Positions 1 to 64,000 of a stretch of DNA of 64,000 nucleotides are shown here, piece after piece. Position 1 is the stretch's first letter. Each line of letters starts with the position of its first letter. The notes beneath the pieces are model-generated. The model was given only the letters and a program-made list of their open reading frames with translations. It made no database searches and was not told where the DNA came from. Made by a program: the position numbers and the translations under genes. This DNA is from a virus. The stretch is taken from positions 502-64,501 of the IMG/VR virus record IMGVR_UViG_3300027653_000012, one strand, 5' to 3'.

Positions 1-320
1 CCAAGTGGCCAGATCAACAGATTGCTGACGACAACCAAGCAGACGCGCTTTGGGTCTTGGAAACCGGGAGGGCAGCGCTGTGAAGATTGTGATAAAGAAG
101 ATCAAACGGAACTGGATATCCCGGAGAAGGACACGGCGGATACAGTATCCTCGTCACCGATCGATTCAAGAGAACGTGAACGAGCATCGTCGGTACATTT
201 GGATCAAATGTCTGTTTTGCGAGGCATTTTTATTAAGAAGCCTCGATCGAGCAGGCCGCAATCGGAAAGGGTTTTTTCACCTTTGCTGCGAGTGCAGTCC
301 GCGGATTTTGGAGGAGGACA

Positions 321-452
321 ATGAGTAGATACAAGATCGATCCTCCTCACGACTGCGAGATGGACGGCCATGACTGGCGCCGAATCGGATCACACCCGGA
401 CGGGACAACCTTTCACAGATGCCGTATCTGCGGGAAAGAGGACGAAGCATGA
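321..452 (+). CDS. Small Zn-ribbon-like protein (43 aa)
   Basis: MSRYKIDPPHDCEMDGHDW...RCRICGKEDEA; below the ORF-track cutoff. Confidence 0.6.
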   Translation: MSRYKIDPPHDCEMDGHDWRRIGSHPDGTTFHRCRICGKEDEA

Positions 453-474
453 AACCGATCCTCTATTCTGTATC

Positions 475-576
475 GGCTAACGACAAGATCACTCACGGAC
501 CTGAATCGTCCGAAAACCAGAAGTCTTAACGAAAAACCGGGCGGCTTACTCCGTTGAGTGCATCCCCTGGTTCGAC
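475..576 (-). repeat. attC-like site 1
   Basis: ggctAAC gacaa gatc actca cgga ... tccg t tgagt gcatc ccctg GTTcgac. Confidence 0.7.
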
Positions 577-589
577 TCAAAAACGACCT

Positions 590-832
590 ATGAAAAACAA
601 GACATTCGAGCAAGAGTTCAAGGAACTCATCTGTAAATACGACGTGGATCTACAATTCGTGGATAATTCATACGGAAATCTACCTGGCGTAAATTTTTGC
701 GTAGGCGAGAAGATCGTGTGTTCCGCAGCCAAGGACGGCGGATGGAACTTCGGTGATGGATTTATGCCGCTTTACGCTATCGCCGATTCCCTGTCGAACG
801 TCGAGCTGAGGCAACCCGACTCAAAACTATGA
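590..832 (+). CDS. Hypothetical cassette protein
   Basis: ATG at 590; ends SNVELRQPDSKL through attC 2. Confidence 0.7.
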   Translation: MKNKTFEQEFKELICKYDVDLQFVDNSYGNLPGVNFCVGEKIVCSAAKDGGWNFGDGFMPLYAIADSLSNVELRQPDSKL

Positions 833-898
833 AAAACCAGAAGACTCAAACGAATAACCCGGCGCGTAAACCGGGTTGCCTCCAGCGGTTTGTTCGAG
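793..898 (-). repeat. attC-like site 2
   Basis: gtcgAAC gtcga gctg aggcaacccg ... cgggttgcct c cagc ggttt GTTcgag. Confidence 0.9.
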
Positions 899-1158
899 GA
901 TTGATCGTGCGCCTGCTCCGATGGCTTCCGATTTCCGAAGCCAGCGCCGCATACAAGGAGGCTGTGCTTCTGGAGCTTGGGTTTCGGCGGAGTGAATTTC
1001 CGGGGTGCTGGCATGTGCCGGACTCCTGCGCGGAACGGTATGGACTGGAGGGACGCACGAGCTATCGAGAATGGATCATTCTGAAAAAGGTGGGGATGAG
1101 ACTTCCCTCGAACGTCGAGCTGAGGGACGGCGGGACCAAAACTGAAAACAAGGACTGA
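829..1158 (+). CDS. Hypothetical cassette protein
   Basis: ATGA overlap inside the attC 2 loop; ends PSNVELRDGG. Confidence 0.7.
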   Translation: MKNQKTQTNNPARKPGCLQRFVRGLIVRLLRWLPISEASAAYKEAVLLELGFRRSEFPGCWHVPDSCAERYGLEGRTSYREWIILKKVGMRLPSNVELRDGGTKTENKD

Positions 1159-1236
1159 ATCTATGGAAAATCAAAAAGTAAAAACAGACACGGACGGCGC
1201 TGATACCCGCCGTTCCTCTCCAGCGTCTGGTTCGGA
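1107..1236 (-). repeat. attC-like site 3
   Basis: Minus strand reads TCCGAAC CAGAC GCTGGAGAGGAACGGCGGG ... CCCGCCGTCCCTCAGC TCGAC GTTCGAG. Confidence 0.9.
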
Positions 1237-1444
1237 ATCGTCTGCTGTTGATCTCGACCGCATTGTAAGGAATCCGTGTCCATTTTGCGGAGGCGCACCC
1301 GTAGAGAAGAGGATGGCTTCCGGGCATGTCAAAATCGAGTGTCCTGACTGCCGATCCTCGACGCGTGTTTATCGGTCACCATCCTTCGCGTGGCTAACTT
1401 GGAATCATCGCCATTCTGTTCCGAACCAACAACAAAGATCATGA
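1163..1444 (+). CDS. Lar-family restriction-alleviation-like Zn protein
   Basis: PCPFCGG ... CPDC ... A..WN.R pattern. Confidence 0.75.
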   Translation: MENQKVKTDTDGADTRRSSPASGSESSAVDLDRIVRNPCPFCGGAPVEKRMASGHVKIECPDCRSSTRVYRSPSFAWLTWNHRHSVPNQQQRS

Positions 1445-1560
1445 AAAACCAAAATAGCAACGATAAGGTGATGCGCGAGGGCTCATCGCCACAGGAATCA
1501 GAAACCCGCTCCACCGAAGAGAACGGCGGGGTGGGTGTTGGCTGCACGAACTCGTTGGGC
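1420..1560 (-). repeat. Degenerate/hybrid attC-like site 4
   Basis: tccgAAC at 1420, second AAC gataag gtg near 1458, cac gaactc GTTgggc ending at 1560; arms pair poorly. Confidence 0.5.
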
Positions 1561-2193
1561 GTTATCCGCTCGGTCTATTACAACCAAGACGACATCCTTC
1601 GTGGCATCCAGCAACTGCACTGCCCAGAAGGGTTCGAGTGCGACATGACCTATGGAAACGGAGGGTTCTGGAGGAATCTGCCGCGCCCGAAATACTGCTT
1701 CGACATCTCTCCACAGAAACCCGAGGTAATAAAGGCGTGCTCGATGGCACTTCCGTTGGAAAGAGAGAGTCTTCGGAACTGCGTGTTCGATCCTCCCTTC
1801 CTCACCTACGTGAAAAACGGGAGGGGACATCAAGGTGGCAAAGTGGCGATGACTGCCCGCTTCGGCGGATACTACCGATATGACGAATTGGAAGACCACT
1901 ACCGACACACAATCAGCGAGGCGTGGCGAGTGTTGAAACCGGGCGGCAAGATGATCTTCAAATGTCAGGACATCATCCATAACCACAAGATGCACTGCAC
2001 GCACTATCGAACGATAATGATGGCGGAAATCGAAGGATTCCGGCTACTAGACCTATTCGTCCTGCCTGCACGCCACCGGATGCCGGGACCGCAAAAAGGG
2101 ACGCAGCGACACGCGAGGGTGTTTCACTCTTACTTTTTGGTGTTCGTCAAGCCGGGAAAACTTCCTCCGCCCAACGTAAAGCGTAGCCGATGA
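1441..2193 (+). CDS. DNA amino-methyltransferase (N6A/N4C type)
   Basis: DMTYGNGGF SAM motif, FDPPF catalytic motif, EAWRVLKPGG. Confidence 0.85.
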   Translation: MKNQNSNDKVMREGSSPQESETRSTEENGGVGVGCTNSLGVIRSVYYNQDDILRGIQQLHCPEGFECDMTYGNGGFWRNLPRPKYCFDISPQKPEVIKACSMALPLERESLRNCVFDPPFLTYVKNGRGHQGGKVAMTARFGGYYRYDELEDHYRHTISEAWRVLKPGGKMIFKCQDIIHNHKMHCTHYRTIMMAEIEGFRLLDLFVLPARHRMPGPQKGTQRHARVFHSYFLVFVKPGKLPPPNVKRSR

Positions 2194-2300
2194 GGCGTCG
2201 CTCACCCGTGATAAACAAAACTACTTATGACTCACGAAAACCAAAATATGAACGACAACGCGGGCCGTGAAACCTCATTGGCTACCGCGGTTGGTTCGGC
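2169..2300 (-). repeat. attC-like site 5
   Basis: gcccAAC gtaaa gcg tagccgatgagg ... cctcattggcta c cgc ggttg GTTcggc. Confidence 0.9.
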
Positions 2301-2529
2301 TAGGCGCATCCGAGTTCTATTCTGGATCGACTGGCTCGGGGAGCAAATGGAGGCGATCCGCGAAATCGAAAGCCCGCCTGTAAGCAACCATCCGGACCCG
2401 AACATCCAACACGGGTCCGACGTGCGATTGGTGCAAGCATGGATGAAGGCGAACGATGTCCCTAGCGGGACGTTCTTTTCCATTTTGCCGAACGTAGAGG
2501 CTAGGCGTGAGGGCCGGTCTGAAAACTAA
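2227..2529 (+). CDS. Hypothetical cassette protein
   Basis: Starts in the attC 5 loop, ends LPNVEARR in attC 6. Confidence 0.7.
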   Translation: MTHENQNMNDNAGRETSLATAVGSARRIRVLFWIDWLGEQMEAIREIESPPVSNHPDPNIQHGSDVRLVQAWMKANDVPSGTFFSILPNVEARREGRSEN

Positions 2530-2614
2530 CACAAACAAAGGAGACAAACAAAATGAAGAAAGATATACAGAAACGCGGCAGTCGGCCCGAATTGCCTACG
2601 CCGTCTGGTTCTCG
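2487..2614 (-). repeat. attC-like site 6
   Basis: gccgAAC gtaga ggc taggcg tga gggccg ... cggccc gaat tgccta c gcc gtctg GTTctcg. Confidence 0.85.
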
Positions 2615-3122
2615 GTCCGATACGCCGGAGACCGATGCACTGGAAAGGGACGGATACCACTACGCGATGCACAATATGCGTGCAAAGCTAGTCCCGAGCG
2701 AGCACGCCCGCAAACTGGAGCGCGAGCGGGACGAACTCCGCGAATGGATCATGCAGGCTGCGCCTATACTTTTAGCCGCCGGCTGTATCGTCGTCGACGA
2801 GGCTGTCGAGCGACTGGACGAGATCGCGGGAGTGCGCGGTGTGCTGGAGCTGTGCCCGGTAGATTTTGTGGCTCCGGAGGCTAAGCCGCGATATGGATCG
2901 GCCGATGGTCCGTTGGAAGAACAACTGAGACAAGAGAACCGGGATCTAAGACGGGCGCTGACTCTTGCTGCCCGATGGGGGATTTCGAGCGATGGTTTTT
3001 CGGCGACCGTGGCTGATGAATTGCGCCGTTGGGTCATCAACGACATGCAAGATCCGTTCCCAGAGCTGCCTGGTTATTTGTTCGACCAAACCCCGTTCAC
3101 TAAACCAACGACAATCGAATAA
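2553..3122 (+). CDS. Hypothetical cassette protein (SDTPETD...ARKLERE phage family, possibly fused)
   Basis: AGGAG SD and ATG in the attC 6 loop. Confidence 0.75.
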   Translation: MKKDIQKRGSRPELPTPSGSRSDTPETDALERDGYHYAMHNMRAKLVPSEHARKLERERDELREWIMQAAPILLAAGCIVVDEAVERLDEIAGVRGVLELCPVDFVAPEAKPRYGSADGPLEEQLRQENRDLRRALTLAARWGISSDGFSATVADELRRWVINDMQDPFPELPGYLFDQTPFTKPTTIE

Positions 3123-3126
3123 CACT

Positions 3127-3555
3127 ATGACTTTTCATCCTCATTCTTATCGTGATCCTGATCCTGATCGGGATCGGGCCGAAATGCTTCAGGAATATCT
3201 ATCCGGCCTTCCAAAATTCCGCGAAGTAACTTCATATCCTGGTCTTCATTCCCGCCGTTCCTCTCCAGCGTCTTGTTCGGCTGATCGTTCTCCTGCGTGT
3301 CCTGATGGCCGTAAAGATTGTCGATTCTCTTACGAAGGCATGACAACGCTAATTCACAGCCCTATTCAATACGATAGGGAAGGGAATCCAGTCGGTGGGG
3401 GTGTAAATCGGGTGGACAAGGTGGCGAAATGTAGTGTCTGTCGTCGCGTGTGGATATCTCGACAATCGGAGTTAGAGGATACTCAAGGAAAGGTTCGTGA
3501 ATGGAATGATTCTCCGTCGAACGACCAAGGTGAGGGACGCGGACCCGAACAGTGA
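3127..3555 (+). CDS. Hypothetical Cys-rich cassette protein
   Basis: ATG at 3127; CPDGRKDC and CSVC; ends PSNDQGEGR. Confidence 0.6.
   Translation: MTFHPHSYRDPDPDRDRAEMLQEYLSGLPKFREVTSYPGLHSRRSSPASCSADRSPACPDGRKDCRFSYEGMTTLIHSPIQYDREGNPVGGGVNRVDKVAKCSVCRRVWISRQSELEDTQGKVREWNDSPSNDQGEGRGPEQ
3251..3281 (-). repeat. attC half site 7 (one arm only)
   Basis: cccgccgttcctctccagcgtcttGTTcggc is almost identical to the right arm of site 3; partner arm not found. Confidence 0.7.
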
Positions 3556-3628
3556 AAGGTAAAATTATGAAGAAGAATAAGCAAACAGCGGCGGCTGGTC
3601 CGCGTTCCTCTCCAGCGACTGGTTCGGC
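3516..3628 (-). repeat. attC-like site 8
   Basis: gtcgAAC gacca aggtgagggacgcggacc ... ggtccgcgttcctctccagc gactg GTTcggc. Confidence 0.85.
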
Positions 3629-3908
3629 GTTTTCTCCGGGGGCGTGGTTCCTTATGCAATATGGCTTCGATTTCCAGAAGTTTTACATCATAGAAACTGT
3701 CGGTAACCGAATTTGTCTGTCGAAACGGGATTGGCTCGTGTCGAGTGGTGTATGGATGACACGCCGTGAGATGGAGGCCCGTCAAGCGCAATATATGGGA
3801 CACGGAAGGCGGAGATGGTTCTGGCGATGGCTACCATTCCGAGATTTGGTGGTGCCATTCTCTCCGCCGAACGCCGAACGGAGGCACCCGACCAGCGATG
3901 CAAAATAA
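3552..3908 (+). CDS. Hypothetical cassette protein
   Basis: GTGA overlap in the attC 8 loop; ends PPNAERR. Confidence 0.7.
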   Translation: MKGKIMKKNKQTAAAGPRSSPATGSAFSPGAWFLMQYGFDFQKFYIIETVGNRICLSKRDWLVSSGVWMTRREMEARQAQYMGHGRRRWFWRWLPFRDLVVPFSPPNAERRHPTSDAK

Positions 3909-3968
3909 CCTGAATCTTCTCGACAAATCCGGCGCGCCCATCGGGTTGCCTCCCGTGATTTGTTCTGG
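3866..3968 (-). repeat. attC-like site 9
   Basis: gccgAAC gccga acgg aggca cccga ... tcggg t tgcct c ccgt gattt GTTctgg. Confidence 0.9.
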
Positions 3969-4512
3969 AGTCGCTGGCATGGGCTCCCACCAATCCGCCA
4001 GGAGCGAGAAGGATGAATGGCTCACGCCGCCTGAGATCATCCGAGCACTCGGGGCGTTCGACCTTGATCCGTGTGCGCCGGTCAAGCGACCGTGGGAGAT
4101 GGCAGCGAGGCACTACACATGGCGGGATAACGGGCTGCTGAAACCGTGGGAGGGTCGAGTGTGGTGCAATCCTCCATACGGGCGGGAAACGGGGCGCTGG
4201 CTGGCAAGGTGCGCGGAGCACAGAAACGCTACGGCGTTGATCTTCGCCCGGACGGAAACCGCCGACTGGGTAAAGCACGTGTGGGGCGCGGCTCATTCCG
4301 TGATGTTCCTTTTCGGGAGGCTACACTTTTATCACGTGGACGGGCGTCGGGCCGAGGCGAACTCGGGGGCTCCGTCCGCGCTGATCGCATACGACGATCG
4401 GAACACGTCCGCCTTGGAAGCGTGTGGACTTCCGGGGCGGTTGATAAGACTCCACAACGACAAGAGGAGGAATCCCGAACAACCAAAGGAACCGAATGAA
4501 GACCAAGACTGA
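3898..4512 (+). CDS. Phage DNA N6-adenine methyltransferase (Dam-like phage family)
   Basis: DEWLTP, FDLDPCA, DNGL..PW, VWCNPPYG, ARTET, GRLHF motifs. Confidence 0.9.
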   Translation: MQNNLNLLDKSGAPIGLPPVICSGVAGMGSHQSARSEKDEWLTPPEIIRALGAFDLDPCAPVKRPWEMAARHYTWRDNGLLKPWEGRVWCNPPYGRETGRWLARCAEHRNATALIFARTETADWVKHVWGAAHSVMFLFGRLHFYHVDGRRAEANSGAPSALIAYDDRNTSALEACGLPGRLIRLHNDKRRNPEQPKEPNEDQD

Positions 4513-4577
4513 ACAGAAACCCAGCGATGCTACGAACGGCCGCGATGCAAGGGATTGCCTCCCTCGCCTGGTTCGGA
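4452..4577 (-). repeat. attC-like site 10
   Basis: ccacAAC gacaa gagg agg aatccc ... gggatt g cct c cctc gcctg GTTcgga. Confidence 0.85.
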
Positions 4578-4858
4578 GCTGGGGAAATACCGATTACGCA
4601 ATCATCGCTCGGCTTACTCCGCCGTATGATCTCGTGGCCCATCCGAATGGTCCGGCCATCACCAACGGCGATTGGTTTTCGGTGATCGATATACATCCCG
4701 ATGACAGCGATAAAGAGAAAGCGATCAAACGAGAGGCGCAAGAGAAGTGGCGTATATTTTCATGGCCACTGATAAAATCCAAATTCTTTCCTCCGAACAA
4801 GCAGTTCGACGAATCCGCCCAGATGCCTACAGACACAAGTGACAACAACAAACATTAA
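4496..4858 (+). CDS. Hypothetical cassette protein
   Basis: Starts in the attC 10 loop; reads PPNKQF through the terminal site. Confidence 0.7.
   Translation: MKTKTEQKPSDATNGRDARDCLPRLVRSWGNTDYAIIARLTPPYDLVAHPNGPAITNGDWFSVIDIHPDDSDKEKAIKREAQEKWRIFSWPLIKSKFFPPNKQFDESAQMPTDTSDNNKH
4792..4810 (-). other. attI-like simple recombination site closing the array
   Basis: Minus strand GTCGAAC-TGCTT-GTTCGGA: two inverted 7-bp cores with a 5-bp spacer and no long arms. Confidence 0.55.
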
Positions 4859-4890
4859 CCAATAAGCGAGATATAGAAAACAACTAAAGA

Positions 4891-5196
4891 ATGAACAAAC
4901 TAATACAGACTATCGAACAATGGGGCGAAGATCGAAATATCATTGGCCCGGATGCTAAAGCGACACTCGAAACGCAATTCCTCAAACTCGAAGAAGAGGT
5001 GAGCGAAATCCACGAGGCAATCGCCAAGAAAGATGACATCGGAATCGTCGATGGCATCGGCGATGCAGTGGTTGTGCTGACACTGCTTGCAAGACTTGCG
5101 GGAACCGATCTGGAAGCGTGCGTAAACCATGCCTATCACGAGATCAAGAATCGCACGGGCAAGATGGAAAACGGGATGTTTGTGAAGGATGAGTGA
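4891..5196 (+). CDS. MazG-like nucleotide pyrophosphohydrolase
   Basis: KLEEEVSE ... DGIGD ... AYHEIKNRTGKMENGMFVK. Confidence 0.9.
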   Translation: MNKLIQTIEQWGEDRNIIGPDAKATLETQFLKLEEEVSEIHEAIAKKDDIGIVDGIGDAVVVLTLLARLAGTDLEACVNHAYHEIKNRTGKMENGMFVKDE

Positions 5197-5452
5197 TTTA
5201 GTGAATAAGGAACTCGAAGAGGAACCACAAAGCCGACGTGATCCTAACTTTAGCAAGTGGGCGATTACCATGGAGGGTGTCCGAGTGCTTGTTCTTCCCA
5301 GCAGAATTAAAAGCGTCTATTTGGACAGGAGACTACTGTCGGCAGCAGAAACCGCGTGGAATGCTGCCCGGAAACTTTACTCAACCGCGGCGACTGAGCA
5401 CTGCGCTGACGATAACACAAACCCAATAACCGAAGACCGTGAGAAGGACTAA
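5189..5452 (+). CDS. Hypothetical protein
   Basis: Overlaps both neighbours in the operon. Confidence 0.6.
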   Translation: MSDLVNKELEEEPQSRRDPNFSKWAITMEGVRVLVLPSRIKSVYLDRRLLSAAETAWNAARKLYSTAATEHCADDNTNPITEDREKD

Positions 5453-5756
5453 CAAAACGATTAAAACATCATCCTACAAAGGGCCAATCAAATACGGAAA
5501 TACTGCTGACTGCATCACCGCCGTGTGCGATTCTATAAAACAGATGCTCCTGGAAAAGAACAAAGCTTACGGAGATAGTGCTATAGATCCGGTAAGGATT
5601 TTTAGCAAATCTCCTGTAGAGGAACAGATTAAGGTTCGCATCGACGACAAACTGTCTCGTATCGCTCGCGGCAATGAATTCCCAGGAGAAGACACTATCG
5701 ATGATTTAATCGGATATCTCATACTTCTGAAAATCGCTAAACTCAAACAACAGTAA
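5439..5756 (+). CDS. Nucleotide-modification-associated all-alpha NTP-PPase-like protein (Nmad1/DUF1599-like)
   Basis: KNKAYGDS ... VRIDDKLSR ... EDTIDDLIGY. Confidence 0.75.
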   Translation: MRRTNKTIKTSSYKGPIKYGNTADCITAVCDSIKQMLLEKNKAYGDSAIDPVRIFSKSPVEEQIKVRIDDKLSRIARGNEFPGEDTIDDLIGYLILLKIAKLKQQ

Positions 5757-5762
5757 CCAATC

Positions 5763-6212
5763 ATGTCTTCATTTAACAAAGTCATTCTAATGGGCAACCT
5801 GGTGCGCGACCCAGAGTTGCGAATAGCGGCGTCCGACCTGCCTGTCTGCAAGTTCACAATGGCAGTGAATCGCCGCTTTGCCCGAAAGGACGGGGAAATA
5901 GCAGAGGAAGTTTGCTACATCGATGTCACCGCGTTTGGGCGCAGAGCCGAAGTTCTTGCCGACCACATGCAAAAAGGAAGCCCTATTCATATTGAGGGCC
6001 GCTTACAACTAGAACAATGGGAGGATTCAAACACAGGCCAGAAGCGAAGCAAGATAGGCGTCATCCTTGAGTCTTTCTCCTTCGTCGGATCAAAGAACAA
6101 GGACGAAGACGATGGTGTTTCTCTAAAGGATTATTCAGCAAAGAAACAGTCTGCGCCTGTCAAGAACACAACAAGCCAGTCTGAGTATGATGAAGAGGAT
6201 GTTCCTTTTTAA
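5763..6212 (+). CDS. ssb: Single-stranded DNA-binding protein
   Basis: NKVILMGNLVRDPELR, IEGRLQ, acidic C-terminal EDVPF. Confidence 0.97.
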   Translation: MSSFNKVILMGNLVRDPELRIAASDLPVCKFTMAVNRRFARKDGEIAEEVCYIDVTAFGRRAEVLADHMQKGSPIHIEGRLQLEQWEDSNTGQKRSKIGVILESFSFVGSKNKDEDDGVSLKDYSAKKQSAPVKNTTSQSEYDEEDVPF

Positions 6213-6256
6213 AATCATAATTACAAATCACATTCATCACAGAAAAAAGGACAACA

Positions 6257-6460
6257 ATGAGTGAGGTTATCAGATTCAAGCCCGGCTATTATAAAGGGGT
6301 TTCCGCGATATTTGAGGACCCTAAATCGGAAAGCGAAATCATTATCATGGCTCCAGATATTTCCCGCCTCGAAAAGCATCTGGCAAGATGGACGCTGGAC
6401 TGGAGGAAGGAGCTGTTCAAGCCAGCGAGGCTGGTCTTGCTCAATAAGAAAGAGACATAA
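6257..6460 (+). CDS. Hypothetical protein
   Basis: AAGGA SD; fills the gap between ssb and rep. Confidence 0.6.
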   Translation: MSEVIRFKPGYYKGVSAIFEDPKSESEIIIMAPDISRLEKHLARWTLDWRKELFKPARLVLLNKKET

Positions 6461-6468
6461 CCGCCGAT

Positions 6469-7395
6469 ATGTCTGGTTGGATTAAATTGCACCGCTCGAT
6501 TCTAGACCATCCGAGAGCGTCAGACCCCGATTGGGTTGCTGTCTGGATTTACCTGCTCGTCAACGCGGCGCACAAACCTCAGCGAGCACTATTCAATGGC
6601 AAGATAATAACCCTCGAACCCGGTCAACTTTTGACCGGTAGAAAGGTCATTTCGGAGGCAACAGGAGTCGGTGAACCAAAGACCAAACGCCTGCTTTATA
6701 CGATGGAAAGGGAGGGGCAAATTAGGCGCAAAAGTAGCCACAAAGGATCGCTAATCTCGATAAAAAACTGGGGCGAATATCAGGGAGATGGTGGACAACT
6801 GAATGGACAACAAGAAAAATCCCTAACCCCCTTACAGTTTGGCATTAATGAAAGAGAAAAAAACGAAACGGACAGCAGAACGGACAACTGGTGGACAACT
6901 GGTGGACAACTGAATGGACAACAAAAAGAACTCCTAACTACCTTGAAATCTGACACTAACGAAACGAGAGAAAAACAAAGTGGACAACTGGATTCTCGGA
7001 AAGTGGACACTGTACAAGAAGACAAGAATAAGAATATAGAGGATACTGACGTATCCTCTCGTCCATCGAAAAAGCCTGATCCAAAAAATACCGAGAAATA
7101 CCAGAAAATCGCCGACGCCTGGAACGAACTGAACGGCCTTCCAAAAGTCGAGCGGCTGACAGACAAACGCAAAACAAGCCTCCGATCCCGACTCTCCGAT
7201 CCGTATTGGCGCGAAAACTGGCAACGGGCGATGGAGCAAATCCCGTCGAGCGACTTCCTTTCCGGACGAAAAACGAAATGGCGAGCAACCTTCGACTGGT
7301 TCATCCGACCGGAATCGGTCGTCAAGATCATCGAAGGCCAATACCACGACGGCGCCCGACAGCCGACCATCTATTCCGATTCCGAAAAATATTGA
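6469..7395 (+). CDS. Phage replication initiator (replisome organiser/DnaD-like)
   Basis: MSGWIKLHR N-terminus, ISIKNWGEYQ, central repeats, C-terminal W.ATFDW...KIIEGQY. Confidence 0.9.
   Translation: MSGWIKLHRSILDHPRASDPDWVAVWIYLLVNAAHKPQRALFNGKIITLEPGQLLTGRKVISEATGVGEPKTKRLLYTMEREGQIRRKSSHKGSLISIKNWGEYQGDGGQLNGQQEKSLTPLQFGINEREKNETDSRTDNWWTTGGQLNGQQKELLTTLKSDTNETREKQSGQLDSRKVDTVQEDKNKNIEDTDVSSRPSKKPDPKNTEKYQKIADAWNELNGLPKVERLTDKRKTSLRSRLSDPYWRENWQRAMEQIPSSDFLSGRKTKWRATFDWFIRPESVVKIIEGQYHDGARQPTIYSDSEKY
6790..7010 (+). repeat. Iteron-like GGACAAC(TGAAT/TGGT) repeats; probable replication origin
   Basis: Seven GGACAAC copies inside rep, mostly at 11-12 bp spacing, next to A-rich tracts. 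Confidence 0.75.
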
Positions 7396-7400
7396 TAACA

Positions 7401-8273
7401 ATGACCATGACCGTAGAGACCACCAAGACCACCAACCCACAATCAGTAGTGCTCCGAGTTTTCGAGGCAGTAGGCTTCCGCATCGCCAATGATCCCGACG
7501 CTCGATCACAATGGGAACAACTGCTCGTATCCACCTGGAGCAACCGTGACGATGTGTGGCAACCAGGACGCTGCAAAGGCTGCGCGAAGATGATTGCTAG
7601 CCAAGCCAGCGAGATCGACAACGAAAACACCGACAACCCGTTCCTCGCCGCAATCAGGTCTCACGTGGCAACAGTGTGCGGGGCCTGTACTCGCTTGGCG
7701 GACGATCACTACCACAACCTCGGACGACAACCAGTCAAGGCTGGATGGTGGGAGACCAACTGCCCGCCAACCTTTCAGACACTACTCGCCGACCGAACAG
7801 CCGAAAAGGTCGACTGGAGACGTGTCGAAACGGTCGAGAAATGGAATTTTAAAAGAAAAGCGAAAGGACTGATCCTCACTGGCGACACAGGATCAGGCAA
7901 AACAACCGCTCTGTGGGGTCTAGCAAGGCGTTTAAAGAAGGAAGGTAGGCATCTCTACCTGTTGACATCGATCGAGCTTTCTAGACGGCTTCAAGCGGCC
8001 GCAAAAGAAATGCAGGCAGACCACGACCTCCTTCACTGCGATTTCCTGCTCATCGACGACCTCGGAAAAGAAAAGCTAACCACAACCGTCGGTGCAGCTC
8101 TCTACGAGCTAATGGACCAACGACTCGCCCACAACCGATGGATGGCATTCACCACCCGATTCACCGGCGACCAACTCGAAGACCGATTCATAGACACACA
8201 CCTTGGCCGAGACATCCGCCGCCGCATCCAAGATGCTTGCACACACCTACGATTCAAAGGAGGCGGGATCTAA
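7401..8273 (+). CDS. DnaC/IstB-like helicase loader ATPase
   Basis: GDTGSGKT Walker A, LLIDDLGKE Walker B; directly after rep. Confidence 0.92.
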   Translation: MTMTVETTKTTNPQSVVLRVFEAVGFRIANDPDARSQWEQLLVSTWSNRDDVWQPGRCKGCAKMIASQASEIDNENTDNPFLAAIRSHVATVCGACTRLADDHYHNLGRQPVKAGWWETNCPPTFQTLLADRTAEKVDWRRVETVEKWNFKRKAKGLILTGDTGSGKTTALWGLARRLKKEGRHLYLLTSIELSRRLQAAAKEMQADHDLLHCDFLLIDDLGKEKLTTTVGAALYELMDQRLAHNRWMAFTTRFTGDQLEDRFIDTHLGRDIRRRIQDACTHLRFKGGGI

Positions 8274-8274
8274 G

Positions 8275-8556
8275 ATGAAACAAAAACAACCAACACGATG
8301 GCCCAGCTTCGGAGCACGCAGAAAATCTCACCCGACCATCTCACCCGGCCAACCATTCATCTATCTCGGTCGCAGCATGCGCGTCACAACGGTATCGCGA
8401 AAACTCATCACAGCCCACTACGTCAACAATTCCGGAAACATCCAAACAATCACCATCCCAACCGACGCAGCCAAAACTTGCATCCCAACCCCTACAGACT
8501 CACCCGACACAGAAATCGACAACGACAACGACCCACGATTCGTCGAACTCAACTAA
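8275..8556 (+). CDS. Hypothetical protein
   Basis: ATG just after the loader stop codon. Confidence 0.6.
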   Translation: MKQKQPTRWPSFGARRKSHPTISPGQPFIYLGRSMRVTTVSRKLITAHYVNNSGNIQTITIPTDAAKTCIPTPTDSPDTEIDNDNDPRFVELN

Positions 8557-8582
8557 CCACTAAAAACACACGAACAAAAGAC

Positions 8583-8717
8583 ATGATCGTAAAACCCATC
8601 CAAGGAGCTTGCCCAACATGCTGGAGAAGAAAAGCACGAGCAATCCCATGGAAACCAGGAACAACCTGCTGGAACTGCGGACTCCCAAAATCTAAACCAA
8701 AACCCAAACCTCCCTAA
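8583..8717 (+). CDS. Small Zn-ribbon protein
   Basis: CPTC ... CWNC in 44 aa. Confidence 0.55.
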   Translation: MIVKPIQGACPTCWRRKARAIPWKPGTTCWNCGLPKSKPKPKPP

Positions 8718-9043
8718 CCACCCCAGCCAAAACCACCACGATCACCCTCCTCAAAATTCTCATCCAACCAACAACCAGCCCCACGATACAGAGCCTTACC
8801 AGGCATCCAACAACCACATCCCAAACTACTCCCAACCTCCGGCCTACACCTCCGAAGACGACGATCATACACCGGACAAACTGAACACGCCCGCATCCTC
8901 CTGCGCCACTCCACACGCGATACCCTCCCACTACCAACCAAACGAAACCAGCCAACCACTACCCCAAACAGGACCCAAATACCAACCTCACCAACACCAA
9001 CACAAACAACACGAAACCAACAACAAATACGCCGAAAACCCAT
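8714..9043 (-). CDS. Cys-rich Zn-binding protein
   Basis: RRMRACSVCP ... C ... GCGCWMPGK ... CW; start placed at internal ATG 9043. Confidence 0.65.
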   Translation of the reverse strand: MGFRRICCWFRVVCVGVGEVGIWVLFGVVVGWFRLVGSGRVSRVEWRRRMRACSVCPVYDRRLRRCRPEVGSSLGCGCWMPGKALYRGAGCWLDENFEEGDRGGFGWGG

Positions 9044-9689
9044 AACTACAACCCATGACAACAAAACCACAGGCCCGCAAACCAGAAAGTTGAGAAGAGC
9101 GGTATATATAAAAACTGGCGACCAATACCCATTTCCCCCCTCCCCGCCCCCTATTTTGACCTCTTTTTTATGCTGTTTTTGCAGGCGTTTTTTGGCCTGT
9201 AATCTCATTGTAGTGAGATTACATGACCATACGTAAACCGCTTATTTACAATAACTTGCGACATTGAAGAGTGTTAACTCAAGCAAGTTTATCGCAAGAA
9301 CAACTGGAAAAGCCAAAGATTGCTAAAATCCTGAACTCAAGAAACGGAGTGCTTGATTGATCCAATTTGAATGGCTTGTCGTGACTGTTGCAATGGCTTG
9401 AAACGTATGCCTTCCACCCTGTTTTGCGTCTACCCTATCAGTTTGCTTTGTCGTTGACTTTGAACGGTTTAAGGTAGTTTTTGAGCGGATAAAATGGTTT
9501 GAGAACTGTATCCATGCATGTTTGGCAGTCTGTATGTGTTTTGGCAGTGATATTATATCAAATTTTATCCTACGGATTGACTTGTCAATTGTGTATTTGT
9601 TTTGGTTGTCATAAGTCTTTGATGTTGAACAAGATACTTGTGTGGTTTTGTGCTGATTTTGAAACGTTTTATGAGGTTTTTGCTAGATG

Positions 9690-10123
9690 TAGACGCCGTC
9701 CGACGGGACGACATAGGAAACTGGCATGGGTCCAGCGTCTAGGGCCCTCTCTCGGTTGAGCGAGCCAGTGGCTGAAGCGAAGCTTCCTGAAAGCGTGTGC
9801 GCGAATCCTGATAGCAGAAAGCTGTGGATAGGGAAGGCCTTGCGAAAGCAAGGCGGGAAAGACCCAACCCAATGGGTGAATCCGATAGCGAATCCGATAG
9901 CGATTTGTCAAAAAGTTAAAAGTCTACTTTTGGCAATCGCAAGGGTTTTTAAAAGGTGCAAGGAGCCTTTCCATTCTTTGGCAATTAGCAACTGCTAGAG
10001 ACTTGGTTGAACCTAGCGGAAAAGACTGAAGTGAAATCTAACTTTAAATCGAAACGGCTGGAATCCCTAAAAAACGAAACTGTCACGCGGTTTCATAAGC
10101 GCAAAAAAGGGATTTCAACCGTC
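9690..10123 (+). ncRNA. Candidate large structured leader/ncRNA ending at the hammerhead 1 cleavage site
   Basis: Dense stems: tagacgc/gcgtcta, actggc/gccagt, gccttgc-GAAA-gcaaggc, gcgatttgtcaaaaagt/acttttggcaatcgc; no convincing ORF. Confidence 0.5.
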
Positions 10124-10160
10124 TTGCGTCTTGGCAAAGCGCAACTGATGAGATTGCCAC
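10047..10160 (+). ncRNA. Type II hammerhead ribozyme 1
   Basis: aatc-GAAA-stem III (cggctggaatccct/agggatttcaaccg)-GTC-stem I (ttgcg/cgcaa)-CTGATGA-gatt; cleavage after 10123. Confidence 0.9.
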
Positions 10161-10188
10161 AAAAAATAAGTAAAAAGGATAAATTAAG

Positions 10189-10575
10189 ATGAAAAACACA
10201 ACTCCATTTGAAACGGTTAAAACCATCAATCGCGAAGGGAAGAAAGTCTTGTCGCGAAAGCGATTTGGCGAAATCCATGGCTTGAAAGGCGCCGAACTGA
10301 AGCGGCGCCATTACGAATATCTGCTTTCAAATCCCTTAAGCGATATGGTCCAGAACGTCACCTGGTCCAGGGTGACCAGGAATCCAAAAACCGGGCACGT
10401 CTCGGCCAGCGGCTATGATGCCGCGGCCATGGCAAAGAAGGCGCCGAAAGCGCCGCGGCGCAGGAAGGCGAAGGTCGTGTCGATCACCGATGCGATGGCC
10501 GTCCTCCAGGCGGCCGCTCAAGAGGGCAATCAACAAGCAATTGCCGCCCTTGAGGCGGTTGTTGCCGGTCAGTAA
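10189..10575 (+). CDS. Basic hypothetical early protein
   Basis: AAGGA SD; flanked by hammerheads 1 and 2. Confidence 0.8.
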   Translation: MKNTTPFETVKTINREGKKVLSRKRFGEIHGLKGAELKRRHYEYLLSNPLSDMVQNVTWSRVTRNPKTGHVSASGYDAAAMAKKAPKAPRRRKAKVVSITDAMAVLQAAAQEGNQQAIAALEAVVAGQ

Positions 10576-10581
10576 TATAAA

Positions 10582-10650
10582 TCGAAACACGCACTGCAAA
10601 CGCGGTGCGTGTCTTGCGTCTTGGCAAGACGCAACTGATGAGAACGCCAT
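10582..10650 (+). ncRNA. Type II hammerhead ribozyme 2
   Basis: tc-GAAA-cacgcactgc/gcggtgcgtg-TC-ttgcgtc/gacgcaa-CTGATGA-ga; cleavage after 10613; stem II only about 2 bp. Confidence 0.85.
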
Positions 10651-10670
10651 AACAAACAAACAAGGATACC

Positions 10671-10853
10671 ATGAGTAACGCAGAAATTGTCAAAAAAATC
10701 GAGGCCGCGAAAGCGGCGGCTGGCTTCAATGACCAAATCAAGGTCATTGAAGCCCTGAACGAGGTGCTGGAGCATCTCCGCCGGGAAGAGCGGGTTGTGG
10801 ACGCGCGGGAAGATTCCATGTCTTATGACCGGAGCTTCCTCGCCGGTCAGTGA
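10671..10853 (+). CDS. Small hypothetical early protein
   Basis: AAGGA SD; between hammerhead 2 and the twister. Confidence 0.75.
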   Translation: MSNAEIVKKIEAAKAAAGFNDQIKVIEALNEVLEHLRREERVVDAREDSMSYDRSFLAGQ

Positions 10854-10889
10854 GTGCAATGTTCCTTGACGTTATGTGACGTCAGGGAA

Positions 10890-10959
10890 CTGGTTAATGC
10901 AACCTGGCTATCTTGGATGGTCAGACGGTTCCAAGTCCGTGTAAATGCAGAGGAACCAG
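10890..10959 (+). ncRNA. Twister ribozyme (type P1)
   Basis: P1 ctggt/accag, T^AA, P2 tgca/tgca, P3 tggctatc/gatggtca, P4 acgg/ccgt with loop ttccaagt, L1 GAGGA. Confidence 0.9.
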
Positions 10960-11062
10960 AGGTTCGCTGTGAACCTCGCTTACGGTCGGATGTTACTCCG
11001 AATCCGGCTGTGAGACAGATGACCGATCGGAGCAAGACGCGTGAGAGGCGCGCTTTTTAGAC

Positions 11063-11344
11063 ATGAAAACACTTACAAGAAAAGAACTGGCGGGAACGTC
11101 ATTCAATATGGGCCTCTCCATCATGCATGGAGAGTCCCGGCAGGTAGTTCGGTTCGGCGCGTGTCAATACGCAACCGACACCTCCGCCACCGTCATCAAG
11201 GACGGTGGAGACATCGTTCTCATCACCGAGAGTAGTCTCGGTGATGGCAGCCGTCCTGAACATCGGGAGGTCCTGGTCCGCCCCGTTTGGGTCGGGGGCT
11301 GGGATGCCGACCCAGAAAAAGAGGAGGACTGGCTACTTCTCTAA
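11063..11344 (+). CDS. Hypothetical early protein
   Basis: ATG after a hairpin cluster; MKT start typical of this operon. Confidence 0.65.
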   Translation: MKTLTRKELAGTSFNMGLSIMHGESRQVVRFGACQYATDTSATVIKDGGDIVLITESSLGDGSRPEHREVLVRPVWVGGWDADPEKEEDWLLL

Positions 11345-11400
11345 CACACGAATGCCGCTCTGCGAGTAACAGAGCGGCTGATTAACCACAAAAAGAAAAA

Positions 11401-11694
11401 ATGAAAACTGGATTCAAGATCAAGAGAATCAGCCATATGGCTGAAGAACCCGTCCGCGTGACGGGGGACGAAGTTGAGATCGTGGACAACCCAACGATCT
11501 CGTTGGCCGACGGCTGCAAGGCTCAGAAACTCCCATTTACATGGGGGTGCCAAGCGGCCGCGTGTTACGCGGTATTCTCCCCTGAGGGGGAGTTTATCGG
11601 ATTCGAGAAGGGCACGGGGGGCCGTGCCCCATATGTAGCCGAAGATGGCTACTTTTCCTGCGAGGAAGAGGATTCCTACCAGGACGAAGAATGA
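11401..11694 (+). CDS. Hypothetical early protein with acidic C-terminus
   Basis: A-rich leader, ATG at 11401. Confidence 0.7.
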   Translation: MKTGFKIKRISHMAEEPVRVTGDEVEIVDNPTISLADGCKAQKLPFTWGCQAAACYAVFSPEGEFIGFEKGTGGRAPYVAEDGYFSCEEEDSYQDEE

Positions 11695-11765
11695 GGCAAT
11701 CTACCGTGATACCGTGAGTGACCGGGAAACCGGCGGCTAAACACCTAAATAGAAAAGAAATAACT

Positions 11766-12143
11766 ATGATCAATATCAAAAACCTCACCCCCCACGCCAT
11801 CCGCGTCTTTGCCGCGGATGGCACGACCGAACTCGTCACCGTGCCGCCCTCGGGTACGGTGGCACGCGCCAGCGTCTCCTACGAGGAGAGCGGCGTCGTC
11901 CCGATCGAGGGCGACGCGGAAGCTCTCCTCAGTCGGGATCCCCTCGCCGGGATTCCCGTCTACGTCTCCGTCATGGGAGACGTAGAGGGACTCCCGGAGC
12001 CGGAAGCAGGGACGGTCTACATCGTCTCCACTCTCGTCCGGCAGGCGTTGCCCCGCCGGACTGACCTGCTCTCCCCCGGGGAGCTAATCCGCAACGAGGC
12101 CGGTCAGCCCATCGGCTGCCGCGGCCTCGTTGCAAACAGCTGA
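11766..12143 (+). CDS. NLTPH-motif protein (candidate cyclic-oligonucleotide ring nuclease)
   Basis: KNLTPHAI ... GLPEP...YIVS.LV ... R.DL..P...IRNEAGQPIGC. Confidence 0.7.
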   Translation: MINIKNLTPHAIRVFAADGTTELVTVPPSGTVARASVSYEESGVVPIEGDAEALLSRDPLAGIPVYVSVMGDVEGLPEPEAGTVYIVSTLVRQALPRRTDLLSPGELIRNEAGQPIGCRGLVANS

Positions 12144-12146
12144 CCT

Positions 12147-12323
12147 ATGAGCGGCCTGATGAAGGTTATGAAGGTTATTTGCGCCTGGTGCGGTCTGTTG
12201 ATCCGCGATGGGCGCGAGCCTGTTTCTCACGGGATCTGCGACCGTTGCAAAGCCCGTGAGCTTGGTCGGCTCAAAGTTACTGAGACCGACCGAGCCTACT
12301 GGGAACCGGTCGAGTCGGACTAA
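12147..12323 (+). CDS. Small Zn-finger protein (58 aa)
   Basis: VICAWCG ... SHGICDRC; below the ORF-track cutoff. Confidence 0.75.
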   Translation: MSGLMKVMKVICAWCGLLIRDGREPVSHGICDRCKARELGRLKVTETDRAYWEPVESD

Positions 12324-12415
12324 AACGGGACGCGAGTCTTGCGAGAGATGGGAGGAGGAGTAAGTTTGCGCCGATGGGATGGCCCCAAAGGCTTAACCAA
12401 CAACAACACACACAC

Positions 12416-12754
12416 ATGAAGACCATGAAAAAAACCATCACAGAATCAGACTTCACGGCAGCGTTCCACAACATGGGGCGCGGCGATCAATTCAGCTATT
12501 CCGGCCTTAAGGCCTTGTTCGGATACCTGGAGGAAATGGAGGAAGGCACAGGCGAGGAGCTGGAACTGGACGTTATCGCGCTCTGCTGCGACTTCGCGGA
12601 ATATGACACGGCGATTGAAGCAGCGTCCGAATATAGCTGGAAGCCAGATGAGGACGAGGACGACGAAGAGAACGAGGCGCAGGCCCTGAAATGGCTGAAC
12701 GACAGAACAACCGTCATCACGTTTGATGGAGGCATTATCATTCAGCAGTTCTGA
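12416..12754 (+). CDS. Acidic early phage protein
   Basis: FSYSGLKALFGYLEE ... ELDVIALCCDFAEY; strongly D/E-rich. Confidence 0.8.
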   Translation: MKTMKKTITESDFTAAFHNMGRGDQFSYSGLKALFGYLEEMEEGTGEELELDVIALCCDFAEYDTAIEAASEYSWKPDEDEDDEENEAQALKWLNDRTTVITFDGGIIIQQF

Positions 12755-12757
12755 AAC

Positions 12758-12820
12758 GTCGAAACCGGCACCCTTGGCCGGTCTGGTGGGTTGGCATCCC
12801 GCCACTGATGAGACTGCCAA
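12758..12820 (+). ncRNA. Type II hammerhead ribozyme 3
   Basis: gtc-GAAA-ccggc/gccgg-TC-tggtggg/cccgcca-CTGATGA-gac; loop I ttggca pairs with 3' tgccaa; cleavage after 12783. Confidence 0.93.
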
Positions 12821-12837
12821 ACAAACAAAAAGCAACC

Positions 12838-13236
12838 ATGAAAGAAGCAAAGAACATGAAAGAAGCAAAGACAAAAGAGGCGATTGAGCGCCACTGCCGT
12901 GGCCTGCTTGCGATCTTCCCGAATGCAAGCGAGACAGACCCAACTAAGCTCTACAAGGAGCTTAAGAGGCTCGAGGATCGGGCCCACAAGCTGGCCGAGG
13001 ACTATTGCAACGGGCACGTTGACTCGGACGGGTGGGAGGCGAAGCGGGACAAGATCCGCGACAAGCTGAACACATTACTTAACCCGGGAGACGTCCCCGT
13101 TTTTCTCAACGGGGATCCTCGCGGATACGCGCTGAAGATCGAGGATGAATGGATGAGGGAGGCTCTTAGCAGCGGCAAAAAACTTCAAACAGATTGGGGC
13201 GGGTATGGTTTGTTGGCTCCGGATCTGACGGAGTAA
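12838..13236 (+). CDS. Hypothetical early phage protein
   Basis: NGDPRGYALKI and DWGGYGLLAP motifs; A/C-rich leader. Confidence 0.8.
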   Translation: MKEAKNMKEAKTKEAIERHCRGLLAIFPNASETDPTKLYKELKRLEDRAHKLAEDYCNGHVDSDGWEAKRDKIRDKLNTLLNPGDVPVFLNGDPRGYALKIEDEWMREALSSGKKLQTDWGGYGLLAPDLTE

Positions 13237-13269
13237 ACCAAAACCAAAACCAAAAACAGAAAGAAAGAA

Positions 13270-13509
13270 ATGAAAATGAAAAACAATACAAAAAACCTTA
13301 GAACAATCCAAGCCCTCGCAGACAACGGAGAGGGTGTCCTATCCCAGACCCAGATCGTCATCGAAAGATCGGGAAACGGCTGGTCTGTCGCTGACGGACC
13401 TGAAATCACCCATGATCACCCGGAAGAGATCCGCGGATGGGGCCGCCTCGACGGCCCTGCTTTCAGACAGAAAAATGGCCTCCTCATACCGGCTCGGGGC
13501 CTCGCATAA
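13270..13509 (+). CDS. Hypothetical early protein
   Basis: A-rich leader. Confidence 0.6.
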   Translation: MKMKNNTKNLRTIQALADNGEGVLSQTQIVIERSGNGWSVADGPEITHDHPEEIRGWGRLDGPAFRQKNGLLIPARGLA

Positions 13510-13883
13510 CCATAGAGCCGCCGGTTTCCCGGCGGCGAATAACCAGAAAAACGCTCAGACCCAGAGCTAAAACGGAGAATAAAAAAATGACCTATACAAA
13601 ACAAGACGCCCTCAACCGGATCAACGGAACCATCGTAAAAAACAGCGTCGTCTACTACGACGACGCAATGGCGGAATACTACGTCGGGCCAGCCTCCGAC
13701 ATCGACGATCTGGTCGAGCTGATGAACTCCGACGACGAGGACATCGCACGGGACGCATACTCCCACTGGTGCGCCGGAACCTCCCATGGAGACGGATACG
13801 AGACCGAGGAGGAAGCAATCGCCGCCGCGGAAGAAAACTAAAAACCACCATAGAGCCGCCGGGAAACCGGCGGCTGAATAACC
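13509..13883 (+). repeat. Intergenic hairpin repeat ACCATAGA-GCCGCCGG-N4-CCGGCGGC-(T)GAATAACC (copies 13509-13544 and 13847-13883)
   Basis: Two near-identical copies; variants at 11354-11387, 11711-11745 and possibly 15438-15470. Confidence 0.85.
13587..13841 (+). CDS. Very acidic small protein (DNA-mimic/anti-defence candidate)
   Basis: 84 aa, D/E-rich, flanked by the hairpin repeats. Confidence 0.75.
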   Translation: MTYTKQDALNRINGTIVKNSVVYYDDAMAEYYVGPASDIDDLVELMNSDDEDIARDAYSHWCAGTSHGDGYETEEEAIAAAEEN

Positions 13884-13905
13884 CTCAAAAAAGAAAGAAA
13901 AGACA

Positions 13906-14112
13906 ATGACAGCCGCACAAGAAATCATAAAATCCACGCGCAGCGATAAGAAACGCCACGAGCTGGCCCTCGAACGCTGCAAATTCCACCTCGACGAACA
14001 AGAGGTTATTGCCGCCCAGCGGGACGATGGCTGGAGCACGACCGCGATATACGAGTTCGCGGATGGGTCCTCACTCCGCGAAAACGGCATGGGCTGGCAC
14101 GCGGAAGGATGA
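13906..14112 (+). CDS. Hypothetical early protein
   Basis: A-rich leader after a hairpin repeat. Confidence 0.65.
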   Translation: MTAAQEIIKSTRSDKKRHELALERCKFHLDEQEVIAAQRDDGWSTTAIYEFADGSSLRENGMGWHAEG

Positions 14113-14290
14113 GTCCAGCCGAATACATGGTGTCTGGATCTCGTCCAGCACGCCCGTGTTCTCCAGGGAATATGAGACCCTGGAAGGCGATTTGATCGGC
14201 GATGTCGATTCCGCGATGGGAGATCGGATTGACGCCGCACTAAAATACGACTGGGAGAAGAAGCACAAACGCTAAGTCGCCCGCCCAACC

Positions 14291-14336
14291 GCACGAGCAA
14301 ACCCGGCACCCTCACACGGTCCGGGTTTTTTCGTGC
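14291..14336 (+). terminator. Intrinsic terminator-like hairpin
   Basis: aaacccgg ... ccgggtttttt inside the longer gcacga/tcgtgc stem. Confidence 0.6.
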
Positions 14337-14365
14337 CCAAACCACAACCATCAAACCAAATTCCA

Positions 14366-14851
14366 ATGAAAACAAAACCAAAAAGAAAGATCACACCCGC
14401 CCAAAAGGAGGCGGCGAAACAGAGACGTGAGCAGCTCAAATCGCTCACAAAACAGGCGGAATCCATGGAGGTCTCAGGAGTAATCGAGACCGTCGAAGGA
14501 CACCCTCTTTCGGACGTAAACGCAGCACTCGTGCTGGTTCAGTGTCCAGCGGCAACCATCGTCGGTGGCTTCCGTCAATGGAAGAAGCACGGCCGACAGG
14601 TGATGAAAGGGCAGAAGGGAATCGCCATCTGGTTTCCGTGCAGGACGAAACAGGAGGACGAGGATGCCGAAGATCAGAGCCGGACGTTCTTCCGTGTCGG
14701 CACCGTCTTCGACATCAGCCAGACGGAGGAGATGCCGGAGGGAGCCGAGACCACCGAGCGAAAACCCCGGCGTGAAACGAAACGCGAGGCTCCTGCCAGG
14801 AGGAAAGCGGAACCGAGCCATGAGGATCTGCTCGCGGCCTTGAATTTCTGA
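14366..14851 (+). CDS. ArdC-like N-terminal ssDNA-binding (anti-restriction) protein
   Basis: N..LV..QCP.AT.VGGFRQWKK.GRQV.KGQKGIAIW.P ... VFDISQTE. Confidence 0.85.
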   Translation: MKTKPKRKITPAQKEAAKQRREQLKSLTKQAESMEVSGVIETVEGHPLSDVNAALVLVQCPAATIVGGFRQWKKHGRQVMKGQKGIAIWFPCRTKQEDEDAEDQSRTFFRVGTVFDISQTEEMPEGAETTERKPRRETKREAPARRKAEPSHEDLLAALNF

Positions 14852-14882
14852 AACCACGAACCAACCAAACATTAGACATAAT

Positions 14883-15308
14883 ATGAGAACTGCATTTGAG
14901 TCAGAAGCCAAAGAACAATACGGCATTAGCTGCACAGAGGCCGTGCAACGTGGATTGATTACGCGGGGAATCCGCTGGAGTCACCGGAAGAAGGATTATG
15001 TTGACGATGGGTGGGAGCCCATCAACTGCGGAGGTAAATTCACGACACAGAAAGCGGCACTCGATGCCTACATGGCGCAAGAGAAGAAAGAGCGGGATAA
15101 GGCCATTGCGCGAGCAAACTCCATAACCTACGCGGATCTTCCGGAGTGCTGTAAGTCAGTCATGCCCGAGATAGGGTTCACTGAAGATCACGCACGCAAG
15201 GCAATCCGCCGCCTTCGATCCTGGGTTTGGGATGAAGGGATCTCCGTTCCGCAGGAAACAACGGATAAATACTTCGCCTTCATCAAACAGCGGATGGGGG
15301 TCATTTAA
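14883..15308 (+). CDS. Hypothetical protein
   Basis: 141-aa ORF in the operon direction. Confidence 0.7.
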   Translation: MRTAFESEAKEQYGISCTEAVQRGLITRGIRWSHRKKDYVDDGWEPINCGGKFTTQKAALDAYMAQEKKERDKAIARANSITYADLPECCKSVMPEIGFTEDHARKAIRRLRSWVWDEGISVPQETTDKYFAFIKQRMGVI

Positions 15309-15503
15309 GCGGAGTAGGTCCGACTAAATAACCCGTCGTAAAAAGCAAAGCCCCGTCTCTCCTACTTACGTATCTCACGCGCCGCGTGAGACTTCGGAGA
15401 AGACAGGGCTTACTCACTACCTATCACACTACCTATCACCTATGCGGACTCTCAGTGGTTCGCTGAATAGTAAAAACAAAAGACATCAATCCAACAAGCA
15501 AAA

Positions 15504-16829
15504 ATGAAAACAAAAGTAAAAGCAAAAACCCAACCAACCGAAAAGCAGAAGATGGAACGCGCTCATGAAGCGGTGCAGGAAATTCACCGAACCAATGCTG
15601 AGGCACGCGAGGCCATCGACCGCTACCTGAAGCAGCGCGGTGTCACGATGGACAGCCTCTCCGACCAGTCGGATGGCTTTCGCAAAGACTGCTATGGAGC
15701 CGTCCGCGACGCCCTCCAATCCGGCGATTGGAGCAAGCTGACACACGTTCAGCGATTCGATCCGCTGACATCAGTTCCAGCCCAGGAGCCAGCAGCTAAA
15801 GCAGATCCAGTTGAGGTAGCGGCTACAGTTGTCGAAGAGTCTGAAGCTACGCCTGAAATGTTATCCCAAAACAAGGATAGCAATCCTGCAGCGCTTTTGC
15901 AGCAGGCGATCGAGGAGATGGTCGCTTCTCGGGTCAACAAGCCCGCGATTGACGAGAGTCGATTCAAAGAGCTGTTCGATCATGAGATCCAGAACGGGAT
16001 CGAGTGGGACAAAACCGGGGTGGTGAAGCTCCTGGACGAGCGTGTTGAGGCCGCAAGGAACGGGATCGCCCGCCGCATTGAAATTTTCCTTCCCGATGGC
16101 AAGAAGAGGGAAACGGAGCGGCAGCACAAGGGTTTCGATACGCTCCTGAAGCTCTGCTCGCTGCGAAAGAACGTGATGCTCGTCGGTCCTGCGGCCAGCG
16201 GCAAGACCACCGTTGCGGAGAACGTGGCGAAGGTTCTCGACCTTCCGTTTCACCCTATGAGCATTGGTCTGCAGACGAGCAAGGGTGACCTGATGGGTGT
16301 CAAGTTCGCAGATGGTAGCTATCAGCCTTCCCCGTTGCGGAAAGCATACGAGCACGGCGGGGTGGTTCTTCTCGACGAGTTCGACGCAGGGCACGCCGGG
16401 GTGAATACGATCATTAATGCGGCAACGGCAAACGCGGTGTGCGGCTTCCCTGACGGGACTGTAAAGCGACATAAGGACTTCATCTGCATCGTGGCTATGA
16501 ACACATGGGGGTGGGGCGCGAACGATCAATACGTGGGTCGCAACAAGCTCGACGCGGCAACGCTCGACCGATTCCTGAAACTTCCGTGGGAATACGACGA
16601 GGATCTTGAGCGAGAGATTGCGGGGAACCGAGAGTGGACGGATCGGGTGCAGGCATTGCGCCGCGCCGCCGGTAAGGTTCAGGCGAAGGTTCTCATCTCA
16701 CCCCGTGCCTCGATCAACGGAGCCGATCTTCTCGCCGCTGGCTTCGATTGGGATGAAGTGGAAAATATGACCATCTGGAACGGTGTTGACCGTGCCACCA
16801 AGGAGAAAGTGTTGAGCAATGTCGAGTAA
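15504..16829 (+). CDS. MoxR/CbbQ-type AAA+ ATPase
   Basis: GPAASGKT, LLDEFD, YVGRNKLDAATLDRF, ISPR. Confidence 0.92.
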   Translation: MKTKVKAKTQPTEKQKMERAHEAVQEIHRTNAEAREAIDRYLKQRGVTMDSLSDQSDGFRKDCYGAVRDALQSGDWSKLTHVQRFDPLTSVPAQEPAAKADPVEVAATVVEESEATPEMLSQNKDSNPAALLQQAIEEMVASRVNKPAIDESRFKELFDHEIQNGIEWDKTGVVKLLDERVEAARNGIARRIEIFLPDGKKRETERQHKGFDTLLKLCSLRKNVMLVGPAASGKTTVAENVAKVLDLPFHPMSIGLQTSKGDLMGVKFADGSYQPSPLRKAYEHGGVVLLDEFDAGHAGVNTIINAATANAVCGFPDGTVKRHKDFICIVAMNTWGWGANDQYVGRNKLDAATLDRFLKLPWEYDEDLEREIAGNREWTDRVQALRRAAGKVQAKVLISPRASINGADLLAAGFDWDEVENMTIWNGVDRATKEKVLSNVE

Positions 16830-17673
16830 GATCGAGTTTCATCGTCAGTGGGATTCCTTCTCTGACTTGATTGATACGGCCCGCCGGGAAAACTGGCGGG
16901 ACCGGAAAGACGGCGAGGCTTCCGTCAAGAAATACGTTAACATCGGCAGCGATAGCACAAAGCGCTTCTGCGGCGTCGATTCGTTCGATCATGCCCTGCG
17001 CCTGGTCGATCACGGGTGGCCGGAAGGGCTGGAGAAAACCGAGCCTTTCATTGAGGCCCTGCGAAACAAAGTTGGTGGCAAGATCAGGCGTCCGGCCTTT
17101 GCCATCGGCGACGAGGGCGACGAGTTCCTTCTCGATCGCGTCATCGAAGGAGATCCGGAGTGCTGGCTCGCCACTGAGTGGGAAGAGGTTGATCAGGCTG
17201 GCGAGATCGTCCGCATCGGAGTGGACATGGGGATCGCCTGCTATGTCAGCGCGACCTCCATCGTAAACCGGGGCGCGGCGATCATGGCTGCGGTAGAAAT
17301 GCTTATGGCATCCGGCCGATCCGTGCAGCTCGACGCTTTCTACGGGAATAGCCTGGGGTATTACTCGGTGGCGAAGATCAAAGACACCGACGACACGTTC
17401 GATCGGGACCGCATGGCCTTCGTTTTGGTTCATCCGGCGATGCTGCGATGTATCCTCTTCTCCGCATGGGACAACGAAGACCCCGCGATCTTCCAGCGTT
17501 ACGTCACCCCGAGCTATGGCAGCCCAACCATTCCCGAGAAAGCCCATGCCGATTACGACATGCTTTTCCCTGGTTCCGCCGCGGAATGCGGATGGGACAC
17601 ACAGGAGAAGGCGCAAACATCCATAATCAAAGCATTGGAAGACAAGGGGTTTGTTGAGTCTTACGGCGATTGA
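16819..17673 (+). CDS. vWA-like partner of the MoxR ATPase
   Basis: Overlaps the ATPase; GDPECW, RGAAI.A.VE.L, AF.L.HPAMLR. Confidence 0.7.
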   Translation: MSSKIEFHRQWDSFSDLIDTARRENWRDRKDGEASVKKYVNIGSDSTKRFCGVDSFDHALRLVDHGWPEGLEKTEPFIEALRNKVGGKIRRPAFAIGDEGDEFLLDRVIEGDPECWLATEWEEVDQAGEIVRIGVDMGIACYVSATSIVNRGAAIMAAVEMLMASGRSVQLDAFYGNSLGYYSVAKIKDTDDTFDRDRMAFVLVHPAMLRCILFSAWDNEDPAIFQRYVTPSYGSPTIPEKAHADYDMLFPGSAAECGWDTQEKAQTSIIKALEDKGFVESYGD

Positions 17674-17744
17674 TTGCAATAGATCGCGAGCCTTTAACCA
17701 GTAGTGAACAACAACGAAGTAGTGAACAACAACGAAATAGAACT

Positions 17745-18248
17745 ATGAAAAGAAAAGACATTAATTGGATACAACCCTCCCTGTTCGCCGTCCCGCACCT
17801 GAAAGCTGTCTCCGTTCGAGAGGCTGAGGTCGCCGATCATCATTGCGACGATCCAGGAAAGTTCCCGGTAGTCTGGCGTGAAACGGTGGAGACCGATCCA
17901 ATCTTCGATCCGGAGAAGGAGCACTTCGCCGTGTTCTTCCTGAACCGAAAGAACCGGCTGTGCGGTTTCAATATCGTCAGCATCGGCACCCAGCACGGCG
18001 CCCTCGTTGAGCCGCGCGAAGTGTTTCGCCCTGCTATCGCGGTGGCAGCATCGAGTATCATCATCGCGCACAACCATCCAAGCGGTGACCCCGGCCCGAG
18101 CACCGCTGACATCCAGGTGACGAAAAAGCTCATGGAGGCAGGCGAAATTCTGCTTATCCCAGTGAGAGATCACGTCATCATCGGAAGCAAAGAGCACGAC
18201 CCTAACGAGATCGGCTACTATTCATTCCATGAAGCCGGACTCGTTTGA
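17745..18248 (+). CDS. radC: RadC/JAB-domain protein
   Basis: EHF...LN.KN, PREVFRPAI, AHNHPSGDPGPS.AD, DHVIIG. Confidence 0.93.
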   Translation: MKRKDINWIQPSLFAVPHLKAVSVREAEVADHHCDDPGKFPVVWRETVETDPIFDPEKEHFAVFFLNRKNRLCGFNIVSIGTQHGALVEPREVFRPAIAVAASSIIIAHNHPSGDPGPSTADIQVTKKLMEAGEILLIPVRDHVIIGSKEHDPNEIGYYSFHEAGLV

Positions 18249-18340
18249 TGCCCCCGAAATCAAACTCGGAAACATTCGTACTGTCCTATCCATAAACAGC
18301 TAACCATCAACTATATAAACACATCAACTATATAAATAAT

Positions 18341-18982
18341 ATGAAAACATCACTATCACCCATGCACTATCGCCCCACTCAGCCTGAACACCTTATCGGA
18401 CCAGCACGGAGAATTGCCAGCATCCTTGTGCCGAAAGCAAAACGACTGAATGACAGTCCGCAGGAAGGCTTAATGAAACTCCTTCTCTTCGGTGCGCCCG
18501 GAGTTGGGAAGACGAACGTCGCACAGATGGTCGCCGCTTCCTTGGCAGGAGGCGAGATGCTTTCCATCGAGGAGACGGAAGGGAAAAACGTTCGCATCGA
18601 AACCGTTCGCAGGTGGATTGACCAGCTTGCTTACGGGAATCTTTGGGGCGGCCTGCAGGTTCAGATCGTGAACGAGTTGGACTTAGTCCCACGAGACGCA
18701 CAAGACCTGATGCTGGGTTATCTCGATCGACTTCCGCTTGGACGCGCCTTCATCGGCACGAGCAACCTTCAGCTCGACCTTCTACAGGAGCGATTCCAGA
18801 CCCGGCTCCAGCAGTTCCGAGTTGAGGCTCCTAGCACCGAAGAGATCGCGAGCTTCCTCATGGAGAAGTTTAACATCGGAGAGATGGAGGCCAACCAGAT
18901 AGCGGTCGGCAGCGGTGGCAACGTGCGTGCCGCGTTGGCCGACACGGAATCACTCCTCGATTGTCAAATGGCAACCCACTAA
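18341..18982 (+). CDS. AAA+ ATPase (clamp-loader-like)
   Basis: GAPGVGKT; variant Walker B IVNELD; QTR finger; GNVRAAL sensor. Confidence 0.85.
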   Translation: MKTSLSPMHYRPTQPEHLIGPARRIASILVPKAKRLNDSPQEGLMKLLLFGAPGVGKTNVAQMVAASLAGGEMLSIEETEGKNVRIETVRRWIDQLAYGNLWGGLQVQIVNELDLVPRDAQDLMLGYLDRLPLGRAFIGTSNLQLDLLQERFQTRLQQFRVEAPSTEEIASFLMEKFNIGEMEANQIAVGSGGNVRAALADTESLLDCQMATH

Positions 18983-19199
18983 CACATAAATGGTATTACA
19001 GATGGACAAGAACAGATGGACAAGATCAATGAACGGCTGACCTTCTCCTCCCGCGAGAGTATCGTCCGAAAGATGCAGGCACACACAGGCATCGAGTTCA
19101 ATCAGGAGAATGCCTACGCCGTGGTCCTGCGGGTCATCATGATCGCCAGATGGCTATTGACATCCCATGTTCGTAATCCCACATTGAAGATTACGAACG

Positions 19200-19568
19200 A
19201 TGAAAAGACGACGAACATACCGGTCCTTCTGGGATAAGCTCACCCTCCTCCCGCCCATCGCCTGTCGGGTTCTTGCCCGCACACAAGAGCCCACAGGCAA
19301 AGTCCGGCCGCTGACTGACGAAGAGATAGCTCTTCGAGCAGACATGCCGGTTTCAAAAGTGAAGAGCCTCAGCTGGAAGACGAGCTGGGACGATGTTTCT
19401 GTTGGCGATGCCCGTCGGTTTTCAGAGGCGTGCGACATTCTCTTTGATGACCGCCGCAACTGGCAGAAACAAATGGCCCAGCTGAAGTCTAGCTTTCTCT
19501 ACTTAAGAAAGTCCGACCAGTGGGAGAGGATGAAAGAGAAGATCCGCCTATGGAAGGGAGGCATGTGA
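19200..19568 (+). CDS. Hypothetical, possible HTH protein
   Basis: LTDEEIALRADMPVSKVKSL. Confidence 0.6.
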   Translation: MKRRRTYRSFWDKLTLLPPIACRVLARTQEPTGKVRPLTDEEIALRADMPVSKVKSLSWKTSWDDVSVGDARRFSEACDILFDDRRNWQKQMAQLKSSFLYLRKSDQWERMKEKIRLWKGGM

Positions 19569-19774
19569 TGGTTCATGTAATACCGATAAACGACAAGGTT
19601 GTTCACCGTGCAGACTGCGAATGCTGCAATGCCTACCTTGATCCTGACGGGATCTGGATACATCACAGCGCAGATAAGCGCGAACAGTATGAACGCCAAG
19701 GCAACGTCGGGGAAGGCTGGGTTCTGATGTGGGAAGACGAAACCACCAGGACGCTGACTCCGCTCGATGCCTAG
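19568..19774 (+). CDS. Small His/Cys-rich protein
   Basis: HVIP.ND...H...CEC ... IHHS.D.RE. Confidence 0.65.
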   Translation: MVHVIPINDKVVHRADCECCNAYLDPDGIWIHHSADKREQYERQGNVGEGWVLMWEDETTRTLTPLDA

Positions 19775-19857
19775 CACAACTAACAAACACAAAACCAGTA
19801 GCGAGGACGGCTCGCGAAGTGAAACCAGACACACCCACGAGCAGCCGTTAAACCAAG

Positions 19858-20889
19858 TTGAAATTCAGAAGAAACAAAAAGAGCAATATCATCTACGTTG
19901 AGTTCAAGGGTGAGAATGGCCGCGTATCCATGTCCACCCGCACCCGCGACATGGCAGAAGCAAAGGCGCTCGCCGAAGAAATAGGCATAGCCCATATCGA
20001 ACAGCTGGCCCGCCTCAATGCCATGGCTGCCGGAGCAGTGCAGCTTGCTATTTCTGGGAGACAGATCAAAGGGAGCCAGGCACTCAAAGAATGGAAGGAG
20101 TACTTGGAGCGCGTCTCACGCAGCACGCGTACAATCGAAAACAACCTGTGGTCAGTCAAAAGATTCTTGCGGCATCAGAACCTTGGCAACCGCCCGATCT
20201 CTGCGGTGTCGGAGGTTCACGTAGATGACTTCATCAACGACAAGAACTCGAAAGTAGTGGCTTCCACCCGGCGTCGCAATCTTACAGCCGTCCGATCCTT
20301 TCTTGAGTTTTGCACAGCCAAGAGATACATCATGAGCAATCCGGCTGTACTTGTTCCTGTGAAGCTTGAAAACATGACCCACAGCCAGAAGGAACCAAAG
20401 AGAGTTCAGCCGTTCACCGCCCACGAGGTGAAGAAGATGACCACTTTGTTACAAGGGGAATGGAGGCCCGCGGTTATTATTGCACTCGATGCAGGACTTC
20501 GCCTCGGCGATGTTTGCAAGCTTGAGTGGGACTCGTTTGACACAGAGCCAGGCCGGATTGTTGTCTGGACAGACAAGCGTGACAAGCGTGTCAGCCTCCC
20601 AATGACCGACCGTCTTCGCGATCTGAAGTCCGAACTCCCGCGCAAGAGTAAGCGATGGGTGCTCCCCTCACTCGCCAAAGACTATCAGGCAAGCCAGTCT
20701 TCCGTGTCGGTGAATTTCGGTAGGGAGCTTCGCAAGATTGGAATCGCCAAGGGGAAGAGTTTTCAAAGCCTCCGCGCTACCTTCGCCCGGAGGTGGCGAG
20801 GCTACGGAAAGACGGTTGACGAGATCCGCGAAGCCCTGGGCCACGACGACGAGGCGACGACGAAGAAGCATTACTTAGGAGAGAAATAG
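19858..20889 (+). CDS. int: Tyrosine recombinase/integrase
   Basis: SAM-like domain, AGLRLGD, K, QSLR (HxLR variant), LGH, C-terminal Y. Confidence 0.9.
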   Translation: MKFRRNKKSNIIYVEFKGENGRVSMSTRTRDMAEAKALAEEIGIAHIEQLARLNAMAAGAVQLAISGRQIKGSQALKEWKEYLERVSRSTRTIENNLWSVKRFLRHQNLGNRPISAVSEVHVDDFINDKNSKVVASTRRRNLTAVRSFLEFCTAKRYIMSNPAVLVPVKLENMTHSQKEPKRVQPFTAHEVKKMTTLLQGEWRPAVIIALDAGLRLGDVCKLEWDSFDTEPGRIVVWTDKRDKRVSLPMTDRLRDLKSELPRKSKRWVLPSLAKDYQASQSSVSVNFGRELRKIGIAKGKSFQSLRATFARRWRGYGKTVDEIREALGHDDEATTKKHYLGEK

Positions 20890-20927
20890 TTGAAAGAACC
20901 AGGCATGATGGCTCGCATATCAGATCC

Positions 20928-23900
20928 TCACCAGTCCACACGGAACGCATCCCTCAAGGCCGATCCATAGTCGGTCGCTGAGAAGGACGAGGCAAAGCCT
21001 CCGGACGATCGCCTTGAGCCGCTTCCGGATGAGCCGGTGTAAGGTGTCAGCCCGAGTCGCTGACCGTATCGGTTGTAGCTGGCGATTGCTTCTTGCGTCG
21101 CCTCTCTTCCGATCCGAGGCATCGCCTCCAGCAGTCTCCGGTATTCCGTGGCGCTGGGTGCCGATCGAAACACATTCCGCAGCGGGTGGCGGGATTGGTA
21201 GCTGCGCTTCACATGGTCCATCGGATCGTCCCTGCCCATCTTGCGGGCCTCCTCGATGGCGCGGCGGTAGGCCCGCTGGAACGCCTCTGGGTCATCGCGA
21301 AAAGCTGCCAGCTGCATGTTTGTTACGTGTGGCGTGACTCGCGTCGGTCTTGCGAATCCCCCACCCGTCCGCACTTCCATACCAAGATTTCTCCCGGTGG
21401 ATCTCAGCCAGTTTTGCACATTGATCCGCTGGGTCACTCCGCTCTCCGCCCTCAATCCGGGGATCGGCGGGTGCCCGAGCATGGTGTTCGTCATCTGCAT
21501 CGCTTGCATCGGGCCGCTTCCCATCGTGCTTTGGAAAAGCTGCCGCCATATACTGGCGTAGGTCGTATTGGTGATCCCCTGCGCGTTCACCGTGCCGATG
21601 GCGTCGATCAGCCTGCCAAGAGTGTTCACCCAAACGACCCGCTCGTCCACCGAAAGAACCTTCTGGCCAGTCGAGTCTCGGATCATTGCGACGCCTGCCA
21701 GTGCCTCCCCTCCGATTCCGAAGGGGCCCATCGCATTGACCCGCTCGATCAGCCCCATCACCGCCTCCTGCGGATTGTTGACAACGGCCGAAGGGTTCAT
21801 CGGCCGGATGTTCGGCTGCTTTCCAAGGAGCCGTCGGTCATACTCGTCGAAGGCGAAGGAATACAGCACCGCCACCGGCACCACCACCGCCATCAAACCC
21901 GCCAGTCCGATGGCCGAGCTTGCCAGCGTCCGGGCGTTCGTGGAGTCCCGCATCATGTTCGTAGTCGTGTTGAACGATTCGATAGACCATCCGACCAGTG
22001 GAATCGACATACGCCCAAGTTGACTCGTCAGACTGCCGACCGGTCGGTTCGTCAGGTTCGACTCCATTGAGACGTGGCTGATTGCGATCTGTGCAATCTT
22101 CTGCACCAGGTCCACGTCGAACGGGAACCTGCTTTTGTTCGGATTCTCGAACGCTGCGCGGCCGATATCTTCCATCGTGAAGCCATGGAGCTTGGCTTGC
22201 TCCGACATCTTTTCAAACACACTCCGGTCGTGCGCCTTCGTCTCGCCGATGTCCCGCGCCGTCACCTCGTAGTCCGGATCGTTCAGCCGGTGCGAATTCT
22301 TCCGATAAAACTCCGCGATCTTGCGGGCGTAGGTTTCGTAGGCCACCATCATCCCCCAAACCGCTGTCCGGTTGGAGCCCAGCTGCGACATCTGGAACGG
22401 AGCGAAAGGCCGGAAAAGAACTGCCCTCTGCTCAGCCCCCGCCGGGTTGATCGTAGTATTGTTCATCAGGTCGCTGGTTATCGCCAGTGCCTTCTTGATC
22501 TTCCCGCCAACCCCTTGTCGATCCCATTGTCCCATCGGCCCGCGCTGGCTTGCCAGATCGCCCAGATTTAACTCCCCGGCGTAGTCCAGTCCGTAACCGG
22601 CCGCGTCGATCTGCATCCACTTCTCGCGGTTCTCCAGCACATTCTTCCCGACGAGGCTTGCTAGCGTCGCCCATCCCTGCCGGACTGTCTCCGCCCAAGA
22701 GGAAGCCGATGACCGCATTGTTACCTTGTTCACGCCGAACACTCGCATAATGTCGTTGTTCGAGGTCATGTTCTTCAGTCCGGTCTTCGGGTTGTTGACG
22801 AGCTGGCCGACCACGAAATTTATCACATGCTGGAAGGTGCGGAAGTCGTTCGTCATCCCGTTGTGGTTTCCGAACATCGCCTTCACCTGCTCCGTCAGCC
22901 GCCTGGCGTTGAAGACACGCAGCGCGTCGTCGAGATCGCGGTAAAGCTCCCAGTCCTTCCCGAACGCTTTCTTTAGTTCCCGCTCCAGCGCCTTCCGGTC
23001 GCCGTCGAGCCTCGGGTTTTCGCGAATCAGATCGCCCGTCTTGCTATCGAGCGCGTTCTTTCTCAGCCGGAGGTCGTCCTCCATCCGGCCAAACAGGCTG
23101 AACAGCTCCTGAAAATCGCGGCCAAACACCGCCTGGCTCGCCACCTGCTGCAAGCGAAACCGGTTGTCGTCCTTCCCGAACCGCTCGTAGGTGAAGAACT
23201 GAGACGGCAGGTCGTAGGCCGTGCGAGCGTTGATCGAAGCGTAAGAAATTCGATCGGTGCTCACCGCTGTTCCGGTTTCGTCCGAAATATCGCCGACGTA
23301 TTCCTCCGCCATCCGCTTGTGGTATTTGCCGATGGTGTTGAGGATTGTCCCCGCGTATTCCGTGGCGGCATCCGGGTCCGCTTCGCCGGTGTGCAGCTCG
23401 TAGAGCCGCCGGCCAAATGCGATCAGGTCGCCGTTCGATTCCCCCCACGCCTCCGCGATCAGCGCCGGATCCGCCTTCACGCGGACCCCGTCCTCCCCCG
23501 TCGGCCGGTCGAGGATAGTCCCCGCGTCATTGTGGATCAGCGGCTCAATAAAATTCGCACGGATCGTTGGCGTCACCATCTGGGCCAGCTGCACTTGAGC
23601 TTCCTCCGGATTCTCTCGCAGCTGCCGGATGAACGCAGCCCGGTCAGCGTCCGTCCTCCACCAGCCGAGCCGCGCCATTTCATTGATCGCCACGCGGGCC
23701 GCGTTGCTCAGCGAGCGCGGGATAACCATCGTGCCGCCTTTCACCAATGAGCGAGCCAAGTATTCCTGGCGCTTCGTCACCGGGTTGAACCACGTTCCAA
23801 GACTGTCGTCTCGGATTGCCAGTCCATGCTTCACGAGCACCTCTTCGGTAAACCATTTGTTCGTGGCATCAGTGCGCTCCAGCAATTCGACAAACGTTTG

Positions 23901-26900
23901 CCAAGCTCCTTCACGCCCGAGGGCGTCCCTGACCATCGGATCGGCGAACAGGAACGAACGTAGATCCGCTAGCGCAGATTCTCTGCCAGCCATCGCCTCC
24001 AGTCCCAGCCAATGGGCCGCAGGATTCCAGATGTTCTGCATGAAAAACTCCTGGGAAACCCGTGCCTGCTTCAGCAACCGACTCTCTAGGCCCTCCCACC
24101 TGTTACCGTGGATGATCGACCTTGCTTCGTTCGGCTTCACGATCGCTTCGCGCCGCTCAAGCATCGAAGCTGCCATTCGAGCCGCTGGAAGCCCACTCTT
24201 GCGAAGCTGTTGCACGAAACTGTGGCGCATTTGGTCAAGCCACCCCTTGCGATACGGATACACTGCATCCTGAAGCACCTGTCTTCCAAGTCGTTCCGCA
24301 TTCACCTTTACCGTCCGGTAAACCAAGTCCTTTGCCGCCGGATCGTTCAGGCTATCCCGGTATTCAATGAATCGCTTCATCCGCTCCACCCAGCGGATCT
24401 TCTGCGCATTGCTCGTCGGAGTATCGCCGCCCACTCGAAGCGTCGCCCAATTCGGATTCCCTTCCCCGCCAGCTTCGATCGATGCGGTTGTAGCATCCGG
24501 CTTCGCGGGCACCACCAGTTCTTCTCCGTCCACCAGCGGTGTTTCAATATGCACATTGTGCCGCGCCCCAAGTTCGTCAGCAAGAAGTTTCACTTCCTTG
24601 GCTCCTTGCTCCACCGCTGCCAATCGGTTTTGATCTCCTTCCAGCCTCCGTTCCAGCGCAATCAGCTCCCGTCGCTTGTTCACGTAGGAGACAATCAGAT
24701 TGTTCTGCACGCTCCGTGGCATTGCCCGAACACGTTCTCGCAGCTGAGCCAACTCTTGCTCTGTGTTTAGCTTCAGGATACGCTGAATATCTTTCACCAC
24801 CGCTTGCCGGACTGTTGCGTCCATCCGCTGCACCTCCATCGCTGCGGCAAGGTGGCTTTCGTTCTTCACAAACGATATCAAAGTTGCGAGCAGTGCCGTC
24901 CCTCGCTCGCCCCGCACCAGATCAGCCAAGCTATCGTCGCCACGGTTCCTTGCATTAATTATCTCCTGCCGGATCTCTCGAACTGTATGACTAGCAAAAT
25001 CTAAGCCATCTTCCGAGAACCGTCGCAAGCGCTGGATGTAGGAGAAGATCGGCGTCTCGTTCGTCACCAGGTTGTTCAGCACCCGCTCATAGTTTGCAGG
25101 AATTGCTTGGTCATCCCGAAGGTTCAGCAGCGTTCGCAGCACCCCAACCGTGTTACCCGCCGCCTCATCACCCAGGCTCTGGGCTTTGATTGCCTTCCGA
25201 GTCTCTTCGATTGACTCGAATACCGCTTGGCGAATCTGCCGTTCCACGGCCTTCATGTCCGCCACGTTTGCTGCGACCTCTTCAAAGCTAATCCGCTTGG
25301 CTGCCAGCTGATCCGTGTTCGCCTGGATTGATCTGGTTAATTCGCCGGTCCGCTGCGATAGGTCGCGTTGGATTCTGTTCACCTGAGCCACAGCTTTCAT
25401 TTCCGCCTGCGCCCGCGCCTCGACCGAAAGGCTGTCAAGCGTTGTGTCCGCACTCACCGGATCGCCCATAGCCGCCATCGAGTCGGCCTTCCGTTGAGCC
25501 AGCGAGCGCGGATCGTGCGCCACTCCCATGCGGATCAGCAATTCCTCCCGCGTCAGCTTTGGGTCCTCCGTCCGCATTCGCTCCAGCGTCCGGTCTATGA
25601 ATTTGCTCACCTCGTTGTTCTCGGCGATGCTCACGAGAGCGTTCTGCCGCAGCCTGCGTCGCTGGTTCTCCGCCCGCGCCTCCGCCACGATCTGCGCCCG
25701 CGTCTTGCCGTCACCCTCCTGGCGGTATCGGATGTCTGGTGATGCCGGATTGAACCGCTGCGAGAGCGGGATGACGTTGCCGTTGTCGTCGTAGGTGACG
25801 GGATCGGCTAGCTTCGCCTCTCCTTCGATTCTCCCATCCTCACTAAATGGCAACGTATAAATGTCGGATTCCGCAAATCCATCTACTACTCGGCGCGTCA
25901 CGGTGCCGCGCGGCGTACGGTCCTCATTGTACGCATCCATCACCTCCTGATCCGCGTTGAGGCGCGGCACGCCTCCTTCAAATTCCCTCCACGGCCCTCG
26001 CAGCCAAAAACGTCGGACGGGACTGCCATCATCTTCATAATATGCTGCGGCGTTGCGCGATGATGAAAAGAAAGTGTGCCCCGACGCTACCCCGGTGATG
26101 CCGGACCCTGCAAATTCTTCACGGAAGACATTATCAACGGTTCCTGCATGGTAGGCTTCCACATCATACCCAGCGGCCTTCGCCGCCTCGTCCACCATCC
26201 GTTGTGCGGTTGCCGTATCGCCGCGTTCGACAGCCTCCATATACGCACGGTCTTGCTCCGGCGAAGGTATTATCCCCGCGTCCTCCATCTCCCGCCGCAG
26301 TAGCACTTCCGCCACTTCCATCTCAGCATCGCGTTCGTGGAGCGCCTGTGTCTGTTCCGCTGCGATAATCGCATTGCGGTTGTGGTCAAGGGCTTCAGGA
26401 GAGTCCGCCAATACCATCGTCGGGGTAATCTCGCCGGTAAACGGATTCACCGTTTCGGTAAAGCCATCCGGTGTCGTGAGCGTAAAGAAATGTGCGCTCT
26501 CGCTGTAAGTCAGTTTCCGTCCGCCCAGCCTTCCAAGAAGAGTTTCCGCATTTGGGATCGGCCTTCCATCAAGCATCCTTTGCCAGCGGGTTTCGATGTA
26601 TTCGCGGGCCAGCCAGTCACTCACCGGTTCGCTCAATGTGAATGCTCGCTGGAACTCCAAAGCCGCCTTCAAGAGCATTTCCTTTACTGCATCAACCAGC
26701 CTCCGCACCAGCCCCCGCGCCGTCTCCGCATCGAGTCCCTGCCAAGTCAGGTGCTCAACCAGCATCTCTTCTGTAACGACTCGCCTCCCAAGCCCTGCCG
26801 GATCATCCAGCCTTGCTCGCGGGTCAGCCCGCACCTCACCGTAAAAAGACAAGTCATTCGGGTCCATCCGGGCGATCATGTCCTGCAACATCTCCTGAAT

Positions 26901-29900
26901 ATGCTGCGGCTCGCTCTGGAAAACGTCGTGCGCCAGCTCGTGCATTAGGTCGCGCAAGTTCCGATAGGTTGGGTTCAGTATGTCCTCGATGGAAAGCTCC
27001 ACCGTCCGGTTGCTCGGAATGTAGCGGCCCCCTTCGCCGTGCCAGAACGAATCGGCTGCGTTCGTATCGGGTGAACGGATGTCCAGCGTCACCCCCAGCC
27101 GGGCGAGCGTGTAGGAAACATTGGAGAACCGCTGCCGCAACTCCTCGTTTGAAAGCCGGTGCTCGTCCACCCGCTGCTTCCGATAAAAGATTCCCTTCTC
27201 CGCCATCCCTTGCAGGTCACTCGCCAGCCCGTCGAGCTGCCGGTTTTGCAGGTCGGTGAAAGCCTCCCGCACATCGTCGGGAATCCCTTCGCCCATCCAC
27301 TGGCGGCGCTGTCCCTCCGGCAAAAGCTTCGCCACCTCGTTTTGCAACCGCGTCCGCACCTGCTCCGGTGTTCCGCGCATCATGTCGAGGATACCGGAGA
27401 CCCCACCCAGGTTGTCGATCAGTTGCGTGCTAGTCCCACTGCGAATCAACTGACTATAGATGTCACCCACGTCTGGACCCGAATCCTCCGCGACCATGCC
27501 TCTGCTCCCTACCGGTGCGTCATCTCCACTACCGGTCTCCGAATGGGCATCTCCCTCTTCTGCTCGACTCGTCTTTCTGGCACTCGCGATATCGGTGGAG
27601 ATAGTCCCTCTTCGTCGCCGAAGACCTTGATCGCCGCCTACTACCGCAGAATCGTCAATCGCCACTGTCCGCTGTCCACCTATCGACTGCGGGGAAACGG
27701 ATCGTTCTGCCCGGCGTTGAAAATCCGCCACTTGCCTTTGCTGCTCCGGTGTCATCTGCGAAAGCTGCTCCACCTCTGCGCGTGCTTCCGCCAAAGGATC
27801 GCCCGGCACACGCTTCCGTCTCCATGTCTCGTCCAGAAGCGTCGATTCTCCCCACGCCCGGCGAAGTGCTGCATCCATCGTAGCGTCGAATTCTGCACGG
27901 CTGGCAAAACGCTGGAAGAGTTGCGGCGGCACCTGGTTCGTCTGGAAGTATCCGAGCACCTGTGCTCCTTCGCGCCCGGAAACAGCAGCCAAACTCACAT
28001 ATGCTCGTGTGTTGGGGTCGTATCCCAGACGCTCCGCCGCATCGATGATGGCTTGTGATCGCTCACGCACATGAGGTCTGCTTCCGAAAATCTTTCCCTC
28101 TTCCCGCCAAAGCTTGAGCGCCTGGTTGACGTTGCGCGTATCCGCGCCCCGAACTTCACGGGCAATATCGGCTTGGCTCACACGACTCGCCTTGTTGTGA
28201 GCCAGCTGCTGCCCGCCTTGCCGGAACACCCCCCGAACCTCGACCGTCCCGTCGGCATTCTGCACGACGATGAAGTTTCGTGTCTGGCTCGCCGTCTGCC
28301 CCTCGGTCAATGCCGCTCGGGTCACGGCCTGCGTGTCCGTCGGATCGAACGGAATCAGGTTCGTCGCCAGCAAAGTTTCCGGCGTCCCCTCCGTCGCCGC
28401 CTCCGCCGTTATGCCCAGCAGGCTCGGAACACCTGCTTCCGTTGCAACCTCATGAGGTTGCGGGGTTGTGGTTGCAACCTCTGAAGGTTGCGTTTGTGTC
28501 TCAACCGCCTCAGTCGTTGCGACTGATTCAGCAGCGACAGGCGGAGCCGTATCCGGCATGGCAAACGGATCGTTGCCCACTGACGTTGCATCTTCCAGGG
28601 CCGCCCGAACGTCCGGATCAATCTGGCCATAAGATACCGTCTCCCGGCGCGCATCAATGGGAGACCCTACGACAATCTGCGAAGGATCGGCAGGAGGTGG
28701 CCCTTCTATAAGCATCGGGTCCGCCGAAGGTTCTGCCGCCGGCAGCGCAAATGGATCGACTGGAGCACCCGGCTCCAGTGTCGGAATGTCGAACGTTAGG
28801 TCTCGACGACCCTCCAGCCGAGCATCTTGTTCACCGATTATCTCGTCAACTGCGAGCAGCTGATTGAGCCGTGTCAGCGCTTCCGGGCTTTGTGCCTCTT
28901 GTTCAAGCCGGGTAAGGTTTTCCTCCCACCAGTCTATATATTCTTGTTCCGCCGCGGTTCGTTCGCTCGCAGACCGACCTTCGATATCCTCAGCAACCTG
29001 TCGGCCCCATTCAGCTTCTACTGCCGGTTGCTCGGTGGTTTCAAGAACCTGATCCAGCACTTCGTCGAGTGCGTTCTCCTTTGCGTCAGCACGAGTGCCT
29101 GCCTGTGTCCGCGAAGGCATTGCACCTGCTGCACCACCAAACACAACTCCGAGTGCGCCGCCTGCTGCAAAAGCATGTTCCAATCGACTGCGAATTTGCT
29201 CCGGGGTAATCTCGTAACCTGGGATCGTCGCCATTTCGCCAGCAATCATGAAGGCTTCGCCCATCGCTTCAGCCGACCCCTCCATCGCTGCGCCAAGACC
29301 GGCCTCACGCAAAACTCCTTTTACACGATCACGCCATATCTTCTTTGCTGCTTGCTCACCGCCTTCACGGGCAAGTTTTCGCATCAATAAAGCACCCACA
29401 CGCGCCGGATAAACCGTCTCCACGAGCGCAGCAGGCGTTCCAAACAGCAAGGCATTGCGAGCCGCCACATCGTGCTCCGCTCCCTGCTCCATCGCATTGC
29501 TATAAAAGTCTCCAACATAGGAAACCTCCATCGGGAGAAAGCCTCCGGCCAAGGCTCCACCTCTCGTCAATGCACCACGCAAAGCCTTCTGTTGCATGTA
29601 GCTTCCAGCTCCCCTGGCAACTTGTGCCGATGCTGCACGCGCAACTGTTCGCTCCACTCCCCTTTGAACCATGCGCCGCATCGCCTGCTGTGCAATCACG
29701 CGCGTCCCAATGGCCGTCCCGAGCCCACCGGTAACCATGCCGACCGGTCCGCCCGCAACCGTTCCCCCCAAAGCGCCCACCGCGCTCGTCGCCGCCATCG
29801 CTCCCATTACCGGAGCCGACTGCCCAGCATGTCCAGACAGCCATCGGAAAGTATCGCCAACCGTACGAATATCACGATGGCTTTCGATGGATGGCGGCGC

Positions 29901-30266
29901 GATATCCTGCAACGCCTCGACGCGCCGATCCTGAAACTCACGCGCCCGTTCCGCGCGATCTTCATTGCCAAGAGCACGCCACCCCAACTCTCGCGCAGCA
30001 CCGATCGCTACTCCCCCTTGCTGCACGCCACGTTGCAACCCTCGCCCGAACTCCGTCAAAACTCCCGGCGCATCTTCTCGACGGGCATCCAGATACTGTT
30101 CGCGAAACTCCGGGTGCTGTCGGTTCAGATCGTCTAGCCGCCCCTGTTCGCGCAGCCGGTCGCCGATTTCGCGGGTGATCGTGGTGTCGTCGCGCCGGTC
30201 GCGGATGCCCTGCGACTCGGCCCATTGGCGGTAACTATCGACTACGGGATTGGTGGATTCAGGCAT
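20928..30266 (-). CDS. Large polyvalent (probably DNA-ejection) protein, 3112 aa
   Basis: Gly/Ala-rich N-terminal helices, HELAH metallopeptidase motif, ART-like module AQRMVDEAAKAAGY...YH.G...DPVTYDDNGNVIPLSQRFN. Confidence 0.85.
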   Translation of the reverse strand: MPESTNPVVDSYRQWAESQGIRDRRDDTTITREIGDRLREQGRLDDLNRQHPEFREQYLDARREDAPGVLTEFGRGLQRGVQQGGVAIGAARELGWRALGNEDRAERAREFQDRRVEALQDIAPPSIESHRDIRTVGDTFRWLSGHAGQSAPVMGAMAATSAVGALGGTVAGGPVGMVTGGLGTAIGTRVIAQQAMRRMVQRGVERTVARAASAQVARGAGSYMQQKALRGALTRGGALAGGFLPMEVSYVGDFYSNAMEQGAEHDVAARNALLFGTPAALVETVYPARVGALLMRKLAREGGEQAAKKIWRDRVKGVLREAGLGAAMEGSAEAMGEAFMIAGEMATIPGYEITPEQIRSRLEHAFAAGGALGVVFGGAAGAMPSRTQAGTRADAKENALDEVLDQVLETTEQPAVEAEWGRQVAEDIEGRSASERTAAEQEYIDWWEENLTRLEQEAQSPEALTRLNQLLAVDEIIGEQDARLEGRRDLTFDIPTLEPGAPVDPFALPAAEPSADPMLIEGPPPADPSQIVVGSPIDARRETVSYGQIDPDVRAALEDATSVGNDPFAMPDTAPPVAAESVATTEAVETQTQPSEVATTTPQPHEVATEAGVPSLLGITAEAATEGTPETLLATNLIPFDPTDTQAVTRAALTEGQTASQTRNFIVVQNADGTVEVRGVFRQGGQQLAHNKASRVSQADIAREVRGADTRNVNQALKLWREEGKIFGSRPHVRERSQAIIDAAERLGYDPNTRAYVSLAAVSGREGAQVLGYFQTNQVPPQLFQRFASRAEFDATMDAALRRAWGESTLLDETWRRKRVPGDPLAEARAEVEQLSQMTPEQQRQVADFQRRAERSVSPQSIGGQRTVAIDDSAVVGGDQGLRRRRGTISTDIASARKTSRAEEGDAHSETGSGDDAPVGSRGMVAEDSGPDVGDIYSQLIRSGTSTQLIDNLGGVSGILDMMRGTPEQVRTRLQNEVAKLLPEGQRRQWMGEGIPDDVREAFTDLQNRQLDGLASDLQGMAEKGIFYRKQRVDEHRLSNEELRQRFSNVSYTLARLGVTLDIRSPDTNAADSFWHGEGGRYIPSNRTVELSIEDILNPTYRNLRDLMHELAHDVFQSEPQHIQEMLQDMIARMDPNDLSFYGEVRADPRARLDDPAGLGRRVVTEEMLVEHLTWQGLDAETARGLVRRLVDAVKEMLLKAALEFQRAFTLSEPVSDWLAREYIETRWQRMLDGRPIPNAETLLGRLGGRKLTYSESAHFFTLTTPDGFTETVNPFTGEITPTMVLADSPEALDHNRNAIIAAEQTQALHERDAEMEVAEVLLRREMEDAGIIPSPEQDRAYMEAVERGDTATAQRMVDEAAKAAGYDVEAYHAGTVDNVFREEFAGSGITGVASGHTFFSSSRNAAAYYEDDGSPVRRFWLRGPWREFEGGVPRLNADQEVMDAYNEDRTPRGTVTRRVVDGFAESDIYTLPFSEDGRIEGEAKLADPVTYDDNGNVIPLSQRFNPASPDIRYRQEGDGKTRAQIVAEARAENQRRRLRQNALVSIAENNEVSKFIDRTLERMRTEDPKLTREELLIRMGVAHDPRSLAQRKADSMAAMGDPVSADTTLDSLSVEARAQAEMKAVAQVNRIQRDLSQRTGELTRSIQANTDQLAAKRISFEEVAANVADMKAVERQIRQAVFESIEETRKAIKAQSLGDEAAGNTVGVLRTLLNLRDDQAIPANYERVLNNLVTNETPIFSYIQRLRRFSEDGLDFASHTVREIRQEIINARNRGDDSLADLVRGERGTALLATLISFVKNESHLAAAMEVQRMDATVRQAVVKDIQRILKLNTEQELAQLRERVRAMPRSVQNNLIVSYVNKRRELIALERRLEGDQNRLAAVEQGAKEVKLLADELGARHNVHIETPLVDGEELVVPAKPDATTASIEAGGEGNPNWATLRVGGDTPTSNAQKIRWVERMKRFIEYRDSLNDPAAKDLVYRTVKVNAERLGRQVLQDAVYPYRKGWLDQMRHSFVQQLRKSGLPAARMAASMLERREAIVKPNEARSIIHGNRWEGLESRLLKQARVSQEFFMQNIWNPAAHWLGLEAMAGRESALADLRSFLFADPMVRDALGREGAWQTFVELLERTDATNKWFTEEVLVKHGLAIRDDSLGTWFNPVTKRQEYLARSLVKGGTMVIPRSLSNAARVAINEMARLGWWRTDADRAAFIRQLRENPEEAQVQLAQMVTPTIRANFIEPLIHNDAGTILDRPTGEDGVRVKADPALIAEAWGESNGDLIAFGRRLYELHTGEADPDAATEYAGTILNTIGKYHKRMAEEYVGDISDETGTAVSTDRISYASINARTAYDLPSQFFTYERFGKDDNRFRLQQVASQAVFGRDFQELFSLFGRMEDDLRLRKNALDSKTGDLIRENPRLDGDRKALERELKKAFGKDWELYRDLDDALRVFNARRLTEQVKAMFGNHNGMTNDFRTFQHVINFVVGQLVNNPKTGLKNMTSNNDIMRVFGVNKVTMRSSASSWAETVRQGWATLASLVGKNVLENREKWMQIDAAGYGLDYAGELNLGDLASQRGPMGQWDRQGVGGKIKKALAITSDLMNNTTINPAGAEQRAVLFRPFAPFQMSQLGSNRTAVWGMMVAYETYARKIAEFYRKNSHRLNDPDYEVTARDIGETKAHDRSVFEKMSEQAKLHGFTMEDIGRAAFENPNKSRFPFDVDLVQKIAQIAISHVSMESNLTNRPVGSLTSQLGRMSIPLVGWSIESFNTTTNMMRDSTNARTLASSAIGLAGLMAVVVPVAVLYSFAFDEYDRRLLGKQPNIRPMNPSAVVNNPQEAVMGLIERVNAMGPFGIGGEALAGVAMIRDSTGQKVLSVDERVVWVNTLGRLIDAIGTVNAQGITNTTYASIWRQLFQSTMGSGPMQAMQMTNTMLGHPPIPGLRAESGVTQRINVQNWLRSTGRNLGMEVRTGGGFARPTRVTPHVTNMQLAAFRDDPEAFQRAYRRAIEEARKMGRDDPMDHVKRSYQSRHPLRNVFRSAPSATEYRRLLEAMPRIGREATQEAIASYNRYGQRLGLTPYTGSSGSGSRRSSGGFASSFSATDYGSALRDAFRVDW

Positions 30267-30283
30267 GAACGTGCTCTCTCTGG

Positions 30284-32224
30284 TTAAAATGCTCCCGGCG
30301 TAATTAAACCGAGCTGGTTGCGCCGGTTGCGCCTATCTGACTCCAGCCCAAACGGACCGCGTGTTCGCGGCGTTGTGTTTGGAGTTGTCTCCGAGGGAGA
30401 TACAACGGCGGTGCCTCCTCCCATCAGTTCGGGTCGCAGCTCCTGCGTGCCCCCTCTCATTTGGCGACGGTGTTCTTCGAGGCTTTCGTAAGCTTCATCC
30501 GGAATCCCCATGTTCCGCCTCCGCTGCTCCGAGTAAAACGTGTCCTGTTCTCTCCGGTACTCTTCCGATCTCCGGCGGGCATCCGGTCCTCCGAAGAAGC
30601 CGGCAACAGGAGGGCTCACCCACTCATAGAAGTTGGACGGATTGCGAAACTGCGGAAGTTGCGGCGGCGGGTTCTGGACCCCGGCCATCTGGTGGCGAAG
30701 GCTATCCATTCTCTGGCGACGATCCTCCACATCAGCTTGCCGCTGCTCTTCGGTCGGGTTAAGGATGCCTCCCTGCCCGAACAAGCCCCCTTCGGTAAAG
30801 CTTTGGGCGAACGTCGGCGGTGCGGCTGCGGCTGGTGTCGGCTCCGGCGAAACCTCCGGTGTTGCTTCAGCCACCTGTTGCCCCCCAGCTTCCCTCTGAT
30901 CCTGTGGCGGCGGCAGATGCAGCCGCGACCATTCGATCGCCTCTTCCGCTGTGGCAAACCCCCCTTGGTTTCCATCCCTGCCAAGGCCGGTAAAGGTGCC
31001 GTCACGGTTCTGGTAGATTCCGTAGCGCGGCGCGTCCGGATCGATCGGAATGTCCGACACCATTGTTCCGCCGGGTTGGCCCGTAAATCCGGGCACACCG
31101 CCGATCGCCTGCCTCAGCGTCCCCTCAGGCTGTACGCCAAACCGCTCGTTATCCGGGACGATTTCACCTTGGTATCTGATCGTTGGAGGAGGCGCTGCAT
31201 TCTCTTCAAGACCACGCATCACTGCGAGTGACGGCACACCGCTGAATGACCTCGGCTGGAAGGTGCCGTCTGGCAGACGATTAAAGTCGCGACTGTTAGG
31301 GATAATCCCTCTTTGCTGAAGCTGCTCCATCGTCAACCCTTGAGGCTGCCGCTGTTCTAATTCCTGAACCAATTGGTTCTGATTGAGAATCATGTCGGCC
31401 AGACTGGTTTCTGAGCCATCATCGTGGACAACAAAAGTTTCCTCGGCAAACGCCCGCCGCTCCTCTGGCGTTCCTTGAGGCAAGCGATCTTGCAGCTCTC
31501 GCAAACTCCCACGAGCTTCCTGCAGCTCCTCCGGGCTGGAAAGGTTCTGAATGTTTAGTGGCGCCCCAACCGATGCTCCCCCCACCTCTGGGAGGACAGC
31601 TCTTCCCTGATCATCAATCTGTATGTTATCAGCAAATGCACCAGTCGTGTCTCCGCTTCCTGCCGCACGAAATTGCGTCAACAGGCGCGGGTCAAACAGA
31701 CCGGCGTTGTCTGGGTTTGAGATGAAAGCTTGATACCCCCTGTGGAGGCTATCGAGAATCATGAAGTCAGCATCTTGACCCAGTTCATTTCTTATATACT
31801 CAGCCTCCAGCTCGGTTCCCCGGATATCTTGTGGGACTGTTTCCTGAATGCTGGATATGATGCCCGACAATTGTCGAGCCACTTCGGGATAGTTCTGCTG
31901 AATGATCTGCGCTTGGCGCTGCCGATTGCCCTCCTCTTGAGCAGCTCGGAGCTCATCGCGCAACATCGGAAGGGTTGTCTGTCGCCACTGAAAATCCTGC
32001 TGCTCCTGCTGGCGACGCTGTTCTTCAAGTTCTGCATTTGCCGCTCGCGCCCGAGAGTGGCTTGGCGACAAATAGGCTTGGGAGACAGGGTCGTACCACC
32101 CGCGATCCGTCTCTATCAGTCCACTTGTATCCATTCCTCGCGGTGGAGCTGGTCTTGTTATGCCGGTTGGTCTTGTTGGGCCAGTGGGGCCAGTGGGGCG
32201 GACATTGCGATCTTCTTCAGGCAT
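30284..32224 (-). CDS. Probable internal virion/ejection protein
   Basis: Q/P/G-rich ORF upstream of the giant gene; ATG at 32224 with GGAGG SD. Confidence 0.7.
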   Translation of the reverse strand: MPEEDRNVRPTGPTGPTRPTGITRPAPPRGMDTSGLIETDRGWYDPVSQAYLSPSHSRARAANAELEEQRRQQEQQDFQWRQTTLPMLRDELRAAQEEGNRQRQAQIIQQNYPEVARQLSGIISSIQETVPQDIRGTELEAEYIRNELGQDADFMILDSLHRGYQAFISNPDNAGLFDPRLLTQFRAAGSGDTTGAFADNIQIDDQGRAVLPEVGGASVGAPLNIQNLSSPEELQEARGSLRELQDRLPQGTPEERRAFAEETFVVHDDGSETSLADMILNQNQLVQELEQRQPQGLTMEQLQQRGIIPNSRDFNRLPDGTFQPRSFSGVPSLAVMRGLEENAAPPPTIRYQGEIVPDNERFGVQPEGTLRQAIGGVPGFTGQPGGTMVSDIPIDPDAPRYGIYQNRDGTFTGLGRDGNQGGFATAEEAIEWSRLHLPPPQDQREAGGQQVAEATPEVSPEPTPAAAAPPTFAQSFTEGGLFGQGGILNPTEEQRQADVEDRRQRMDSLRHQMAGVQNPPPQLPQFRNPSNFYEWVSPPVAGFFGGPDARRRSEEYRREQDTFYSEQRRRNMGIPDEAYESLEEHRRQMRGGTQELRPELMGGGTAVVSPSETTPNTTPRTRGPFGLESDRRNRRNQLGLITPGAF

Positions 32225-32354
32225 ATTTACTTCCTCCAGTTCCAGGTTCTGCTGCATACAACTTGAAATTTCGGGAAAGAGCAAGAGCGAGATACCGCAA
32301 ACGGGATTACACTTTCTGTTGCGACTTCCGGATACTCGATCAATTATGTTTTTC

Positions 32355-32427
32355 GGCAGGCAGGGCTGGTGCCCCGACGAGGCTCATACTCTCGTCTTGC
32401 CCGGTTCGACTCCGGGGCCTGCTTCCA
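32355..32427 (+). tRNA. Atypical tRNA, anticodon CAT (Met/Ile2)
   Basis: Acceptor GGCAGGC/GCCTGCT, loop CTCATAC, T-arm CCCGG-TTCGACT-CCGGG, encoded CCA; very small D-arm. Confidence 0.85.
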
Positions 32428-32460
32428 TTTTTTGAAAAGAGTCGCCAGCATTACATGGAG

Positions 32461-32730
32461 CTGGAGCACCGGTTCGCATAGCCGATAAAACAGGCTTTCC
32501 TGTTGTCCATTCAGTTGGTCACTCAGTTGTCCATTCAGTTGGTCACTCCGGCCTACAACATCTTCATTAGACCCGAACAGTGAACGAGTTGCGGGTTTTC
32601 TTTGTTGTCCATTCAGTTGTCCATTCAGTTGTCCATTCAGTTGTCCATTCGGTTGTTCAGATTGCTGTTCACTCGCCTGATATTGGCTCCAGTTAATGAT
32701 TGATACTAAGACACTTCTGTTCCCGGCCTG
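32461..32730 (-). pseudogene. Fragment of a replication-initiator gene with iterons
   Basis: SVLVSIINWSQYQ...NGQLNGQLNGQQ matches Rep GSLISIKNWGEYQ...GQLNGQQ; six GTTGTCC repeats. Confidence 0.75.
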
Positions 32731-32989
32731 TTGTTCAATCTGCTGTTCAGCTCGCTGTGCCCGTTCGCATCTTGCGCGTAGATGCGAATAACGTTCCGGC
32801 CTGCTGGCCATTTTGTTGTGCATCTTGCTGATCGACTTGCTGATCGAAGAAACTTTTCTAAAAAAGATTACTCTTTTGTGAGATTGCAGTTGACTCGCTG
32901 TAAATCCCTGTCTTGATCGGCGTCAATCCTGACGGATATCAGGGGAAATAATTTTTCGGTTTTCCTGCCCACAACAGGAAGTTCCCAGA

Positions 32990-33029
32990 AATCCCCCTCT
33001 TGTAATATCCGCTGGAGGGGGATTTTTTT
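32990..33029 (+). terminator. Intrinsic terminator/attenuator hairpin
   Basis: aaatccccctc ... gagggggattttttt. Confidence 0.75.
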
Positions 33030-33395
33030 ATCCCTGCGGGAGCCGACAGCCCAAAGAAGCAATAGATGCGAGTTGGCGCGACAGCCCTGCGTGAGTGGGC
33101 GGACTCTTTTGGATAGGTGCTTATAAAATCCACGCCGGTCTTTGTGGGAACTTCGGGTCGGCATGGTCAAGAAAGCTTCGCGGAAACCTCGTTATACAGG
33201 GCAGAATCCGAGCACCGACAAGGTGAAACTCATTACTTTCCAAACGGGTAAAGCGACTTGAGCGGCTTGTTCTCAAGAAGTTCCCGCTGTGTCCTGATAC
33301 CAGGGCAGGTTTGTTTCTCAGATCTATGATGACCACTGCCATTAGAACGCTGAAACCACACAATTAATTTAACTATTCGTTGCGAACGGTTTGCC

Positions 33396-33908
33396 ATGAA
33401 CAGACTAAGCGTAAAACAAGAACTGCACCGCGAGTATCTCAAATCCTCGGTATGGAAGAAGATTCGACTCGCTGCGCTAAAGCACTACGGTGCGATTTGC
33501 TCAAAGTGCGGAGAGTTCGGGTCCGATGTTCACCATAAAACCTACCAGCGGTGGGGTGGAAATGAGAAAATGGAGGATCTTGAAATCCTATGCCGTGATT
33601 GCCATGTCGTCCTCCATAAGGTTGAGCGAGCATCCCGGCCATCAAAGAAGAAGAGAAGAAAATCGATACATGTCACAGCCCTGTTCCGGTATCTTTCGAA
33701 GAAACAAAGAGATTCTCTAGTTGATCGTTTTAGCTGCCAAACCCCAAACGACATTTACCTTATGATTCTTGATGCAGAAAAAGGCAGCGAGGTAAGAAAG
33801 GCTGCATTGAAAATTTCTGGCGCAGATTATTGCCACGGATTGCCGCCTCGTCCAAAAAAGAAAAGGCGTAAACGCAAATCCAAAGCCCGCAATACCCCAC
33901 CTTACTAG
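33396..33908 (+). CDS. HNH endonuclease
   Basis: YLKS..WK..R, CSKCG, VHHKTY, LCRDCH...H; basic C-terminal tail. Confidence 0.9.
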   Translation: MNRLSVKQELHREYLKSSVWKKIRLAALKHYGAICSKCGEFGSDVHHKTYQRWGGNEKMEDLEILCRDCHVVLHKVERASRPSKKKRRKSIHVTALFRYLSKKQRDSLVDRFSCQTPNDIYLMILDAEKGSEVRKAALKISGADYCHGLPPRPKKKRRKRKSKARNTPPY

Positions 33909-34027
33909 CTTCACCCCTCCCGTTTCTCCGCCCGCCGGATCGCCAGCCGCACGATCTGCTTCGCCGCGAGCGCGGTAACCGCACGAAATGATTGAAATGG
34001 GTAGCGAGGTTCTCGCGGGAGCGAAAT

Positions 34028-36364
34028 TCACTCGGTCTCGGCCGGACGGATTACGACGTTTTCGATGCTCCAGGAGTGGCCGGGGTCGGCCGCGAGCACG
34101 TAGATCGATTCGGTTTTCATGCCGCGCAAAGTTTCGTCGAAGGTCGTCTCGAGATCGTAGTGGTTGATCTCGGCGATCTCGCCCATATCGGAAGGTTCGG
34201 AGGCGTCGCGCACAAGATAGGCCAAGCCTCCGGGGCTTGTGACTATTCGTTCCTGCACGGTTTCGCTGGTGATATCATTGTTGCTCAATCCAAGGGGACC
34301 ATCGGGATCGATGGAAAAGCCGCTAGGCTCCCATTCCGCGACTGGCGTGACGGGATCATTTATGTCGTAGAGCCGGGTGAAGTTTGCGAGCACGTTCGGA
34401 TTGACATCCTGCGCGCCGTAGATTGCCCGGTCTCGCTCGCCAGCGATGGTCATGCCCGGGGGATATGAAACAAGAACTTCGGTGCGCCGATGTAAGTGAC
34501 CGAACATCCAGCCGCAGGCGGGGGAGCCGCCCGTCCCGGAAGGACTGTACGTCTGCTCGTATATCATCCGACGTTTGCGGAAAAACTTCCGGGGCGAAAT
34601 CGCGGGAATCGGATTGGCCCCGCCCCTCTGCGAAAAGTCCTCGTAACCCCAATGCCCCTGGGGCCCGGTGGCCTGGCGGACCTTCACCGCGATTCCCGCC
34701 CGCTCGATCTTTCCGATTCGCCCGACCTCCACTCCGAATGGCCGGGGGGAATCGCTTGCCGCGCCTTCGAGTTCTCCTTTTGCGCCGTCGGTCAAGCCGA
34801 CACCAGTAACATCCGCGCCGAGGACGGAGTTCACGAGTGATGCGACCTGGGACGGAGCGTTGTATCCGCCGCGGATCGTGCCGCCGTCTTTGTTTCTGAC
34901 GACGAGATTCCGGATTTCGCGGAAGTGCCCGTCTTCGGTTGTGTCCACCCAGAGCAACTGAGGCGGCGTCTCCCAGACCTGGCCGGATCTGTGGGCAATG
35001 GCCTCTTTTTGCGTATCGACAGCAGTCTGACCAGGCGCGGTGTAGCGTTCCGTCCACGTGACCGTGTAGGGGCCGTTAGACCCTGGCACAAAGACCTTCC
35101 ACATGGTCCGCCGCCCGAAATTGACTCGTAACGGCCCGTCGTTTGCACGGAAATAAAGGCGGATATTACTCAACGGACCAGCTTGCCACCCGATCTTGGC
35201 CCAGCTGGGATCGCCGGGGGCGAGGGAGCCGTGGACATCTTCGGGGTGTTCCATTTCCTCCTCGAGCTGTATTCGTCTCGTGGTAATTAATTCGCCGTCA
35301 TCGGGTGCGAGGTCCGGGAAGCCCGAAAAATAGCTGCTGATCGCTTGTGGCTTCATTTTCCGTTTTACGAGATCGAAACTGATCCGCAGCGGTATCTGGT
35401 CGTCCAAGGAGTTCAGTCCGAGACTAAACTTTGCGATTTCCATATAAGTGACAGTGCGCACGCTGGCGGCGGGATGCGCATTTACGCACTGAGCAAAGTG
35501 GAGCGGAGAAATGGAATACCCGCCGGCAGTGCCTAGATCCAGGATCGTTTCAGCATTTGCGAAAATCCCAGGTGCCGCTGCATCAAAATCGTCCCACTCC
35601 CAAACCGCATCGGTGTCGAGTGTCGCCACTGCGGAGCCGCTTCCATGGTTCGGGTTCGTGTATTCAAGAGTATGAGTCTCCAAAGTAAACGAATGCGTAA
35701 ACAGACCCGTTATTCCGCTTTCAGACAGTTTTACGATAGGTCTCTCGTCTACCACGGATCCCGATCCGTCCTTCAGCACGCTCTTTCCATAGGATATCCA
35801 TTGCCAGTCACCATATTCATCCAGCGCGGCCTCGGCCGTGCCGGAGAATTCCATGGTGTGCTGTGTGGCGGTGTTGGTGAGCGCGCCGGAAAAAGTTTGG
35901 CGGTAGAATAATCTGCCGGGGCAGGATGGTGCCAGGTCGCTCCGGTAATCGTGATGCCGGTCATATTCGGGGAACAGACCGGGTTCGGATACACTAACTC
36001 GATCTCCCGTGGTCGCCGACCGCCAGGAGATCCGCTTGCTCACTCCCCTTACGAAAAATGGGATTTGGTTATAGATCCGGCTGCCGTCAGCTTTGGTCGG
36101 GTAGATGATTGCTCCGCGGACGTTGTTCCTCCACAGGGTGCCGACCGAGTACCCCCCGGGCAAGGGAGTCGGCCATTTGTGGATGAGGTGGAAGCGTCCC
36201 GCGTGATGCGCGGCCGGATCTCTGACAGCGGGAAAGTGCGGATGCTGGGCGGCGGGGTCGGCGCTGGTCCGGTTCGGCCGAGAGCGAGGGGCGAAATTGG
36301 GTGTTAGGAAACTGCCCGAAACATTTTCCCCGGCGACGAATGGCAGAATTCTAAGACGGCTCAT
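34028..36364 (-). CDS. Probable tail/virion structural protein
   Basis: 778-aa ORF overlapping its neighbour in the late operon. Confidence 0.65.
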   Translation of the reverse strand: MSRLRILPFVAGENVSGSFLTPNFAPRSRPNRTSADPAAQHPHFPAVRDPAAHHAGRFHLIHKWPTPLPGGYSVGTLWRNNVRGAIIYPTKADGSRIYNQIPFFVRGVSKRISWRSATTGDRVSVSEPGLFPEYDRHHDYRSDLAPSCPGRLFYRQTFSGALTNTATQHTMEFSGTAEAALDEYGDWQWISYGKSVLKDGSGSVVDERPIVKLSESGITGLFTHSFTLETHTLEYTNPNHGSGSAVATLDTDAVWEWDDFDAAAPGIFANAETILDLGTAGGYSISPLHFAQCVNAHPAASVRTVTYMEIAKFSLGLNSLDDQIPLRISFDLVKRKMKPQAISSYFSGFPDLAPDDGELITTRRIQLEEEMEHPEDVHGSLAPGDPSWAKIGWQAGPLSNIRLYFRANDGPLRVNFGRRTMWKVFVPGSNGPYTVTWTERYTAPGQTAVDTQKEAIAHRSGQVWETPPQLLWVDTTEDGHFREIRNLVVRNKDGGTIRGGYNAPSQVASLVNSVLGADVTGVGLTDGAKGELEGAASDSPRPFGVEVGRIGKIERAGIAVKVRQATGPQGHWGYEDFSQRGGANPIPAISPRKFFRKRRMIYEQTYSPSGTGGSPACGWMFGHLHRRTEVLVSYPPGMTIAGERDRAIYGAQDVNPNVLANFTRLYDINDPVTPVAEWEPSGFSIDPDGPLGLSNNDITSETVQERIVTSPGGLAYLVRDASEPSDMGEIAEINHYDLETTFDETLRGMKTESIYVLAADPGHSWSIENVVIRPAETE

Positions 36365-37014
36365 GAACGATACCAGGCAATGTTTTTGGCCATGACCATG
36401 CCGCCGGTTGAACCAGCCGGATCACCAGCCAGCGGCCCCCGATAAAAGATGTCCTGTATATAGACGTAGGCCCCTAGGGATCCCGTTCCGGAGTTGCGAA
36501 TGCCCGAAATTGAGAATTTTCCGTCGATTTCGGTCACAATGACCTGAGCGAGCAGGTAGATTCCGTGTACCGGCGGATTTCCGGTGACGGGATCGGGTGG
36601 ATCCTGCACGGGCTTGGCGGCCGACACCTTGATTTCCGCACTGACGATTTCGAGCGGAGTCACGCTGTTGACGATCGTCTGATCGATCACGCCTTCCACG
36701 TAAACCCAATACGTCCCCGGGCCGCCCGCGAGAATCACCGGATCGTCGATGTTATCTGGAATCTTGTCGCCGACGAGCCCCCACCAGACCCAGACGTGGT
36801 GAGGCACTGTCGCTCCCGGATCGTTATCCCAGGGGGCGGTGGTTCCCGGCGGGCGGCGGGTGCTTACTTGGAGGGGGCCGGGGATTGTTGCCGAGCCTCC
36901 CCCGCCGCCCTGCGGCAGCTTGATCGCGAAATCGTTGCGCGACCCCGTCAGCGGATTCTCATAGACCGGGCCAAAATCTCCCACCGGGTATTCGCGGTGC
37001 TTCCCGAGACTCAC
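36361..37014 (-). CDS. Probable virion protein
   Basis: GTG start overlapping the upstream stop codon (VSLGKHREYP...). Confidence 0.65.
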   Translation of the reverse strand: MSLGKHREYPVGDFGPVYENPLTGSRNDFAIKLPQGGGGGSATIPGPLQVSTRRPPGTTAPWDNDPGATVPHHVWVWWGLVGDKIPDNIDDPVILAGGPGTYWVYVEGVIDQTIVNSVTPLEIVSAEIKVSAAKPVQDPPDPVTGNPPVHGIYLLAQVIVTEIDGKFSISGIRNSGTGSLGAYVYIQDIFYRGPLAGDPAGSTGGMVMAKNIAWYRS

Positions 37015-40000
37015 AGCACGCCCTCCACCACCGTCTGCTTGTAGATCGTCACCCCGCCGGAGCGGAAGTAGGGCTCCGCATTCGCGGAAAAGATCAGCGT
37101 TTCCCCGTCCTGATCGGACTGGCCGACAATATCGACCTTGTGGTAGCTCGTCGAACGCCCGCGGTAGGTTCCGCCGCTCGGAGCGACGAATCCCGTCCCG
37201 GCGTAGTAGCTGTGCAGCGTCGTTTCGTCGTAAAGATACTCGGGGCTTTTCCCGTCGTCGAAATCCGCCTGCTCGTAAACGACCGCTCCCGGCGAGATCG
37301 GCGTGATGCTCGGCAGCGAAGGGCTTGCCGTGAACGTCACCGTCGCCGTCGCCGAAACCGACACATGCTGCGCCAGCCGCGCGATGACGATTCCCGAGCT
37401 GTCCGCGTTCACGAGTCCCGGTTTCGTCACTTCCAGTTGCACGGGCATCGTGTAGTCGGTCGGCGGCAGGTAATAGGTATCCGTGTAAATCAGGTAGCCG
37501 TCGCCCGGTTCCACGTCGGAGTTGATGAGATAGCTTCCCGTCGGCGGGCTTCCGGACGCCTGCTCGTTGAGCGAAGTCACCCGGTAAATCTGCGACCCAT
37601 CGGCCCGTGGCTCGGTCTTGTCGTCGATCAGGCCGCTTCCCGATTTCCACGTCTTTTCGTGGATCGTGTAACCGTCGGCCTCGCGCGTCTCGTCGCGCAC
37701 GAGCACCACGTAATCGCCGGTCGGTGCGGTCGGCTCCTCGTTGATGCCCCGGCGCGTCGTGGTCGTCAGCTTGTCGCCAAGGCTCGTCGTGACGCTTTCG
37801 GCGAACGTGCCGCTTCCGCTGATGTAGGTCTCCTCGAAAAGGGTATAGCCGTCCGCCTCGCGGGAGGAACTCGAAACCTTGAAGCCATCCGGCTTGTCAT
37901 CGTCGTCCGTATTCAAGAATCGAATCGTCGTGGCGATGAGGCCGGTTCCTCCGGCGGCTCCGGAAAACCGGTGCGAAGTTTCTTCGGAAACGCGCCCGGC
38001 CCCGCTCGCGTAAGTTTCCTCGATCAGGTCATAGCCGTCCTGTCGAGTTACACTGCTGGAGACCAGGATTCCGTCCGGCTTCGTTTCGTCATCAGTGTTC
38101 AGAAAACGAATAGCGGTAAGCGTCAGCTTTTCGTTGAATCGATCGGATGGGCTCGTCGAAATCCTGCCCGCTCCGCTGGCGTAAGTCTCTTCGATGACCG
38201 TGTAGCCGTCCGCCTGCGTCACGCTGCTCGCGATTTTCGCACCAGCAGGCTTCGCCTCGTCGTCGGCGTTGAGGAATCGAATCGTCGTGACGGTCAATTT
38301 TGTCCCGTAGCGGCTCGAAGGACTTGTTGAGATGCGTCCCTCGCCGTCAGCATACGTCTCTTCGTAAATCGTGTAGCCGTCACTTTCCGTTGAGCTGGAG
38401 CCGATCAGAACCCCGTCGGGTGTGTCGCCATCGTCGGCTTCAAGGAACCGGATTTTCGTGATCGTCAGTTTCTTGTTGTAGCGGTCGCTGGTGTCCGTCG
38501 AAATCCGTCCTTCACCGTCGGCATACGTCTCCTCGAAGATCGTGTAGCCGTCCGCCTGCGTCACGCTGCTCGCGATCTTCACGCCGACCGGTTTCGCCGC
38601 GTCGTCGGAGTTCAGGAATCGAATCGTCGTGACGGTCAATTTTGTCCCGTAGCGGCTCGAAGGACTTGTCGAAATGCGCCCCTCGCCGTCAGCATAGGTT
38701 TCTTCGATGACGGTGTAGCCGTCCTGTGACGTGCTCGAAGTAGCGATCAGAACCCCATCCGGCTTGGTCCCATCGTCGGTGTCCAGAAAACGAACTGTTG
38801 TCAGCCTCAGCTTCGTTCCGTGACGGAAACTCTCGCTCGTTGAAATCCTTCCCTCGCCCGCAGCATACGTTTCCTCGATCAGCACGTAACCCGCATCCTG
38901 CGAGGTGGAGCTGGAAATCAGAACGCCATCCGGTTTCGTGGTATCATCAGCGTTCAGGAACCGGATCGTGGTGAGCGTTAGCTTGCTGTTCTGCCTCGAC
39001 GTTGTGCTAACGGAAATCCTCCCCGATCCGCTCGCGAATACCGAGGTGTAGATTGTGTAACCGTCGCCTTCCTGAACTTGCGTCGATACCAAAGCTGCAC
39101 CGGCAGGGGCCGCTGGCGGAACATTGATCGAACGAATCGTGGTCAGTGTGAGCTTCGTTCCGAACCGCGTGGAGGTCTCCGTCGAAAAGACGCCCGACCC
39201 GGAGGCAAAGGTTGACGTGTAGATCGTGTAGCCGTCGCCCGTCTGGGTTTGCGTGGATACCAGCACGGAGCCCGCCGGGCCGACCGGTTCCGTGTTGATT
39301 GCGCGAATGGTCGTCAGCGTCAGCGCTCCGTTGTAGCGGGTCTGCGTCTGCGTGCTGATCGTGCCGCTCGAACTGGCCAGCACGTAGCTTTCGGTGAAGA
39401 TCGTGAAACCCTCGTGCTGCTCGCTCTCCGTCGAGATGAGAACGCCATCCGGCGCATCTCCGTCGTCGGAATTGACGAACCGGATCGTGAACACATCGAC
39501 CAGGCCAGCCTCCCGCGAAGTCGTCTTCTCGTAAAACCGGCCGCTTCCGGAAACCCCTTTTGAGGTAAAAAGCGTGTAACCATCCCGCACGTTCGCGGAA
39601 AACTCGATCTCTCCCGGCGCGTGAACGGGAGTGTTCAGCGAAAGGATCGTGCGAACCGTCAGCTTGCCGCCGTAGCGCGTCTGGCTGTTGTCCTCGATGA
39701 CTCCTGTGCCGACGGCCCCGCGAATCGTCCAGATTCGATAGCCGCTTTCCTCCCGATACTCACGCGCGAATTCCCCCGGCAAAGGAGAAGGGCCGGTTGC
39801 GTCATCAGGTTTACTCAGGTGGCGTTCGATCGTGATCGTCAGCGCACCTCCCAGCTTCTCGTCGATGTCGCGGGAAACCATCCCTTCCCCTTTCGCAAAC
39901 CGGTAGGTCCGGATCGGATAGCCGTTCGGGTTTGTCGTGGACACCGAGACTTCCACAAAATCTTTTGGCTCATCAACCTCGACGGCAAACGCCTGCACCG

Positions 40001-40820
40001 TCCGGATCGTCAGAGCACCGTTGCTGCTCTCCTCCTCACTCTCCGAAAGAATCCCCGGCTCGACATACTCCTTTGTGATCGTCCGGACGACCTCTGTGCT
40101 CTCGCTTCTCTGGGTAAAAAGAAGAGCGCCTGTGCCATCTAGCACATCTACACCGATTTCCCCAAGCTCTTCCTCTGCGCTTGCAAGCTGGATAAACTGC
40201 TGACTGTGTCGGAGTATCCCATCAGGACCACGAAAATGACCCGTCTTCCCAATTTGTTGAGGTGTCTCTGTCACCTCCAACCATTCGCGGGTAACTGTGG
40301 TGAGCACAAAACCTTCTGAAGAAGACTCTTCTTCGCTTAATACGAAGGTATTATCGTCCTTACTAAAGGTCGTTACCCCCACCTCTCCCGCCAGAGACTT
40401 TTCTTCATCCTCCCAGGCCGATGTCAGTACAATATAGCTAGCAGAGGCATAGCGGCGACCGTTCTCATCAGACCGATAAGTCGGTGTAGTTAGAAGTCGA
40501 AGGGTTTCATCCGCTTCTTCATACACCTTTGTCAGCGTATAAAGATTTGGGGCTACGCCGCGCCCTTGCGAGCGCACATACTGCTCTGTCAGATATGCGT
40601 TGCAAAAGACCTTCTCTGAATTCGGCGTGAACGCATGTCGACTGTTATCCACCCCGTCGGGTGTTCCGTGCTGCTGAAACAGTAACGCCTCCAGCTCAGA
40701 CGGGTTCGTCTTGTCCGCCGTAATCTCCCACTGCCGGCTGATCCGCGTACGGCCATCCGGTGTGCGGTCCAGATAGTGGCCGAGATATTTACTGTCGAGG
40801 ATTTGGTTGGCAATAGACAT
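37011..40820 (-). CDS. Virion protein with tandem repeats of about 50 aa
   Basis: Repeated G.GRIST..S.R...KLT.TTIRFL..DD..KP.G......DGYT..EETYA. Confidence 0.8.
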   Translation of the reverse strand: MSIANQILDSKYLGHYLDRTPDGRTRISRQWEITADKTNPSELEALLFQQHGTPDGVDNSRHAFTPNSEKVFCNAYLTEQYVRSQGRGVAPNLYTLTKVYEEADETLRLLTTPTYRSDENGRRYASASYIVLTSAWEDEEKSLAGEVGVTTFSKDDNTFVLSEEESSSEGFVLTTVTREWLEVTETPQQIGKTGHFRGPDGILRHSQQFIQLASAEEELGEIGVDVLDGTGALLFTQRSESTEVVRTITKEYVEPGILSESEEESSNGALTIRTVQAFAVEVDEPKDFVEVSVSTTNPNGYPIRTYRFAKGEGMVSRDIDEKLGGALTITIERHLSKPDDATGPSPLPGEFAREYREESGYRIWTIRGAVGTGVIEDNSQTRYGGKLTVRTILSLNTPVHAPGEIEFSANVRDGYTLFTSKGVSGSGRFYEKTTSREAGLVDVFTIRFVNSDDGDAPDGVLISTESEQHEGFTIFTESYVLASSSGTISTQTQTRYNGALTLTTIRAINTEPVGPAGSVLVSTQTQTGDGYTIYTSTFASGSGVFSTETSTRFGTKLTLTTIRSINVPPAAPAGAALVSTQVQEGDGYTIYTSVFASGSGRISVSTTSRQNSKLTLTTIRFLNADDTTKPDGVLISSSTSQDAGYVLIEETYAAGEGRISTSESFRHGTKLRLTTVRFLDTDDGTKPDGVLIATSSTSQDGYTVIEETYADGEGRISTSPSSRYGTKLTVTTIRFLNSDDAAKPVGVKIASSVTQADGYTIFEETYADGEGRISTDTSDRYNKKLTITKIRFLEADDGDTPDGVLIGSSSTESDGYTIYEETYADGEGRISTSPSSRYGTKLTVTTIRFLNADDEAKPAGAKIASSVTQADGYTVIEETYASGAGRISTSPSDRFNEKLTLTAIRFLNTDDETKPDGILVSSSVTRQDGYDLIEETYASGAGRVSEETSHRFSGAAGGTGLIATTIRFLNTDDDDKPDGFKVSSSSREADGYTLFEETYISGSGTFAESVTTSLGDKLTTTTRRGINEEPTAPTGDYVVLVRDETREADGYTIHEKTWKSGSGLIDDKTEPRADGSQIYRVTSLNEQASGSPPTGSYLINSDVEPGDGYLIYTDTYYLPPTDYTMPVQLEVTKPGLVNADSSGIVIARLAQHVSVSATATVTFTASPSLPSITPISPGAVVYEQADFDDGKSPEYLYDETTLHSYYAGTGFVAPSGGTYRGRSTSYHKVDIVGQSDQDGETLIFSANAEPYFRSGGVTIYKQTVVEGVL

Positions 40821-40835
40821 AAACGAAAACCCGAG

Positions 40836-41033
40836 TTACTTTTTGCTTAGCTTCCCCCTCACCCACCTATACGCTTTATACGCGCCCGCTGCCCCCTTTG
40901 GCAGCAATGCAAAGAACGTTAAGATCGCGATTGCCGCCGCTAAGATTGGCTCCCCTGCGTAGGTTGCCAAAAAAGTTCCGATTGTCCCGATAACTCCTGT
41001 TACTCGATCCGTCATAAATTCATTTACCTTCAT
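40836..41033 (-). CDS. Holin-like small membrane protein
   Basis: Two hydrophobic segments and a basic C-terminus. Confidence 0.55.
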   Translation of the reverse strand: MKVNEFMTDRVTGVIGTIGTFLATYAGEPILAAAIAILTFFALLPKGAAGAYKAYRWVRGKLSKK

Positions 41034-41502
41034 TTTTTTGCCTCTCTTTATATCGGCTCCATAAATACGCACCGCCTGCCACCGCTGCCGCAAAGATACC
41101 CAGCCCGTAGGCCCATGCGTAGCGGTCGATCGTTGCGCCGATGGCGATCAGCCCGAGACCGGTTGCCGCGCCGATTGATGCCAGCCGCCAATGTTGCCCA
41201 AATGCGGCAAGCAGAGCAGCCAGAGTCAGAGCTGCGATGCCTGCGTAAGTGAGATCGCGACGGCTGTTGATTGCTCCGATGTCCATTTTTTGCGGCTCGT
41301 GTGAGGAGCCGATTGTGACCGTCCGTCCGTCGCTGACTGTTACCGTCGTCGGTTCCTTCGGGTTTTCGTTTTGTTGGACGGTCACCGTTTCCGAGGATTC
41401 TTTTTTCCCGCTCTCGTAATAGGTTTCTCGGACCCATTCGACCCGGCCTGAACCAGCCTGACAGCCGACGAGCAAGAGCAGGAGTATGGCCGCCGCTCTC
41501 AT
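41020..41502 (-). CDS. Lipoprotein with C-terminal transmembrane helices (spanin-like?)
   Basis: MRAAAILLLLLVGC lipobox; three hydrophobic helices at the C-terminus. Confidence 0.6.
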   Translation of the reverse strand: MRAAAILLLLLVGCQAGSGRVEWVRETYYESGKKESSETVTVQQNENPKEPTTVTVSDGRTVTIGSSHEPQKMDIGAINSRRDLTYAGIAALTLAALLAAFGQHWRLASIGAATGLGLIAIGATIDRYAWAYGLGIFAAAVAGGAYLWSRYKERQKNEGK

Positions 41503-42266
41503 GCCGACACCTCCGTGATGGTGATATTGATATCTCCGCCGCTGCCGTGTGGTGTCCATCCTGTTATGCCGACGGGATCGGCTTGTGAATTTGATGCTTG
41601 GTAGCCGTTGGAATAACACCCTGCGACCTCCATGTAATAATATTGCGAGACCGGAGCCGCTGGAAGGTCATCGACGATCGCCCAGACCTCATATGGGATC
41701 GCATTAGAGCCGGGATTCGCGCAATCAAAGCTCAGCTCGTCGGTGTAGATGATGCCGTAATTTGTATTGCCCCGACGGTAGTAAGGCCTGCCATTGTAAG
41801 CTCCTTCTTCCGTGTAGATACCGTTAAATGCCATGTTTTGCGCCCGCACGATCTCGACGCGTCCCGGCGTGTTTGGGATGACCCCGACACCGAGCGCCAG
41901 CGTTCCGCCAATCGATACGCTTGTAATGACCGGCGGGAAGGCTGACCAGTCGCTTGTCAGGACGTAGTAATAATCGGCAAGAGTCTGATAGCTCCACAGT
42001 CCGGTGACTGGTGACGGCACATGCGCGGCGAGTATCCATTGCGTCGTGTTGAAATCTGCATAGAGCCGATGGCCTGCGCTTGTCGTATGCAGGTAATTGT
42101 TATCACCGTTTGGCATTGCCCACCCGCTGCCGTTGGTCGTTGGCGTTGGTGATAGGGAGTAGACGCCGTTAAAACTGTCGATATGACAACCTTGGATCAG
42201 GATATCTCCGGTCGTCACGCGCTTGATCTCGGTCGGCACGATGCCATGTAGTAGCCCGATGCTCAC
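41499..42266 (-). CDS. Tail fibre-associated protein
   Basis: GTG overlap with the fibre stop; two internal FNG.Y repeats. Confidence 0.6.
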   Translation of the reverse strand: MSIGLLHGIVPTEIKRVTTGDILIQGCHIDSFNGVYSLSPTPTTNGSGWAMPNGDNNYLHTTSAGHRLYADFNTTQWILAAHVPSPVTGLWSYQTLADYYYVLTSDWSAFPPVITSVSIGGTLALGVGVIPNTPGRVEIVRAQNMAFNGIYTEEGAYNGRPYYRRGNTNYGIIYTDELSFDCANPGSNAIPYEVWAIVDDLPAAPVSQYYYMEVAGCYSNGYQASNSQADPVGITGWTPHGSGGDINITITEVSA

Positions 42267-45200
42267 AGCTCCACGCCTCCCTCGATGTCCCATTCGTTGG
42301 CGCCGACCTTGGTCAACATTAGGGTGCGGTGACGGCCCGGTGAGTCTCCGTATCCGTATACTTGAACCGTTGAGTTTGCTGGCAAGACCTTGATCGGGCT
42401 TGAGCCTGCTTGGCGTAGTGGTATCGATGAGCCTACGGGTATCGACTCAGCGGCATCTGTCGGCACATAGATCGTAGCGCCCTCGGAAAATCTCAGGTAA
42501 TGGGTGTCTGCGTCCTCGCTCTCGATGGTGTATGAGGTCGCCGATATATCCTTGATGGTGAGAGGACCACCGCCGCCGATGCTGTCCCGGATGTCTTGCA
42601 GGTCGTCTTCGAGGTCGGTGATCTTGGACTGCGGAAGCTGCGGGATTCGCGCCTGTGCAAACTCTCCTGACGATATTTTAGACGCGGGAAGGTTCGGAAT
42701 CCTTGCCTGCGCGAAGGTTCCGCTGTTGATTTTGGAGGCAGGGAGATTGGGGATGAGCGAAGCCGTCAGGGTATCGTTCATCCAAAAACCATGCTCAGCG
42801 GCATACCGGAGAATCTGATTGTCCTGAGGGTCCCATACATAGGTGTCATGTAGATCATCCAGACTTGTCGCCCCTCCCCCACCCGCATTGTCCACAAGAT
42901 TTTTCAACACCCGCCCCTGATTGGCGGACAGGGGCTTGTCGGTGCTGGTGCTGGTGAGATTGTCAACAATATCGACAGTCTTGACGCGTTGATCGATCGC
43001 GCTACTGGCGTCAAGCAGAGCTTGCGGCAGCCCGTCGATCTCCAGCATATTGTGACTGTGGTTGGCGTCGGCTTTGCCGGACAGCAGCCCGTCAACCTCG
43101 GCGCGGCTGTAGAGGTTGGGGGCGATTACTTCGCCAGCTCGCAACTCGCCGTCAAAATAGTAACTGCCTCGGGACACAAAAATAGGCCAATTCTCGTCAA
43201 TCGCTGAGATGTCAGGGTCAACAGAATCGACGTTCTCCAAGACTATCACGGAATTCGGGTCGTGGATGTTTCCGGAAAAGAGGAAACCTGATGACATTGC
43301 TGTCCATGTTGACGGCATATTCACCTCCAGCCCGAAATAGTCCCTGCCGTCGTAAACTACATGGCGGGCGCGGAACAGCTCAGGGGAAACTCCGCCGGAC
43401 TGGACCGAAAGAGAGTAACTTAATCCTCTGTTTTCGGTTTCTCGGTCTCCGCGCACACGGTTTACCGATATATCAATAACCGGGCTCTTGCCCCGAGATT
43501 CAGCGGTGGCTGCTGTAACGCCAAGTAGCCTCCCGTTTAGATGGAACGGAGTGTCGGTATCTGTTATATCAGCGATTAAAAGGACAAAGGGAACGTTCGC
43601 ATTACCTCCCTGACGGGGTATTTCTAGCTGGTAGTAAGTTCCCTGTAGCTGGTGGTTCCACGTGATTCTCGAAAACGTCGGGCTCCCGCCTTCATCAACC
43701 TTATCGCCTAGAAGATTATCAACTTCCCCCTTGTCGTAGTAACCTGACAGGTCGATGTCCCCCGCCTCGATGTCTTCGAGACGCTGTTCCAGTCCCGCAA
43801 CTTGGGGAATGGTGATGCCGGTGAGGCTGGAGCCGTCGCCGGAAAAGGAGGGGGCTGTAAGCGGTCCCAGAACGTCCAAGGATCGGAAAGCCGTCGTCTG
43901 ATTCGGGGGAGTAGACTCAACTCCAGCAGGCGGTTCCTCCAGCGTGGCTTCGTTCCCTTCATCAAATATCGGGTGATCTACTTCACTAGATGTTCGATGC
44001 CATCTCCACTCAATAGGTATGCGATCCGCCCACGAAGCTAACTGCGCCCAAATCTCATACTCGAAAGGTAGGGAGGAGTTTAGTCTGACTAGGCGTATGT
44101 CTAAAATCGAGGGACTGTTGTAAGTGTCAAAATCGAAATAAACTCGCTGGGTAGTGGTAGGGCTTCCGTTGTTATTCACAACCCGGACATTTAAACGATG
44201 CCCCCCGCCTCTTGACGTGGATGGGACTCTACCTTGGATTCGACCTTCTAAGTTGACCCCTCCATAATTTCCGGGAAGGGTGAAAGCTGCTAATCGTAAC
44301 CACCGATTAGTGGTTCCCGAACCTTCTGTTCCGCCTCTACGAACGTAACGATAGTTGTTCGTGTGTATATCAGGTCCATAATTGTGTATCCCTCGGATTG
44401 TAAGTGACGTTTGGGTATCTCCGTCTTTCAGATACCCCGCATCCGCGTGATTGCCCCACGCGTAGGCGGTGTCCCAGTCGGCTGGGCTGTAGTCAGGTGC
44501 CGTCAGACTCCCTTCGACGTGGACGTTGTTTCGGAATGTGTAGTTATTCCCGTAAAACGTGCTGGAAGATTCCAGTAGGGGGAAAGCATACTGCCCGTAA
44601 GAAATATTGGGATGCGTCCACCCCAATTCGATCAGGTAAATCGTGCTGGTCTCCGTCAGGGAGAAGGTAAAGCGCAACGCGGTCTGCTGGTGCGATCCGA
44701 TGCTGTATGGCGAAACCCACACCCCATTGATAAACTCGGGATTGGTATCGTCCACCAGAGTTTTCCAACCATCTATAGTGTGGTTATGCTCTACCAGAAT
44801 TCGGGTAAATCGGTTAGCATTGGTCTGGTTGCGAAGTTGGACGTAAGCCCGACGCTCGGAACCACTGCCAAAGCTATTAAAACTCCCTGCAAACTCGAAG
44901 GAAATGTTTCCTGGAGCACTCGCCGCAATGCCCATACCTATTGAGCCGCCGATCTGACTGGCCCGCATCAGTCGATCCTCGTTGGAGTAGGTGATACCTT
45001 CGTCCGCCGTCACCGTGAGCGTCCCGCCTCTATTGTCCCAGTTGGTCAGCTCATTATTCAACCCGGTGATGATTGCATTAGGAGCGGTTGCCAGGGATTG
45101 TGTCCGGGCAGTAAAGACTTGATTGTGAAACCTGCGACCGTCCAGAACAGGCGAATCCCCCTCCTTCACCCCCGTCAGATCGACGACATGGCCGCTGGTA

Positions 45201-45319
45201 TCCGCCGTAAACAGCCGTCCGTCCGCCAAATTCACCGCCAGCTCCGCAGACTCCAGGTCGTTGGGAGCTGGCTTGTGCTCGGGCGTGCTTGTGCGGCGGA
45301 TGCGGACGATGTTGGACAT
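42263..45319 (-). CDS. Tail fibre protein
   Basis: ELAVNLADGRLF N-terminus, WDTAYAWGNHA, PLSANQGRVL, IPNLPASKI repeats. Confidence 0.85.
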   Translation of the reverse strand: MSNIVRIRRTSTPEHKPAPNDLESAELAVNLADGRLFTADTSGHVVDLTGVKEGDSPVLDGRRFHNQVFTARTQSLATAPNAIITGLNNELTNWDNRGGTLTVTADEGITYSNEDRLMRASQIGGSIGMGIAASAPGNISFEFAGSFNSFGSGSERRAYVQLRNQTNANRFTRILVEHNHTIDGWKTLVDDTNPEFINGVWVSPYSIGSHQQTALRFTFSLTETSTIYLIELGWTHPNISYGQYAFPLLESSSTFYGNNYTFRNNVHVEGSLTAPDYSPADWDTAYAWGNHADAGYLKDGDTQTSLTIRGIHNYGPDIHTNNYRYVRRGGTEGSGTTNRWLRLAAFTLPGNYGGVNLEGRIQGRVPSTSRGGGHRLNVRVVNNNGSPTTTQRVYFDFDTYNSPSILDIRLVRLNSSLPFEYEIWAQLASWADRIPIEWRWHRTSSEVDHPIFDEGNEATLEEPPAGVESTPPNQTTAFRSLDVLGPLTAPSFSGDGSSLTGITIPQVAGLEQRLEDIEAGDIDLSGYYDKGEVDNLLGDKVDEGGSPTFSRITWNHQLQGTYYQLEIPRQGGNANVPFVLLIADITDTDTPFHLNGRLLGVTAATAESRGKSPVIDISVNRVRGDRETENRGLSYSLSVQSGGVSPELFRARHVVYDGRDYFGLEVNMPSTWTAMSSGFLFSGNIHDPNSVIVLENVDSVDPDISAIDENWPIFVSRGSYYFDGELRAGEVIAPNLYSRAEVDGLLSGKADANHSHNMLEIDGLPQALLDASSAIDQRVKTVDIVDNLTSTSTDKPLSANQGRVLKNLVDNAGGGGATSLDDLHDTYVWDPQDNQILRYAAEHGFWMNDTLTASLIPNLPASKINSGTFAQARIPNLPASKISSGEFAQARIPQLPQSKITDLEDDLQDIRDSIGGGGPLTIKDISATSYTIESEDADTHYLRFSEGATIYVPTDAAESIPVGSSIPLRQAGSSPIKVLPANSTVQVYGYGDSPGRHRTLMLTKVGANEWDIEGGVEL

Positions 45320-45326
45320 TGCGGCC

Positions 45327-45977
45327 TTACTTCTTTTTCGGTGCGGCTTTCTTGCGCGGCTTCTTTTGGTTGGCGACGAGCTGCTCGATGTGCTTGACCA
45401 AGTCCTCCTGCATCAGCTTGCCATCCGGATCGCCAGCGGCGGCGCGGATGTCGGCGACGAGGTTGAGCAGCGCGGCATTGTCGTGGTTCTGGTCCTTGAC
45501 GCGGGCGCGTAGCTGCTCGTTGTCGTGGTTCTGTTTAGCCGCCTCCTGATGCGCCTGCTCCAACTCTTCTTGGGCTTCGTCCCGATGCCTACGCATCGAA
45601 TTCAGCTGCGCTTGCAGTGCCTCCGCCTCCTGCGCTTTCTTCCGCAGTTCTTTCAACTGGCCCTCCAGCGCCTGCCGCTCCCGCGTTTCCGCATCGAGTC
45701 GGCGTTGCAATTTTTCCAGCTCTTCCGGATTCGCCGGTGGCGTCTCCTGCTGCTCCGCAAGCTGCTGATGCAACGTCTGATTCTGCTGCTGCAACTGCTG
45801 CAAGCTCCGCTCATACAAGGCGACTCTTGCGCGTGCGTCGCCGAGGTTGCCGATGGTTTCGCCAAGCAGATCGTTGGTCGCATTTACCAACGCCTCCTTG
45901 TATTGGGGAGTGTCTTCGAGTCGTGGCGGTTGTTGTTGTCGGAGGTGCTCCGTGCTGTCGATTACTTTTGCTTTCAT
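45327..45977 (-). CDS. Coiled-coil protein (fibre chaperone?)
   Basis: Long Q/E/L heptad pattern between two fibre genes. Confidence 0.65.
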   Translation of the reverse strand: MKAKVIDSTEHLRQQQPPRLEDTPQYKEALVNATNDLLGETIGNLGDARARVALYERSLQQLQQQNQTLHQQLAEQQETPPANPEELEKLQRRLDAETRERQALEGQLKELRKKAQEAEALQAQLNSMRRHRDEAQEELEQAHQEAAKQNHDNEQLRARVKDQNHDNAALLNLVADIRAAAGDPDGKLMQEDLVKHIEQLVANQKKPRKKAAPKKK

Positions 45978-45985
45978 AAAAAATG

Positions 45986-47200
45986 CTAGTAGGTTCCGCA
46001 GTCGATGACGGCGTTGGTGATCTGGGACCCTTCAATTGAGAGTCCGGCAGGCGCACCCTCATCGTGTGCGTAAAACGTCTTTTTCCCGGCGAAACTCTGA
46101 GTTGTCGTATTAACCACTCCGCTATCAAGCACACCAGCGGCGGGGATTTCCACACCTCCCGGATCTCCCGTGCTGCTGATAATAAATAGACCCCCAGACT
46201 GGTTGATGCTCAATTCCGTCCCCGGAGCGAGCGCGTCAATCGCCTGCTTCGTCCGCTGCGGGGTCATGTATTTATTCGACAAGGTCCCGGCTTCCGCCTC
46301 CCCCTTCGTGGCGATCCCATAGTTCTCGACATTGCCAAGACCGACCTGAGACTGAGTGACGCTGTGCGGGTTAGACTTGTCTGCGATGTGATCGGCAATA
46401 TCTCCCAGGTCTCCCGGCAGGCCTTGGATCTTGGATGCTGGCAAGTCAGGAATCTGGCCAACAGCTGCAACCCCGGTCAAATCCAAGAACCCAACCTTGC
46501 GGTTAACCCAAACACCTCCTGCGGTATTGTCAAAAATCAATACCTCACTATCATCCGGCTGCCCGGTGATTCCCACGGTCTGCAGATCGCGCAACCGGTG
46601 AGTGTGCAAGCTGTCTGCATTGCTGTTTGCCCCACCCGTAAGCGTCCCGTGCTCAGATTGCGACAGGTGATAGCCCTCGCTGCTACCCATGATAGCAAGC
46701 AATTCCGAGTGAGCCTTCGCAGGACTTTTGAGGCGCGTCCATCCGGTGCCGTTATAGATGTAGCTTGCCGATCCGCCAGCAACCTCCGGATCATCAGATG
46801 CGTCCGTCACCACCACGACATCACCGGTTTGGACCTCGCCATCACCCGAGCCGATTACCAGCGCATCCCGTGCGGCAATATCCGCAACAACAAAGACCTC
46901 CGTCAGTGCCAGAGCGGGCAACACATTCTCGTCAAGCTTTCCTCCGGTGCCAAGGATCGGCACCTGACCGCTGTTGGTGCCGGTGTTTTTGGTAGCAGCA
47001 GTCCCCAGGTTCAGATCATCGATCTTACCGTCAACTTCCGTGCTGCTGAGCCCAGACAACAGCATGACGGTTGTGCCGTCATCGTTTAGCCCGTAGAGCT
47101 TATGATTCTGCTGGTCGATGACGATGTTGCTATCGCCGAAATCGTCGGCTATCGGTGCACCGTCGCCTCGTCTTATCTTGATCTTGTTGTGTCCGCTCAT
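45986..47200 (-). CDS. Tail fibre-like protein
   Basis: LGTAATKN.G, NPH.VT.SQVGLGNV.N, YMTPQRT, IDCGTY. Confidence 0.85.
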   Translation of the reverse strand: MSGHNKIKIRRGDGAPIADDFGDSNIVIDQQNHKLYGLNDDGTTVMLLSGLSSTEVDGKIDDLNLGTAATKNTGTNSGQVPILGTGGKLDENVLPALALTEVFVVADIAARDALVIGSGDGEVQTGDVVVVTDASDDPEVAGGSASYIYNGTGWTRLKSPAKAHSELLAIMGSSEGYHLSQSEHGTLTGGANSNADSLHTHRLRDLQTVGITGQPDDSEVLIFDNTAGGVWVNRKVGFLDLTGVAAVGQIPDLPASKIQGLPGDLGDIADHIADKSNPHSVTQSQVGLGNVENYGIATKGEAEAGTLSNKYMTPQRTKQAIDALAPGTELSINQSGGLFIISSTGDPGGVEIPAAGVLDSGVVNTTTQSFAGKKTFYAHDEGAPAGLSIEGSQITNAVIDCGTY

Positions 47201-47201
47201 G

Positions 47202-47534
47202 TTAGTAATAGCCTCCGTCTAATGTTTTGTTCGTCAAAGTTTGCTCGTCGGACTCACCGACAATATCGCTCTCAGTGCCATGTGCTGCGGTCTGCTTGAT
47301 GTGGTCTTCAAATTGGTTCTTAAGGGCCAGCATATCGATCAGGTTCACGTTGATTTGCGTCGAACTACACACGTCCGATTGAATAGGATGAGACGGATCA
47401 GGCTGTGGGCAGCAAACAGTTGTTTGAGTCGTTGGACAAACGCTGGAAGCGGCTGCATGGATGCCACCGCTTCGCCTCACTTTTACAGTCACGGAGCCAC
47501 CTTTCACTGTGTTAACTGTTGCTTGGATATTCAC
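47202..47534 (-). CDS. Small virion protein
   Basis: QTLTNKTLDGGYY ending. Confidence 0.6.
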   Translation of the reverse strand: MNIQATVNTVKGGSVTVKVRRSGGIHAAASSVCPTTQTTVCCPQPDPSHPIQSDVCSSTQINVNLIDMLALKNQFEDHIKQTAAHGTESDIVGESDEQTLTNKTLDGGYY

Positions 47535-47881
47535 GGCATCGTCGCTGGTGTTACTACCTCCATCTTTCCTGAAACAATCGGCCCATGACGTTCGCCTTCT
47601 GGATTCTCAATGATAAGATCCCAGTCATAAAATCCTTCTGGTATCTCCATTGTCTCGGCCCCTGTAAGGGATATCGCAATCACCCCTTCAGTTGGCTCCA
47701 CGATGTCAGGGCTTAAATCAACGATACGTGACGGTATGTGAGCCAGACGCGCTTTCGCGTGCGCCTGCCAGCCCGTCAAATCGATCGGGTCTTCTGTCCC
47801 GTCCTGTGTGCAGTTAATGACAAGCGGGTCGAACTTTACGCTACGAACAATACAGAGGTTGTGCGACTTGCGATGACTCAT
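47531..47881 (-). CDS. BppU-like Ig-fold virion protein
   Basis: PIDLTG..A ... G.I.ISL...ET ... YDWDL. Confidence 0.7.
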   Translation of the reverse strand: MSHRKSHNLCIVRSVKFDPLVINCTQDGTEDPIDLTGWQAHAKARLAHIPSRIVDLSPDIVEPTEGVIAISLTGAETMEIPEGFYDWDLIIENPEGERHGPIVSGKMEVVTPATMP

Positions 47882-48513
47882 CGTTCGTTCCTCCGTTCGT
47901 TCTCGCGAACCGATAGCAGAGCAAGCCCCTGCCGCCAGTCGCTCATAAATGAGAAATGGTTATTGATCTTGTCGCGAGCCATTCGCTCAAGCTGAGCATT
48001 CACGAAGTGAGAAACTGTTTCTGCCGCCTCTTCTCCCCACGGCAGTGTGTCGGTTTCGCCAAAATCGACCTTCAGTCCATTCCAGATAACGTGAAGTTCA
48101 TGGCCTTCCTCCAATATAGGGGCGACGTAAAATCGGTTTCCGTTTGGATCGATAGTCCAAATGTTTCGATCCCGCATTGTGCCATCGATCATGTCTTCAC
48201 GTTGTTCCCAATCGACCTGCCGAAGCTTCACGCGACCGGACTCTTCACAGTCTGCTTTGCTACAGTGCAACCAGACGCTTTGAATGCTGGCTCCGTCTGG
48301 CATGTCGCCTCGACTCGCGTAGCATTCAACAACTAAATCATCCTCTTTGAATGTGGTTTCATGCCCTGTCTGGTATGTTTCGATTACCTGTTGCATACGC
48401 AGACAGCCCGAGCGGATGGCCTGCTCAACCTGCCGCCTTCGGATCGGGTTTGCATCCTCAGCAAACGCGCCGAGGAAAGACCGCACAGCTGCATGAAAAT
48501 CCGACCAGATCAT
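47878..48513 (-). CDS. Head-tail adaptor-like protein
   Basis: Position two genes after capsid; FYVAP motif. Confidence 0.55.
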   Translation of the reverse strand: MIWSDFHAAVRSFLGAFAEDANPIRRRQVEQAIRSGCLRMQQVIETYQTGHETTFKEDDLVVECYASRGDMPDGASIQSVWLHCSKADCEESGRVKLRQVDWEQREDMIDGTMRDRNIWTIDPNGNRFYVAPILEEGHELHVIWNGLKVDFGETDTLPWGEEAAETVSHFVNAQLERMARDKINNHFSFMSDWRQGLALLSVRENERRNER

Positions 48514-49073
48514 TTACTGTCTGCACCTCCGCTGTTTTTCGCTTCGGCTAAGGTCAGTCGCTCCCGAAGCTTTTCGAGACCCGTGTTTGGGTGGACATTC
48601 TTTTCCCCGAGTTCCCGGAGTCGGTTACGAATAGCTTCTGCCTCGATCTCGTCGTCAGATTTCGCAACTTCTTCAGTCCCATCCTCGCCACGTGGAGTCA
48701 GGACATCGGAGAGATCCAAGCCACTGACATCTACTTTCTCTTCGCTTTTTTCGGCATCGACATCATCCGCAACAACTTTGCCTTCTGCCTGCTCGCGCTG
48801 CGGAGGCCTGGGCGGCCTGGAGGGAATTAAGGAAATGTTGGCGCTGAGCTGAGTCTTTTTTTTTGACTTCTTTTCGTAGTCGCTAAGAGACATCGGGCGC
48901 ACCCCAAGCTTCCGGGCCTCCTCTGACTCCAGCACCTTCGCAGCGTCAGGGTCAGCGACACTGAGAATCCCAAACATCTTCCCCTGGAAAGGCTCTACCT
49001 GGCGAAACTCGAAAGTAAAACCACTTAGCTTAATCGGCTTTTCTGCATCATTGATCTCAAAGTATTTCATCAC
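48510..49073 (-). CDS. Hypothetical virion-region protein with C-terminal HeH-like motif
   Basis: LRELG..VHPNTGLEKLRERL. Confidence 0.7.
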   Translation of the reverse strand: MMKYFEINDAEKPIKLSGFTFEFRQVEPFQGKMFGILSVADPDAAKVLESEEARKLGVRPMSLSDYEKKSKKKTQLSANISLIPSRPPRPPQREQAEGKVVADDVDAEKSEEKVDVSGLDLSDVLTPRGEDGTEEVAKSDDEIEAEAIRNRLRELGEKNVHPNTGLEKLRERLTLAEAKNSGGADSK

Positions 49074-49121
49074 AAAGCTGTTATCTCAAAAATGGGATTT
49101 CAAATCCACTGTATTTTCTAT

Positions 49122-49161
49122 AAAAGAGGCCGGCCCATAACTTTCGCTACGAAACCGGCCT
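49122..49161 (-). terminator. Terminator after the major capsid gene
   Basis: Minus strand gaggccgg ... ccggcctc tttt. Confidence 0.65.
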
Positions 49162-49227
49162 CCCAACCAGACATGGCACCTAGCCTCTCCAAAGAGACCA
49201 GAAACTGCTCCAGAGCAGAAATGAAGA

Positions 49228-51018
49228 TTATCCGCCCCCGCCTCCGCCTCCGTCGCCGCCTCCATCTCCGCCGCCGTTTCCGCCGCCTGCGTCGTCGTTA
49301 AACCCTTCCAAAATCGGGTCGGAGAACGGGTCGTAGTTCTCGATCATGAAGTGGCGTTTGGTGTCTCCAAGCTGGACAGTCCAAGTCCGGGAGCGCAAAT
49401 CAACCCACTCCGTGTTGGGTGTGATGATACAGGCATAGTCCTTGTGAGCGCTCTGCCAGACCTTCCCTTTGCTCTCCACCTTGTTTGAGTTGGCACCGGC
49501 CATTGCGATGTTAAGGTCAGGCCACTCGATCGCCCAGATCGAAGCGCCACGGCTGCGAAGATCCTGAGTGCCTTGCGCACCACCAGTGCCTCTCGGGAAA
49601 GATCCGACCCGATCGGTGAAGTAGTTCTGCACGAACACACCGATGACCACCTGATACTCCGGGATGTGATAGCGATTGTAGGTGAAATGCACCGCGCCCT
49701 GCTCGTCCATCACCTTGCCTTGCTCGATGTTCTGCGAGATCCCCGTCTTGTAACGGTCTTGCAGGTAAGCAATCAACGTCCGAGCGATTCCATCGGCGGT
49801 GTTCCGGTCGGTCATCAGGTCAATCTGCTCAACCTCGCCGGACCCACCAACCTCGCGGTTTTTCTTCACGTTGTAGCAAAGCTCAAAAAGAAGATCGATC
49901 GAAAGCGGAGCACCTTTTAGGTCAACAACCTGCCCATCGTTTTCGAGCAACGTGCGGAGCCCAAGAGCGTTTGCCTTGTAGGTCAGAATCTGGCCCGACT
50001 CCGGATCTCGAACGAGAGCATCCTCGTCGCTGTCAATCGCAGGAGAAGCGTAGTGCTCAGGGCTTTGCAACTCATTAATCGGACGACCGTAGAAGATCGA
50101 GTTTCGCCACTGAGCCATGTGGTGGGCATATGCCTGCCTGTTCTGCTCAGCCAGCGGGATGGCTCGGAACGACGCAAGGTATTCATTGACCTTCTTGTCT
50201 TCGACGATCCGCTTCAAGGTGTCCTCATACTCCTTCGAGTATTTGAACGTGTAGCGGGAGACTTGGAGGTAATCGACCAGCGTATGTTTCGCGAGATCGC
50301 TTGGCAGTTGTCCGCACCAATTCTCCTCATCATTGATCGAGTTGGTTCCGAGATGGCAGACACCAAAAGTCGGTTGATGAACGGCTTTCTGCCCTGCGGT
50401 CAAATCACCCCAGCCGGCTGCCGTAAAGAGCGGCCGGATGGTTACCACCGCCGTGCCGGGGTTGGTTCCAGGCACCGAATCGGTGATCTTGTGCGCCGTC
50501 GATCGTGCCGAACCATCGCCAGCCATGTCGGCGGAGTCGATGAAGAGAAAGTTCCCCGGCACAAACGCTTGGTGGATTTCATTGAGCCGATTCCCGTAAA
50601 GAGAATCATCGTTAGTGCTCACGGTGATGTCCCAAGACCCAATGTGGATTCCGTTCGAGCCAGCACCCGGTGTTGCGTCGCCGGAGAGAATCCGGAAATA
50701 ATCGTAGTGGTACTGAGACTCCTGCGTCCGCAGGACGTATGGTAGGTTTGCCGAAAACCGGTCCACGTTCTTGGTGCCCGGAGTCTGCTTCAGCTTCCCG
50801 ATGGAGGAGAACAAAAGCATGTCCAGCGAGTGCGGGCGGTAGCCGACGAGCCGCGCTTCCGCGGCGTCCTCGTAAGCCTTCGCCACCGCATACTCGCGGT
50901 GATCCATGTCGGTGAATTTTTGCGGCGTGAGCGGCTGAATCGTCGCCCGGGCCAAAGTGGCTCCACCTGCGTCGTGCCACTTTACAGTCCTTACCTTTGA
51001 GAGAATATTATCAGACAT
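49228..51018 (-). CDS. Probable major capsid protein
   Basis: Follows terminase-portal-scaffold and is flanked by terminators; assigned mainly by synteny. Confidence 0.7.
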   Translation of the reverse strand: MSDNILSKVRTVKWHDAGGATLARATIQPLTPQKFTDMDHREYAVAKAYEDAAEARLVGYRPHSLDMLLFSSIGKLKQTPGTKNVDRFSANLPYVLRTQESQYHYDYFRILSGDATPGAGSNGIHIGSWDITVSTNDDSLYGNRLNEIHQAFVPGNFLFIDSADMAGDGSARSTAHKITDSVPGTNPGTAVVTIRPLFTAAGWGDLTAGQKAVHQPTFGVCHLGTNSINDEENWCGQLPSDLAKHTLVDYLQVSRYTFKYSKEYEDTLKRIVEDKKVNEYLASFRAIPLAEQNRQAYAHHMAQWRNSIFYGRPINELQSPEHYASPAIDSDEDALVRDPESGQILTYKANALGLRTLLENDGQVVDLKGAPLSIDLLFELCYNVKKNREVGGSGEVEQIDLMTDRNTADGIARTLIAYLQDRYKTGISQNIEQGKVMDEQGAVHFTYNRYHIPEYQVVIGVFVQNYFTDRVGSFPRGTGGAQGTQDLRSRGASIWAIEWPDLNIAMAGANSNKVESKGKVWQSAHKDYACIITPNTEWVDLRSRTWTVQLGDTKRHFMIENYDPFSDPILEGFNDDAGGGNGGGDGGGDGGGGGGG

Positions 51019-51143
51019 AATCGTTTGTGTTCGCGTTTCCGTTTATGGCCTCATTATACCCGCAAGGCCTTAAAAACTAGATGGTTGCGAAGCGGAGCGG
51101 CAATATTTCCAAAGCGACGAGCATTGCCGCCAAATGGCAGGAC

Positions 51144-51177
51144 AAAAAAGCCGCCAACCCTTCCAGGTCGGCGGCTA
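51144..51177 (-). terminator. Terminator after the scaffold gene
   Basis: Minus strand agccgccg ... tggcggct tttttg. Confidence 0.65.
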
Positions 51178-51203
51178 CGAGTGGCAGGGAGCGAAATTGA
51201 TTA

Positions 51204-52610
51204 TCAGCCGTTCAGAAATGAAAGGAAGCTGGGTGACGAGGCTTCCTGCTCGGAACCGCCGCTTGCACCGGGGCTTAGGCTGGTCTCAGCGGAAGGACCC
51301 AAGTCTTCGCTCGAAGGAGGTGAAACCAGTGGCGCACGCTCGCCACTTGGCACTCGCTTGCCGTCTTCCTTCTTCCTCTTCGGGGCGATCTTCTGAAACT
51401 TTTCCCATTTTTTCTTCTCATTTTCGAGAATCCGCCTGGTCTCCATGCGGGATTTTTCCGCAAACACATCTACGATATCCGACTCACTGAAGGTCCAGTA
51501 GAGGTGCTGCTGCTCTTTGGGGACCTGTGAGATCAGATCCGGACGAACAAACCTTCGTCCATCCCGAAACAAACTTGTGCCACCATGCGCCTCAAAAAAG
51601 CGAGCTTGCTCGTCGATGAACCGGCTGATGAAATTATGCGTAGGATCGTGCTGATTGAATGGGACGATGCCTCCGTTCAGCTCCAGAAAAGATTCGACGA
51701 CTCCCGAATACTGATCGACGACCGGGGCAATAATCGGACGTATTGCCTCAGCAGCTTGATCTGCGTCGTCGATCTCTGGGAACACTTCTTTGAAAGCGGT
51801 GGACAGTGAACTCTCGGCCGCCTGGCGAAACTGGCTGCTTTTCTTCTCGATCTCAGGCTTCTTGCGAAGCGCCTCAATTTCTCGACGAAGTGCCTCGTCG
51901 CGCTTTTGATTCGCTTGTTCAAACTCCTTACGCAACTCGTCTTGAATCTTCCGTCGCTCCAGCTGTTTTCGCTGTGCCGGTTTTAACGGCGCATTCTCCT
52001 CTACCCACTCACGATACTCCGGGTCTTGGCTTGGTCGATAGCCGCGCCCCTCATCGGCTATGCGCTGCTTGATGAACTCCCGGCGTTTGAGAATAAAATC
52101 CAAAGCCGATTGGTAGGACCCTGGCTTCTCAGCCTCAGCGAATCGAGCCAGTTCCAGCTCTTCTCGCTCGTCGTCCATCAGGTCAGTCGGCTCAGCAGGT
52201 GCCGGAGGAGGCTGCTGTTGCTGTTGTTCCTGGAAAGCCGTAGTCGGATCGACCGTCTTCTTCTCCGGCGTAAATGGCTGGATATCCGGCAACCGTTGCT
52301 CCTTCTTGCGAATCGTTACCTTGGGTGCAGCCGGGGGCTTCGGTTCGTCTGCATCCTCTGTCTTCGAGTCGCCTTCTTCCCCTTCCAGCGGCTGGCTGGC
52401 TGGTTCGCTGGAGCCAGGCTCCGTTGCGGCTTCTCCCTCTTCCTCCTTCACCGGACTTGCTCCCGAGTCGTCTTCTGACTCCGGCTCAAGGTCTTCATTG
52501 AACCCGTCGCCCACGAGACTAAAAATCTTAAACTGCTTTTTCCGTTCCTCAAGCAGTGGATCTAGTAGCTCTTGTTCTTGGGTATCATTCTCTTCAGATG
52601 TCTGATTCAT
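51204..52610 (-). CDS. Probable scaffold protein
   Basis: Acidic, Pro-rich, coiled-coil; between portal and capsid. Confidence 0.65.
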   Translation of the reverse strand: MNQTSEENDTQEQELLDPLLEERKKQFKIFSLVGDGFNEDLEPESEDDSGASPVKEEEGEAATEPGSSEPASQPLEGEEGDSKTEDADEPKPPAAPKVTIRKKEQRLPDIQPFTPEKKTVDPTTAFQEQQQQQPPPAPAEPTDLMDDEREELELARFAEAEKPGSYQSALDFILKRREFIKQRIADEGRGYRPSQDPEYREWVEENAPLKPAQRKQLERRKIQDELRKEFEQANQKRDEALRREIEALRKKPEIEKKSSQFRQAAESSLSTAFKEVFPEIDDADQAAEAIRPIIAPVVDQYSGVVESFLELNGGIVPFNQHDPTHNFISRFIDEQARFFEAHGGTSLFRDGRRFVRPDLISQVPKEQQHLYWTFSESDIVDVFAEKSRMETRRILENEKKKWEKFQKIAPKRKKEDGKRVPSGERAPLVSPPSSEDLGPSAETSLSPGASGGSEQEASSPSFLSFLNG

Positions 52611-52632
52611 GTTTGGTTGAGTTGTTTATAGG

Positions 52633-55101
52633 TTAGATTGGGTCGCTCAGGATTTGAGCAATTTGGTCATCCATTGGTGGACTCCCAACAGCATTCGCGC
52701 TAAATGGATCGGGTGGTGTCGGCGTTCCGGGTACTCCCTCCAACACCTCGCCCCGGCTGATTGGGCTAACCCCGCCACTATGAAGCACCCGAGCCAGCTG
52801 CTGTATTTGTGACTGGAACTGTCGATTGCGCTCCTCGTTCTGCTGCATGTATTCGCTGATCTGCCCAGCCAGCTGTACAATCTGCATATTCTCTTCTTCC
52901 GGAGCACCCCCTACTATTCCTGACTCACCGCTACCTGGGTCAGGAAGCTCAAATTTCAGATCACTAGCGCCGCTGAGGCGGAAAATCTCCCCGATCAGTT
53001 TGACGATCTGATCGTCGTCGATCCGCTCCAGCACCCCAGGGAACGTCTGCGTAAGCCCCGGAAGCTGAGCGAGGAACTGCACCATAACCTCCGCTGCCCG
53101 TGTGTTAGACACTCGTTCCGCCCCGTCACGCGACGAGAAGTTATAATTATAAATCAGTGCCCGCTTCGATCCGATTAATGTCTGGCCTTCCCGTGCGCCT
53201 CCTTCTTCGGTATCTCCCTCCAGACCTTCGTCCAAAACCGAAAACCCAGCCGCCTCAATGGTTTCTGCTGAATATCGACGAGTCACTGGCACCTCGATTC
53301 GCTCATCTCCATAAGCCATCCAAGCCTCATAGAGCAGTTGTTTTTTCGCAGCCAGCCCTTCGTCGATGCCAATCCGGTGGAAAGCGTGCATCGTCTGCGT
53401 CGTGTCCCGGATCTCCATAACTTCGTGCGCGGTGATTTCACGTGGGGATGCCTGTCCTTGCTCCTGTGCAGAGAAATGGAGCACCCGCTCGGCCAATGAC
53501 AGGAGCTGGATGATTCCTCGGAAAAACTGGCTGATGTCGTCCGCCCATTTTGCTTCATGGAGCTTCAAAACCTCTTCTGTTCGCGGGTCGATTCCTTGCT
53601 CCCGAAGCTTAGCTGCGCTGTATTCAATCAGCCGTGGTTGCTCGAAGATTTTATTTCCCCTAAGCAGCTTTTTGAACTGCTTGCGGATTTCTGGATCTCG
53701 CACCATGTCGATATTGAGGGTGATCAATTTAATCAGCCCTGCCGATTGGGTCATGAGCAGCTGGGTCAGCATGTTCGTCAGCGGGTCTTGCCACTCCATG
53801 GCTTCATGGGCAAAGGAGATGTTGAGCTGCCGCCCGTCATTCTCGTTATATCCATAATAAATCGCAGGCAAGGAAGGCAGAAACTCGCCCCAAATCACCG
53901 TGCGATCTCCCGCGACGACCAAGCGCAACCAAACCGGATGAGGATAATCACCCAGCCCGACATCCTTCGGGATGACGCGCTCCCGGTATTCGGTCACTAC
54001 CACGCTGTCGTCTTCCCGTTCGGTCGAATAGCGTTGCCCACCCAAGGCTCCACCAGCCCCCGTCATATTGTTTAGGCGGTCGTTAGCACCCGCCACATCT
54101 ACGTCAGTGGACGGAAATGAGAGGCGGCAGTCAAAATACTGCTCGAAGTAGTCCGTATTTTGGTTATAGAAGCGATGCCACTTCGCAGAAACCTCAATGT
54201 CGTTTCGGTTAAAATACTGCGGATTCCCTGCCACATCTCCAAAGCGACGAACATCCCAGAACCCGATCCACTTCGGCCCGGTGTTGGTGTTGATCCCCGA
54301 CAACGGCTTGGAGTTATCGTAAATCACTCGCGTAGGGTGCGGTCGAACAAAAGGCAATCCTTCGCGGACCGTTCTCGCTTCTGCTCTTGGGCTTAGTCCT
54401 TCCCGTATGTCTGTATGGAAAATCTGCTCCTCACGATCCCACGATCTGGCCGGAAACTCCACCGTATGGCCATACAGGTGCATGTCGCGAACTACCTGCA
54501 CAAGATCATGCCGGTAATTATACTGGTTCACAATCATCTCGCTTCTTTGGGAAAGAAGATCGCCGCGCAGTTTCGCAACCCACGAAGTGGAGTAAGGATT
54601 GTATTTAAAAAGAGGGTGCGAAGTAACGTATGTAGCCGCCACAGAAGCAGTTCTTCGCGTTACAAACGAGCGAACAATGTTCACCCAAGTGTCATGAAAC
54701 CTCGGCAGGTCGATCTCTGCAATCTCTCCGTTCTTATCAAACTCGCAAAACTTCTCCAGCTGAGAACGATCCAAGTCTTTGATTCGATCTCTGAGTTTTG
54801 TAAATTTCAGCTTCCCCTGTGCATACTGCATCAGGGGGACAGTCATCTTCGTGATAGCGTGAGAGTCCCATGCCAGGTCGGCAGCGGCATAGAAATGATA
54901 ATTGCGGAAGTTAGCAGCCACCGCATGATCGATCCTGGAAGCAATAAGACGTTCAAACCGTTGCCGCTGCTTCAGAAGGTTCTCTCGTTTTTTGCGCTCT
55001 GCTGGGTCCGTGACATCCGGGCCGACAGGCTTGCAAGTAAAGAGCTGGCGAATGGCTTCTCTTGTGCTTCCGTATTTTTCAAGAACCTTTGGATCAACCA
55101 T
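52633..55101 (-). CDS. Probable portal protein
   Basis: 822 aa after terminase; TAHEV motif resembles podovirus portal TATEV. Confidence 0.75.
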   Translation of the reverse strand: MVDPKVLEKYGSTREAIRQLFTCKPVGPDVTDPAERKKRENLLKQRQRFERLIASRIDHAVAANFRNYHFYAAADLAWDSHAITKMTVPLMQYAQGKLKFTKLRDRIKDLDRSQLEKFCEFDKNGEIAEIDLPRFHDTWVNIVRSFVTRRTASVAATYVTSHPLFKYNPYSTSWVAKLRGDLLSQRSEMIVNQYNYRHDLVQVVRDMHLYGHTVEFPARSWDREEQIFHTDIREGLSPRAEARTVREGLPFVRPHPTRVIYDNSKPLSGINTNTGPKWIGFWDVRRFGDVAGNPQYFNRNDIEVSAKWHRFYNQNTDYFEQYFDCRLSFPSTDVDVAGANDRLNNMTGAGGALGGQRYSTEREDDSVVVTEYRERVIPKDVGLGDYPHPVWLRLVVAGDRTVIWGEFLPSLPAIYYGYNENDGRQLNISFAHEAMEWQDPLTNMLTQLLMTQSAGLIKLITLNIDMVRDPEIRKQFKKLLRGNKIFEQPRLIEYSAAKLREQGIDPRTEEVLKLHEAKWADDISQFFRGIIQLLSLAERVLHFSAQEQGQASPREITAHEVMEIRDTTQTMHAFHRIGIDEGLAAKKQLLYEAWMAYGDERIEVPVTRRYSAETIEAAGFSVLDEGLEGDTEEGGAREGQTLIGSKRALIYNYNFSSRDGAERVSNTRAAEVMVQFLAQLPGLTQTFPGVLERIDDDQIVKLIGEIFRLSGASDLKFELPDPGSGESGIVGGAPEEENMQIVQLAGQISEYMQQNEERNRQFQSQIQQLARVLHSGGVSPISRGEVLEGVPGTPTPPDPFSANAVGSPPMDDQIAQILSDPI

Positions 55102-55118
55102 GTTTTATAATCTCTCTG

Positions 55119-55478
55119 CTATTCGCCGATAACCCCCTCGGGGAACAGCGGCTTATCTGCTTCCGGTGACAACATACCAAGCGCAGCCCTTTCAAACATC
55201 AGAAAGTGAAGCTCCACAGAAGGATGCGGTCTACTGTTTCGGATCCAGCTATTCGATGATCCCGGCTGATATCTCACCATCATTGCCAGCTCTCGGGGGG
55301 TCACTTGCATGGCCTCACACAATCGCAGGATTCGCTCTCGGTCGAAAGTAAGAGCATGTCGCAAACGATACCAATGGTCGCTTATGAGAAACTCCTTCGA
55401 CCCCGCTTTGTAGCGCCCCCTAATCAGTCTTTTGCGTTTTTCTGCATTCAGTTGCTTAGTCTTCTGTCTCGCTTTCAT
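55119..55478 (-). CDS. Hypothetical HTH-like protein
   Basis: MQVTPRELAMMV. Confidence 0.6.
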   Translation of the reverse strand: MKARQKTKQLNAEKRKRLIRGRYKAGSKEFLISDHWYRLRHALTFDRERILRLCEAMQVTPRELAMMVRYQPGSSNSWIRNSRPHPSVELHFLMFERAALGMLSPEADKPLFPEGVIGE

Positions 55479-55740
55479 TACGCCCGATCATCACCGCCAT
55501 CACCGGCTCACTCCCTGTGGGGAAAGCCGCAGGATCTTCGTCATCGCCGCCCTCTTCCTCGTCCAGCACCAGGCTGTCGATCGTCAATTCGATACCAGCG
55601 TCAGGATCATTGCTGAGAGTCGTATAATGAATAGTCAGGGTACCGCTGTCCCCCGGCTCCTTACCTCCCAACGCCGCCAGCAAATCCGGGTTTTCTCGGT
55701 AGTCTAAACGCAGTTTATTTTTATCAGAATTAGCTTCCAT
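55456..55740 (-). CDS. Acidic hypothetical protein
   Basis: ATG at 55740 (MEANSDKN...). Confidence 0.6.
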   Translation of the reverse strand: MEANSDKNKLRLDYRENPDLLAALGGKEPGDSGTLTIHYTTLSNDPDAGIELTIDSLVLDEEEGGDDEDPAAFPTGSEPVMAVMIGRNESETED

Positions 55741-55918
55741 TCTTAATCCTATTAAAGGGATTACAGACAAAGGCAATAGGTTTTCGGAGGAATGGGTACA
55801 AGTGGATCGGTGTTCAATGAAGGGCGAAAATCTGCAAAGGCGTACCCACGCACCTCTGCAGCAAAATACCCTGTCCGGAGACATCCTCCGACTCTATGCC
55901 CGATCCACTTAAAAGCTG

Positions 55919-57601
55919 TTAAACCATTTCGCACTGATACTCCTCTTCCCTTTCTGTCTCAGCTGTAACGATGCGACCGCCCGTTTGTCGATAGAAAATT
56001 GGATACGTCAGTGCGTCATAGGCGTGCTTATGGTCTGAATTTTTCTTGGGGTTCAGGGGCTTGTTCTTGTCCCCCTCAATGTTCTCTATAGCATCGATTG
56101 TTCTTACGCAGTGAGCATCCAGGTACAACTCCTCCCGCCCCAAAATCCCCATCAATAACTTGGCGCGAAACTCCACCGAATAATCCGGCCTGGGGCACTC
56201 GCGAAGCCGCACAGGCTGGTCAATCCACGGATAAGCGTGCGGATGTCCATCCAGTTCCGCCTTGGTTTTCTTCTCAAGTTCGGCGTGGTCAAAGCTCCCT
56301 GTTGTCGAGCGGAAACGATTAAACGCGCTCTTGTCCGAAATATGCTCAAAGTAAAAACGATGCTGCACTACCTCGCACCAATAGTTCATCTTTCGCAGTA
56401 GCTTTGGAGCTAGCACCTCGTAGTCCACCTGCTGCTTGATGATGATTAGCTCATCAAAAACAACCCACACCACTTTGTCCTTCGTCGGCACTTCCTGCAT
56501 GAAGACGATTCCGTGGTTCACGTCTCCCAAGTCGTAGCCGATAGTGATCGGAAGCCCCTTTACCGGCTGGACACGCCGATTGCTCTTTGTGTTGCCGACG
56601 ACGTGGATGTCCTTATTAAAGTGGTCCTTAAAAATTGCCTCCCCGCTGGGCCGGTCAATCCAGCGCCCCTCCACCAATCGAGCCTGGTCCACCGGATCGT
56701 CGGCGTAGGATTCACGCAGTCCCTCCAGGTATTCTTCGGTCAACCAACGGATATTCTCCTCGAACGGTACGAAATACCAAGCGAAGTTCCGCCGCCGCTT
56801 GATCCCCGGCATTTCCGGGTCTTTCGGCCACGGCTTTCCGTTTTCGTTGTCCACGCACGTTTCGTAGCCCAGCTTGTAGAGCCAGTGGCTCGGACCCAAT
56901 GGGTTGAACGACGCTAAAAACTGTTGTGTTCCGGTGATTCCCTTCCGCCGTCCCAGCTGGGCGCGGAGCCGTCGATAATACTTGGGCGTATCGCAAGTGT
57001 CGATCTCCTCGAAATACACCATGCTCGGTTCAATCCCGCGTATCCGATCGTCAATGGTGCTTTGGTGCGGCAGCGCAATGAAGATGATGTAACTCTTCGT
57101 GCCGAACCGGTTGCGGATCCAAAGCGTCCGGTCCTTGGTCTGCGGGTCTAGCTTCGCCAGGCTGTATTCGAGCCCGATCCCATTGTCCAACAGTTCACCC
57201 TCCGGTTCTCCCGGTTTCGGCGGGGCTCGGTTTCCGTCCCTCCATTGCGGCAAGATGTTATTTTCAAGAGCGTTGCAGATTCCTTTGTTGATAACCCGAA
57301 TCGACCGGGCGCAGGCCAGCACCAGCGCGTTATGGTTCTCATAGCAATGCCGGATCATCCTGTGCGCGAAACCAACCGATTTCCCAGACCCCTTGGGGCC
57401 ATACCCAAAGATCACATTCGAGGAATCCTCAAAGATCTTCATCTGCGTCGGGTTCAGCAGCGGCCACCACGGCTCCGGCTCCTTCGGCTGCCCGACCTCC
57501 TTTTCCTGACGAAGCTCCTCCTCGGAGAAATACCCAACCCCTTCCGAGGCGTAAAACTCCTCTTCTTCAACAAGCAACCGAGCTATCTGTGTAGGCTTCA
57601 T
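55919..57601 (-). CDS. terL: Terminase large subunit
   Basis: GPKGSGKS, VYFEEID, FNP.G, RLVEGRW, IGYDLG, HAYDALTY. Confidence 0.92.
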   Translation of the reverse strand: MKPTQIARLLVEEEEFYASEGVGYFSEEELRQEKEVGQPKEPEPWWPLLNPTQMKIFEDSSNVIFGYGPKGSGKSVGFAHRMIRHCYENHNALVLACARSIRVINKGICNALENNILPQWRDGNRAPPKPGEPEGELLDNGIGLEYSLAKLDPQTKDRTLWIRNRFGTKSYIIFIALPHQSTIDDRIRGIEPSMVYFEEIDTCDTPKYYRRLRAQLGRRKGITGTQQFLASFNPLGPSHWLYKLGYETCVDNENGKPWPKDPEMPGIKRRRNFAWYFVPFEENIRWLTEEYLEGLRESYADDPVDQARLVEGRWIDRPSGEAIFKDHFNKDIHVVGNTKSNRRVQPVKGLPITIGYDLGDVNHGIVFMQEVPTKDKVVWVVFDELIIIKQQVDYEVLAPKLLRKMNYWCEVVQHRFYFEHISDKSAFNRFRSTTGSFDHAELEKKTKAELDGHPHAYPWIDQPVRLRECPRPDYSVEFRAKLLMGILGREELYLDAHCVRTIDAIENIEGDKNKPLNPKKNSDHKHAYDALTYPIFYRQTGGRIVTAETEREEEYQCEMV

Positions 57602-58464
57602 GTCGTTGGTTTTGTGCCTTGTGGATTGGATCCATGATAATGGATATGCTGCTCAAGCTTTGCTACCTGTGGCTTAAAGCCAGGTTTTGCCCTCGGCCCA
57701 TTGCCAGCATTTTCGCGCTCCAGCTTCTGGAGTTGCAGCCGCATCTTGTTTGCCGTTTCTGTGGCTCCGTTCAGCTTCCGGAGCTGATCCACATATTCGT
57801 TGGCGATCCGGAGATATTCAACGCGCTTGTCATGGGCCGTGGAGTAGTAGCCTTTCTCCGTAGTCTCGGTGAACTTTTCCGGGTCGTCGTCGATCTCCTG
57901 GATTTTTTCAAGGACACCCTCGTAGAGAAACAAGGTTCGGGTAAACGCATGTCCCATGCCCGCGAACGTTAAGTCCATCATGTTGCGGATGTTCTCGGTG
58001 TACCCAGCCTGAAGCCTTCTTAGAAACTCCCGTTCCTTTTTGTTCTTCCCGAGCTTCACCAACCCACCACGCATCGCAATCCGACGATCCTCGTGCTCAA
58101 TGGCTTCCACCAGCATAGCATCGCCTTGCTCAGACGTATGTAGAGCCTCTTGTGTCGGTGCACATTGCAGCACCCCTCCGCCCCCCACCGGCTTGGTGCG
58201 CTCCATTCTCATGATCTCTGCTGCCTTCCCCTGTGGAATCCGCTGGGCGCTCTTCTTTGGGTTAGGCCCGTAGCCGGGCATCCCGTGTTTCGCCCTCAAC
58301 GCCGTCACTCGTATCATGTTGGCCAACCGGGTTCGGCTGATCCCCATCTCCTTGGAAACTCGTGCGCGGTCCCCCTTGTATTTTGTCAGCAGATGATCCA
58401 CTTGAAGAATCTCGTGCTCGCTGTAAGTACGCTTCTTTTGCTTCCGAACCGTCATTACATGCAA
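57598..58464 (-). CDS. Probable terminase small subunit
   Basis: N-terminal HTH; overlaps the terL start. Confidence 0.6.
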   Translation of the reverse strand: MHVMTVRKQKKRTYSEHEILQVDHLLTKYKGDRARVSKEMGISRTRLANMIRVTALRAKHGMPGYGPNPKKSAQRIPQGKAAEIMRMERTKPVGGGGVLQCAPTQEALHTSEQGDAMLVEAIEHEDRRIAMRGGLVKLGKNKKEREFLRRLQAGYTENIRNMMDLTFAGMGHAFTRTLFLYEGVLEKIQEIDDDPEKFTETTEKGYYSTAHDKRVEYLRIANEYVDQLRKLNGATETANKMRLQLQKLERENAGNGPRAKPGFKPQVAKLEQHIHYHGSNPQGTKPTT

Positions 58465-58520
58465 CCTGCTATCACGCTTATAGGATTATATCAAGGTGCA
58501 ACTGGCGAGGAGCCTGCTAT

Positions 58521-58997
58521 TTAGGAAGATGCACTAGTCAAACGTGACGCGCTTTGCCGCTTCCATGGAGCACTCCCGCCGCAAGTGATGGGTTGAGCGG
58601 GGGCAGCGGTGGCCTTGGTTTGACGCACGGAGTCCGCCATCATCGAGATCATGCGGTAGAGATCGGGGTTCCGGCGCATGTAGTTGTTGATGTCGATCAG
58701 ATCCTGGCTGATCCCCTTCGATTCTTCGCTGGCAATACAGGGGTAGATTTCTTCGAGCGTGTGCCCGCTCGCTTCGATAACGTCTCGCAGCCTGGCTTCT
58801 AATACCAGAAGCCCGCGGAATGGGTCGTTCCAGTTTTTCGCGTCGCACATCTTCCGTAGTAGCTCGTCGGAAGGGGTCTGTCCTTGCATGACGCGAGTGA
58901 TATTGGCAGGTGCCACATTGACTGCCTTTGCGAAGTCAGCGGTGCGCTTCTTTTCTTCTTTAAGCATTGCCTGAAACACGTGAGCTAAGCTGTTCAT
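58521..58997 (-). CDS. XRE-family (CI-like) repressor
   Basis: ADFAKAVNVAPANITRVMQGQTPS HTH; divergent from the rightward operon. Confidence 0.8.
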   Translation of the reverse strand: MNSLAHVFQAMLKEEKKRTADFAKAVNVAPANITRVMQGQTPSDELLRKMCDAKNWNDPFRGLLVLEARLRDVIEASGHTLEEIYPCIASEESKGISQDLIDINNYMRRNPDLYRMISMMADSVRQTKATAAPAQPITCGGSAPWKRQSASRLTSASS

Positions 58998-59063
58998 TTT
59001 CAGAAAATGAAAAAATTTGCAGAAAATGGCAACTTTTTTCTTGCATCGTTTCAAAAAATGAAA
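58998..59063. promoter_or_regulatory. Divergent switch region with three operator-like palindromes TTTCA-N5-TGAAA
   Basis: 58998-59012 and 59049-59063 perfect; 59017-59031 degenerate. Confidence 0.7.
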
Positions 59064-59083
59064 TTTATTCCAGTCTCCAAAGT

Positions 59084-59311
59084 ATGAAGACAGTGAATCA
59101 ATCTTTACAGGAGACGAGAGACTTTGTGTTGGAAACGCTCAAATTCCGCAGACGAACCGCCCGTCATGCTGACGACACCACGGTTGTCGCAGCCACGGAC
59201 TATCTCGCAGACGTGTTGCGTCACATTGATATCGAGCACGCAAAACTTGTTCAAACTGCAGACGGGCCACAAATCGTGATCGAGCGAAAGAAAGGCGAAG
59301 TCAAATTTTAA
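59084..59311 (+). CDS. First gene of the rightward operon (Cro position)
   Basis: ATG at 59084, divergent from the repressor. Confidence 0.7.
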   Translation: MKTVNQSLQETRDFVLETLKFRRRTARHADDTTVVAATDYLADVLRHIDIEHAKLVQTADGPQIVIERKKGEVKF

Positions 59312-59391
59312 GTCCGCTTTTTTTTGTGCCTATCACTCAGGGATTACCTGATCGGGGCATCGATAAAAACCAAAACCTAAAAAGGAAAACC

Positions 59392-60096
59392 ATGAAGCCA
59401 AAACCAGACTACGGGTACTACCTCGTTGACATCGAGCGCGACGGCACGGACCCACAACCGGGCGATCAGTATTGGTGCACTCTCCATTGTAAATGGATAG
59501 ATCGCATTCGGCCGAAACTTCCCCTCGATGAAAACTACACCTACCGGCGCCGTGTGCCGGAGATCGAGGGTTATCGACTGCTCGGACTCGACGAGGTGAT
59601 CGTGCCAGGCACGATCTTTTTTGTGGAAGAAGATAGTGATCGTGATTTCGCCGACCCCGACCGCCACATTCAGACAGCGCATCAGTGGTCGTCGGTTAGG
59701 CATGTAATAGATCATTTCATCAACCACTGCCACTACGTCGCTTTCTACGCGCCGGTTGAAAAGCCAGAAAAAAAGTCCGAAGCAAACGGCTGGCTGCCGA
59801 TTGAGCAGTTTGACGCGGACAGGCACCTTCCGTGCTGGGTGACCAACGGCAAAACATATAAATTCGCGTCGTTCCGGCACGAAGGTCGTCCTGCTACAAT
59901 TAGCGGTTCGCGAGAATTCGACAACTCAATCACTTTCTTCTCCCCGATTACTCCACCCGCAGATCTTCCAAGCCAAGACCAATGTGCTTTTGAGAAATGG
60001 TGGAGCGAGAAAGATACGGCGGTGAAAGCCAACAAGGCGTCTGCAGAGGTTATTTGGAACGCAGCTCTGGAAGCAGCAAAGGAGGCCATAAAATGA
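59392..60096 (+). CDS. Hypothetical protein
   Basis: AAGGA SD; GWLPIE DUF551-like segment. Confidence 0.7.
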   Translation: MKPKPDYGYYLVDIERDGTDPQPGDQYWCTLHCKWIDRIRPKLPLDENYTYRRRVPEIEGYRLLGLDEVIVPGTIFFVEEDSDRDFADPDRHIQTAHQWSSVRHVIDHFINHCHYVAFYAPVEKPEKKSEANGWLPIEQFDADRHLPCWVTNGKTYKFASFRHEGRPATISGSREFDNSITFFSPITPPADLPSQDQCAFEKWWSEKDTAVKANKASAEVIWNAALEAAKEAIK

Positions 60097-60181
60097 AAAC
60101 CCAAATCCTCCTTGATACGCTCGCGATAGTGGCGGCCATCGGGGCTATCAGCGCAATCCTTATCTTAATGGGAGGTGCACT

Positions 60182-60367
60182 GTGATGTTTTATTACGGTC
60201 TAGCCGCCATCTTTTTTATGTGGGTCCTAACAATGACCTTAGTCGTCCTTTTGTCCGTCCTGGATGGCGGCTTTGGGATTCCCGTTAAAGGGATCCCTCG
60301 TGTTCTAACCATAGGAATGGCGGTAGTTATCGCTCTAATCGCAACTTTTTATATATGGCAAACTTAA
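60182..60367 (+). CDS. Small two-TM membrane protein
   Basis: GGAGG SD; two hydrophobic helices. Confidence 0.6.
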   Translation: MMFYYGLAAIFFMWVLTMTLVVLLSVLDGGFGIPVKGIPRVLTIGMAVVIALIATFYIWQT

Positions 60368-60600
60368 TCCTTAAAGAAATCGGAATCTCGCGAGAGCGGG
60401 TAAGAGAGATAACCAAAAATGCACACCCGGATCCCGACGAGCCAATCGAAAGGAATGATCCCGACGAGCCAATCGAAAGGAATTCCAGAATAACTCTGAC
60501 AAGAGGTGAATGGATGACAGTCCAAGAGGTAGCTAAAACGTCTGGGAAATCAATAAAGGGCCTTATTAGCGAGATAGTAAAGGAGGCTATAAATAAATGA
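60355..60600 (+). CDS. Small DNA-binding-like protein with a 27-bp tandem duplication
   Basis: IGISRERVREI; DPDEPIERN twice. Confidence 0.6.
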   Translation: MANLILKEIGISRERVREITKNAHPDPDEPIERNDPDEPIERNSRITLTRGEWMTVQEVAKTSGKSIKGLISEIVKEAINK

Positions 60601-60803
60601 GTAGCGAAGATAATACGAGCCGGAGTCTGCCACGCTTGGCATGGTCCCTGACGGAAACCGCTGAAATCCTAGGGCTTTCTTATACGACTGTATGGAGGCT
60701 TGTGAAACGCGGCAAGATTCGAGCCGTTCCGGGAATCGGGCATAAGCTGATTCCCCAAAAGGAAATCGAACGTTTTCTCGACACCGTGGAGGAAGTGCAG
60801 TGA
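60597..60803 (+). CDS. Excisionase-like HTH protein
   Basis: SLTETAEILGLSYTTVWRLVKRGKI ... EIERFL. Confidence 0.85.
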   Translation: MSSEDNTSRSLPRLAWSLTETAEILGLSYTTVWRLVKRGKIRAVPGIGHKLIPQKEIERFLDTVEEVQ

Positions 60804-61030
60804 TCAAAGAGCATCAAGGCTACGTCCATGTAAGACTGGGCAAGGTACAAGGGAACAAGGTTTACCGATCACCAAGATGCAGCCTGAGGGCTTATGACGT
60901 AGCTGTTGAGGAATGCCCTGCTGGCTGCGTCGTGTCGAGCTTTGAATACATGCAAAGCCGATCACCGGAGTCCTGCAAAGACCTGGAGGTGATCGATGTC
61001 ACAGCCAGAAAAACCAAAATCCAATACTAA
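60800..61030 (+). CDS. Hypothetical protein
   Basis: GTGA overlap. Confidence 0.55.
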   Translation: MIKEHQGYVHVRLGKVQGNKVYRSPRCSLRAYDVAVEECPAGCVVSSFEYMQSRSPESCKDLEVIDVTARKTKIQY

Positions 61031-61036
61031 TACTAA

Positions 61037-61255
61037 ATGAGAACCAGAATCGAAGAAGCCATAATTAGCGCAACACATGCGTGTGCGTATGCTTGTGACA
61101 GTCATAATCCGGAAGCCGCTGCTAGGTTCGCAGATATCGCTGCTAGGCTCGCAGATATTGCACTAACACTAAGTAAGACTGTCGTCACAGTAAATGAGGT
61201 CGAGAACCAAAACGGAACCAAAGAAATAAACACGAAAGAAAGTCATGTCAGATAA
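61037..61255 (+). CDS. Hypothetical protein
   Basis: Internal AAR.ADI duplication. Confidence 0.55.
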   Translation: MRTRIEEAIISATHACAYACDSHNPEAAARFADIAARLADIALTLSKTVVTVNEVENQNGTKEINTKESHVR

Positions 61256-62048
61256 CACAGCAATTGAAATAAGTGATGCGTCGGGTGCAGCTGCTATTGA
61301 GCAAATCACCCGTGGCGAAATCGACGCGCAAGTCGCAACAGCAAAACGGTATCCGCGCGATATTCGGCAGGCAAAAGCGGATATGGAAGAGTTGGCAACT
61401 CTCGACGAAGAGACAGCGCAATCCATGTTTTACAGCCTTCCCCGAGGCGGCAAAAGCATTCAGGGGCCGTCGGTAAGAATGGCTGAGGTAGCCATCGCTT
61501 GTTATGGCAATATTCGGGCCGGGGCACGTGTAATCAACGTAGATACTGACGCTTGTGTAGTCACCGTTCAGGGCGTAGTGCATGACCTGCAAAAGAACAT
61601 AGCAGTGACGGTGGAGAAGCGTCGCCGAATCCTTAAAAAAAGGGGTGCGATCAAGCCGGATGAGGATATGATTATGCTCGCTTGCAACGCGGCTGCATCG
61701 ATCGCATTTCGAGATGCGACATTCAAGGTCATTCCGCTCGCTCTTGTTAAGCCGATCTACGAGCGGGCAATGAAGGTCGCTGTTGGTGACCTGAAGAGTC
61801 TTACGGCGAAACGCGATCAGATACTCACCGCACTCAAAAAATACGGTGCGGAAGAAGCAAACATCCTCGCAGTGATCGATCGCAAGGCGGTGGATGAAAT
61901 CACCCTAGAAGATCTGCAAACCTTGATCGGTCTTGGCACCGCACTCAAGAGCGGAGAGATAACCCTGGAGGATGCTTTCCCCGATCCCAAGCACCGCCCT
62001 GTAAAGGCCGAGATTGGTGACGAGGCATCAACGCAGGAGGAGGCATGA
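61245..62048 (+). CDS. Probable ssDNA-annealing/recombination protein
   Basis: EID.QVATAKRYPRD ... YSLPRGGK.I.GPSVR.AE; near a RecE-like nuclease. Confidence 0.65.
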   Translation: MSDNTAIEISDASGAAAIEQITRGEIDAQVATAKRYPRDIRQAKADMEELATLDEETAQSMFYSLPRGGKSIQGPSVRMAEVAIACYGNIRAGARVINVDTDACVVTVQGVVHDLQKNIAVTVEKRRRILKKRGAIKPDEDMIMLACNAAASIAFRDATFKVIPLALVKPIYERAMKVAVGDLKSLTAKRDQILTALKKYGAEEANILAVIDRKAVDEITLEDLQTLIGLGTALKSGEITLEDAFPDPKHRPVKAEIGDEASTQEEA

Positions 62049-62308
62049 GCGAAGAAACGAAAGAAGGTTTGTTTCGGCGTGCCCGCAAAGCGACCCGAGA
62101 CCATTACCGGAAGCTCTTCAGGAAGAGCCGCGTCAAAAGCTCGAAGGTCTCGCGCCACCCGGAAGCCGGTCACTTTAGGGCTCCTTCTAAAACTACCTAC
62201 TACCGCTATCCAAACGGCATGATCATTCGTACCTCACCAAAGCCTTACCAAATGAAGAAGCAGGCAAAGCTCTACAAACAAATTAATAGAAAACCCAAGG
62301 ACCCATGA
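62045..62308 (+). CDS. Basic hypothetical protein
   Basis: GGAGG SD, ATGA overlap. Confidence 0.6.
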   Translation: MSEETKEGLFRRARKATRDHYRKLFRKSRVKSSKVSRHPEAGHFRAPSKTTYYRYPNGMIIRTSPKPYQMKKQAKLYKQINRKPKDP

Positions 62309-62496
62309 TTATAAAATTCACACACTTCACACGCCGCCGTGCTGCTGGAACAATCGACCACCAATACTTCGAGGCTCTATGGGACCCAATCGAAGGCTGG
62401 GTGTTCCCGTGGTATCTCAACGACGCAAAGAAGGCGGCGCTGCACGAACGGATATTCAACCGGACGGTGCAGCAGGGAGGGGGTGACGAGGAATGA
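62305..62496 (+). CDS. Hypothetical protein
   Basis: ATGA overlaps on both sides. Confidence 0.55.
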   Translation: MIIKFTHFTRRRAAGTIDHQYFEALWDPIEGWVFPWYLNDAKKAALHERIFNRTVQQGGGDEE

Positions 62497-62801
62497 AGCC
62501 CAACTTCGTTGGTCTGATGTTGGCGGGCTGCCTCTTCATCGGCTTCGGCTTTTGGCAGGACATCGCCATTCTGACCTGCCTTGGCGGCATCGTTTTCGGG
62601 GGGTCCGCCATCGGTTGGATCCAGCACAAAGAAATCGTCGATCTGTATGGAGTCGTGCGAGTTCAGGATCTCCTCATTGGTGATCTTCACGTCCGTCAGG
62701 TGATCGCCCGCAATCAACAAGAAACCCGGCAGCTCGAAGAATCGGAAATCGACAGCGCCGACTGGTGGAAAACGGGGAAGGACTGGTATGGAAGCAACTG
62801 A
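62493..62801 (+). CDS. Membrane protein
   Basis: Two N-terminal hydrophobic helices. Confidence 0.6.
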   Translation: MKPNFVGLMLAGCLFIGFGFWQDIAILTCLGGIVFGGSAIGWIQHKEIVDLYGVVRVQDLLIGDLHVRQVIARNQQETRQLEESEIDSADWWKTGKDWYGSN

Positions 62802-63624
62802 GACCCCTGCCTTCGCCCCCGGTATCCACAAGGGCATCCCGGCGGAGACTTACCACCGCGCCAACGGGCTGAGCAATTCGATGCTCGGCCAGTTGGAGAA
62901 AAGTCCCGGCACGCTTCTGGCGAGTATGGCGAATCCGCCCGCAAGCACGCGTGCACAAATCATCGGCACGCTCTTTCACACCTTCTGTTTAGAGCCTGAA
63001 CTTGCGCCTGCAATCGTTTGCAAGCCTGAAGGTTTCACTCGCGCCCGGAAGGCCGATAAAGAATGGCTGGCCGAGCAAGAAGCGGAAGGCGTTCTCGTTC
63101 TTGATAAAGATGAGTGGGATTTCATCCACTTTGCCCGCGAGAACCTGTATTCTCACCCATTCCTCAAGCGACTCCTGAGCGTTCCCAGCCAGCGAGAATT
63201 ATCGTTATTCCACGAGGATGAGGCCGGTATCTTGCGCAAGTGTCGTGCAGACCTGTTGCCCGATTCAGGGAATGTCCTTGCCGATCTGAAATCCACTTCA
63301 TGCACCAGCATCGAAGAGTTCTCTAAGTCTGTTTTTGAGTGGGGATACCACCGGGGCGCTGCTTGGTATTTAGACATATGCAATGCACTGGGCATGGACC
63401 GAAATGTTTTCGGATTCATCGTCGCATCCAAAACGGCTCCTTACGCAGTGGACTGGCTCCCTCTTAGCAACAGAGCGATCGAGTTCGGGCGCAAGCGATA
63501 CTGCCGAGCACTGTCTGCTTACAAACATTATTTCATTCATGATCGCTGGGATGCTCCAAACGCGATCGAGCTACCAGAGTGGGCTGAATACAGAGAGATA
63601 CGAGCTGAGGAGGTGGGGCTATGA
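62788..63624 (+). CDS. RecE/exonuclease VIII-like PD-(D/E)XK nuclease (DUF3799-like)
   Basis: YH...GLS.S.L, GT.FH...LEP, KCRAD, DLKST, GYH..AAWY. Confidence 0.88.
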   Translation: MEATETPAFAPGIHKGIPAETYHRANGLSNSMLGQLEKSPGTLLASMANPPASTRAQIIGTLFHTFCLEPELAPAIVCKPEGFTRARKADKEWLAEQEAEGVLVLDKDEWDFIHFARENLYSHPFLKRLLSVPSQRELSLFHEDEAGILRKCRADLLPDSGNVLADLKSTSCTSIEEFSKSVFEWGYHRGAAWYLDICNALGMDRNVFGFIVASKTAPYAVDWLPLSNRAIEFGRKRYCRALSAYKHYFIHDRWDAPNAIELPEWAEYREIRAEEVGL

Positions 63625-64000
63625 TTTACCTACTGATCGCGATCGTAATTTTTGGTGGCTGCACTTTTTGCAAGATGGCATACGACGGCGCCATGAATAG
63701 GGACTGGCTTGCCGTAACCCATTGCCTGGTGATGGCGTTTTTGTGCGCGATCACCGTTGCGGCGTTTGCCTTCCGCTTGATTGGAGGTGCCGAATGAAGC
63801 AAGAAACCGAAGAGAAGCATCGAAAAAATACTTCTCGTGAGCTTTTCGAGGCAATAATCGAACATGCCAGGGAGATGTGCGGGAACGACCCACGAGAGAT
63901 GGCGGGGTATCTCGCGCAATTAGCTGCAGACGCGATCCTCCGCCCAGGAAAGATCGACCCGGAAAAATTTAGGAAAGGAGAGAAATGAAAATTGTAGCCT

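What the first reader, a model, noticed from the sequence alone, without database searches (positions are those of the whole stretch)
10861..11050. Twister ribozyme within a hairpin cluster, paired with a hammerhead around one 60-aa gene
Seen: a full P1-type twister at 10890-10959 with compensatory pseudoknots (AC/GT, and TCC/GGA). It is flanked by further hairpins (gttccttgacgt/acgtcagggaac, gaggttc/gaacctc, cttacggtcggat/atccggctgtgag). Hammerhead 2 and the twister would together excise 10614-10895, containing only ORF 10671-10853. Two ribozyme classes in one operon suggest selection for cleavage itself rather than spread of one repeat.
Basis: partly seen in the sequence, partly recalled or inferred. 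Interest (0 to 1): 0.72.

Follow-up and report, generated by a model that had tools for sequence, protein, structure and literature searches.

The report
Twister ribozyme in phage accessory operon
This is a genuine copy of a known self-cutting RNA, the twister ribozyme, lying between two small genes of a soil phage next to three hammerhead ribozymes, where it most likely helps cut one long message into gene-sized pieces; the layout has been described before, so it is a clean but ordinary example.

Summary
Observation confirmed. Window 10891-10958 (+) matches Rfam twister-P1 end to end (60 bits, E 5e-11 for the whole window; gathering score 67.2 not reached). The four core differences from the consensus form two compensatory pairs in the two pseudoknots. 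In 45 distinct natural twisters that I collected, these two pairs covary with no unpaired case.

The predicted cut is U10895/A10896. The three flanking hairpins are real. The first one (10861-10890) is the known auxiliary stem P0 of twisters (PMC11662667).

Three type II hammerheads lie on the same strand, cutting after C10123, C10613 and C12783. Hammerhead 2 plus the twister would therefore release 10614-10895 (282 nt), which carries only the orphan 60-aa ORF.

The window is a 64.5-kb soil phage record. The ribozymes sit in a small-gene unit between replication genes and ArdC-N/RadC-like genes.

This scan has also reported the same layout on other phage DNA (e1-5855760, e1-5326550, e1-6050561, e1-3976919).

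My survey adds one point. An abutting upstream hairpin is found at 22 of 45 twisters against 92 of 900 controls, which fits a 3'-end cap. No RNA data exist, so cleavage is inferred.

The parts
10049..10159 (+). Hammerhead 1, type II, with a roughly 65-nt stem III carrying an insert. Predicted cut after C10123.
   Evidence: My core scan finds CGAAA...GUC...CUGAUGAG with closing stems of 4 and 6 pairs, and 0 hits in shuffles. Loop I UGGCAA is complementary to the tail UUGCCA (read). No Rfam hit at E<=10 in 9990-10200.
10580..10652 (+). Hammerhead 2, type II. Predicted cut after C10613. Starts 5 nt after the stop codon of the 128-aa gene.
   Evidence: RF02276, 30.2 bits, below the gathering score of 37, E 8.2e-05. 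Core scan: stems of 11 and 9 pairs. Loop I UGGC 10622-10625 pairs with GCCA 10646-10649.
10671..10853 (+). 60-aa ORF with AAGGA 8 nt before the ATG. The only + strand ORF inside the 282-nt piece.
   Evidence: ORF list. No Pfam or PHROGs family. Only itself among 5.8 billion clusters. In 1.84 billion representatives the only other hit is an mTERF-repeat protein at E 6.2e-05.
10861..10890 (+). Hairpin A, which is auxiliary stem-loop P0/L0 of the twister. 13 bp, abutting P1 with no linker.
   Evidence: Fold. P0/L0 is defined as the stem-loop immediately upstream of the twister 5' terminus in PMC11662667. It is enriched upstream of natural twisters in my survey.
10891..10958 (+). Type-P1 twister ribozyme with P3. 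Predicted cut between U10895 and A10896.
   Evidence: RF03160, 60 bits, full length. Pseudoknot covariation in 45 distinct twisters.
10959..10977 (+). Hairpin B, 7 bp, directly after P1.
   Evidence: Fold. Downstream hairpins are not a general feature of twisters.
10979..11014 (+). Hairpin C, 13 bp with three G-U pairs and a 10-nt loop.
   Evidence: Fold.
11035..11058 (+). Terminator-like hairpin (7 bp with one bulge) followed by five T. Its loop GAGAG(G) could also act as the ribosome-binding site of the next gene.
   Evidence: Consensus scan and fold. Its function is not shown.
11063..11344 (+). Next gene (93 aa), 104 nt after the twister.
   Evidence: ORF list. No family match.
12757..12822 (+). 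Hammerhead 3, type II. Predicted cut after C12783.
   Evidence: RF02276, 45 bits, above the gathering score of 37. Core scan.

Best explanation
10891-10958 is a functional type-P1 twister ribozyme with the optional stems P0 and P3. It is transcribed as part of a polycistronic message of small accessory genes in a soil phage.

Once its 3' strand has been made, it should cut itself between U10895 and A10896. Together with three type II hammerheads on the same strand (cuts after C10123, C10613 and C12783), this divides the message into pieces of 490, 282 and 1888 nt, each carrying one gene or a short block of genes.

Every new 3' end would lie 1 to 5 nt after a stable hairpin: hammerhead stem III, or P0 for the twister. 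Every new 5' end would start with a folded element: hammerhead stem I, or the twister body. The pieces would therefore be capped against exonucleases and could have stabilities and translation rates of their own.

Shown: the motifs, their completeness, their positions relative to the genes, and the pseudoknot covariation in nature. Inferred: that cleavage happens, that the genes share one transcript, and that the hairpins protect the ends.
For: Identity of the twister:
- Full-length RF03160 match, 60 bits, E 5e-11 over 64 kb.
- Its only core departures from the consensus (A12, U40, U46, A64) are two double changes that keep both pseudoknots.
- Across 45 distinct P1-type twisters, pair 12-46 is GC 24, AU 20, unpaired 0 (one row gapped). 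Pair 40-64 is UA 24, CG 20, UG 1, unpaired 0. Of all cells, 96.6% are paired against 27-48% when the partners are slid, and 0 of 500 shuffles reach the covariation score.

Hammerheads: three complete type II cores on the same strand, against 0 in shuffles. One is above the Rfam gathering score and one is at 30.2 bits.

Position:
- The twister starts 36 nt after a stop codon, which is the median for 39 twisters surveyed.
- The hammerheads begin 2 to 5 nt after stop codons and end 15 to 30 nt before start codons.

Terminal hairpins:
- Folds of the ends of the predicted pieces show them.
- An upstream hairpin abuts P1 in 22 of 45 twisters against 92 of 900 control windows.
- The mean MFE of the upstream 36 nt is -9.8 against -5.2 kcal/mol in controls, p 2e-9. 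Downstream flanks show no enrichment, p 0.90.

Context:
- The window is a virus record, 92% complete.
- Neighbouring genes are SSB, an IstB-like loader, ArdC-N, an AAA ATPase, DUF7192 and RadC. This is the phage and anti-restriction setting reported for bacterial ribozymes.

Literature (passages only):
- Tandem hammerheads flank genes such as ardA in prophages and cleave in vitro and in E. coli (PMC3088659).
- Processing of polycistronic transcripts has been proposed for hammerhead and twister (PMC6765202).
- Three type II hammerheads near phage-like genes cleave in Desulfovibrio vulgaris (PMC8782182).
Against: - The score is below Rfam's gathering threshold (60 against 67.2), and the twister does not appear in the default search.
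- No experiment or RNA read shows cleavage. No RNA run holds the DNA.
- In the CHiTA assay, twisters with P0 cleaved less on average: fraction cleaved 0.40 against 0.85 without auxiliary stems, and 0.67 for P0 plus P3 (PMC11662667). P0 may therefore hinder the ribozyme as much as it helps the message.
- No related phage was found in which conservation of this twister could be checked.
- 20 of the 23 loci that encode relatives of the neighbouring 126-aa gene were scanned and hold no Rfam ribozyme at the gathering score.
- A terminator-like hairpin at 11035-11058 lies between the twister and the next gene. One continuous transcript across it is therefore an assumption.
- The promoter of the unit is not identified. 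Consensus hits are at the shuffle level, 4 found against 3.9 expected.
Confidence: 0.75

Rival explanations
1. The twister mainly makes the 5' end of a separate structured RNA. Cutting at 10895/10896 and stopping at the terminator-like hairpin would release a fragment of about 163 nt (10896 to about 11058). It would consist of the twister body, hairpins B and C and the terminator hairpin, and might act as a small non-coding RNA or as a long protective leader.
For: - The region folds far better than shuffles: z -5.16, 0 of 200 as good.
- A terminator-like stem plus five T sits at 11035-11058.
- The spacer to the next start is 104 nt. The median for 38 other twisters is 46 nt, and only 8 of 38 have 100 nt or more.
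- The loop of hairpin C (CUCCGA) is complementary to 11027-11032 (read).
Against: - No relative is available to show that hairpins B and C are conserved.
- Downstream hairpins are not enriched at twisters in general.
- The U-tract is short, and the next gene's start is only 5 nt beyond it, so read-through is needed for genes 11063-12754 unless an unseen promoter exists.
- The loop complementarity was not tested against chance.
Confidence: 0.1
2. Cleavage is conditional. P0 and hairpin B share words with the ribozyme's own L4 and 3' strand (GUUCC/GGAAC, GGUUC/GAACC). Alternative pairings could hold the twister inactive until a factor or a folding step resolves them.
For: - These 5-mers occur twice each within 10855-10980, against 0.11 to 0.19 expected.
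- CHiTA found that P0 lowers cleavage, and its authors suggest inhibitory interactions (PMC11662667).
Against: - The word sharing is weak evidence. Random 30-mers share two or more core 5-mers in 324 of 5000 cases, and random 19-mers in 175 of 5000.
- The MFE fold keeps P0, the twister helices and hairpin B all intact.
- No ligand or protein partner is indicated.
Confidence: 0.07
3. The motif is an inactive relic or a chance look-alike, and the hairpins are ordinary intergenic structures.
For: - It is below the Rfam gathering score.
- Some computationally predicted ribozymes do not cleave when tested (statement in PMC8782182).
Against: - E 5e-11 for the whole window.
- All helices are intact, and both pseudoknots are kept by double changes that recur in nature.
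- The twister sits in the typical slot, 36 nt after a stop codon, with P0.
Confidence: 0.06

Closest known systems
Type-P1 twister ribozyme (Rfam RF03160; class of Roth et al. 2014, known to me only through PMC6765202 and PMC11662667, since the original paper is not held)
   Same: P1, P2 and P4, the optional P3, both pseudoknots, the U-A cleavage dinucleotide and the conserved L1, L2 and L4 nucleotides all align over the full model.
   Different: The 2-bp pseudoknot uses A12-U46 instead of G-C. No other twister-core match in IMG/VR has T at position 46 (51 matches, all C). Forty-six metagenome and genome matches do, and 22 of the 23 that could be parsed have A12. This change, together with U40-A64, costs score, so the match falls 7 bits below the gathering threshold.
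Twister auxiliary stem-loop P0/L0 (PMC11662667, passages)
   Same: A hairpin immediately upstream of the 5' end of P1, without a linker.
   Different: The paper finds P0 in about 10% of its candidates and calls its role unclear. In my phage and metagenome set an abutting hairpin occurs in 22 of 45. It sits between the upstream stop codon and P1, which suggests a 3'-end cap for the upstream fragment.
Clusters of hammerhead ribozymes flanking single genes or short gene blocks in prophages (Perreault et al. 2011, PMC3088659, passages)
   Same: Several co-oriented type II hammerheads, each with a loop I to 3'-tail pseudoknot, lie between small genes of a phage unit that also holds an anti-restriction-type gene (ArdC-N here, ardA there).
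   Different: Here one of the four slots is filled by a twister. Hammerhead 1 carries a large stem III insert that the Rfam model misses.
Synthetic ribozyme insulators such as RiboJ, a hammerhead plus a hairpin
   Same: A self-cleaving ribozyme combined with an adjacent hairpin to give defined, protected mRNA ends.
   Different: This one is natural. The hairpin lies on the upstream side of a twister rather than downstream of a hammerhead.

Membership tests
twister-P1 (RF03160) | Helices P1, P2 and P4 in the P1-open topology | tested here: met
   alignment: UGGU/ACCA, UGCA/UGCA and ACG/CGU, all standard pairs. The same helices appear in the MFE fold.
twister-P1 (RF03160) | Two pseudoknots: the 2-bp one (positions 12-13 with 45-46) and the 3-bp one (positions 40-42 with 62-64) | tested here: met
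   A12-U46 and C13-G45; U40-A64, C41-G63 and C42-G62. Both variable pairs covary in 45 distinct twisters with no unpaired cell.
twister-P1 (RF03160) | Conserved loop nucleotides and the N-A cleavage dinucleotide | tested here: met
   UAA, GGU.CCAAG.CCG, UAAA and GAGG are all present. The cleavage dinucleotide is U5-A6, that is 10895/10896.
twister-P1 (RF03160) | Score at or above Rfam's gathering threshold (67.2 bits) | tested here: not met
   60.0 bits. The shortfall coincides with the four covarying pseudoknot positions, which the model scores as unpaired. I could not re-score a changed sequence.
twister-P1 (RF03160) | Site-specific self-cleavage giving 2',3'-cyclic phosphate and 5'-OH ends | not testable with these tools
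   No RNA holder is listed for this DNA.
Hammerhead type II (RF02276), hammerhead 2 | Core CUGAUGA, GAAA and a UH cleavage triplet. [quoted passage not shown] | tested here: met
   alignment. Core scan with stems of 11 and 9 pairs.
Hammerhead type II (RF02276), hammerhead 2 | Pseudoknot of at least 4 bp between loop I and the tail after stem II (a feature of most type II members according to PMC3088659) | tested here: met
   UGGC 10622-10625 with GCCA 10646-10649, 4 bp. There are 6 bp in hammerheads 1 and 3.
Hammerhead type II (RF02276), hammerhead 2 | Score at or above the gathering threshold (37 bits) | tested here: not met
   30.2 bits. Hammerhead 3 meets it at 45 bits. Hammerhead 1 gives no hit.
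Twister P0/L0 auxiliary stem | Stem-loop immediately upstream of the twister's 5' terminus | tested here: met
   A 13-bp hairpin at 10861-10890 ends at the base before P1. Definition from PMC11662667.

The most novel reading that the evidence does not exclude
The 282-nt piece released by hammerhead 2 and the twister would carry a 5'-OH and a 2',3'-cyclic phosphate. These are the ends that RtcB-type RNA ligases join (recalled). In the host it could be closed into a circular single-gene mRNA, a natural counterpart of engineered ribozyme-flanked circular RNA systems. That would make ribozyme-flanked phage genes a source of exonuclease-proof circular messages.

My checks give this no positive support but do not exclude it:
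- The two ends are not complementary beyond chance: duplex -13.0 kcal/mol, with 98 of 300 shuffles as low.
- Every circular reading frame has stop codons, although 282 is a multiple of 3.
Probability: 0.04. Interest if true: 0.8.

Novelty: new member of a known kind. Interest (0 to 1): 0.3.

Why it matters
It adds one more well-formed example to a known but still unexplained pattern: unrelated self-cleaving ribozymes filling equivalent gaps between small accessory genes of phages.

Two practical points follow:
1. The standard Rfam thresholds miss this twister and two of the three hammerheads, so ribozyme-punctuated phage operons are under-counted. The A-U form of the 2-bp pseudoknot is a recurrent natural variant that costs score.
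2. The twister's upstream stem P0, whose role the literature calls unclear, sits between the upstream stop codon and the cut site in about half of the phage and metagenome twisters surveyed. A simple test follows: does P0 stabilise the upstream cleavage product?

The biology of the 60-aa orphan gene remains unknown.

Tried and rejected
Relatives of the locus:
- blastn of 9900-13300 against 50,697 phage records: no match.
- IMG/VR look-ups with the 128-aa and the 441-aa proteins: no relatives.
- The exact twister variant in IMG/VR: 0 matches.
- The 141-aa protein gave 3 loci and the 126-aa protein 23 loci.
- I scanned 20 of those 23 (L100-L119) with Rfam at the gathering score and found 0 matches.
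- My own patterns over all 26 loci (L097-L122) found no twister core and one hammerhead-like site, in L104.
- Conservation of this twister in kin could therefore not be tested.

RNA evidence: no RNA holder is listed for this DNA. The one run listed is a soil DNA metagenome that may be the source. I did not use read laying, because DNA contigs cannot show RNA ends.

Circular RNA idea: no end complementarity beyond chance and no open circular frame.

Tandem duplication of hammerhead plus gene: the 128-aa and 60-aa proteins show no similarity.

The 60-aa ORF:
- No family match and no homologue among 5.8 billion clusters.
- One weak hit to an mTERF-repeat protein, E 6.2e-05. I take it as helical-repeat noise.

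The second intergenic motif (a GC hairpin plus a UGAAUAACC-like tail): no Rfam family in 13480-13910 beyond noise. I did not pursue it.

Rows dropped before counts:
- Matches that my script could not read as P1-type were left out of the pair counts: 7 of 51 viral and 24 of 43 metagenome matches. Several are visibly twisters with a closed P1, that is other permutations.
- L080 was dropped before the alignment, because its parse (72 nt upstream, C at position 12) looked wrong. It was the only case against the 12-46 covariation.
- Identical sequences were merged, leaving 45.
- In one search, L052 is misaligned at its 5' end and counts as a gap.
- P2 pairing and at least 3 of 4 P1 pairs were conditions of my parse, and several core letters were fixed by the search pattern. 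Only positions 12, 40, 46 (free only) and 64 are free evidence.

Papers:
- I saw passages only, through the find mode, of PMC6765202, PMC8782182, PMC3088659 and PMC11662667.
- Roth et al. 2014 (PMC3867598) and Felletti et al. 2017 (PMC5785228) are not held. I cite them only as described in the review. Felletti et al. may already discuss protective hairpins upstream of ribozymes in the 3' UTR.
- Supplementary files were not opened. Those of PMC11662667 (lists of P0 twisters) and PMC3088659 (operon figures) may bear on the P0 and context claims.
- I do not claim that the capping idea is unpublished. One search found only the CHiTA paper's statement that the role of P0 is unclear. An earlier agent of this scan proposed the same idea (e1-3976919).

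Full report
WHAT IS THERE. A default Rfam scan of the window lists only a type II hammerhead at 12757-12822 and a DUF3800-VIII RNA at 15347-15412. With E-value reporting, 10891-10958 (+) matches twister-P1 (RF03160) over all 68 model positions. The score is 60.0 bits and E is 7.7e-13 in 1 kb, 5e-11 over the whole window and 1.2e-14 per genome. This is 7 bits below the gathering score of 67.2.

In the printed alignment P1 (UGGU/ACCA), P2 (UGCA/UGCA), P3 (CUGGCU/GGUCAG) and P4 (ACG/CGU) are all standard pairs. The only departures from conserved core letters are A12, U40, U46 and A64. These are the two partners of one pair in each pseudoknot: A12-U46 beside C13-G45, and U40-A64 beside C41-G63 and C42-G62.

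ARE THE COMPENSATORY CHANGES MEANINGFUL? I scanned IMG/VR for the twister core with positions 40 and 46 left free. This gave 49 loci and 51 matches. I then scanned metagenome and genome contigs with T fixed at position 46, which gave 42 and 3 loci. Position 12 was never constrained.

Of the matches my script could read as P1-type:
- 44 of 44 viral ones with C46 have G12.
- 18 of 19 metagenome ones and 4 of 4 genome ones with U46 have A12.
- The single exception, L080, was a doubtful parse, and I dropped it.

After merging identical sequences, 45 distinct twisters including the window's were aligned, and the pairs were counted on a structure that includes both pseudoknots:
- Pair 12-46: GC 24, AU 20, unpaired 0, one gapped row.
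- Pair 40-64: UA 24, CG 20, UG 1, unpaired 0.
- Overall 96.6% of cells are paired, against 27-48% when the partners are slid.
- 0 of 500 shuffles reach the covariation score.

P1 and P2 pairing were conditions of my parse, and several letters were fixed by the pattern, so only these two pairs are free evidence. The A-U form of the 2-bp pseudoknot is thus a recurrent natural variant. The covariance model scores these columns as unpaired, which is the likely reason for the sub-threshold score. I could not re-score a changed sequence to prove this.

THE HAIRPINS. The MFE fold of 10854-11062 returns the following elements:
- hairpin A (10861-10890, 13 bp);
- the nested twister helices;
- hairpin B (10959-10977, 7 bp);
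- hairpin C (10979-11014, 13 bp);
- a terminator-like stem at 11035-11054, followed by five T.

The z-score is -5.16 and no shuffle of 200 folds as well. The terminator-like site is also found by the consensus scan.

Hairpin A ends at the base before P1. That is the definition of the twister's auxiliary stem P0/L0 in PMC11662667 (passages). The same paper reports P0 in about 10% of candidates and lower average cleavage with it (0.40 against 0.85; 0.67 with P0 plus P3), and it calls the role of P0 unclear.

My survey of the 45 twisters gave these results:
- The 36 nt upstream of P1 fold at a mean of -9.8 kcal/mol, against -5.2 for 900 control windows from the same loci (p 2e-9).
- The downstream 36 nt do not differ from controls (-4.6, p 0.90).
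- A hairpin whose 3' end lies within 2 nt of P1 occurs in 22 of 45, against 92 of 900 controls.
- The median distance from the previous stop codon to P1 is 36 nt (n 39), exactly as in the window.
- The median distance from P1 to the next long ORF's start is 46 nt (n 38).

P0 therefore typically fills the space between the upstream gene's stop codon and the cut. Hairpins B and C are not a general twister feature. The window's 104-nt spacer to ATG 11063 is on the long side: 8 of 38 have 100 nt or more.

THE HAMMERHEADS AND THE 282-NT PIECE. My core scan requires CGAAA, a closed stem III, UH, a closed stem I and CUGANGAG. It finds three sites in the window, all on the + strand, and none in shuffles. 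H17 falls at C10123, C10613 and C12783.
- Hammerhead 3 passes the Rfam threshold at 45 bits.
- Hammerhead 2 scores 30.2 bits (gathering score 37) and is seen only when a 121-nt stretch is searched.
- Hammerhead 1 has a long insert in stem III and gets no Rfam hit.

All three have loop I sequences (U)UGGCA(A) that are complementary to the tail after stem II (4, 6 and 6 bp). This is the pseudoknot described for type II hammerheads in PMC3088659. Their 3' halves form a repeat family with 86% and 73% identity, so the hammerheads may be copies of one element. The twister is unrelated to them.

The predicted pieces are 10124-10613 (490 nt, with the 128-aa gene), 10614-10895 (282 nt, with the 60-aa ORF) and 10896-12783 (1888 nt, with several genes). 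Folding the ends of the pieces shows a hairpin at each 5' end, and a hairpin 1 to 5 nt from each 3' end.

CONTEXT. The window is nearly all of a 64.5-kb IMG/VR virus record, 92% complete by CheckV. The only sequencing run that holds it is a soil DNA metagenome.

The ribozymes lie in a + strand run of small genes without family matches. Two of these genes do match PHROGs of unknown function. The run is preceded by SSB and an IstB-like ATPase and followed by ArdC-N, AAA_5, DUF7192 and RadC genes. A terminator-like hairpin with a T-run at 14301-14332 probably ends the unit.

The 60-aa ORF has a plausible AAGGA ribosome-binding site and no homologue in 5.8 billion clusters. In 1.84 billion representatives its only other hit is a weak match to an mTERF-repeat protein. 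It is unrelated to the 128-aa neighbour.

No relative of this locus was found. I scanned 20 of the 23 loci that encode relatives of the 126-aa gene, and they carry no ribozyme at Rfam's gathering score. My patterns found one hammerhead-like site with the same UUGGCA loop among all 26 loci, in L104. The ribozymes are therefore not tied to particular genes.

HOW IT MOST LIKELY WORKS. The best-supported reading is co-transcriptional self-cleavage that segments a polycistronic accessory-gene message.
- A type II hammerhead leaves stem III at the new 3' end and stem I at the new 5' end.
- A P1-type twister leaves its compact body at the new 5' end but only 4 to 5 nt of P1 at the new 3' end.
- P0 supplies the missing 3' hairpin.

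Each product is then capped at both ends and carries 5'-OH and 2',3'-cyclic phosphate termini. This should uncouple the stabilities and translation of neighbouring genes.

The motifs and their placement are shown. Cleavage, co-transcription and protection are inferred. Processing of polycistronic messages has been proposed before for hammerhead and twister (PMC6765202). Tandem hammerheads in prophage fragments cleave in vitro and in E. coli (PMC3088659).

Rivals considered:
- The twister makes the 5' end of a separate structured RNA of about 163 nt.
- Cleavage is conditional, through alternative pairings. P0, hairpin B and the ribozyme share GUUCC/GGAAC-type words, but the statistics are weak.
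- The motif is an inactive relic.
- The 282-nt piece is circularised. No support was found.

COMPARISON AND VERDICT. By sequence and structure this is a member of the twister-P1 family with P0 and P3. It fails only Rfam's score cut-off, and activity is untested.

The co-occurrence with hammerheads, and the inference that cleavage itself is what matters, are already in print (PMC6765202). Other agents of this scan reported the same layout on other phage DNA. One of them (e1-3976919) also proposed the P0 capping idea. I reached it from my own survey, but it is not independent of the literature's definition of P0.

The finding is real, well formed and ordinary: a new member of a known kind. The added value is modest:
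- the A-U pseudoknot variant and two hammerheads that standard thresholds miss;
- quantitative support for P0 as a stop-codon-proximal hairpin at phage twisters.

Noticed in passing
window 11354-11389, 11722-11745, 13516-13546, 13854-13884, perhaps 15445-15470: A GC-rich hairpin (GCCGCCGG..CCGGCGGC or similar) followed by a (U)GAAUAACC-like tail and an A-rich leader fills other gene junctions of the same unit. No Rfam family matches it in 13480-13910 beyond noise.
   Followed up: partly
window 15347-15412 (-): DUF3800-VIII RNA (RF03075), 64.4 bits, well above its gathering score of 40.2. It lies on the minus strand between two + strand genes, 14883-15308 and the AAA_5 gene 15504-16829.
   Followed up: no
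window 14301-14332 (+): Terminator-like hairpin AACCCGG...CCGGGTT followed by six T, just before the ArdC-N gene. It is the probable end of the ribozyme-punctuated transcription unit. The consensus scan missed it because its loop is long.
   Followed up: no
window 10996-11001 and 11027-11032: The loop of hairpin C (CTCCGA) is complementary to TCGGAG 26 nt downstream, which could form a pseudoknot. The downstream partner lies in the palindrome CCGATCGG (11023-11030). Not tested against chance.
   Followed up: no
window 10861-10865, 10886-10890, 10927-10932, 10952-10957, 10961-10965, 10971-10975: The base of P0, the twister's L4 and 3' strand, and hairpin B are built from the same words (GUUCC/GGAAC, GGUUC/GAACC). 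This allows alternative pairings. The enrichment is only weakly beyond chance.
   Followed up: partly
L104:3743-3949 (+): A type II hammerhead-like site with loop I UUGGCA and a stem III insert of about 150 nt, roughly 1 kb upstream of a homologue of the window's 126-aa gene. Rfam missed it at the gathering score.
   Followed up: partly
window 12837-12871: An exact 17-nt tandem duplication (CATGAAAGAAGCAAAGA, twice, 18 nt apart) at the start of the gene after hammerhead 3. It gives two in-frame ATG starts.
   Followed up: no
window 11390-11403, 12823-12840, 13240-13272, 13885-13908, 15470-15506: Most genes of this unit have A-rich leaders with no clear Shine-Dalgarno sequence. The 60-aa ORF, which has AAGGA, is an exception.
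   Followed up: no
L063, L094, L095 and other twister-bearing loci: My pattern for type I/III hammerhead cores hits 3 of 49 viral, 8 of 42 metagenome and 2 of 3 genome loci that carry a twister, with up to three per locus and none in shuffles. These hits were not checked with a covariance model.
   Followed up: partly
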